Of a stretch of 32,000 nucleotides of DNA, positions 1 through 32,000 are shown piece after piece (the first letter of the stretch is position 1; every line of letters starts with the position of its first letter). The position numbers and the translations under genes are program-made. The notes beneath the pieces are model-generated. The model had not been told where the DNA came from. It saw only the letters and a program-made list of their open reading frames with translations, and searched no databases. Source of the DNA: Alkanindiges sp. WGS2144 (GTDB lineage: Bacteria > Pseudomonadota > Gammaproteobacteria > Pseudomonadales > Moraxellaceae). The stretch is taken from assembly GCF_043950625.1 (NCBI RefSeq), contig NZ_CP171007.1, one strand, 5' to 3'.

Positions 1-158
1 TGTGGCTAATAAACTACCCTAAATTTAGTAAAAATTTCGTGGCAGCTTGTAAGATAAATTACTGTTTTTTTGTATATTGCGTAAATTAAAGGTATCTTTG
101 CAGTTTTTAGTGCTGTTATCCCTGTACCCAACCCCTTTAGCACCTTGTATTGAAGATC

Positions 159-968
159 ATGACTGCCAGTTTGACCAGACAATTTGCCGTGGTAGGCAAC
201 CCGATTGAACATTCACGCTCACCCGAATTGCATCAGGCTTTTGCCCAGAGCACTGGTATCAATCTGGTTTATAGCAAACGGCTCGCCCCACTAAATGGCT
301 TTGCAGACAACATTCGGGCATTTTTTGCCAGTGGCGGCACAGGTTTAAATGTGACCGTTCCTTTTAAGGAACAGGCTTATTGCTTGTGTGATGTGCTCAG
401 TCCACGTGCACAGGCAGCCCGTGCGGTCAATACCCTGTGGCAGCAGGATGGCAAGCTGTATGGTGATAATACTGATGGACAGGGGCTGGTAGATGCACTG
501 CACGCCCTTGGCTGGAATCTAAAACAGGCCAGAATCCTGATTCTGGGTGCCGGAGGAGCAACCCGTGGTGTCATGCTCCCACTGGCACAGGCTGGCGCCA
601 GCCATATTGTGATTGCCAACCGTACCCTGAATCGCGCCCAGCAGCTGATTGATGATCTACAGCCTTTAATAACCAATACGCAACTGGACGCCACTGGACT
701 GGAGCAGCTATCAGGTGAGTTCGATCTGGTGATTAATGCCACTTCTGCCAGCCTAAGTGGTGACGCACTAATTCTGCCAAAAGCACTAATATTTCACCAT
801 GCCTATGAGATGGCATATGGCAAACCTTCCAGCTTTCTGGAACAGGCTACAGCACGTGGTGTCCCTAACAGTGATGGGTTTAGTATGCTGGTTGGACAGG
901 CCATTGAGGCCTTCTTTATCTGGAATGGCGTGAAACCGGCTCTTGAAGATTTCCTCAAGCTGCAATAA
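159..968 (+). CDS. aroE: Shikimate dehydrogenase (NADP+)
   Basis: Motifs seen: VVGNPIEHSRSPELH, NVTVPFKE, GDNTDG and Rossmann ILGAGGATRG. The ORF track starts at TTG 150. ATG at 159 (MTASL...) is the more likely start. Confidence 0.9.
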   Translation: MTASLTRQFAVVGNPIEHSRSPELHQAFAQSTGINLVYSKRLAPLNGFADNIRAFFASGGTGLNVTVPFKEQAYCLCDVLSPRAQAARAVNTLWQQDGKLYGDNTDGQGLVDALHALGWNLKQARILILGAGGATRGVMLPLAQAGASHIVIANRTLNRAQQLIDDLQPLITNTQLDATGLEQLSGEFDLVINATSASLSGDALILPKALIFHHAYEMAYGKPSSFLEQATARGVPNSDGFSMLVGQAIEAFFIWNGVKPALEDFLKLQ

Positions 969-1111
969 TGCGCGTGACTTTCAGGGCAAGATGGCCTAAT
1001 TTGCCCTATTGACAGTAAAACGCTGGTTAAATATCAATGTTTTTTCTTAATGCCATCTACATAATGCACCATCTTTAATCCGTCTATCGATTATTTTTGT
1101 CAGGATTGACC

Positions 1112-2932
1112 ATGCCTACCTATAAAGCCCCCCTACGTGATGTCCGTTTTTTGATGAATGAAGTACTGGATTATCCAGCGCACTTTAAAACCCTGTCCAA
1201 TGGTGAACTGGCTGATGCCGACACTATTGATATGATTTTGGAAGGCGCGGCTGATCTGTGCGAAAACGTCCTGGCACCGCTTTATCAGTCTGGTGATGCC
1301 GAAGGCTGCCATTACGACAACACTGTAGTGACCACGCCTAAAGGCTACAAAGAAGCCTACGACCAATATGTACAGGGTGGCTGGCAGGGGCTGTCCTATC
1401 CGGAAGAGTTTGGTGGCCAGGGTCTGCCGATGTCCCTAAACCTGATCAAGTCTGAGATGATGGGAACAGCCAACTGGTCATTTACCATGTATCCCGGTCT
1501 AAGCGCTGGCTGCATGAATACCATTTTGCAGTTTGGTACCGACGAGCAAAAAAACACCTATATGCCAAACCTGACACTGGGAACATGGAGCGGCACCATG
1601 TGCTTAACCGAGCCTCAGTGTGGTACAGATTTGGGTCAGGTTAAAACCCGTGCTGAACCACAGGAAGATGGCACCTATAAAATTTCTGGTACCAAGATCT
1701 TTATTTCTGCTGGTGAACACGATTTAACCGAAAATATTATTCATATCGTTCTGGCACGCCTGCCGGATGCACCCAAAGGCACCAGAGGCATTTCATTGTT
1801 TATCGTGCCTAAATTTCTGGTCAATGCAGATGGTAGCGTTGGCGAGCGCAACCCGGTATTTTGTGGTTCGCTTGAACACAAAATGGGCATTCATGCCAAT
1901 GCCACTGCAGTGCTGAACTTTGACGGCGCAACCGGTTACTTAATTGGCGAACCGCACAAAGGCCTGCACGCCATGTTCACTTTCATGAACACAGCACGCA
2001 TTGGTACCGCAGTACAGGGTATTGCCCATGCTGAACTATCTTTCCAGGGTGCATTGCCTTATGCCAAAGAGCGCATGTCCATGCGTGCGTTATCTGGTAA
2101 AAAAGACCCTGAAAAAGTGGCCGATGCCATTATCCACCATGCTGACGTACGCCGTATGCTGCTGACTCAAAAAGCAGTGGCTGAAGGTGGGCGCGCCATG
2201 ATTTATCATGCAGCCCAATTGGCAGATAAAATGACCGACTGCATGCTCAAAGGCGATCAGGCCGGTTTTGACTACTGGGACGACAAACTGGGCTTTTATA
2301 CCCCTATTCTGAAAGGCTTTTTGACTGAAATGGGTCTAGAGTCTGCTAACCATGGCATGCAGGTTTATGGCGGTCATGGCTATATCCAGGAATGGGGTAT
2401 GGAACAAATCGTACGTGATGCACGTATTTCTACCCTGTATGAAGGAACCACCGGTGTTCAGGCGCTGGACTTGCTGGGTCGTAAAGTATTGCTGTCCTCC
2501 AAAGGCAAGGCAGTACGTGACTACACCGCAGAGATTTTAAAATTCTGTAGCCGTCATGCTCGTAACAAGCAAATGCGCCGCTTCGTTTGGGATTTAACCA
2601 AAATCTGTGCCCAGTGGAATACACTCACTTTACGCCTGATGCTCACTGCACGCAAAGACCGTGATATGGTGTCTTCTGCTTCTGTTGACTACCTGATGTA
2701 CTCCGGTTACGCCATGATGGCTTATTTCTGGGCACAAATGGCGGCGGTTGCACTGGAAAAAACTGAAACTGGTGGTAATGAAGTCCCTGAGTTCTATCAG
2801 GCCAAACTACAGGTTGCAGAGTTCTACTTTGACCGCCTGCTACCACGTGCTTCTGGTCATGCCGAGGCGCTGGTTTCTCCGTCACGCAGCCTGACTCAGT
2901 TGGCTCCGGAACATTTTAGCTTTGACTACTAA
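1112..2932 (+). CDS. Long (about 600 aa) acyl-CoA dehydrogenase of the FadE type with a C-terminal extension domain
   Basis: Motifs seen: MPTYKAPLRDVRF N-terminus, GGWQGLSYPEEFGGQGLP, CLTEPQCGTDL and YGGHGYIQEWGMEQIVRDARISTLYEGTTGVQALDL (catalytic Glu context). The track start is TTG 1097. ATG 1112 is preferred. Confidence 0.85.
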   Translation: MPTYKAPLRDVRFLMNEVLDYPAHFKTLSNGELADADTIDMILEGAADLCENVLAPLYQSGDAEGCHYDNTVVTTPKGYKEAYDQYVQGGWQGLSYPEEFGGQGLPMSLNLIKSEMMGTANWSFTMYPGLSAGCMNTILQFGTDEQKNTYMPNLTLGTWSGTMCLTEPQCGTDLGQVKTRAEPQEDGTYKISGTKIFISAGEHDLTENIIHIVLARLPDAPKGTRGISLFIVPKFLVNADGSVGERNPVFCGSLEHKMGIHANATAVLNFDGATGYLIGEPHKGLHAMFTFMNTARIGTAVQGIAHAELSFQGALPYAKERMSMRALSGKKDPEKVADAIIHHADVRRMLLTQKAVAEGGRAMIYHAAQLADKMTDCMLKGDQAGFDYWDDKLGFYTPILKGFLTEMGLESANHGMQVYGGHGYIQEWGMEQIVRDARISTLYEGTTGVQALDLLGRKVLLSSKGKAVRDYTAEILKFCSRHARNKQMRRFVWDLTKICAQWNTLTLRLMLTARKDRDMVSSASVDYLMYSGYAMMAYFWAQMAAVALEKTETGGNEVPEFYQAKLQVAEFYFDRLLPRASGHAEALVSPSRSLTQLAPEHFSFDY

Positions 2933-2984
2933 TACCTACTGGTCAAGCTAACTGTGCAGGCTGGGTAACCGTCTGCACCCCCCG

Positions 2985-3022
2985 CAAAGGGCGCCGTTAA
3001 TCGAGCGCCCTTTGTTGTTTTT
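2985..3022 (+). terminator. Rho-independent terminator after the acyl-CoA dehydrogenase gene
   Basis: A 10-bp GC-rich stem, caaagggcgc (2985-2994) pairing with gcgccctttg (3005-3014), has a 10-nt loop and is followed by ttgttttt. It lies between convergent genes, so it may also serve the minus-strand lipoprotein gene. Confidence 0.7.
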
Positions 3023-3055
3023 ATAAAACTTAATACCTTTGACTTTACGTCGCTT

Positions 3056-3658
3056 TTAACTCGCAGCAGTGAGTAGGTACTCGGTGGTATCTGGCCGCTG
3101 CCTGTTTTTTAGAATCGCACTGTCATGTGGTTCATAGCGCAGCTTGCCCTGCTCTACCTGTCTAAAACTCCACACCTCATGATTGGGTAAAATCAGCATA
3201 ATGGTTTGTCCATTACCAGCGACTGTCCATATGGCTGTTTCCTTGTCCAGCATGGAATGAACCTTGCCCTGCTGCACCCGGGTACGAACGGCCGAACCAT
3301 CCGGCAATAATGTTAAGGTAACATCGACATTTTGCTGCTCACAGGGCGCTGCATGAGTAATGCAAGGCACCTGGCCAGTATAACGCCCGGCAAACTGTTT
3401 AATCAGCTGTGGTGAAAGTTGTATAGGTGTTACTTCCGCTGGCTGCTCGGCCAGCAGGTTCTGACTCTTTAAATCGCGCACTGCTGAGGCAGCTTCGCTG
3501 ACCGACAGTGCTGTAGCATCTACGCTTGAACGCAGGATTTCTTCCTGCTTGTCGTGATGCTGGGGACGCAAATCCAAGCTGTTACTACAGCCAGCAATCG
3601 ATACGGCCAAACCAGTCAGGCAGCCGCTCAACATTAACTTTAAATTATGTTTTATCAT
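3056..3658 (-). CDS. Lipoprotein with an NlpE-N-terminal-like (CutF-like) domain
   Basis: A signal peptide with lipobox IAGC is present (MIKHNLKLMLSGCLTGLAVSIAGC). The segment YTGQVPCITHAAPCEQQNVDVTLTLLPDGS parallels the E. coli NlpE segment WRGVLPCADCEGIETSLFLEKDGT, but with CX6C spacing. The coding call is solid. The family assignment is moderate. Confidence 0.6.
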   Translation of the reverse strand: MIKHNLKLMLSGCLTGLAVSIAGCSNSLDLRPQHHDKQEEILRSSVDATALSVSEAASAVRDLKSQNLLAEQPAEVTPIQLSPQLIKQFAGRYTGQVPCITHAAPCEQQNVDVTLTLLPDGSAVRTRVQQGKVHSMLDKETAIWTVAGNGQTIMLILPNHEVWSFRQVEQGKLRYEPHDSAILKNRQRPDTTEYLLTAAS

Positions 3659-4051
3659 CTATCTCTATCGCCTCTATAGTGCATAGGAGGAAGGCGTTCG
3701 TTATACAGGCCGGATAATTTGATCGTAAATGTGACCTTCATCACCTTCTATAGTAGGCATCATAAAGGTATATAATCTTCAAAATGAGCAGGGTTTAGTG
3801 CATCTCTTGTGTGTTTTTTTTGCGTTAATTAAGTAATAAGAGGGTTTAGCAACATGGAGCTTACCCATTTAACAATAGTTGCTACTTTTGCGCCAAATGT
3901 AAACAGATGTGACACAATTTCTCGGCTTTAAAAGGTATAACCCGTCCCCATAATATTAATAGGAATTTAAATGGTCATGTGTTTCTATAGGCTTTCACGT
4001 TTGTTATTAATCATTTATTTACCATGCTAATGCTGAGGAGGCAACGCAACT

Positions 4052-4291
4052 ATGGCAAATATTGGCTTATACCGCTCACGTCGTCGTCATCTGATCGCAG
4101 GCGTTATGGGTGGTATCGCTGAACGTTACGGCTGGAATCCCACTTTGCTCCGCTTTATTTTTATTATTGTTTCAATTTCAAGTGCTGCATTTCCAGGTAT
4201 TCTGGTTTATCTCATATTATGGCTGGTTATGCCTAAAGCGCCCTTACCCATTGAGCGCTCCGAGCCTTCTAGCTTACGCACAGTAAATTAA
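4052..4291 (+). CDS. Small PspC-domain membrane protein
   Basis: LYRSRRRHLIAGVMGGIAERYGWNPTLLRFIFII is followed by a hydrophobic helix, which is the typical PspC N-terminal domain. An RBS (gaggagg) precedes the ATG. Confidence 0.8.
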   Translation: MANIGLYRSRRRHLIAGVMGGIAERYGWNPTLLRFIFIIVSISSAAFPGILVYLILWLVMPKAPLPIERSEPSSLRTVN

Positions 4292-4333
4292 CCTCATTAT
4301 AAGAGTCATTGACCTGACCAAATAAAACCTTTG

Positions 4334-4359
4334 GCCTACTATCTCTTTTTTTAGTAGGC
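4334..4359. terminator. Weak hairpin between convergent pspC-domain gene and exbD (possible terminator)
   Basis: The stem is 8 bp, gcctacta (4334-4341) pairing with tagtaggc (4352-4359), with a T-rich 10-nt loop. There is no clean U-tract on either strand, hence the low confidence. Confidence 0.3.
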
Positions 4360-4390
4360 TATTGATTTATATAGATGCTAATGTGCCTGT

Positions 4391-4798
4391 TTAGGGCGCT
4401 TCACTGATAAAAGCCAGATCACTTAGGCCAGCTTTACTGGCCCGGGCCATTACTTGAGCGACGGTGTCATAGCGTGCTTCTTTATCTGCACGAATTTGTA
4501 CCGTGGGCTTTTTATCCTGCTGTGCGGCTACCGACATACGGCTGGCCAGCTCTGCTAAACTCACCGTGTCCTGATTCCAGCTCACCTGCCCCCTGGCATC
4601 TATGGAAATGGTCACTACCTCAGGTGGCTGTGGTGAAACAGCAGTATCCGTTTTGGGCAGGGTTAACGGAATGCTGGGGTTAATGATAGTGGCAGTGACC
4701 AGAAAAATAATCATCAGCACCAGCATAATATCAATCAGGGGAATGAGATTCATCTCATTCATGCCCTGTTCCTGCTCTTCTCCCAGATTAAAAGCCAT
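4391..4798 (-). CDS. exbD: Biopolymer transport protein ExbD/TolR family
   Basis: MNLIPLIDIMLVLMIIFLV is the single TM signature, and the periplasmic domain contains ADKEARYDTVAQVM. The start is trimmed to ATG 4798 (MAFNL...), 1 nt after the exbB stop. Confidence 0.85.
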   Translation of the reverse strand: MAFNLGEEQEQGMNEMNLIPLIDIMLVLMIIFLVTATIINPSIPLTLPKTDTAVSPQPPEVVTISIDARGQVSWNQDTVSLAELASRMSVAAQQDKKPTVQIRADKEARYDTVAQVMARASKAGLSDLAFISEAP

Positions 4799-4799
4799 C

Positions 4800-5426
4800 T
4801 TACACCTGTCCTCCAACCAGCGAGCTAGCCGGTGCCTTATGCTGCTCCGAATTATCGGTAGTCGTCACTCCGGGTAGCAGGTTTTCAATCAGCACAGTAT
4901 GCGCCCGGTCGTGCAGGCTATGGCTAAATACACGGTTCATGCGGGTACATATGTTGTAGGCAAGTACGGCAGGGATAGCAACGGCCAGACCAAAACCGGT
5001 CATGATCAGCGCCTCGCCTACGGGTGCCGCCACTTGTGCCAGCCCTGCCTGCCCAGTACTACCTATGGCTACCAGGGCATGAAAAATGCCCCATACTGTA
5101 CCAAATAGACCGACGAACGGTGCAATAGAGGCAATGGTTCCCAGTACTGCCAGCCCGCGCTCAGTACTTACACGGGCACGCGCCATTTGCTGTAGTAGCG
5201 CCTGCTCAGCCACCATTTTGCGTTGCTCCAGGCTTAAATGCTTAAACCGGCTTTTTAGTTGCTCAACCGACTGGTTCAATGCCTGTAGTGCACCGGCTTG
5301 AGCCTGACGGGTAGCCATTATACGTAATATAAAAATACACCAGGTAGCAACCGACATGGCCAGCAGGATGAAATACAAGGTTTTACTAATGGCGTCTGCA
5401 TGTTGCCAGTACATGGAAAAATTCAT
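4800..5426 (-). CDS. exbB: MotA/TolQ/ExbB proton-channel protein
   Basis: Motifs seen: IAPFVGLFGTVWGI and GEALIMTGFGLAVAIPAVLAYN. The start is trimmed to ATG 5426 (MNFSMYW...), which has a GAGGAG RBS upstream. The longer track ORF would overlap the tonB 3' end. Confidence 0.85.
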   Translation of the reverse strand: MNFSMYWQHADAISKTLYFILLAMSVATWCIFILRIMATRQAQAGALQALNQSVEQLKSRFKHLSLEQRKMVAEQALLQQMARARVSTERGLAVLGTIASIAPFVGLFGTVWGIFHALVAIGSTGQAGLAQVAAPVGEALIMTGFGLAVAIPAVLAYNICTRMNRVFSHSLHDRAHTVLIENLLPGVTTTDNSEQHKAPASSLVGGQV

Positions 5427-5442
5427 GAAGCCTTGCTCCTCA

Positions 5443-6261
5443 TTATCTGGATAATTGAAATACGAAAGGTTGAACAGTGTAAGCAGGCACAGCCACGCCA
5501 TTGATCCGGTGAGGACTAAATTTGGCTCTTTTCAATGCCCGCACCACTTTTTGGTCAAGTGGCCCCAATCCTGATGAGTTAATCACCTGTACCTCATCCA
5601 CCCGACCAGCAGGGCTAATGAATATTTTCAGCATGACTGTGCGCGGTTGGCCCTTTAAATCACGATCAGTTACTTCAAGGCGTGGTGGTTTTATATAAGA
5701 CACGCCCTCAATCTGCACGGGTTCAGTCGGTGGTTGAGGTTCAGACCTGGGTTCTGCCTTAGGGGTAGGGGTTGGGGATAACGGCACAGGCTCAGCTCGC
5801 GTTTGCTTGACGACAGTCACTGTTTCAGGTTCAGGCTGCAAAGGTGCTACCGCTTGAGGGCGCAAAGAGGGTGTAGGAGTTGCTAATACTGGTTTGGGCT
5901 TGGGCAACGGTTTAGGCTTAGGTGGCTCTTTTATAATGTTAACTTCTTTGGGTTTAGGTTGAAGTTTAGGTGGCTCTGGCCTGAGTGTGGGTTTAGGTTC
6001 TGGCGGTGCAATATGCACAAAACGTACTGCTATGGGCTTGGGCGCTGGCGGCACCTGATATTGAAGCGGTGCAATATGCACAAAACGTACTGCTATGGGC
6101 TTGGGCGCTGGCGGCACCTGATATTGAACAGGCTTTAAGATCGCCAAAGCAACCATCACTGCCGCATGGGCAAATAATACCAGCACCATAATACCGAGTA
6201 CACGACGATAAGGCGCTGGAGGTTTTATCTGAGACGTTTCGGCCTGAACCGTTGCAGTCAT
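5443..6261 (-). CDS. tonB: Energy transducer TonB
   Basis: An N-terminal TM anchor is followed by a long Pro/Lys/Glu-rich spacer (PKPKPLPKPKP, PEPKP). The C-terminal TonB domain contains VMLKIFISPAGRVDEVQVINSSGLGPLDQKVVRALKRAKFSP. It is the first gene of a tonB-exbB-exbD operon. Confidence 0.85.
   Translation of the reverse strand: MTATVQAETSQIKPPAPYRRVLGIMVLVLFAHAAVMVALAILKPVQYQVPPAPKPIAVRFVHIAPLQYQVPPAPKPIAVRFVHIAPPEPKPTLRPEPPKLQPKPKEVNIIKEPPKPKPLPKPKPVLATPTPSLRPQAVAPLQPEPETVTVVKQTRAEPVPLSPTPTPKAEPRSEPQPPTEPVQIEGVSYIKPPRLEVTDRDLKGQPRTVMLKIFISPAGRVDEVQVINSSGLGPLDQKVVRALKRAKFSPHRINGVAVPAYTVQPFVFQLSR
6003..6128. repeat. Perfect 2 x 63-bp tandem direct repeat inside tonB
   Basis: By direct comparison, 6003-6065 and 6066-6128 are identical at 63 of 63 positions. 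The repeat is in frame and duplicates the 21-aa unit (V/L)QYQVPPAPKPIAVRFVHIAP. Confidence 0.95.
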
Positions 6262-6620
6262 GAATCGTTACTCATTGATTAAGACGCTTTAAAAAAGTAC
6301 ATGCGCTGTCTACAGTCTCATCCATTAAACCGGAAAACCTATCACTCACCGGAACCTATACAACGCCAGGCCTACCTGCCCCTCATGCACGGTTTAACAT
6401 ATAAAGTATGCCTATAATAAATGAGAAGTGTTTTCATTTGCAATAATTTTATTGAAAGATTTATTATATGTAACCCGTCATCAGGGTATTACTGCTTTGT
6501 TTTATTACCCAAGCTTAGCAATCCTTGAGACTGGTCGAAAAAATTTGGCAAATAGGCCAGTGACTTATCACAAAAATTCGCGCATGTTTAGTTGTAATAA
6601 GTGAGCTGGTTATTTTTCTT

Positions 6621-7235
6621 ATGTTTCCTATGCTTCCCCCGCACGTGCCTCAGCGCGGCACCTCGCTCAGTCGTTCTTTCTGGCGCAAGGCATTTTTATC
6701 CCATGGCTGGCAAATCAAGGGCGAAATCCCCAATATTCCCAAGGCGCTACTCATCGGTGCGCCCCACACCTCCAATATGGATGGGTGGTATGCATTTATG
6801 GGGATTATGGGACTTGGACTGGATATTACGATTATGGCCAAGGATAGCCTGTTTAAGCCGCCTTTTCAGGCGCTACTTAAATGGCTAAATGTCATGCCAG
6901 TCAACCGCAGCTCAGCAACCGGACTGGTGGAGCAGGTCAAGGCACGTTTTGAGCAACAATCAGCCGTGTGGATTGGGATTGCTCCAGAAGGAACTCGAGC
7001 CGGAGCCAAGCAATGGAAAAGCGGCTTTTATCATATGGCTTTAAGTGCTCAGGTACCTATCGTCATGATTGGACTGGATTATGCCAAAAAACAGATTATA
7101 TTTTTGGGGACGTTTTATCCCAGTGGGAATTACAACAGCGACCTGCAAAAAATCCTGGCACATTATCAGGGCTTGACTCCCTACCATCAGAACAAATTAT
7201 CGCATCCGTTACGCAGCAAATCTTCTAGCAAATAG
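6621..7235 (+). CDS. PlsC-family (1-acyl-sn-glycerol-3-phosphate type) acyltransferase
   Basis: The HX4D motif is present in APHTSNMD, and the second acyltransferase block is IAPEGTR. The length is about 200 aa. Confidence 0.8.
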   Translation: MFPMLPPHVPQRGTSLSRSFWRKAFLSHGWQIKGEIPNIPKALLIGAPHTSNMDGWYAFMGIMGLGLDITIMAKDSLFKPPFQALLKWLNVMPVNRSSATGLVEQVKARFEQQSAVWIGIAPEGTRAGAKQWKSGFYHMALSAQVPIVMIGLDYAKKQIIFLGTFYPSGNYNSDLQKILAHYQGLTPYHQNKLSHPLRSKSSSK

Positions 7236-7336
7236 ATATTCAGCAATATTCCTGCCGGTTAAAGACAAAAATCAGCTTGCCTTTAACCAGCAGACTTTTA
7301 TGATAGAGCCTTTCATTTGCGCCTACTTTTTAACCT

Positions 7337-8272
7337 ATGTCTACCACGAATTCCCTGTTAAGCCGGTTTTTTATACTGTTTTTAAGCTGCATTAGCTTGG
7401 TAGCCTGCGATAAAAGCAGCAAAACCCCGCCTTCAATCACGCCGGTAGTCAAGCCACGTGAACCCGTCATTGCACTGGCACTGGGAGGTGGTGGTGCCAA
7501 AGGCTTTGCGCATATCGGCGCAATCAAGGTACTTGAGTCGCATGGCATCAAAGCTAAAATAGTAACGGGCACCAGCGCAGGCAGCTTTGTGGGTAGCTTA
7601 TATGCCAGCGGCAAAACCCCATTTCAACTACAGGAACTGGCCTTAAAGCTTGAGGAAGCCGATATTCGCGATCTCACCTTAAGCAAGCAAGGCTTTATTA
7701 CCGGACAAAAATTACAGGACTATGTCAACCGGAACATCAATAATAAACCCATTCAACAGTTTCCAATCCGCTTTGCCGCCATCGCCACCCAGCTGGATAC
7801 CGGTAAAAAGGTTGCTTTTAATCAGGGAAATGCCGGTCAGGCGGTACGTGCTTCCTGTAGTATCCCCAACGTATTTATTCCAGCAACCATTGCCGGCAAA
7901 AAATATGTGGATGGTGGCCTGGTGAGTCCGATCCCCGTACAAACCGCACGGGACATGGGCGCCGATATCATCATTGCCATTGATATTTCCGCACGCCCCA
8001 AAGCCGGACAATCTACTAACTTGTGGGGCTTGCTGGATCAAACCCTTAATATTATGGGACAGCAGAGCATTAATCATGAGCTGGCCCAAGCCGATGTGGT
8101 GATTAAGCCTGAAGTCGGTAATCTGGGTGTCATGGACTTAAAATCACGTCATCAAAGTATTTTGGAAGGTGAGCGTGCAGCCCAGGCGCAACTGGCAACC
8201 ATTGATCGTAAAATTCAGCAATTTAAACAGTCTTCCCGGGCTAAATTACCAGCAACTCCCGGCAAACTTTAA
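7337..8272 (+). CDS. Patatin-like phospholipase, predicted lipoprotein
   Basis: Lipobox LVAC is present in the signal peptide. Also seen: oxyanion GGGGAKG, nucleophile elbow GTSAGS, and DGG carrying the catalytic Asp. Confidence 0.85.
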   Translation: MSTTNSLLSRFFILFLSCISLVACDKSSKTPPSITPVVKPREPVIALALGGGGAKGFAHIGAIKVLESHGIKAKIVTGTSAGSFVGSLYASGKTPFQLQELALKLEEADIRDLTLSKQGFITGQKLQDYVNRNINNKPIQQFPIRFAAIATQLDTGKKVAFNQGNAGQAVRASCSIPNVFIPATIAGKKYVDGGLVSPIPVQTARDMGADIIIAIDISARPKAGQSTNLWGLLDQTLNIMGQQSINHELAQADVVIKPEVGNLGVMDLKSRHQSILEGERAAQAQLATIDRKIQQFKQSSRAKLPATPGKL

Positions 8273-8391
8273 TGCAATAACCCGCTAATGGTTTGGTTTC
8301 TTAAATTATTTTAACGCGGAGTCACGCATCATCGGATGGCTTGCGGTATGATGTTCAGATAATTACCCAAAAAAAATCAGGAGACATCAAT

Positions 8392-8844
8392 ATGGAATTT
8401 CAACCACAAGCATGGCATTGGGTAGTTGTAGGAGTAGCCCTGATGATGCTTGAGCTGATTTTGCCGTCTTTTACCGCACTATGGTTTGGGGTCGCAGCGG
8501 CAATTATAGCGCTCCTGCTGTGGATTTTTCCGGGTTTGCCGATTGAGCTGCAAATTATTGGCTGGATCCTTTTATCCATTGCCTTTACGGTATTCTGGTT
8601 TAAATATTTAAAGCCCTTGTCTTATGATAAAACCAAGGCTGGTTTGGCTCGTGAAGCGATTATTGGCCAAATCGGTACAGTCATTGCTGCACCGGGACTT
8701 GAGCATACCGGTAAAATTCGCTTTCCCATGCCAATTTTAGGTTCTGATGAATGGTTATGCCGCTCTCAGGAACAATTGATGGTAGGCGACCGGGTATCGG
8801 TAATGGATATTCTGGGTAATGAAGTGGTTGTACGTAAGCTATAA
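8392..8844 (+). CDS. NfeD-family membrane protein (short form, partner of the SPFH protein)
   Basis: Three or four N-terminal TM helices are followed by a C-terminal OB-like segment (GKIRF...GSDEWLCRS...GDRVSVMDILGNEVVV). An AGGAGA RBS precedes ATG 8392. The track start at 8341 is TTG without RBS support. Confidence 0.8.
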   Translation: MEFQPQAWHWVVVGVALMMLELILPSFTALWFGVAAAIIALLLWIFPGLPIELQIIGWILLSIAFTVFWFKYLKPLSYDKTKAGLAREAIIGQIGTVIAAPGLEHTGKIRFPMPILGSDEWLCRSQEQLMVGDRVSVMDILGNEVVVRKL

Positions 8845-8875
8845 ATTGATGATTGGATAACAACAGGAGAAAAAC

Positions 8876-9727
8876 ATGTCGGGTGGATTTATTGTAGTGC
8901 TGGCACTGCTGGTTTTTGTCGCAGTGACCATTGCTAAAGGGGTGCGGCTGGTGCCGCAAGGCTATAAGTGGATTGTACAGCGCCTGGGTAAATACCATGG
9001 AACGCTTAACCCCGGCCTTAATTTTGTCATCCCATATATTGATGAAGTGGCTTACAAAGTGACCACTAAAGATATTGTACTGGACATTCCCTCGCAGGAA
9101 GTAATTACCCGAGATAACGCGGTGCTGATCATGAATGCGGTGGCGTATATTAATCTGGTCACACCAGAAAAAGCAGTGTATGGCATTGAAAATTATACCT
9201 GGGCGATTCAGAACCTGGTACAGACTTCCCTGCGTTCTATTGTTGGTGAGATGGATCTGGATGATGCCCTGTCCTCACGCGATCATATCAAGGCCAAGTT
9301 AAAAGCGGCTATTTCTGATGATATTGCCGACTGGGGCATTATGCTCAAAACCGTGGAAATTCAGGATATCCGCCCATCAAGTACCATGCAGCAGGCCATG
9401 GAAGCACAAGCCGCCGCCGAACGCCAGCGCCGCGCTACCGTTACCCGTGCTGACGGTGAAAAACAGGCTGCCATTCTGGAAGCGGAAGGCCGTCTGGAAG
9501 CATCGCGCCGTGATGCTGAAGCACAGGTGGTATTAGCCAAGGCCAGTCAGGAAGCCATTGATCTGGTGTCCTCTGCCATTGGTGAAAGAGAGCTGCCGGT
9601 GACTTATATTCTGGGTGAGCAATATGTAAAAGCCATGCAGGACATCTCCAAGTCACCCAACAGCAAAACCGTGGTGCTACCAGCCGATTTACTAAGCACT
9701 TTAAAAGGGTTTATTGGCAAGCCTTAA
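8876..9727 (+). CDS. SPFH/band-7 (stomatin/QmcA-like) membrane protein
   Basis: An N-terminal TM helix is followed by VRLVPQGYKWIVQRLGKY, ITRDNAVL and an Ala/Glu/Arg-rich coiled coil (AMEAQAAAERQRRA...). It starts 31 nt after nfeD, which is the classic pairing. Confidence 0.9.
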   Translation: MSGGFIVVLALLVFVAVTIAKGVRLVPQGYKWIVQRLGKYHGTLNPGLNFVIPYIDEVAYKVTTKDIVLDIPSQEVITRDNAVLIMNAVAYINLVTPEKAVYGIENYTWAIQNLVQTSLRSIVGEMDLDDALSSRDHIKAKLKAAISDDIADWGIMLKTVEIQDIRPSSTMQQAMEAQAAAERQRRATVTRADGEKQAAILEAEGRLEASRRDAEAQVVLAKASQEAIDLVSSAIGERELPVTYILGEQYVKAMQDISKSPNSKTVVLPADLLSTLKGFIGKP

Positions 9728-9760
9728 TCAGGATTTGGCATTAAATTCCCTTCATAGATC

Positions 9761-9796
9761 AAAAGACTACGCATTTTAAATCCGTAGTCTTTTTTA
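9761..9796. terminator. Bidirectional rho-independent terminator (SPFH gene / ispA)
   Basis: An 11-bp stem, aaaagactacg (9761-9771) pairing with cgtagtctttt (9783-9793), is flanked by an A-run and a T-run. It lies between convergent genes. Confidence 0.7.
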
Positions 9797-9838
9797 TCGT
9801 GCAAACCTGAAGCTGTTTTGACGTTGTAAAGAAAGTGC

Positions 9839-10768
9839 TTAATTTTCACGATTAAGTAAAAAACGGGCCAGTCCCTGAAGTGGTTCCATATCCTTGGCGC
9901 TGTATGGCAGGTTTTGCAGAGCGGTAAAAGCACGCTGATGTAAATCCTGTGACAGCTCAATGGCTTTGCCCACCCCAAGTAACGCGGGATAGGTGGCTTT
10001 TTGGTGGCGCTGATCGGCACCTGCTGTTTTACCTAAAGCGTCGGTACTGGCCGTGACATCCAGAATATCATCCTGAATCTGGTAGGCTAGCCCCAGATAA
10101 CCACCAAACTCTATCAGCTGGCTATACAGCGAATCGCGCAGCTCAATCCCGACACTTAAAGCCCCCATGCCAATCGCTGCCTGTATCAGGGCACCGGTTT
10201 TATTTAAGTGAATGGTTTCCAGGTCCGTCTGGCTAATGGTTTTTTTCTCAGCCTGTAAATCCAGCACCTGCCCCTGTACCATGCGATTGGCAGCCTGTGC
10301 CAGTACATAGGATTGCTGACCGCCTATGGCCATATCGTGTGGGGTTGGTTCTACATCTGCTGAAAACAGGTTGCTGTTCAGTACTTCAAAAGCCAGGGTT
10401 TGCAAAATATCACCTGCCAGCAGGGCGGTCGCTTCACCATATGCCTTGTGACAGGTAGGCTGCCCACGACGTAACTCATCATCGTCCATGCAAGGCAAAT
10501 CATCATGCACCAGTGAGTAACAGTGAATCAGCTCAACAGCTACCGCCGCCCGTCGCGCAGCAATATTAAGTACCGGCTCATGCATGATCGCGGTGGCATA
10601 AGTCAGGGCAGGACGAATACGCTTGCCACCCAGCATCACCGCATGGTGCACTGCTTCTTTTAAGGGAGAAGGCAGAAGTTGCTGATCCAGTACGGTTTGC
10701 AAATCAAGCGCAATACGGTTGCGGGCAGCGGCCAGACTGTCCTGTTCATCATTGGTGAGCGTTACCAT
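9839..10768 (-). CDS. ispA: (2E,6E)-farnesyl diphosphate synthase
   Basis: The first Asp-rich motif is LVHDDLPCMDDDELRRG and the second is YQIQDDILD. The length is about 300 aa. Confidence 0.9.
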   Translation of the reverse strand: MVTLTNDEQDSLAAARNRIALDLQTVLDQQLLPSPLKEAVHHAVMLGGKRIRPALTYATAIMHEPVLNIAARRAAVAVELIHCYSLVHDDLPCMDDDELRRGQPTCHKAYGEATALLAGDILQTLAFEVLNSNLFSADVEPTPHDMAIGGQQSYVLAQAANRMVQGQVLDLQAEKKTISQTDLETIHLNKTGALIQAAIGMGALSVGIELRDSLYSQLIEFGGYLGLAYQIQDDILDVTASTDALGKTAGADQRHQKATYPALLGVGKAIELSQDLHQRAFTALQNLPYSAKDMEPLQGLARFLLNREN

Positions 10769-10910
10769 GAATATTCTCTTGCATGTGTTTTAGACTAATT
10801 GTGCCTTAAGCAAAATAACGAACTGTATTTGTTGTGTTTTTAAACACTAAACTTTTTAACCAGCAGGTCTTTTCAGTACATCGCGTTTTCTCACCAGTCA
10901 ACGCTAAAAA

Positions 10911-11255
10911 TCAGGCTTTTTTGACAAACTCGGATTTAAGTTTCATGGCGCCTATACCATCAATTTTGCAGTCAATATCGTGACCATCACTGGCCTCTGG
11001 CAGCAAGCGGATATTTTTGACCTTGGTACCCACTTTAACCACTATGGAAGACCCTTTCACTTTCAGGTCTTTAATGACGGTAACACTATCGCCATCTTGA
11101 AGCACGGTACCATGGGCATCCTTGATGACTGTGCCCTCATCAGTTGCAGCAGCCTCGGCAGGACTCCACTCATGCGCACACTCAGGGCAAATAAGCAGGC
11201 TACCGTCTTCATAAGTGTAGCTAGATTGACACTGGGGGCAATTTGGCAAGCTCAT
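10911..11255 (-). CDS. yjdM: Zinc-ribbon protein PhnA/YjdM
   Basis: The N-terminal zinc ribbon is [21 protein letters not shown] and the C-terminal domain is [17 protein letters not shown]...KNIRL...HDIDCKIDG...KSEFVKK. The start is trimmed to ATG 11255 (MSLPNCPQC). Confidence 0.85.
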
Positions 11256-11347
11256 TGTATAATTCCATAAAAAATTTAAGGGATTATACAATATTTATAC
11301 TATCTTTGCCGGCTTCAAGTAATTCATTATTTTTGCAAGCTATATTC

Positions 11348-11872
11348 TTATTCATCAGACAATAAAGCCACCTGCTGTACATAGTTCAGCAGCTTCTGCC
11401 GTGATTGCTGTTGAATGCTTTCATCAACGCTTTGAGCCAAATCGCGCTGAACCCGCAATACATGCTGACGCAGGGTATGTCTTTCAGCAGCATGGTACTG
11501 GCGCACAAAATCGTTAATGGCCTGATCACCCTGTTCAAGCAAACGGTCAATCCAGCGCATCAGTTGCGCCTGCTTTTTGGCACCCTGTCGTGGCGATAAG
11601 GCAGTCATAAGCACACTTTCGTCTTCATGGCGCAATAGCTTGCCAATCCGCTGAAAATGGCGACGACGCGCCTCAAAGGCAGTAATGCGGCTTAATTCCA
11701 GCAAGGCATCTTTTAATGCCTCATCAATGGGTAGCTTTTTAATCTGGTTGACTGATAGGCTGGCCAGTTGCTCTCCTAGCGCGGCAAAGCGTTGCACTGC
11801 CTTTTTTTGTTCGGTTTTACTGGGGCGGCCATCCAGCGCTTCCCATTCTTCTTCAATACTTTTACGCGCCAT
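11348..11872 (-). CDS. yjgA: Ribosome-associated protein YjgA/DarP (DUF615)
   Basis: The size (174 aa), a charged helical composition and an N-terminal GRPSKTEQKKAVQRFAALGEQL pattern are typical of the family. Confidence 0.7.
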   Translation of the reverse strand: MARKSIEEEWEALDGRPSKTEQKKAVQRFAALGEQLASLSVNQIKKLPIDEALKDALLELSRITAFEARRRHFQRIGKLLRHEDESVLMTALSPRQGAKKQAQLMRWIDRLLEQGDQAINDFVRQYHAAERHTLRQHVLRVQRDLAQSVDESIQQQSRQKLLNYVQQVALLSDE

Positions 11873-11922
11873 TTAATCACCTGCCATATCTTTATTCGTG
11901 ATTGTCCCTTGAGCTGTCAGCA

Positions 11923-12192
11923 CTATTCAGCCTCTAAAAAACGGGCTGCAAAAAGCTGCTTGATTGCCTCGCAGGCTTTTTCTTCATCCGGGCCATCAAT
12001 GACCAGACGCAAAGTACTGCCTTTACTGGCACCCAGCATTAGCAATGACATGATGTTTTTGGCATCAATCAGATGGTTGCCGCGCCCTAGCTGAATCGCT
12101 GCGCGGTATTTGCTGGTCACTTCAATCAGACGCCCGGAAGCGCGTGCATGTAAACCCAGTTTATTGATGACGTCGACAGTGGTATCAATCAT
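11923..12192 (-). CDS. ptsO: HPr-family phosphocarrier protein (NPr-like)
   Basis: The active-site His context is [11 protein letters not shown] and the Ser46-region equivalent is LGASKGSTL. Its ATG overlaps the rapZ stop (ATGA), which matches the E. coli rapZ-npr arrangement. The start is trimmed from 12234 to 12192. Confidence 0.8.
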
Positions 12193-13040
12193 GACCAGTG
12201 CTTCATTTCCCGATGCAAGGTTTGTGTAGGCCATTGTAGCTTAAGTGCATCACTGAGTCTGTTTACCAGATAAACAGAGCGATGCTGGCCACCAGTGCAG
12301 CCAATCGCCACTGTTAAGTAATGACGGTGGCTGGCCGCAAAAACCGGCATCCATTTGCTCAGAAACTGATAAATATCCTCAAACATGGCATTCACATTTT
12401 TATCAGAATTTAAGAAATCCTGCACGTCTTTATCCAGGCCAGTTTTGGGACGTAGCGCGGCCTGCCAGTGCGGATTAGGCAAATGACGCACATCAAAAAC
12501 AAAATCGGCATCCAGTGGAATGCCATGCTTATAGCCAAATGATTGCAGGATTAAGATCATCTGGTCGCCCTGACCCATTTTGACAGTCAGGGTTTGCTTA
12601 AGCTCATGCACATTTAGCCCGCTGGTGTCGAGGGTCAGGGTTGCCCGGTTGGCTACCGGTGCGAGCAAGGCTTCCTCGGCAACTAGCGCCTCTTGCAAGG
12701 TACTGTAACGGTCTGCCAGTGGATGGCGGCGGCGGGTCGCACCAAATCGTGCCAACAATATCTCATCACGTGCATTTAAAAACAGCACTTCGACCTCACC
12801 ATGGGTCTGAAGCTGCTCCAGAATGGACTCAAAGTCCATTAAGTCTGAACGTGGGGTACGGACATCCACCCCCAGTGCCAGCATGTCCAGATGGTTTTCC
12901 TGATCAAGCTTGGCAACAATTTCAGGGAGCAGTGACAGAGGCAGGTTATCAATGCTGTAATAGCCAATATCCTCTAAAATATGTAGTGCCGAGCTTTTGC
13001 CAGAGCCAGAACGTCCAGACACAATTAATAGCCTTTTCAC
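12189..13040 (-). CDS. rapZ: RNase adapter / nucleotide-binding protein RapZ
   Basis: Seen: Walker [13 protein letters not shown], DxRxLPNP-type HLPNPHW, and the C-terminal block [11 protein letters not shown]. Confidence 0.9.
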
Positions 13041-13103
13041 CTCTGATCTCCTTTATAAACAACAAACACCAAATGCACCCCGAGGGACTGTCCCTTGTGT
13101 CAC

Positions 13104-13961
13104 CTAGCTTTCCTGCCTGATCAGCAAGTTATCAATTAAGCGGGTAGTTCCCAATCTGGCCGCTACCAGAATAACCATATCCTGTTGCGTATTATTTACT
13201 GGCAATAAATCAGGAGTACGGGCCTCTACATAGTCCACCACAAAACCCTGCTGGCTCAAGCAGTCACGACCGCGCTGTAAAATGCTTGCCAAATCGGCTT
13301 GCCCGGCATGAATATCCTGCTCAATGGTTTTGAGGGTTTTATAAATCCAGCTGGCTTTTTGTTTTTCTTCACTGGACAAATAACCATTGCGTGAGCTTAA
13401 GGCCAGACCCTGCTCATCACGCACTATCGGCACACCAATAATATCAATAGAAAAGCATAAATCGGTCGTTAAATGACGAATCACTGCCAGCTGCTGCCAG
13501 TCTTTTTCACCAAAGAACGCAGCATTAGGCTGTACCATATTAAACAGTTTGGTCACGACCGTCGCGACACCCGTAAAGTGCCCGGGGCGGCTTTTACCAC
13601 ATAAATCGTTGGCGATCTCATTAACCTGAACGGTGGTGAGCTGTGGGTGGCTGCCATACATTTGCTGCACGCTAGGCGCAAAAATCACATCGCATCCTGC
13701 CTCTGCCAGTAACTGGCTATCAGCATCCAGGGTTCGTGGGTATTTGTCAAAATCTTCTCCCGCGCCAAACTGGGTCGGATTAACAAAAATACTCACAACC
13801 ACCACATCGCAGTATTTTTTGGCAGCCTGTACCAGGGCAATATGTCCCTGATGCAGATTACCCATGGTAGGCACAAAGCCAATACTTTTGCGTGCCAGAC
13901 GGGCTGGGAGCAAAGCGGCCTGTAGACCTTGCAAACTTACTTCAGTTTTCATTGTTATCAC
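13104..13961 (-). CDS. panC: Pantoate-beta-alanine ligase
   Basis: Motifs seen: [31 protein letters not shown] and LALSSRN. Confidence 0.9.
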
Positions 13962-14006
13962 TCTATCTATCGGTACTTGTTGTATGATTCAACTGTTATA
14001 GCGCGG

Positions 14007-14813
14007 CTATAGCTCGATCTGGAAACTATGTTCTGGTGCTGGATACTCACCTGAACGAACCGCCTGATGAAAGCTCTTAAAGGCATCAACAATAGGATTT
14101 TCACCCTGCTGTCCTTGTAAAAAATTACGCACAAAGCGTGCAGATTTACCAAAATTCAGACCCAGCATATCCTGCACCACCAGTACCTGACCATCGCAAT
14201 AACTACCAGCACCAATACCAATGACTGGCACGCCAAACCGCGCCTGTACTTCCTGCGCAGCCTTAACCGGAACGCATTCCAGCAATAACATCACCGCACC
14301 TGCCTCTACCACGGCCTCACAGTCTGCCAGTAACTGGTCAGCTGCGCTACGGGTTTTGGCTTGTACCTTATAACCACCAAACACGTTAACCGACTGTGGG
14401 GTAAGGCCCAGATGCACACAACTTGGAATACCGCCCTGTGCCAGCGCACGTACCGTGTCAGCCAGCCATGCACCACCTTCGATTTTTACCATTTGCGCAC
14501 CGGCCTGCATCACCTGACGGGCTGAACAAATAGCATCGTTAAGCGTGCTGTAGCTCATAAACGGCAGATCCGTGATAATCAGGGCATGCTGGTTACCACG
14601 ACGCACCGCGCGGGTATGATACGCCATATCCTCTACGGTAACCGGTAAGGTAGAATCATGCCCCTGAATGGTCATGCCCAGCGAGTCGCCAATTAATATG
14701 GTATCAATTTGTGCCACTTCCATTGCTTTTGCCAGGGTTGCGTCATAACAGGTCAGACAGGAAAACCGCGTACCCTCTGCTTTGTATTGTTGCAGCTTGC
14801 TTAGACTGATCAT
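14007..14813 (-). CDS. panB: 3-methyl-2-oxobutanoate hydroxymethyltransferase
   Basis: Motifs seen: LTCYDA, IGDSLGM, VKIEGG and GHLGLTPQS-like HLGLTPQSV. Confidence 0.9.
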   Translation of the reverse strand: MISLSKLQQYKAEGTRFSCLTCYDATLAKAMEVAQIDTILIGDSLGMTIQGHDSTLPVTVEDMAYHTRAVRRGNQHALIITDLPFMSYSTLNDAICSARQVMQAGAQMVKIEGGAWLADTVRALAQGGIPSCVHLGLTPQSVNVFGGYKVQAKTRSAADQLLADCEAVVEAGAVMLLLECVPVKAAQEVQARFGVPVIGIGAGSYCDGQVLVVQDMLGLNFGKSARFVRNFLQGQQGENPIVDAFKSFHQAVRSGEYPAPEHSFQIEL

Positions 14814-14927
14814 AAGAAATGCTCCTTGGCAAAGGACAGGAAAATATCAATAAATGGTAGTAATGCAAGAAATACAGGCTGGTAACAGCATTTTAAGCAT
14901 AGCAAGCTGATATCACCGGGCATGGCT

Positions 14928-15431
14928 TTAATCAGACAATGCCCAAGATGCATCAGCAAGCCGGCAAATATCCTGCTGCTGGCGGGCAACTGGACAGTCT
15001 TTTAATGGCACCCCATTAACCTGCAATTGCTCATCCAGTTCCAGCAGCGGTAAAATCACAAAGTTACGCTGCAAAATACCCACATGCGGCACAGTCAGCA
15101 CCGGCGTCTGAATCTGCTCCATCCCATACAGCAGCAAATCCAGATCTAGTGTACGTTCACCCCAGTGGCGCACACGCACACGCCCCGCCTGCTGTTCCAG
15201 TTGCTGCAAGGATTTGAGCAAATCATGAGCTGTCAGGTGGGTATCCAGTGCAACCACTGCATTTAAATAATCTGGCTGATCCTGCGGCCCCATGGGCTTG
15301 CTGGCATACAGACCCGATACCCGGACCGGCCCTAAAGCCACCAGTCCCTTTACTGCCTGTTGCAGGATATCCCTGCAATCACCTGTGGCATTAGCCAGAT
15401 TGCTGCCCAGACCAATATAGGCCAAGGTCAT
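14928..15431 (-). CDS. folK: 2-amino-4-hydroxy-6-hydroxymethyldihydropteridine diphosphokinase
   Basis: Motifs seen: AYIGLGSNL, YLNAVVAL, WGERTLDLDLLLY and PHVGILQRNFVILPL. The start overlaps the pcnB stop (ATGA). Confidence 0.9.
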   Translation of the reverse strand: MTLAYIGLGSNLANATGDCRDILQQAVKGLVALGPVRVSGLYASKPMGPQDQPDYLNAVVALDTHLTAHDLLKSLQQLEQQAGRVRVRHWGERTLDLDLLLYGMEQIQTPVLTVPHVGILQRNFVILPLLELDEQLQVNGVPLKDCPVARQQQDICRLADASWALSD

Positions 15432-16915
15432 ACCAGCCGACCCATTTCAACCTGAAAATCACTGCGCGGTTTACGGCGACGGCGCATAATCGGATGACTG
15501 GCACCCAGTAAAGGTTGATCCGTAGCAACCAGCGCATGTTCCAGCGATTCATCCAGCGCAGAGGTAACATCGTGGTGCGCTTTTCTTCTGCTTGTCTTCT
15601 TCACAGGTTGAGCAGCAGACGCCGCAATCGCATCACGGATCAGTTCATCACTCACTGGCTCATCATGGCTATTTTCTGTTGCAGCATGCTGTTTGCGCTT
15701 ATCACGAATCAGTTGGCGACTATACTGCTGAATGACTTTTTCTTTCTGGTCGTTATTGAGTTCCTGATAGTCATGCCACCACTGACCCATTCCCCTGGTG
15801 GTATGATCTCCAGCCTGTTCCCGCAAATATAAAAAATCATAGGCAGCGCGAAAACGGGCATGCGTTGCCAAAGCCGGAATCTGACGGGCTTTTGGCTCAA
15901 CCAGACGCGGCTGCATTTCCCATACCTCGCGGATAAAGCTTTCTGAGTAGCGTGGAATTGCTGTTCTTAAGGCCTGACGGCGCAACACATCCATACCGGC
16001 CTGAGTACGCGCTTCTACTTCGGGCAAGCCTTTATCCTTAAGTATTTGCAGGCGCTTCAAATACGCCTCCCACATCAGCACAGCATAAAAAAACGCCGGG
16101 TTAATGCTTTTACCCTGCCTAATTCGCTGATCAGTATTAACCGCAGCACGCTCTATAAACGGGGTAATCTGTTGTGGCACATCAGCAAACAATTGTACCC
16201 AGACATGGTATTTAATCAGTAAGGGCAGTAATTCGGCCAAATGACCTGCGCTAAACATTTTTTGGCTTTCATCATACAAACGGTGCGGTGAAACTTCACG
16301 CAGCAGCACCGTCATGTCTGGCACCAGTACATCCAGAATTGACTGGTCAATGTTAAAATTGAGCTTGGCTGCAAAACGCAATACCCGCAACATCCGCACC
16401 GGGTCTTCTTCAAAGCGCTGCACCGGCTCACCCAGTAGCTTGAGCTTCTTATGCTGGATATCAGCATAAGCATGGCAGAAGTCCAGAATGGTGTTTTTAA
16501 AGGGCTGATAATACAAGGTATTAATAGAAAAATCGCGGCGGGCATAATCCTGCTGAATCGTCCCCCAGGCGTTGTCACGCAGTACCATACCAGTTGCGCT
16601 GGTTTGGGCTTGCCGTGGCGGCGCACGAAAGGTAGCAACCTCAATCATGTCGCGCCCGACATAAACATGGGCCAGTTCAAAACGGCGGCCAATAATACGG
16701 CAACGCCTGCCGAACACCTCACGAATCTGGCTAGGCGTGGCATTGGTTACCGCGTCAAAGTCCTTGGGATGCAAGCCAAGCAGCAAATCGCGTACCCCGC
16801 CGCCCACAATGTAGGCCTGATATCCTGCTTTGGTGAGTGTATCGATGACTTCCAAAATGGCTGGTGATAGTAAGGCGATTGATAAACCGCAGTCAGACGC
16901 GCGCAAGGTTTGCAC
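15428..16915 (-). CDS. pcnB: Poly(A) polymerase I
   Basis: The nucleotidyltransferase core is YIVGGGVRDLLLG...KDFDAVT, with RRDFSINTLYY and a basic C-terminal tail. The pcnB-folK linkage matches E. coli. The exact start is uncertain. Confidence 0.9.
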   Translation of the reverse strand: MQTLRASDCGLSIALLSPAILEVIDTLTKAGYQAYIVGGGVRDLLLGLHPKDFDAVTNATPSQIREVFGRRCRIIGRRFELAHVYVGRDMIEVATFRAPPRQAQTSATGMVLRDNAWGTIQQDYARRDFSINTLYYQPFKNTILDFCHAYADIQHKKLKLLGEPVQRFEEDPVRMLRVLRFAAKLNFNIDQSILDVLVPDMTVLLREVSPHRLYDESQKMFSAGHLAELLPLLIKYHVWVQLFADVPQQITPFIERAAVNTDQRIRQGKSINPAFFYAVLMWEAYLKRLQILKDKGLPEVEARTQAGMDVLRRQALRTAIPRYSESFIREVWEMQPRLVEPKARQIPALATHARFRAAYDFLYLREQAGDHTTRGMGQWWHDYQELNNDQKEKVIQQYSRQLIRDKRKQHAATENSHDEPVSDELIRDAIAASAAQPVKKTSRRKAHHDVTSALDESLEHALVATDQPLLGASHPIMRRRRKPRSDFQVEMGRLV

Positions 16916-17021
16916 AGACGGCAGGCTCCTAGAGGCAAATGCAAGAAATAGCTAGACCGATAATAGCCTGTTGCTGGTTAATGAGCAATTATCGCTAATT
17001 TTTTTCTGTGGCTTTTTATCT

Positions 17022-17480
17022 TTAATCAATCCGCAAGCGATCACGATTTTTACTTAAAGTGGCTGGCCCAACTCCCCTGACCTGTAATAAATCCTCAATG
17101 GTTTTGAATTTGCCATGCTGCTGGCGATATTCAACAATGGCACGGGCTTTTGCTGGCCCTACTCCGCTTAAACCACTCGCCAGTTCAGCTTCACTGGCCC
17201 GGTTTAAATTGATTATTACCATACTTTTTTGATGAGTTTTGCTTTTTTTGCTTTGCACTACTTTGCTGGTTTTTTCATTTGATGGCGCAGCAGATATTTC
17301 CGGTTTGGCCAGCAATTGTGCATCATGTTGTTGCTGCTGTTGGGCATAGTTCTCAAACGTGGTGTGCAATACCCGTGGCGGGTCAGCCTGCACTCCCGTG
17401 CTGCCTGCCAGTAGCATCGCCATAACCAACATTACTTTAACATGGTGATAAAAACAGCTATTTTTATATAAATACTGCAT
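17022..17480 (-). CDS. comEA: ComEA-family helix-hairpin-helix DNA-binding (competence) protein
   Basis: There is an N-terminal signal or anchor. The C-terminal tandem HhH is INLNRASEAELASGLSGVGPAKARAIVEYRQQHGKFKTIEDLLQVRGVGPATL. The start could be an internal Met. Confidence 0.8.
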   Translation of the reverse strand: MQYLYKNSCFYHHVKVMLVMAMLLAGSTGVQADPPRVLHTTFENYAQQQQQHDAQLLAKPEISAAPSNEKTSKVVQSKKSKTHQKSMVIINLNRASEAELASGLSGVGPAKARAIVEYRQQHGKFKTIEDLLQVRGVGPATLSKNRDRLRID

Positions 17481-17492
17481 ACATCCTACCTT

Positions 17493-18266
17493 TTAGGCTT
17501 CATTTTTAAAATAGGCTTTGGCCTGCTCCCATAGGGCGTCCATTTCTATCAGACTACTTTGTTCAGGGCTACGGTTTTGTGCAGCCAACTGATCTTCAAT
17601 ATAGGCAAAACGTTGTCTAAACTTGGCAATACTACTCAGTAAGGCAGTTTCACTTTGAATATTCAGTTTTCTGGCCACATTGACCAGTGCAAAAAAACAG
17701 TCCCCCAGCTCATCCTCAATAGCCACCTGCTGCTGACTGACAATGGCCTGTTCTAGTTCCTGCAATTCTTCATTGAGTTTATCTTTGGCACCTTGCACAT
17801 CCGGCCAGTCAAAACCCACTTTAGCTGCCTGCTTTTGTAGCGCCTGTGCCTGCATTAACGCGGCTCCCGGTTTGATATCATCCAGACGTCGCCTGCTACC
17901 ACGCTCTTTTTGCTTAATCTGCTCCCACAACTGACTGACCTCGTGCTGGTTACTGGCCTGTGCCTGAGCAAATACATGCGGATGACGCCGAATCAGCTTG
18001 CCCGCCAGCCCATTGACTACATCATAAAAATCAAATGCGCCACTTTCGCTAAACATTTGCGCCTGAAATATCACCTGCAATAGCAGATCACCCAGCTCAT
18101 CGCGAATATCCGCATGATCGCCAGCGCGAATCGCCGCTTCTACCTCATAAGCTTCTTCAATGGCATAGCGGGTCAGGCTTTGTGGGGTCTGTGCCTTGTC
18201 CCATGGGCATTCTTGACGCAGGCGCTGCATGATGTGTAGCAGCTCATCCAGTGAATAGGCTGACAT
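17493..18266 (-). CDS. mazG: Nucleoside triphosphate pyrophosphohydrolase MazG
   Basis: CPWDKAQTPQSL is present, along with two MazG repeats carrying EEAYEVEAAI/ELGDLLLQV and EELGDCFFALVNVAR. Confidence 0.9.
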   Translation of the reverse strand: MSAYSLDELLHIMQRLRQECPWDKAQTPQSLTRYAIEEAYEVEAAIRAGDHADIRDELGDLLLQVIFQAQMFSESGAFDFYDVVNGLAGKLIRRHPHVFAQAQASNQHEVSQLWEQIKQKERGSRRRLDDIKPGAALMQAQALQKQAAKVGFDWPDVQGAKDKLNEELQELEQAIVSQQQVAIEDELGDCFFALVNVARKLNIQSETALLSSIAKFRQRFAYIEDQLAAQNRSPEQSSLIEMDALWEQAKAYFKNEA

Positions 18267-18492
18267 TTTTCTGATTTACCCCATGGTTCTGGCTAACGCA
18301 TTAAATACAAAAATCCAGTGCTGTAAGTATATGCCAGTCAGGTTTAATTACTGACCCCTCATGTTTGTAAGCTTAGTTTAGTCTTGTATAACCAATAAGT
18401 TAAACTTAATTGATTTTTTGTATTTTATTGCTTTGTTTATAACAAAAAAGTAAAATTACTTTGTAATATGAATACAAAATGGATACATTTTC
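18267..18492. promoter_or_regulatory. AT-rich divergent promoter region between mazG and the four-gene envelope operon
   Basis: This 226-nt non-coding stretch is visibly AT-rich and lies between divergent starts. It contains a perfect 6-3-6 palindrome, tttgtt-tat-aacaaa (18432-18446), and repeated TTGTA/TACAA motifs. No -10/-35 assignment was attempted. Confidence 0.4.
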
Positions 18493-19881
18493 ATGTTTTT
18501 TACCAAAAATAAATTGGCTTTAGCCGTTGTGATAAATGTGAGTGTTTGGGGTTTAGGGGGAGTTCAATCTGCACAAGCGGGGTTGTTTAGCGATTATGCC
18601 ACTGATGCCCAGGCTTTTCGTTCTTCCTTAATTCAACCGAGCTCAGATACGCTTTTTTTAACCTTGGAAAAAAAGCAAAAATCTAAAGATGCAATCTTGT
18701 TTTTACTGGAAAAAGCTCGCTTGCAGCAGTCTCACCAGCAATATGAAGACAGCAAACAATCATTTGAAGCCGCATTTGCTCTACTGGATGAGAAGCAAAA
18801 TCAGGCAAAGATCAGCGCTTCAGCGATTGGTTATAAAGCCTTATCGCTGGTAAGTAATGACAGCGTGGTACCTTACAATATACCAGGTTATGAACAGGTG
18901 CTGGCACATGTTTCCCAGGCCATTAATTTTCTGGCCTTGAACAATCCTGAAGGTGCAGCCGTTGAGATGCGTATTGCCCAGCGCATCCAGCGTGAAATTG
19001 AGCTGGATCATAGTAAAGAGGCGGAAAAAGCCGAGAAAGCAGCAAAAAAAGATAGCAAAACGCCCCCTGAAGATGAGGAAAATGATGACAAGTACGAAGA
19101 AGCCTTTGCGGGTCTAAGTACCATTGCAGGTAAGGTTAAAAACACTTATCAGAATGCTTATGCGTTTTATATGGCGGCTACCTTATGGGAGGCCCTGGGC
19201 GAACATAACGATGCGCTGGTTGACTATAAAAAGGCCTATGAGTTACAGCCTGATAATTATATTAAGCAGGATGTGACGCGGCTGGATGCTGGCCATAAGC
19301 AGGCTGGTGCTAGCTATCCGGTAGTGGTATTTCTGGAGCAGGGTCTAATTCCGCAAAAAGTGCCAGCCAGTTTTGCTTTTCCTACCACTGATGGCCTGAT
19401 CAATATTTCTTATGCCAGCTATGATCCGGCCAGCTATATCACTCCCGTGCCTGCTACCATTCTGGTCGATGGTCGCCAGATCACCACCACCAATCCGCTG
19501 TCTGATATTGGTGCCCTGGCCGTCAAAACCCTTAAAGAAGCCGTCATAGGCAATATGGCTACCCAGATTGCCCGTTCAACGGCTAAATACGCGGTACAAA
19601 AGGAAATGGGCAACCGCCTTGGTATTTTTGGTCAGCTGGCCGGCAACCTATACAACACTGCCACCGAAAAAGCAGATACCCGCGCCTGGAACACGTTACC
19701 AGGTAATGCCCAGGTTGCCCGCTTTTTATTACCAGCCGGAAACCACACTTTAGAGCTGGTCAATGGTGCAGTGCGTAAAAGTATCGATATTGAAGTTAGC
19801 CCTAACCACACCACATTTGTGCATGGTATTGAAGCCAATGAGCAAATGGCGGCCAGTAGCTTTAAGGTAGGCCAGCAATAA
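18493..19881 (+). CDS. Exported protein of unknown function: TPR-like helical N-half, charged insert, beta-rich C-half (COG3014-like by recollection)
   Basis: A signal peptide ends SAQA/G. The TPR-like segment is NAYAFYMAATLWEALGEHNDALVDYKKAYELQPDN and the Lys/Glu/Asp-rich insert is EAEKAEKAAKKDSKTPPEDEENDDKYEE. It is the first gene of a tightly spaced four-gene set. Confidence 0.6.
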   Translation: MFFTKNKLALAVVINVSVWGLGGVQSAQAGLFSDYATDAQAFRSSLIQPSSDTLFLTLEKKQKSKDAILFLLEKARLQQSHQQYEDSKQSFEAAFALLDEKQNQAKISASAIGYKALSLVSNDSVVPYNIPGYEQVLAHVSQAINFLALNNPEGAAVEMRIAQRIQREIELDHSKEAEKAEKAAKKDSKTPPEDEENDDKYEEAFAGLSTIAGKVKNTYQNAYAFYMAATLWEALGEHNDALVDYKKAYELQPDNYIKQDVTRLDAGHKQAGASYPVVVFLEQGLIPQKVPASFAFPTTDGLINISYASYDPASYITPVPATILVDGRQITTTNPLSDIGALAVKTLKEAVIGNMATQIARSTAKYAVQKEMGNRLGIFGQLAGNLYNTATEKADTRAWNTLPGNAQVARFLLPAGNHTLELVNGAVRKSIDIEVSPNHTTFVHGIEANEQMAASSFKVGQQ

Positions 19882-19925
19882 GTCTGGTTTCAAAAATTTT
19901 AATAGTTAAATCACTGAGGAAGATT

Positions 19926-20330
19926 ATGAAAACAACACATTTCATGGCTGCATTAACCTTAATAGCAGCTAGCCTGACCGGATGCACCGCGCCCAATGCC
20001 ATGCTGACCACTACTGATAGTGAGGGGAACAGTAGTGTACGGACGATTACCAACAATGCGGTGTTATCCACCCGTATTGGCGTCAACCGCGTGAACATGA
20101 CTAATCTGGGCGATATTAAGCGCGTATCCCTATCCCTGAAAAATGGCTGGTACTATGCGCAGGCTTTTGAGTACAAGATTGTCTGGATGGACGCTTCAGG
20201 TACAGAAATCAATCCTGAAGGTGCAACCTGGAAGCCTGTTTCTCTACAGGGTCGTGAGGCCAAAACAGTACAGTCTGTAGCGCCTAACCCGAGTGCTGTT
20301 GACATCGTGGTTTATCTAAAAAAAGTTTAA
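19926..20330 (+). CDS. ycfL: YcfL-type (DUF1425) lipoprotein
   Basis: Lipobox LTGC is present. FEYKIVWMDASGTEINPEGATWKPVSLQGREAKTVQSVAPNPSAVDIVVYL parallels the E. coli YcfL segment YRFYWYDARGLEM...VTIPAHSSVTL...A...RLYL. A GAGGAA RBS is present. Confidence 0.7.
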   Translation: MKTTHFMAALTLIAASLTGCTAPNAMLTTTDSEGNSSVRTITNNAVLSTRIGVNRVNMTNLGDIKRVSLSLKNGWYYAQAFEYKIVWMDASGTEINPEGATWKPVSLQGREAKTVQSVAPNPSAVDIVVYLKKV

Positions 20331-20365
20331 TACACCCTTTTAATTGTTGATCAGGAAATGAATCT

Positions 20366-20971
20366 ATGAAAATTAAAGCATTGCAGGCTGGCGTTTTACT
20401 GGCAGCGGCGGCTGCATTAGGTGGTTGTGCCTCAACTGGCGGCGTTGCCTACGGAGATGCACAAGCCGTTGAAACCCTGACTCAGGATTTTGGTTCAACC
20501 GACCTGCAAATGATCGCCAGTAAAATGGTGGACGATATGCTGGCTTTCCCGCCTATTATCCAGATGACCCAGAATCGCCGTCCGGTGATGTTCGTTGACC
20601 GCATCAAAAACAAGTCACAGGAACACATCGACACCGAATCCATTACCGATACCATTCAAAATAAGCTGATCAACTCTGGCAAGTTCCGTTTTGTAGATAT
20701 GTCCTCTGTAGGTGCCGTGGCTGACCAGCTGGCCTATCAACAGCAAAGTGGCATGGTCGACAAGCGTACCGCGGTACCAACCGGCGCCCAGATTGGTGCA
20801 GAGTACATGTTAAACGGCAACCTCTCCAGCATTGTTAAAAATGCAGGGGGCAAAAGCGATGTATATTATAAATTCACCCTGAAACTGCTTAACCTGAAAA
20901 CCGGTATTGTTGAATGGACTGGTGAAAAAGAAATTCGTAAATCTGCTAAAAAGGCAGTATTTGGCCGTTAA
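20366..20971 (+). CDS. lpoB: LpoB-type (COG3417) outer-membrane lipoprotein
   Basis: Lipobox LGGC is present. DLQMIASKMVDDML...PVMFVDRIKNKSQEHIDTESITDTIQNKLINSGKFRFV...IGAEYMLNGNL...LKLLNLKTGIVEW parallels the E. coli LpoB C-terminal domain. Functional equivalence (PBP1B activation) is not established here. Confidence 0.65.
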   Translation: MKIKALQAGVLLAAAAALGGCASTGGVAYGDAQAVETLTQDFGSTDLQMIASKMVDDMLAFPPIIQMTQNRRPVMFVDRIKNKSQEHIDTESITDTIQNKLINSGKFRFVDMSSVGAVADQLAYQQQSGMVDKRTAVPTGAQIGAEYMLNGNLSSIVKNAGGKSDVYYKFTLKLLNLKTGIVEWTGEKEIRKSAKKAVFGR

Positions 20972-20991
20972 TTTGTAGTTGCCAATAAAAT

Positions 20992-21026
20992 GCTACTGCG
21001 TGGATTGACTTCAAGCACGCAGTAGC
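20992..21026 (+). other. Intercistronic stem-loop between the lpoB-like gene and the fourth operon gene
   Basis: A perfect 11-bp stem, gctactgcgtg (20992-21002) pairing with cacgcagtagc (21016-21026), has a 13-nt loop and no downstream U-tract. It sits 20 nt after the upstream stop and 19 nt before the next ATG. Confidence 0.6.
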
Positions 21027-21045
21027 CATAAACAAGAGACAAATA

Positions 21046-22038
21046 ATGAAGAAGATAGTTTGTGGTGTCCTGCTGGCTTTGGCTGCCTTCCCGGCACTGG
21101 CTACGATTCAGGAAGTGATGCAGGAAGCAACTGGTTCCGGGTCTACCCGGCAGCAGGCCATTGCTGAGGCTCTGCTTACCGCAGCTCAGTCCGTTAATGG
21201 AACAGTGGTTAGTCCCGGCATGGACATGGCAGAACAGGTTTCCATGGTGGTGACCAACAATGGCTGGAACTACCAGAGCAAAAGCTCGCCGGTTTTTAGT
21301 GTTAATACCCAGACCAACGGGACGATTAGCCGTTTTCAGGTACTCAGCGTTTCAGGCTCTGGCAAGAGCTATACGGCTAGAGTACGAGCCTATATTCCAA
21401 AATACCAGTCCAGCGTAGCGGATAGTCATTTACGCCGGATGGCTGTTATGCCGTTTCAGGTCATGAGTGCTAAATTTGATCTGGCCAATGGCGATGATGC
21501 GGATGATTTTGTCACCGAACTGGCTGACTTAATTGGGACACAGCTCACCAACTCCAGGCAATTAAGCCTGCTAAGCCGTGACTACATTGGCGAAATGGCC
21601 TATGAAAATGCCTTTTTACAGTGGGATGGTTCACCGGCTGAAATGGCACGTATCGGGCAAAAAGTGGGGGCAGATTATATTCTGGTAGGCCGGATTAGCG
21701 AAGCACGCACCGTTCAGGGTCGCTCTTTCTATGGCGCCATTCCTGCTGAGCGCGAATCTATCCGCTTAAACTGGCGCGTGATTGAGGTCAATACTGGCAA
21801 AATTGCCGCAGCGGGTACGGTAAACCAGTTACAGCGCCAGCAAATGGCCTCGCTGATTCATGATGATAGCCCAGCCACTGTGGCAGAGCTGGTGGCTGAC
21901 CAGGTCAGCAATGAGGTACTGAGCGGCTTATCCCTACAGGTAAGAAGTACCGCACCAGTTGTCAGCAATGCTCCCCTACCTCCACTGTCAGATGCTGATC
22001 TAACCCCGGGTTCCAGCGAAAAACCTGTACAATGGTAA
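21046..22038 (+). CDS. Exported two-domain protein: LPP20/FlgT-N-like N-domain plus CsgG/LpoB/TolB-N-like domain
   Basis: The signal peptide MKKIVCGVLLALAAFPALA/T is signal peptidase I type with no lipobox. The N-domain contains EATGSGSTRQQAIAEALLTAAQSVNGTVVS. The second domain contains RRMAVMPFQV...LADLIGTQLTNSRQLSLLSRD...IGQKVGADYILVGRISEA...IRLNWRVIEVNTGKIAAAG. The Pro-rich tail ends in W. The fold assignment comes from motif recognition only. Confidence 0.6.
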   Translation: MKKIVCGVLLALAAFPALATIQEVMQEATGSGSTRQQAIAEALLTAAQSVNGTVVSPGMDMAEQVSMVVTNNGWNYQSKSSPVFSVNTQTNGTISRFQVLSVSGSGKSYTARVRAYIPKYQSSVADSHLRRMAVMPFQVMSAKFDLANGDDADDFVTELADLIGTQLTNSRQLSLLSRDYIGEMAYENAFLQWDGSPAEMARIGQKVGADYILVGRISEARTVQGRSFYGAIPAERESIRLNWRVIEVNTGKIAAAGTVNQLQRQQMASLIHDDSPATVAELVADQVSNEVLSGLSLQVRSTAPVVSNAPLPPLSDADLTPGSSEKPVQW

Positions 22039-22057
22039 AAGTGTGAGTTGAAACACC

Positions 22058-22088
22058 AAAAAGCAGCCCTCTTTAAAGGCTGCTTTTT
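22058..22088. terminator. Bidirectional rho-independent terminator (envelope operon / relA)
   Basis: The stem aaaaagcagcc (22058-22068) pairs with ggctgcttttt (22078-22088) around a 9-nt loop. An A-run lies upstream and a T-run downstream, so it can work on both strands. It lies between convergent genes. Confidence 0.75.
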
Positions 22089-22208
22089 TAATTCCGGTTA
22101 AGTTTTTCTCTTGCAAGAACAATACATTACTTGTCGCAGGTGAATATCATCCAGTAGGTGGATAAGCCTAAATTTGTCCACAACCCTGCCTGAATGACCT
22201 ATTTATAC

Positions 22209-24512
22209 TCAATTCCCATGTACCAGCCTTCTGGCACTGATAATCCCCGGTTGCTGTTCCAGGCGTGCCAATAGACGGGATAGCTGAGCCAGTCCCTTGA
22301 CCTCAATCGACAGTTTCATATTGGCAATACCATCGTTTTCCGACACGGTATTCACCTGCCGGATATTGATATGGTCAGCAAAGATTACCTGAGTCAGGTC
22401 TTTTAATAAACCACGGCGATCATAAGCTTCTATGACAATCTGTACGCTCTGACCACGGGTGGGCTGCATTTCCCAGTCAGCCTCAATGGCGCGTTCTGGT
22501 TCCAGCGTGGTCATGCGCTTGTATTCAGGACAGCTTTGCTTATGAATGCTCACCCCACGATTAAGGGTAATATAGCCACCAATTAGCTCACCATGCACCG
22601 GTTGGCAACACTGCGCCACATGCAGCTCCACATTATCCAGGCCATCAATCAAAATACCATGCGCTGATAATCTCTGACTGGCACGTGGATTAAGGGCAGG
22701 CTTTAAGATTAATTCCGGCTCATCCTGATCAATGCGCAACTGGCGGTTAATCTGGTTCATTAGCTGATGCAGGCTAATATCACCAGTCACCAGTCCAATC
22801 AGAACATCATCCCCACTTTTAACATTAAAAACATCACAATAATCATTTAAATCAATGCTTTTGGGATGAACAGCCAGCCGTGCCAGTTCTTTGTTAAGAA
22901 TCTCCCGGCCAATTTCCAGATTTTTACTGCGATCCTGCTGCCTGAACCAGTGGCGCAACTTATCCCGTGCCCGTGAAGTGGTGATATAACCCAGTGAATT
23001 GACCAGCCAGTCCCGGTTGGGTTCACGATCACGCTTGGTTAAAATCTCTACCTGCTCGCCGGTTTTAAGCCGGTAGGTTAAAGGCACGTAACGCTGATTT
23101 ACCCGCGCTGCGTAACAGTGGTTACCCACCTCGGTATGCACATGATAGGCAAAATCCAGTACCGTGGCATCGCGCGGCAACTCCTTGATATCGCCATCAC
23201 GGGTAAACACATAAATCTGTTCAAAGCCGTCAATGTCCCTGAGCTGCTCAATATCATCAATATCAGGTTCCTGACTGGAGTCTTCATCGTCCAGCCGCTC
23301 CTGATAATGCTCCAGCACAGCGCGTAGGGAATGCAGCCGGTGATTAAAAAACTGGTCAGTGCGCTTGGTACCTTCTTTATAGTTAAAATGTGAACATACG
23401 CCAATTTCAGCCTCGTGGTGCATGGCATAGGTACGAATCTGTACTTCTAAAGATTTGTGTTCGGCAATCACGGCGGTATGCAGTGAACGGTAACCATTGG
23501 CCTTGGGATTGGTAATATAGTCATCAAACTGGTTGGGGATATGCCGCCAGAGCTGATGCACGATGCCCAAGCTGTGATAGCACTCTGGCACAGTATTGAC
23601 CAGCACCCGCAAGGCGCGGATATCATACAACTGGTCAAAACTCAGCTCCTTGCTACGCATTTTGCGATAAATGGAGTAAATGTGCTTGGCCCGGCCAGTG
23701 ACCTCAGCCGTAATCCCCTGTGCGGTCAGCTCCGTCTTAAGCTGATCTATCACTTTCTGGATGTATTGTTCACGCTCTAGCCGCTTTTCATTGAGTAAAG
23801 TGGCAATTTCCTTATAGCGCTCTGGCGACAAATAGCGAAAGGCTAAATCTTCCAGCTCCCATTTAAGCTGGGCAATTCCCAGGCGGTGCGCAAGTGGCGC
23901 ATAAATAGACAAAATTTCGCGGGCAACCCGCTCCTGCCGCTCGCGTGGCGCACTGGCCAGTTCACGCACGGCAAAGGTTCGCTCAGCCAGCTTGATCAAC
24001 ACCACACGTACATCTTCGGTCACCGAAATCAGCATTTTATAAATGCCGGTCAGGTGCTCGCGCTGGCTGTTTTCAAAGTGATCTTCCAGCCGCTTGTTTT
24101 TTTCAATCAGCTCAGACAGGCGTCCCATGGCCAGCGTGCCTTTAACCAGCAAGGCCACATCCTGCCCAAAGCGTTCAGCTACTTCGTCCAGTTCAATAAT
24201 GTTATCACGCACACTACGGTACAGCATGGCTGCCATAAGAGTGTGCTCATCAACCTTTAAATGCGCCAGAATATCGCTCATGCCCACGCCAGTTGAAAAG
24301 GCATTGGAGCGATGTGCGGATTTTTGTGAAAGCGTCCGCTCCTGTACCAGATGACAGGTTTTTTCCAGCTGCTTTAGCGCGGTGCCTTCAAGCTGGGCGC
24401 GCAAGCGCTCCAGCCAGGTGACCAGATCAATTTCACTAAATGCCAGTTCATCCGTTTGAGTAATATCAGCATCGTCTAGCCGTCTAGGTAATTCTTCACG
24501 TACCGTGACCAT
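22209..24512 (-). CDS. relA: GTP pyrophosphokinase RelA ((p)ppGpp synthetase I)
   Basis: The N-terminal HD region is degenerate, with no intact HD hydrolase motif. The synthetase block is RAKHIYSIYRKM...YRSLHTAV and the TGS domain is IYVFTRDGDIKELPRDATVLDFAYHVHTEVG. A C-terminal ACT-like domain is present. The start is trimmed to ATG 24512 (MVTVREEL), which has a GGGAG RBS. Confidence 0.9.
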   Translation of the reverse strand: MVTVREELPRRLDDADITQTDELAFSEIDLVTWLERLRAQLEGTALKQLEKTCHLVQERTLSQKSAHRSNAFSTGVGMSDILAHLKVDEHTLMAAMLYRSVRDNIIELDEVAERFGQDVALLVKGTLAMGRLSELIEKNKRLEDHFENSQREHLTGIYKMLISVTEDVRVVLIKLAERTFAVRELASAPRERQERVAREILSIYAPLAHRLGIAQLKWELEDLAFRYLSPERYKEIATLLNEKRLEREQYIQKVIDQLKTELTAQGITAEVTGRAKHIYSIYRKMRSKELSFDQLYDIRALRVLVNTVPECYHSLGIVHQLWRHIPNQFDDYITNPKANGYRSLHTAVIAEHKSLEVQIRTYAMHHEAEIGVCSHFNYKEGTKRTDQFFNHRLHSLRAVLEHYQERLDDEDSSQEPDIDDIEQLRDIDGFEQIYVFTRDGDIKELPRDATVLDFAYHVHTEVGNHCYAARVNQRYVPLTYRLKTGEQVEILTKRDREPNRDWLVNSLGYITTSRARDKLRHWFRQQDRSKNLEIGREILNKELARLAVHPKSIDLNDYCDVFNVKSGDDVLIGLVTGDISLHQLMNQINRQLRIDQDEPELILKPALNPRASQRLSAHGILIDGLDNVELHVAQCCQPVHGELIGGYITLNRGVSIHKQSCPEYKRMTTLEPERAIEADWEMQPTRGQSVQIVIEAYDRRGLLKDLTQVIFADHINIRQVNTVSENDGIANMKLSIEVKGLAQLSRLLARLEQQPGIISARRLVHGN

Positions 24513-24650
24513 GCTACACTCCCATTGCGTTTTTACATTCCATCGTGTTACCGCTTCTGCTGTCCGGCAAAGGCACATCTACTGTACCTAAAGCTCCTGG
24601 TTGTTTTTAAACAAGAATATAGAAGCTTTGGTCAGCAGGCCATCTTTAAT

Positions 24651-26048
24651 TTATCGCTCATCACGCTCAAATAGGGCAATGGATTCAACATGCCCGGTAT
24701 GGGTAAACATGTCCATCACCCCGGCCTTTTTCATGCGGTAACCCGACTGCGCTAGTATACCTGCATCACGCGCCAGCGTGGCTGGATTACACGAGACATA
24801 AACAATTCGTTTTGCTTTAAATTTTGGTAAATAATGCATCACTTCTTCCGCACCGGAACGCGGCGGGTCAATTAATAAGGCGTCAAAACCCTGTACCGCC
24901 CATGGCTGATGTGAGAAATCCTTGGTTAGATCCTGCGCATGGAACTCAAGGTTATCCAGGCCATTTAATGCCGCGTTCTCAAAGCCACGCTCGACCATCT
25001 CCTGACTGCCTTCCACTGCCACCACATGACCACTTTTGCCTACAGACCTTGCCAGTGGCAGGGAAAAATTACCCAGCCCACAAAACAGATCCAGCACACG
25101 CTCACCGGATTTTAAGTCCAGCAGATCAATGGCAAGCTTGACCATTTGCCGATTGATGCCTGCATTCACCTGAGTAAAATCCAGCGGCGAAAAAGCAAAG
25201 CGTATATTAAAGTCAGGCAGTTCATAATGCAGGCGCATGGGTGCCTCTGGCGTATCAACACGGTGCACGCTGTCATACCCTTCCGGTTGTAAATACAATT
25301 GCCAGTTGAGCGGCCGGACAAAATCCAGCAGCGCCTGAACATCCTGCTCCGGTAGCGGCTGCAAGTGGCGCACAATCATGGCTACGCTTTCACTGCCGGC
25401 AATATCATCACCTACTGCCATTTCCAGCTGCGGAATATGCTCACGCGCCACCAGACCACCCAGTAACTGTTTTAATGCCTCAATGCGCTCGCCAATCTGG
25501 GCATCCAGCACCTTGCAGACATTCAGCTCGGCCAGATAGCCACTTTTACGCTCCCGAAAACCCACCAGCATACTATCTTTTTTAATCACCCAGCGCACGC
25601 CAAGACGCGCTTTGCGGCGGTAGTCGGTACGGGTGGAGCGCAAGGCAGGTAACCACTCCTCAGGACTAAGCCCGCCAAAATGCTGAAAATGCGAGGCCAG
25701 AACATCCTGCTTAAAATTAATCTGCGCATCCGGGTGCATATGTTGCAGGCTACAGCCACCGCATACACCAAAATGGGGACATACTGGCTCAACCCGGGCG
25801 GGTGACAAATTGGCAACTACTGTTTCACAGTCGGCTTCTTCATATTTTTTATGCAGTTCATGCACCTTGGCAGTCACCGTTTCACCCGGCAGGCCAAATG
25901 CCACAAATACTTTTTTGCCTGTTTTATCTTCGGGGTGATCCGGCTGCTGCCCATAATGGCTAATACCACGGCCCTCATGACTTAAAGCTTCAATTGTAAA
26001 AGTTAAGGGAGGTTGGGCGCGCAGGCGCTCACGTTGCTTACGTCTCAT
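24651..26048 (-). CDS. rlmD: 23S rRNA (uracil1939-C5)-methyltransferase RlmD (RumA)
   Basis: An N-terminal TRAM-like domain is followed by the Fe-S cysteines CPHFGVCGGCSLQH, the SAM motif VLDLFCGLGNFSLPLA and the catalytic VSCNPATLARD. It lies upstream of relA, as in E. coli. Confidence 0.9.
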   Translation of the reverse strand: MRRKQRERLRAQPPLTFTIEALSHEGRGISHYGQQPDHPEDKTGKKVFVAFGLPGETVTAKVHELHKKYEEADCETVVANLSPARVEPVCPHFGVCGGCSLQHMHPDAQINFKQDVLASHFQHFGGLSPEEWLPALRSTRTDYRRKARLGVRWVIKKDSMLVGFRERKSGYLAELNVCKVLDAQIGERIEALKQLLGGLVAREHIPQLEMAVGDDIAGSESVAMIVRHLQPLPEQDVQALLDFVRPLNWQLYLQPEGYDSVHRVDTPEAPMRLHYELPDFNIRFAFSPLDFTQVNAGINRQMVKLAIDLLDLKSGERVLDLFCGLGNFSLPLARSVGKSGHVVAVEGSQEMVERGFENAALNGLDNLEFHAQDLTKDFSHQPWAVQGFDALLIDPPRSGAEEVMHYLPKFKAKRIVYVSCNPATLARDAGILAQSGYRMKKAGVMDMFTHTGHVESIALFERDER

Positions 26049-26141
26049 GCGTTGGATCTCAAAACGGTATTACATCATGGATAAACAGGACTTCATGCGG
26101 ACAGGCAATGACAGCCAGCATTAAAACCTGAAAATAAAAAT

Positions 26142-26951
26142 TCAAACAATGGGAACATTAAATGGGGTCAGGCGTGCATTCTTCTGCCATTGTGCCAAAA
26201 AATCATGCTGACCGGGCACCTGCTCCCTTAAATAATCATGGGTGAGTTGCAGCCATTGTGCGTGTGCCTCATCCGTTAAATGGCCGCGCAGCAATTGCCA
26301 GCGCAGATAGATCAGCCAGGTATTCAGCACATCACTTTCACAATACTGGCATAACTCCTGCCACTGCTGGTTTTTGACATAATCATACACATGATAGCCA
26401 CTTTGCCCCTGCTTACCCGGAAAACCAAGTAGCAGCGCCAGCTCATCGAGTCTTTGAAAATTACGGGCATTAAACTGCGCCAAGCAGTCCATCAAATCAA
26501 TGTGGCAATGATGGTAACGGTTCTGGTAGTTATTATACTTGCGGCTTTGTTCAAACTCACCCTGATCAAACAGGTTTTGCGCGGTTAAACCATATAGCAT
26601 GGCTCTTAACGTAATCACCGGAATATCAAAACCCTTGCCATTCCAGCTGACCAGGCAGGGGAAATGCTGATCCAGACTATTTAAAAAACGGCTGATAATC
26701 TGCTTTTCGCTCAATTCACTTTTGCAAAATGAAAACAGCTTCATGCTGGTCTGGCTTACCCACAAGCCTGAAATACAGACCACCTCATGCAGCGGCAAAC
26801 GTGGAAAATCACTGCCGCATTCCTGGCGACGAATGGCATTCATGGCCAGCACCACGTCCTCATCCGGCAAATCCAGGCCATACAAACGTGCACCTGCCTT
26901 AATGTCAGGAATGGTTTCAATATCAAATACCAATACCGGCAGGTTGAGCAT
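26142..26951 (-). CDS. Stand-alone 3'-5' exonuclease related to the PolB exonuclease domain (DEDDy)
   Basis: Exo I is VFDIETIPD, Exo II is SWNGKGFDIPV and Exo III is YCESDVLNT. No polymerase domain is present (269 aa). Confidence 0.75.
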   Translation of the reverse strand: MLNLPVLVFDIETIPDIKAGARLYGLDLPDEDVVLAMNAIRRQECGSDFPRLPLHEVVCISGLWVSQTSMKLFSFCKSELSEKQIISRFLNSLDQHFPCLVSWNGKGFDIPVITLRAMLYGLTAQNLFDQGEFEQSRKYNNYQNRYHHCHIDLMDCLAQFNARNFQRLDELALLLGFPGKQGQSGYHVYDYVKNQQWQELCQYCESDVLNTWLIYLRWQLLRGHLTDEAHAQWLQLTHDYLREQVPGQHDFLAQWQKNARLTPFNVPIV

Positions 26952-27039
26952 GGCTTGTTCTCTTGGCTACTGGAGCGCGTGCTAGTATACATGGGCTTTT
27001 GGTTTTTTTAGCAGCGCTAATTGGTATAGCAGATTGTAT

Positions 27040-27930
27040 TTATCCGGTTTTTTGTGCCAGCAAGGTAGCAAATCGCTGTTTAATACGATTGCCTTGCTCA
27101 TCCACCCGATGTAATTCGCCTACATCTTCATTATATTTCACCAGCTTCCAGCCTGCATAATAATGATTTAACTCACCCGGCTTAAAACTAAATGGAAAAT
27201 CAGGCTGTACCGGATAATCCCCGGTATCCATGGCACACACAATCAGGTTATAACCACCCGGTTTGGTCGCCTGCTGCATCTGGCTAATCAGCACAGGAAT
27301 AGTATGCGGCTGCAAGAACATCATCACCACGGTGCAATAAATAAAGTCGTACTGCCCGGAGATCGCAGGGTTCTGGTTTAAATCGCGCAGCTGGGTATGA
27401 ATATTATCAATGCTTTCTTTTTCAAGAATATGATTAAGCGTTGCAATACTGTCCAGATTAACATCCCAGGCATCCAGTTTAATACCCTGCTCACCCAATT
27501 GCTGACTTAAATACAGTGCATTACGCCCCTGCCCGCAGCCTACATCCAAGGCACTCACCGCAGTACCGAGGTTTTTTAAATAAGGCAATACGGCAATCAC
27601 CTCGGAGTGCGTGGGGCTAAGCTGATATTTTTTGGCAAAATACTGTTCCGGCAGGCAAAAAAAGCTTAACTGGCATTCGATATCGTCACTGACTCCGGCG
27701 ATCTTGTGCCAGGCTTGCGGCTCAATAAAAGGCGGCTGCTGGCTGACCGAGAAGGTGTGCATTGACGTGACTTCACCCTGCTCACTCAGCAAGGCAAACT
27801 GTAATTCACCCTTGATTACCGTCAGCTTTGCCCAGGTACCCACCTTGGTATTGTGCTGGCGCTGAAATGCCTGCGGCAGCGTTTCTTTGTTCCAGGCCGG
27901 AAGCTGCTTATAGCACACTAAGGATTCCAT
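27040..27930 (-). CDS. tehB: Tellurite-resistance SAM-dependent methyltransferase TehB with N-terminal DUF1971-type domain
   Basis: The N-domain is [39 protein letters not shown] and the methyltransferase motif I is [15 protein letters not shown]. The two-domain layout matches Haemophilus-type TehB. Confidence 0.8.
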
Positions 27931-28007
27931 GCGTCATTCCTCATCAATAAAGTGAGAGTCCAGCTAGCCTCACTGATCACAGTCTTTAATCAGCAGGCTT
28001 TACAATA

Positions 28008-28940
28008 CTAATCATCCTGCACTGAAAATAAACCCGTGGATAAGTAGCGGTCGCCACGGTCACAAATAATACAAACAATATGCGCCCCAGGATGTTGCTC
28101 GGCAAGCTGAATGGCTGCCCAGGCTGCGCCGCCAGACGATACACCGGCAAAAATGCCTTCCTGACGCGCAAGCTGGCGCATGGTCACTTCTGCCGCATGC
28201 TGGGGAATATCCATGATCTGGTCCACCCGTGATGCATCATAAATAGTCGGCAGGTATTCCTGCGGCCAGCGCCGGATACCCGCAATGGAAGCGCCTTCAC
28301 TGGGTTGCAAGCCGACGACCTGAATAGCCGGGTTTTGTTCTTTTAAAAATTTTGATACGCCCATAATGGTGCCAGTCGTGCCCATGGAGCTGACAAAATG
28401 AGTAATTTTGCCTTCAGTCTGCTGCCAGATTTCAGGGCCAGTCGTCAGATAATGTGCTTTGCTGTTGTCCGGGTTACCAAACTGGTTGAGTACCAGTCCC
28501 TTGCCTTCATGCTGCATTTGTAAGGCCAGATCACGGGCACCTTCCATTCCGGCGGTTTTGGCTGGCACTTCAATAAGCCTTGCACCATACGCTGCCATGG
28601 CATCCTTACGTTCCTGACTCATGTTGTCCGGCATGATTAAAATCATGTTGTAACCACGCATGGCCGCGACCATGGCAAGGGCAATGCCGGTATTACCACT
28701 GGTGGCTTCAATTAAAGTATCACCAGGCTTGATGTCACCGCGACGCTCAGCCTGAATAATCATGTTATAAGCCGGCCTGTCCTTGACTGACCCTGCCGGA
28801 TTATTGCCTTCCAGCTTGGCATATACAGTCGCCCCGGTATGGCTTGCCAGTCGTTGTAAACGTACCAGCGGGGTATTGCCCACATAATGGTCTAAAGAAA
28901 AGCGATCCGGGTTAATCATTGTGGTTTCAAAATCAGCCAT
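28008..28940 (-). CDS. cysM: Cysteine synthase B
   Basis: It is near-collinear with E. coli CysM. Shared blocks include GNTPLVRLQRL, EGNNPAGSVKDRPA (PLP Lys), IEATSGNTGIALA, ITHFVSSMGTTGTI and IICDRGDRYLSTG. Confidence 0.9.
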   Translation of the reverse strand: MADFETTMINPDRFSLDHYVGNTPLVRLQRLASHTGATVYAKLEGNNPAGSVKDRPAYNMIIQAERRGDIKPGDTLIEATSGNTGIALAMVAAMRGYNMILIMPDNMSQERKDAMAAYGARLIEVPAKTAGMEGARDLALQMQHEGKGLVLNQFGNPDNSKAHYLTTGPEIWQQTEGKITHFVSSMGTTGTIMGVSKFLKEQNPAIQVVGLQPSEGASIAGIRRWPQEYLPTIYDASRVDQIMDIPQHAAEVTMRQLARQEGIFAGVSSGGAAWAAIQLAEQHPGAHIVCIICDRGDRYLSTGLFSVQDD

Positions 28941-29086
28941 ACTGCATCACCTGCCCAAAAGTGCATTTATTGTAAAGAAAAAGCCTGCCTGCTGCACGAT
29001 GTTCTGTTGATTTCTAGTTGTCAGGGTGATGGGCTTTGGCGGGATTTCCTTTTATACTCGGGTCAGGTTCTTACTCTAGCACGCTT

Positions 29087-31966
29087 ATGCCTGTCCATTA
29101 TTCCCGCTGGTATCATCGTTTACGCATCACCAATGCCTATGGGCAACTGATTGCACTGATTTTTTTACCTATTATGATTTTGTCATGTGTGGGCGCCAGT
29201 CTGGTATTAATGGAAACGGCACGTTCATCGCGTGCTGAGCAACGTAGCGCGGCCTTTGCCATACTGGCACGTTATCAGCCAACCGCAAAACGGCTGAGTG
29301 TACTGCTGGATCAACCCTCACAACAGGAAAAAGTCCGTTCCATTTTGCAAACCATGCTCAATGAGTCAGATTTGCTCCGGGTAGCCATCATTGATAGCGA
29401 AAGCCGTCCACGCATTTCCTTTGGTTATGGCAGCAATGCAGGCTGGCCAGTGTTTGAAGCGCACCGTGAAACCTTTGGCCCCCTACACTCCAATATTGGC
29501 ACGACCTACGGCCTGCGTGCAGGCTATACCAGCGATGGCCCGGTCTGGCTGATTGTGGATATGGATAATCAGCCGCTACAGCTGGCACGCTACCGGGTCT
29601 GGCTGGTACTGGCAGTGACTGGCTTGCTTACCCTGATGTTGTTGCTGCTGTGCCTGAACTTTTATTCACGACGCTGGATTTCTCCCATTTACGAAATTCG
29701 CCTGCAACTACAGCGCCTGGGAGCCGATACGCTGGGGCAGCAGATTAAAGTCAGTGGTACTGGTGAATTGCGCTTGTTGCAGCTGGATCTGGTCGGACTG
29801 CTACAGCGCCTGCATGAAAGCTTTGAGGAACTCCAGCAGCATACTGAACAAACTGAAGATGATTTGCGTAAAACACTCGATGCGCTGGAAATTCAAAATA
29901 TCACCTATCGCAAGGCACGCGATCAGGCCATTGGCGCCAATCAGGCCAAGTCGGTGTTTTTGGCCAACATCAGCCATGAACTACGCACCCCGCTCAATAG
30001 TATTGATGGTTTTGTCAACTTAATGGCACGTAAAGGCAGCCTCAGCGACCAGCAGCTTATTTATATTCAAACCATTCAAAAATCATCAGCACATCTACTG
30101 GCGCTGGTTAATGACGTGCTGGATTTTTCCAAGATTGATGCCGGCAAACTGGTACTCGAGCAGGCACCTTTTGATCTGGAACAAGCCGTATTTGATGTCA
30201 TCGACATGCTCTCCCCGCTCGCCTGTGAAAAGCGCATTGATATGGCGGTGTATTACTACGAAGACATGCCCAGACAGGTCAATGGTGATGCACTACGCTT
30301 TAAGCAGATTTTGACCAACCTGGTGAGTAATGCGATTAAATTTACCCCGGATGGCGACATTATTGTACGGGCACGCCTGGAAGACAGTAGTGATCAGCAT
30401 TATTTAATTCATGTATCGGTACAGGATAGCGGCATCGGTCTAACAGGTGCTGACCGCAAGCTGCTGTTTGAGTCTTTTTCCCAGGGTGACCCATCCGTAA
30501 CCCGCCAATACGGTGGCACGGGGCTGGGGCTGGCCATTTCGCGCCAGCTGGTGCATTTAATGCAGGGTAAAATTGGCTTTGAGGATAATCAGGAGCGCCA
30601 TCCTACGGACAAGGGCGCCACATTCTGGTTTACCGTGCAGCTGGGTAAAGTCATGGATGAGCAAGACCTGACGGACTGGCCAGACTTAAGTGGCTGGCAG
30701 GTTCTTTCCAGTATTCAGCATCCAGCCAGCGCCAATGTGCTGCGGGGCTATTTAAGCCAGGTTCAGGTTAAACAGCAGGAAGCCCAGTCCCTGCCAGACC
30801 TGTTTGGTCGCCTGAGCAATTTTGAAAAGGAGCGCCATACGCATAGCTGGGTCATTGTAGACAATGGCGGAGATACCGAAGCATTGCTGCGCGAAATCCG
30901 TACTCGCTATCACGGCGCACTGGCGGTGTATGGCTACCAGATGGCACTGGATCCCGATAGCCTGAAACGCTACGATGCCGTGGCTCTATATGAACCCATG
31001 AGCCGCTCTGCCCTGATTGCCATGTTACAGCATGAACAGGTGTATCACAGCCCGCAACCGGAGTTTTCCGGGCATGGGCTGCATGTACTGGCAGTGGATG
31101 ACCACCGGCCTAACCTGATGGTGCTGGAAGCATTGCTCAATGATTTGGGAGTTGAAGTCACCAGCGCCAATAGTGGTCTGGAAGCCCTTGAACTGATTAA
31201 TATACGACACGAAACCCAGCAGCCTGCTTTTGATCTGGTGTTTATGGATATTCAAATGCCACGGATGTCCGGCATTGAAGCCACCCAGGCCATTCGCCTG
31301 CTGGAAAAAGAATGGGGCAGTCATCATCAGTCATTACCTATTGTGGCCTTGAGTGCCCATGTGTTAAGCGATGAAAAGGACAACTTGCTGGCTGCTGGCA
31401 TGAACGATTATGTCAGCAAACCCATTCAGATCAATCAGTTGATCAGGATCTTGAACCAGTGGTCCAGCCTGCCAGCTCCCGTTGAACCATCGGCTGAAGC
31501 ACCTCAACAAAGCGCCAGTACCTTTTATCCGGATGACTTTTCACCAGAAGAGTTTTATCAACCTGCCCGGGAAAACATGCAGTATGACACCCAGCCACAT
31601 ATTCTGGACTGGCCAGAAAGCCTGAGGTTATCAGCCGGTAAAGCCGAACTGGCGCAGGAGTTGCTACAGATGCTGGTTTTCAGTTTTAATGACGAAAAAC
31701 AGCATTTAAAACAGCTCATTGCACAACAGGACTATCAGGAGCTTGAGCAGCGAATTCATCGGATGTATGGCGCCACCCGTTATATTGGATTGCCCAGCCT
31801 GCAAACCATCTCCCGCGCTTTTGAAAAAATGCTTATGGAGCAGCGCAAGTCTGGCCAGCCAGCCGGTAGCAATTTTATGGAAGATATTGATATGTACTAT
31901 CAACAGCTGATTGTCGCCATGAATGAACTGGAAACCGAAGCACAAAAGGTACTTAAATCACGTTAA
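29087..31966 (+). CDS. gacS: Hybrid sensor histidine kinase / response regulator of the GacS/BarA type (TM-periplasmic-TM, HAMP, HisKA, HATPase, REC, HPt)
   Basis: Seen: H-box ISHELRTPLNS, N/G boxes LVSNAIKFTP, DSGIGL and GGTGLGLAIS, receiver DLVFMDIQMPRMSG...KP, and C-terminal HPt HRMYGATRYIGL. The start is uncertain (ATG 29087 versus TTG 29036), and neither has an obvious RBS. Confidence 0.85.
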   Translation: MPVHYSRWYHRLRITNAYGQLIALIFLPIMILSCVGASLVLMETARSSRAEQRSAAFAILARYQPTAKRLSVLLDQPSQQEKVRSILQTMLNESDLLRVAIIDSESRPRISFGYGSNAGWPVFEAHRETFGPLHSNIGTTYGLRAGYTSDGPVWLIVDMDNQPLQLARYRVWLVLAVTGLLTLMLLLLCLNFYSRRWISPIYEIRLQLQRLGADTLGQQIKVSGTGELRLLQLDLVGLLQRLHESFEELQQHTEQTEDDLRKTLDALEIQNITYRKARDQAIGANQAKSVFLANISHELRTPLNSIDGFVNLMARKGSLSDQQLIYIQTIQKSSAHLLALVNDVLDFSKIDAGKLVLEQAPFDLEQAVFDVIDMLSPLACEKRIDMAVYYYEDMPRQVNGDALRFKQILTNLVSNAIKFTPDGDIIVRARLEDSSDQHYLIHVSVQDSGIGLTGADRKLLFESFSQGDPSVTRQYGGTGLGLAISRQLVHLMQGKIGFEDNQERHPTDKGATFWFTVQLGKVMDEQDLTDWPDLSGWQVLSSIQHPASANVLRGYLSQVQVKQQEAQSLPDLFGRLSNFEKERHTHSWVIVDNGGDTEALLREIRTRYHGALAVYGYQMALDPDSLKRYDAVALYEPMSRSALIAMLQHEQVYHSPQPEFSGHGLHVLAVDDHRPNLMVLEALLNDLGVEVTSANSGLEALELINIRHETQQPAFDLVFMDIQMPRMSGIEATQAIRLLEKEWGSHHQSLPIVALSAHVLSDEKDNLLAAGMNDYVSKPIQINQLIRILNQWSSLPAPVEPSAEAPQQSASTFYPDDFSPEEFYQPARENMQYDTQPHILDWPESLRLSAGKAELAQELLQMLVFSFNDEKQHLKQLIAQQDYQELEQRIHRMYGATRYIGLPSLQTISRAFEKMLMEQRKSGQPAGSNFMEDIDMYYQQLIVAMNELETEAQKVLKSR

Positions 31967-32000
31967 CGATAAACTGACCCGGTAGTCAGCTTTTGGCTGC

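Follow-up and report, generated by a model that had tools for sequence, protein, structure and literature searches.

A self-contained, conserved four-gene envelope module of Alkanindiges whose LpoB-family lipoprotein is probably not a PBP1b activator

Four adjacent genes of Alkanindiges sp. (Moraxellaceae) constitute one self-contained, vertically conserved envelope module, which is best read as a relative of the Campylobacter jejuni cj0089-cj0090-cj0091 operon and of Helicobacter pylori HP0018. Judging from the analyses below, its products most likely form a hetero-oligomer in the periplasm, tethered to the outer membrane and lying just beneath it. The LpoB annotation of the third product implies an activator of the cell-wall synthase PBP1b, which this protein probably is not. 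Tentatively, we favour a role for the module as an outer-membrane-tethered periplasmic scaffold in envelope and peptidoglycan homeostasis, with ORF3 acting as something other than a canonical PBP1b activator.

Layout and conservation of the module

The module lies within a window of 32,000 nucleotides, the whole stretch of DNA that was analysed, and comprises the following features:

18267..18492, + strand: AT-rich upstream intergenic region, common to the divergent mazG; presumed promoter region of the module
18493..19881, + strand: ORF1, COG3014-family periplasmic protein, 462 aa
19926..20330, + strand: ORF2, YcfL/DUF1425 small lipoprotein, 134 aa
20366..20971, + strand: ORF3, LpoB-family (COG3417) lipoprotein, 201 aa
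20992..21026, + strand: RNA hairpin in the ORF3-ORF4 spacer, 11-bp stem, no U-run
21046..22038, + strand: ORF4, soluble periplasmic FlgT-like / CsgG-HfaB-family protein, 330 aa
22003..22035, + strand: conserved C-terminal tail of ORF4, TPGSSEKPVQW-COOH, terminal Trp invariant
22058..22091, both strands: intrinsic terminator (hairpin 22058-22088, then U-run), closing the module and common to the convergent relA

The coordinates confirm the arrangement described in an earlier note on this DNA, namely four co-directional ORFs, all on the + strand, separated by 44, 35 and 74 nt. The AT-rich region that the note had placed upstream is equally evident: the GC content of 18267-18492 is 28.3%, compared with 48.3% for the whole window, and falls in the lowest 0.25% of all 226-nt windows. 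A simple consensus scan of this region found no sigma-70 consensus promoter. Folding also confirmed a strong terminator 3′ of the set (−18.2 kcal/mol on the + strand, z = −3.8, as stable in 0 of 200 shuffles, followed by a U-run), which a simple consensus scan had overlooked because its loop measures 9 nt. The terminator is bidirectional as well; it folds on the − strand at −22.3 kcal/mol (z = −5.4), again with a U-run, and could therefore also serve the convergent relA.

The hairpin in the ORF3-ORF4 spacer is similarly pronounced (−22.2 kcal/mol, z = −3.9, as stable in 0 of 200 shuffles). The same spacer forms hairpins of unrelated sequence in the related loci L001, L003, L012, L014, L015 and L027, followed by a U-run in L027 and less clearly so in L001. 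This hints at partly separate expression of ORF4, so that "one operon" may mean two transcript populations. At the other end of the module, the stop of the COG3014 gene and the start of the YcfL gene overlap by 4 nt in Alcanivoracaceae, which suggests translational coupling.

All four genes were found together in 61 of 79 related COG3014 loci from nine clades, including 20 of 20 Acinetobacter loci, and the arrangement is therefore not due to chance. The four module families are the only ones present in more than four clades at these loci. As the earlier note had stated, enzymes, ATPases and regulators are absent from the set; nor is any such gene conserved along with it. The COG3014/YcfL/COG3417 neighbourhood that the note had mentioned proved real and is not confined to Proteobacteria, since it also occurs on Planctomycetota-, Omnitrophota- and Bacteroidota-like contigs. 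Independent database gene calls recovered the module when the search started from ORF4 homologs, and an LpoB-family gene still adjoins the COG3014 gene where COG3014 identity is down to 21-26%. The genes flanking the module are unrelated. Gene order is permuted, with the ORF4-type gene first in Brocadia and Ectothiorhodospiraceae and second in Geobacter, while the set stays intact. ORF4 is a looser partner than ORF1-ORF3: its family also occurs in other gene contexts, and an ORF4-type gene is absent from about seven loci with enough flanking DNA. Some loci lack the ORF2-type gene.

Export signals and domains of the products

Rule-based calls, read straight from the translations, bore out the claim that every product carries an export signal. 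ORF1 and ORF4 have SPase-I-type signals (...SAQA/G and ...ALA/T, respectively), and ORF2 and ORF3 have the lipoboxes LTGC and LGGC.

NCBI gives the name "COG3014 family protein" to a protein with 100% identity to ORF1, and the AF2 model (pLDDT 85, pTM 0.83) has the two halves that had been anticipated for ORF1, a TPR-like helical one (~aa 35-265) and a beta-rich one with a long helical hairpin (aa 274-460). All Pfam TPR matches were sub-threshold. Foldseek returned generic TPR matches alone, with nothing at E <= 1e-3; PilF and NlpI are among these weak matches. The C-terminal ~200 aa matched no Pfam family and, by Foldseek, no PDB fold. Most ORF1 homologs outside Moraxellaceae carry a lipobox (..GCA..), which ORF1 itself lacks.

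The proposed identity of ORF2 as a YcfL/DUF1425 protein was supported by a Pfam match at 4e-23. Its family profile reached PDB 3o0l at 9e-19 and, over the full domain, 4gio at 1.3e-3; the latter is the structure of C. jejuni Cj0090 (PMC7857515).

ORF4 consists of an N-terminal domain (aa 20-121), a middle domain of the LpoB/TolB-N/FlgT_M type (aa 130-295), a disordered linker and the conserved tail. Pfam and Foldseek both agree with the earlier proposal that ORF4 holds a second LpoB/CsgG/TolB-N-type fold. The protein scored 29.6 bits against Pfam CsgG (gathering score 20.8) and 26.7 bits against LpoB (gathering score 22.3), the CsgG match spanning model positions 10-156 of 210, and all 28 family members passed the CsgG gathering score. 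Sub-threshold FlgT_M matches occurred in 21 of the 28, and FlgT_C matches within the family were likewise sub-threshold; no FlgT Pfam model reached its gathering score. The "LPP20" label given to the N-terminal domain found no support in sequence, with 0 of 28 members matching LPP20 or FlgT_N. From sequence alone, the family profile reached only CsgG, at E 0.017. The AF2 model is of moderate confidence (pLDDT 67) and contains no membrane hairpins. Its top Foldseek matches were FlgT 3w1e (E 2e-13, 312 columns), which covers both domains, and the LPHT-ring chain 8z5n_0, with CsgG, PelC, PelBC and GNA1162 as further structural neighbours. FlgT as the best structural match accords with the suggestion of a "CsgG/FlgT-like envelope structure", although the confidence of the model and the sequence result make this a modest link.

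The ORF4 family comprises 563 representative clusters at E <= 1e-30. Its members are mostly 400-450 aa long, and the 330-aa ORF4 is therefore a short form without the C-terminal domain. A possible lipobox was present in just 6 of 147 representatives, which marks the family as soluble and not lipidated. Residue W330 never varies, and the tail ("PGSSEKPxxW") hardly does, across the alignment, homologs at 22-28% identity included; a Trp stands among the last 4 residues in 98 of the 147 representatives.

ORF3 and the PBP1b link

Assignment of ORF3 to the LpoB family was upheld by Pfam LpoB (PF13036, 2e-53) and by TIGR02722, the LpoB "equivalog" model (211 bits, cut-off 110.55). No other product of the module is as well conserved as ORF3: outside Moraxellaceae its median identity is 55-69%, about twice the 24-40% of ORF1, ORF2 and ORF4. 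An alignment with orthologs from other phyla gave 52-79% identity and 60 invariant columns; at 55-80% across phyla, the orthologs are far closer to ORF3 than E. coli LpoB, to which its identity is about 25%. Matches to the E. coli and Salmonella LpoB structures are remote (E 7e-9 to 6e-10).

One explanation for the module, the first offered in the earlier note, is that ORF3 is a genuine LpoB that activates PBP1b, with ORF1, ORF2 and ORF4 as accessory factors of that pathway. The Pfam and TIGR02722 scores speak for it, and ORF3 has the same or similar residues at D106, N110 and R111, which we take to belong to the LpoB interface region. The functional LpoB of V. cholerae has a genetic tie to PBP1B; ycfL and lpoB also adjoin in Enterobacterales, being neighbouring loci (RS16630 and RS16625) in K. 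pneumoniae (PMC13436387), and a peptidoglycan-related role for HP0018 was suggested by its authors through the LpoB homolog HP1457 (PMC11394524). Nevertheless, we consider this explanation unlikely. The linker of E. coli LpoB is long, rich in proline and disordered, with a reach of up to 145 Å (PMC4632607), whereas the ORF3 tether has 24 aa, contains no proline and is largely conserved, conservation beginning about 8 aa past the lipidated Cys. Of the published PBP1b contacts (PMC12279963), ORF3 retains one of five, and it has Ile at the position of E201, mutation of which abolishes PBP1b binding (PMC12279963). The PBP1b activator of Acinetobacter is reported to be encoded beside mrcB or to be an LpoP paralog (PMC6586353, PMC8630537), and no class A PBP gene adjoins the module in any locus examined. 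Moreover, orthologs from Planctomycetota and Desulfuromonadales still share 55-69% identity with ORF3, a uniform constraint that fits a lineage-specific regulator poorly. Given the short tether, the missing contacts, the remote similarity and an Acinetobacter activator reported elsewhere, the link to PBP1B that the earlier note had drawn through LpoB is doubtful.

Related systems and a possible scaffold role

Among the closest known counterparts is the C. jejuni cj0089-cj0090-cj0091 operon, whose co-transcribed genes encode lipoproteins of 453, 122 and 207 aa (Oakland et al. 2011, PMC3100323). Gene order and sizes (TPR, small, COG3417-type) resemble the 462, 134 and 201 aa found here, and the YcfL profile of the module matches Cj0090 (4GIO, E 1.3e-3). 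The C. jejuni operon differs in having three genes, with no ORF4-type gene described, in being regulated by CmeR, and in that all three products are lipoproteins, whereas ORF1 of Alkanindiges lacks a lipobox. Cj0089 was recovered in the inner-membrane fraction, and a mutant without it had no adherence or colonisation phenotype (PMC3100323). HP0018, a TPR-containing envelope protein of H. pylori, is a reported homolog of Cj0089 (27% identity); it forms discrete foci and co-immunoprecipitates with AmiA and MltD (PMC11394524), and cells lacking it have an altered shape and form outer-membrane vesicles in chains (Rosinke et al. 2024, PMC11394524). ORF1 is likened to Cj0089 and HP0018 on the basis of published descriptions and gene architecture, and HP0018 is the sole source of phenotypes for an ORF1-type protein. 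The HP0018 gene is syntenic with an LpoB-like gene in enterohepatic Helicobacter species but stands alone in H. pylori, a flagellated, sheathed epsilonproteobacterium.

Other systems share single elements. As in E. coli, the LpoB-family gene, whose product has the globular fold of PF13036, directly follows a DUF1425 lipoprotein gene, although the long linker and defined UB2H contacts of E. coli LpoB set it apart from ORF3. NlpI and LpoA, outer-membrane TPR lipoproteins that scaffold or regulate peptidoglycan enzymes, resemble ORF1 as periplasmic TPR platforms, and HP0018 reportedly has peptidoglycan hydrolases as partners. The similarity of ORF1 is, however, at the generic TPR level, and ORF1 has an additional C-terminal domain of unmatched fold and no lipid anchor. 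In the Vibrio H-ring, FlgT and two lipoproteins form outer-membrane-tethered rings in which C-terminal loops make contacts (bioRxiv 10.64898/2025.12.02.691832). Here, too, small outer-membrane lipoproteins accompany a soluble protein of related fold, built from an N domain and a TolB-N/LpoB-like middle domain, and longer ORF4 homologs have a C domain with faint similarity to FlgT_C. ORF4 itself lacks the T-ring-scaffolding C domain of FlgT, and the H-ring partners are FlgP, MotX and MotY rather than COG3014 and YcfL proteins. Neither the window nor the conserved neighbourhoods contain flagellar genes. Acinetobacter and its relatives are not known to be flagellated.

In the scaffold that we propose, an Ig-like ORF2 and a short-tethered, LpoB-fold ORF3 would sit on the inner face of the outer membrane. 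ORF3 would be the constrained core of the assembly, a part it appears to play because it is so much more conserved than its partners. The soluble ORF4, with its FlgT-like N domain, ORF3-fold middle domain and Trp tail, may pack against the lipoproteins, much as FlgT packs on FlgP/FlgO in the Vibrio H-ring, where docking is by C-terminal loops. ORF1 would offer a TPR platform for partners, candidates being the ORF4 tail and peptidoglycan-remodelling enzymes. Such an assembly could couple the outer membrane to the wall, or could position or restrain peptidoglycan hydrolases at discrete sites.

Three further explanations appear less probable still than PBP1b activation. The module might be a CsgG/PelC-type machine for export or assembly at the outer membrane, in which an LpoB/CsgG-fold ring and a TPR protein move a polymer or a fibre subunit through this membrane. 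CsgG, PelC and GNA1162 are lipoproteins that oligomerise beneath or within the outer membrane, and ORF3 and the middle domain of ORF4 share their alpha/beta fold; the CsgG scores and structural neighbours of the ORF4 family fit this idea, as does the association of TPR proteins with such secretins or porins, PilF being among the weak matches of ORF1. We hold it improbable, as ORF4 and its family are not lipoproteins, the CsgG match is partial, the ORF4 model lacks membrane hairpins and the module has no outer-membrane beta-barrel component. Nor is the module conserved together with a synthase, a substrate, csgE/csgF or pel genes, and curli or Pel genes are not near it. Somewhat less probable again is a role of the operon as a colonisation factor, with ORF3 serving as a surface adhesin, the function reported for Cj0091. 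The cj0091 mutant adhered less to INT 407 cells and colonised chicks more slowly (PMC3100323), but that study did not demonstrate surface exposure of Cj0091, and the adherence defect could be indirect, through an envelope defect. Adhesins usually diverge fast, whereas conservation of the module is high among environmental, free-living bacteria such as Alcanivorax, Geobacter, Brocadia and Oleiphilaceae. Least probable, and very much so, is that the four genes are mere neighbours encoding independent envelope proteins without a common function. The ORF3-ORF4 hairpin may split transcripts, the ORF4 family occurs elsewhere, and ORF2-type or ORF4-type genes are missing from some loci; yet nine clades have kept the set together although its order is permuted and its flanks are unrelated, which would be unexpected without functional coupling.

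Locus architecture and conservation of the gene set

The four genes lie on one strand at the positions that the earlier note had read from the sequence, with gaps of 44, 35 and 74 nt between them:

18493-19881, + strand: ORF1, COG3014 type, 462 aa
19926-20330, + strand: ORF2, YcfL/DUF1425 type, 134 aa
20366-20971, + strand: ORF3, LpoB-family lipoprotein, 201 aa
21046-22038, + strand: ORF4, FlgT-like/CsgG-family protein, 330 aa

The export signals were also as described there, namely SAQA/G for ORF1, LTG-C for ORF2, LGG-C for ORF3 and ALA/T for ORF4. The NCBI version of ORF1 has 464 aa and extends two codons beyond the ATG-initiated ORF (window 18487-18495), which implies a non-canonical ATT start at 18487. 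The Shine-Dalgarno sequence of ORF1 is weak relative to those of ORF2 and ORF3.

The proposed AT-rich upstream region was confirmed. It spans 226 nt, is common to the module and the divergent mazG, and has a GC content of 28.3% compared with 48.3% for the window, making it the window's most AT-rich stretch of that length (lowest 0.25%). A promoter scan of this region detected none. The strong terminator predicted 3' of ORF4 is likewise present as a GCAGCC/GGCUGC hairpin followed by a U-run (22058-22088; -18.2 kcal/mol, z = -3.8), a structure overlooked by a simple terminator scan. The terminator is symmetric (22058-22091); the opposite strand also forms a hairpin with a U-run (-22.3 kcal/mol, z = -5.4), and the element probably ends the convergent relA transcript as well. 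Across the window, Rfam returned no known RNA element, and scans found no tRNAs and no meaningful repeats.

A further hairpin occupies the spacer between ORF3 and ORF4 (20992-21026; -22 kcal/mol, z = -3.9). Hairpins of unrelated sequence are found in the same spacer of related loci from several Acinetobacter lineages and one Oleiphilaceae MAG (L001:9421-9493, L003:9371-9440, L012:9343-9398, L014:9410-9474, L015:9444-9502 and L027:9467-9537). A U-run follows the hairpin in the MAG; among the loci listed, it is seen in L027 and, less clearly, in L001. The position of the spacer hairpin is kept and its sequence is not, which suggests that it terminates transcription partially or stabilises the mRNA 3' end. 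It could then lower the ratio of ORF4 to ORF1-3 and so set the proportions of the subunits.

The module is flanked by housekeeping genes, with panC, panB, folK, pcnB, a gene for a ComEA-like HhH protein and mazG on one side, and relA, an rlmD-type methyltransferase gene, an exonuclease gene and tehB on the other. Next to tehB, positions 26142-26951 of the window encode a PolB-type 3'-5' exonuclease domain (DNA_pol_B_exo2) as a stand-alone protein.

The earlier note had pointed to a recurrent COG3014/YcfL/COG3417 neighbourhood, and this neighbourhood proved to be conserved. Species-representative genomes were scanned with the narrower of two ORF1-family alignments, and ORF3-type and ORF4-type genes were told apart by an internal motif, by their length and by whether they end in the C-terminal Trp. 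A COG3014 relative is encoded by at least 578 of the genomes scanned. The best 80 loci come from Acinetobacter, Oleiphilaceae, Alcanivoracaceae, Spongiibacteraceae, Ectothiorhodospiraceae-like MAGs, Desulfuromonadales/Geobacter, Brocadia/Planctomycetota, Omnitrophota and one alphaproteobacterium. All four gene types were present in 61 of 79 loci, including 20/20 from Acinetobacter. Many of the exceptions are contig ends, and about seven loci had room for an ORF4-type gene and lacked one. The order is permuted in places, with the set intact: the ORF4 type leads it in Brocadia and Ectothiorhodospiraceae and takes second place in Geobacter. In Alcanivoracaceae the COG3014 stop overlaps the YcfL start, which we read as translational coupling.

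In an all-against-all clustering, only the four module families were common to more than four clades; the other apparently shared families were antisense shadow ORFs. The flanks vary by clade, and the mazG...relA context recurs in only five Acinetobacter loci; between mazG and relA is also where the four orthologs are placed in the A. calcoaceticus-baumannii clade. A reverse search starting from distant ORF4 homologs again led to TPR-DUF1425-LpoB-CsgG/LpoB modules in independent database gene calls, with one homolog located elsewhere. The module is thus real and autonomous, with an evolutionarily deep core of a COG3014 protein and an LpoB-type lipoprotein, usually joined by YcfL and frequently by a FlgT-like fourth member.

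The five mazG...relA loci (L001-L005) come from A. modestus, an Acinetobacter MAG, A. geminorum, A. calcoaceticus and A. seifertii. In them, the gap that separates the COG3014 gene from the mazG homolog (~5580-6950) measures about 1.0-1.3 kb, not 226 nt, and may hold an extra small gene or a regulatory region. Some modules, in Geobacteraceae/Pelobacteraceae loci and a very distant metagenomic locus, include an additional gene for a protein with LpoB-like and PEGA domains (L075:8381-9514, L078:8543-9721, L081:8662-9861), which looks like an optional fifth component. In L081, a 282-aa CsgG-like gene also lies upstream of COG3014. A gammaproteobacterial MAG carries a beta-lactamase-family (PF00144) gene directly after the ORF4 type on the same strand (L023:10419-11762), an arrangement that is not conserved elsewhere.

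Family assignment and predicted structure of ORF1, ORF2 and ORF4

ORF1 is identical (100%) to a database homolog that carries the NCBI name 'COG3014 family protein'; 100%-identical proteins also assign the window to Alkanindiges sp. WGS2144 (Moraxellaceae). Its full-length homologs reach down to 21-26% identity; DUF1425 and LpoB-family genes adjoin, the LpoB-family gene still doing so at this level of divergence. The COG3014 family has no Pfam or NCBIfam model. When ORF1 and 32 family members were searched against Pfam, TPR repeats appeared below threshold only, and the C-terminal ~200 aa were left uncovered. In the confident AlphaFold model of ORF1 (pLDDT 85, pTM 0.83), the TPR-like helical half takes up aa 35-265; beta strands come next, then a long hairpin of helices at 339-391 and finally a beta-sandwich at 405-460. 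Foldseek searches of the PDB with this model gave nothing at E <= 1e-3, only generic TPR proteins, with the C-terminal half unmatched, and a PDB sequence search detected no solved relative. The strongest motif of the family, SExADxRSWxTLP (aa 391-403), falls in this unmatched half. A lipobox is found in most ORF1 homologs outside Moraxellaceae and is absent from ORF1.

ORF2 is a small lipoprotein (lipobox SLTG-C20), and its assignment to YcfL/DUF1425 was upheld by Pfam (PF07233; 81.5 bits against a gathering score of 28.3, E = 4e-23). A profile of ORF2 orthologs matches PDB entry 3o0l (E = 9e-19). It also matches 4GIO, weakly but over the full domain (E = 1.3e-3, 97 residues); this structure is C. 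jejuni Cj0090 (PMC7857515).

ORF4 exceeds the Pfam gathering thresholds for both CsgG and LpoB across its middle domain. The CsgG match (PF03783; 29.6 bits against 20.8) spans only model positions 10-156 of 210, and all 28 ORF4-family members examined match the same model. At the level of structure the closest match is FlgT, in line with the earlier suggestion of a FlgT/CsgG-like envelope structure. The AlphaFold model of ORF4, of moderate confidence (pLDDT 67), shows two domains followed by a disordered tail, and its best Foldseek match in the PDB is Vibrio FlgT (3w1e; E = 2.2e-13, 312 columns covering both domains). The TM score is only ~0.39 because the domain orientation differs. An LPHT-ring chain (8z5n_0) matches at E = 1.4e-11, followed by GNA1162, CsgG, CT253, PelC and HpaA. 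At this model confidence, ORF4 is predicted to resemble the N and M domains of FlgT.

By sequence, ORF4 itself scores 15.8 bits on FlgT_M in Pfam, short of 31.2, so that the FlgT sequence model does not recognise it; FlgT_M is matched in 21/28 family members (best E = 2e-8), FlgT_N in 0/28, and FlgT_C faintly and occasionally, in long homologs with an extra C-terminal domain only. The C-terminal domain through which FlgT scaffolds the T-ring is absent from ORF4, which ends in the disordered tail after the M domain, and neither the window nor the conserved neighbourhoods contain flagellar genes. Neither the lipoprotein anchor of CsgG/HfaB nor its curli (csgE/F) or holdfast context was found: ORF4 has an SPase-I-type signal (ALA/T), a possible lipobox occurs in only 6/147 family representatives, and no curli genes lie nearby. 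The PDB sequence search detected no solved relative of ORF4, and the family profile merely grazes CsgG. The LPP20 label (PF02169) previously given to the N-terminal domain found no support in Pfam, matching neither ORF4 at E <= 1 nor the 28 family members at E <= 0.01.

The ORF4 family is large: an exhaustive profile search gave 5022 representative clusters at E <= 1e-3, of which 563 reach E <= 1e-30. Most of the top matches are 400-450 aa long, which makes the 330-aa protein of Moraxellaceae a shortened version. In about two thirds of family members the sequence ends with a Trp within the last four residues, and the ORF4 tail TPGSSEKPVQW hardly varies even in relatives with as little as 22-28% identity.

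On a Desulfobacteraceae MAG contig (L085:3176-11948), a 430-aa ORF4-family protein is encoded in a different co-directional cluster, together with three proteins without a Pfam match, a DUF6844 protein and a 649-aa protein with a faint Flg_new_2 match. No COG3014, DUF1425 or LpoB genes neighbour it, and the ORF4 family therefore serves in at least one other envelope gene set.

ORF3 and the LpoB activator

Assignment of ORF3 to the LpoB family is well supported by Pfam (PF13036, E = 2.4e-53) and by TIGR02722 (210.9 bits against a cut-off of 110.55). LpoB is also the sole match when the PDB is searched with the ORF3 profile. The similarity to the solved E. coli and Salmonella structures amounts merely to E values of 7e-9 to 6e-10, with ~25% identity to E. 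coli LpoB. The lipobox reads AAALGG-C21-AST and has no Asp at +2; judged by the rules established in E. coli, we infer that ORF3 would be sorted to the outer membrane.

A connection to PBP1b had been assumed through this family membership, and several observations argue against it. E. coli LpoB reaches PBP1b through the wall by means of a long, proline-rich, disordered N-terminal linker of up to ~145 Å (PMC4632607). In ORF3 only 24 residues, none of them proline, separate Cys21 from the start of the Pfam domain at aa 46, and the tether is conserved at residues 29-45 in phyla as far apart as those of Alkanindiges, Geobacter and Brocadia. The LpoB residues that contact the UB2H domain of PBP1b are S157, A164, Y178, S180 and E201 (PMC12279963); a HMMER alignment places them at G129, A136, N150, N152 and I181 of ORF3, so that one of the five is kept, although the mapping is soft at ~25% identity. 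Outside Moraxellaceae, most orthologs have Tyr at position 150. In A. baylyi, a gene that behaves like a PBP1b activator adjoins mrcB (ACIAD2235/2234; PMC6586353), and an lpoP paralog has been described in A. baumannii (PMC8630537). No PBP gene lies beside the module, in the window or in any related locus examined. A functional LpoB exists in V. cholerae, which is a caveat to setting ORF3 apart from LpoB. On sequence grounds, ORF3 would thus count as LpoB by the family model, but mostly not by the hallmarks of the activator in E. coli.

ORF3 is also the most constrained of the four proteins, with cross-phylum ortholog identities of 55-69% compared with 24-40% for ORF1, ORF2 and ORF4. ORF3-type proteins pass the NCBI LpoB 'equivalog' model and are therefore labelled penicillin-binding-protein activators across many phyla. 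The short tether, the apparently diverged contact residues, the separate activator reported in Acinetobacter and the conserved four-gene context suggest that this label is often wrong. Of the reading proposed in the earlier note, the assignment to families, the conservation of the neighbourhood and the FlgT/CsgG-like idea have stood; the LPP20 label has not, and the PBP1b connection is doubtful.

Known relatives and a possible envelope assembly

This type of module has been glimpsed before, in cj0089-91, HP0018 and the COG names. In C. jejuni, cj0089-cj0090-cj0091 are co-transcribed and Cj0091 is associated with the outer membrane; the three genes share architecture, sizes and order with ORF1-3 (PMC3100323), and the middle protein is the Cj0090 matched weakly by the ORF2-type profile. 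H. pylori cells that lack HP0018, the reported Cj0089 homolog, produce outer-membrane vesicles in chains and are less helical; the protein itself is seen in foci, and AmiA and MltD co-immunoprecipitate with it (PMC11394524). The likeness of HP0018 and Cj0089 to ORF1 is drawn from published descriptions and from architecture. Our searches for literature on COG3014, DUF1425, COG3417 and Acinetobacter Tn-seq phenotypes found almost nothing, and the searchable literature yielded no description of the four-gene form with its FlgT-like, Trp-tailed member. A phage-defence reading, based on a Vibrio preprint in which a COG3014-domain gene is a statistical predictor of phage-host pairing, was set aside as too indirect.

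A model for the assembly can be drawn by analogy with the Vibrio H-ring, in which soluble FlgT and the lipoproteins FlgP and FlgO form rings under the outer membrane, the subunits docking via flexible C-terminal loops (bioRxiv 10.64898/2025.12.02.691832). ORF2 and ORF3 would be placed at the outer membrane, on its inner face, and ORF4 would pack against these lipoproteins. The Trp tail of ORF4 may dock into a partner, for which the TPR groove of ORF1 is the obvious candidate. The resulting four-protein assembly would serve envelope and peptidoglycan homeostasis.

A bolder version, which we regard as unlikely, holds that the four proteins form a non-flagellar, outer-membrane-tethered ring or lattice, an H-ring-like organelle present even in non-motile bacteria and ancestral to both the flagellar FlgT/FlgO-type ring proteins and enterobacterial LpoB. 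If it were true, the enterobacterial lpoB gene would have stayed next to ycfL as its partners were lost, and LpoB would have diverged after acquiring a long linker; most proteins annotated as LpoB outside Enterobacterales would have another core function.

The module is widespread and present throughout Acinetobacter, a priority pathogen genus. The sole phenotypes of related proteins, hypervesiculation, altered shape and reduced adherence, point to envelope integrity, which bears on antibiotic permeability and vesicle biology. For evolution, a FlgT-like protein that stands apart from flagellar genes gives a testable approach to how the flagellar outer-ring accessories and LpoB arose.

A second envelope cluster occupies window 3056-6261 on the - strand, with genes for TonB (5443-6261), ExbB (4800-5501) and ExbD (4391-4816) and for a predicted 200-aa lipoprotein without a Pfam match (3056-3658, - strand). 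A 79-aa PspC-domain protein is encoded at 4052-4291 on the + strand, and GC content is low (0.40-0.43) in window 3500-4500. The window also encodes a 976-aa hybrid histidine kinase with the architecture HisKA-HATPase-REC-Hpt (window 29036-31966).
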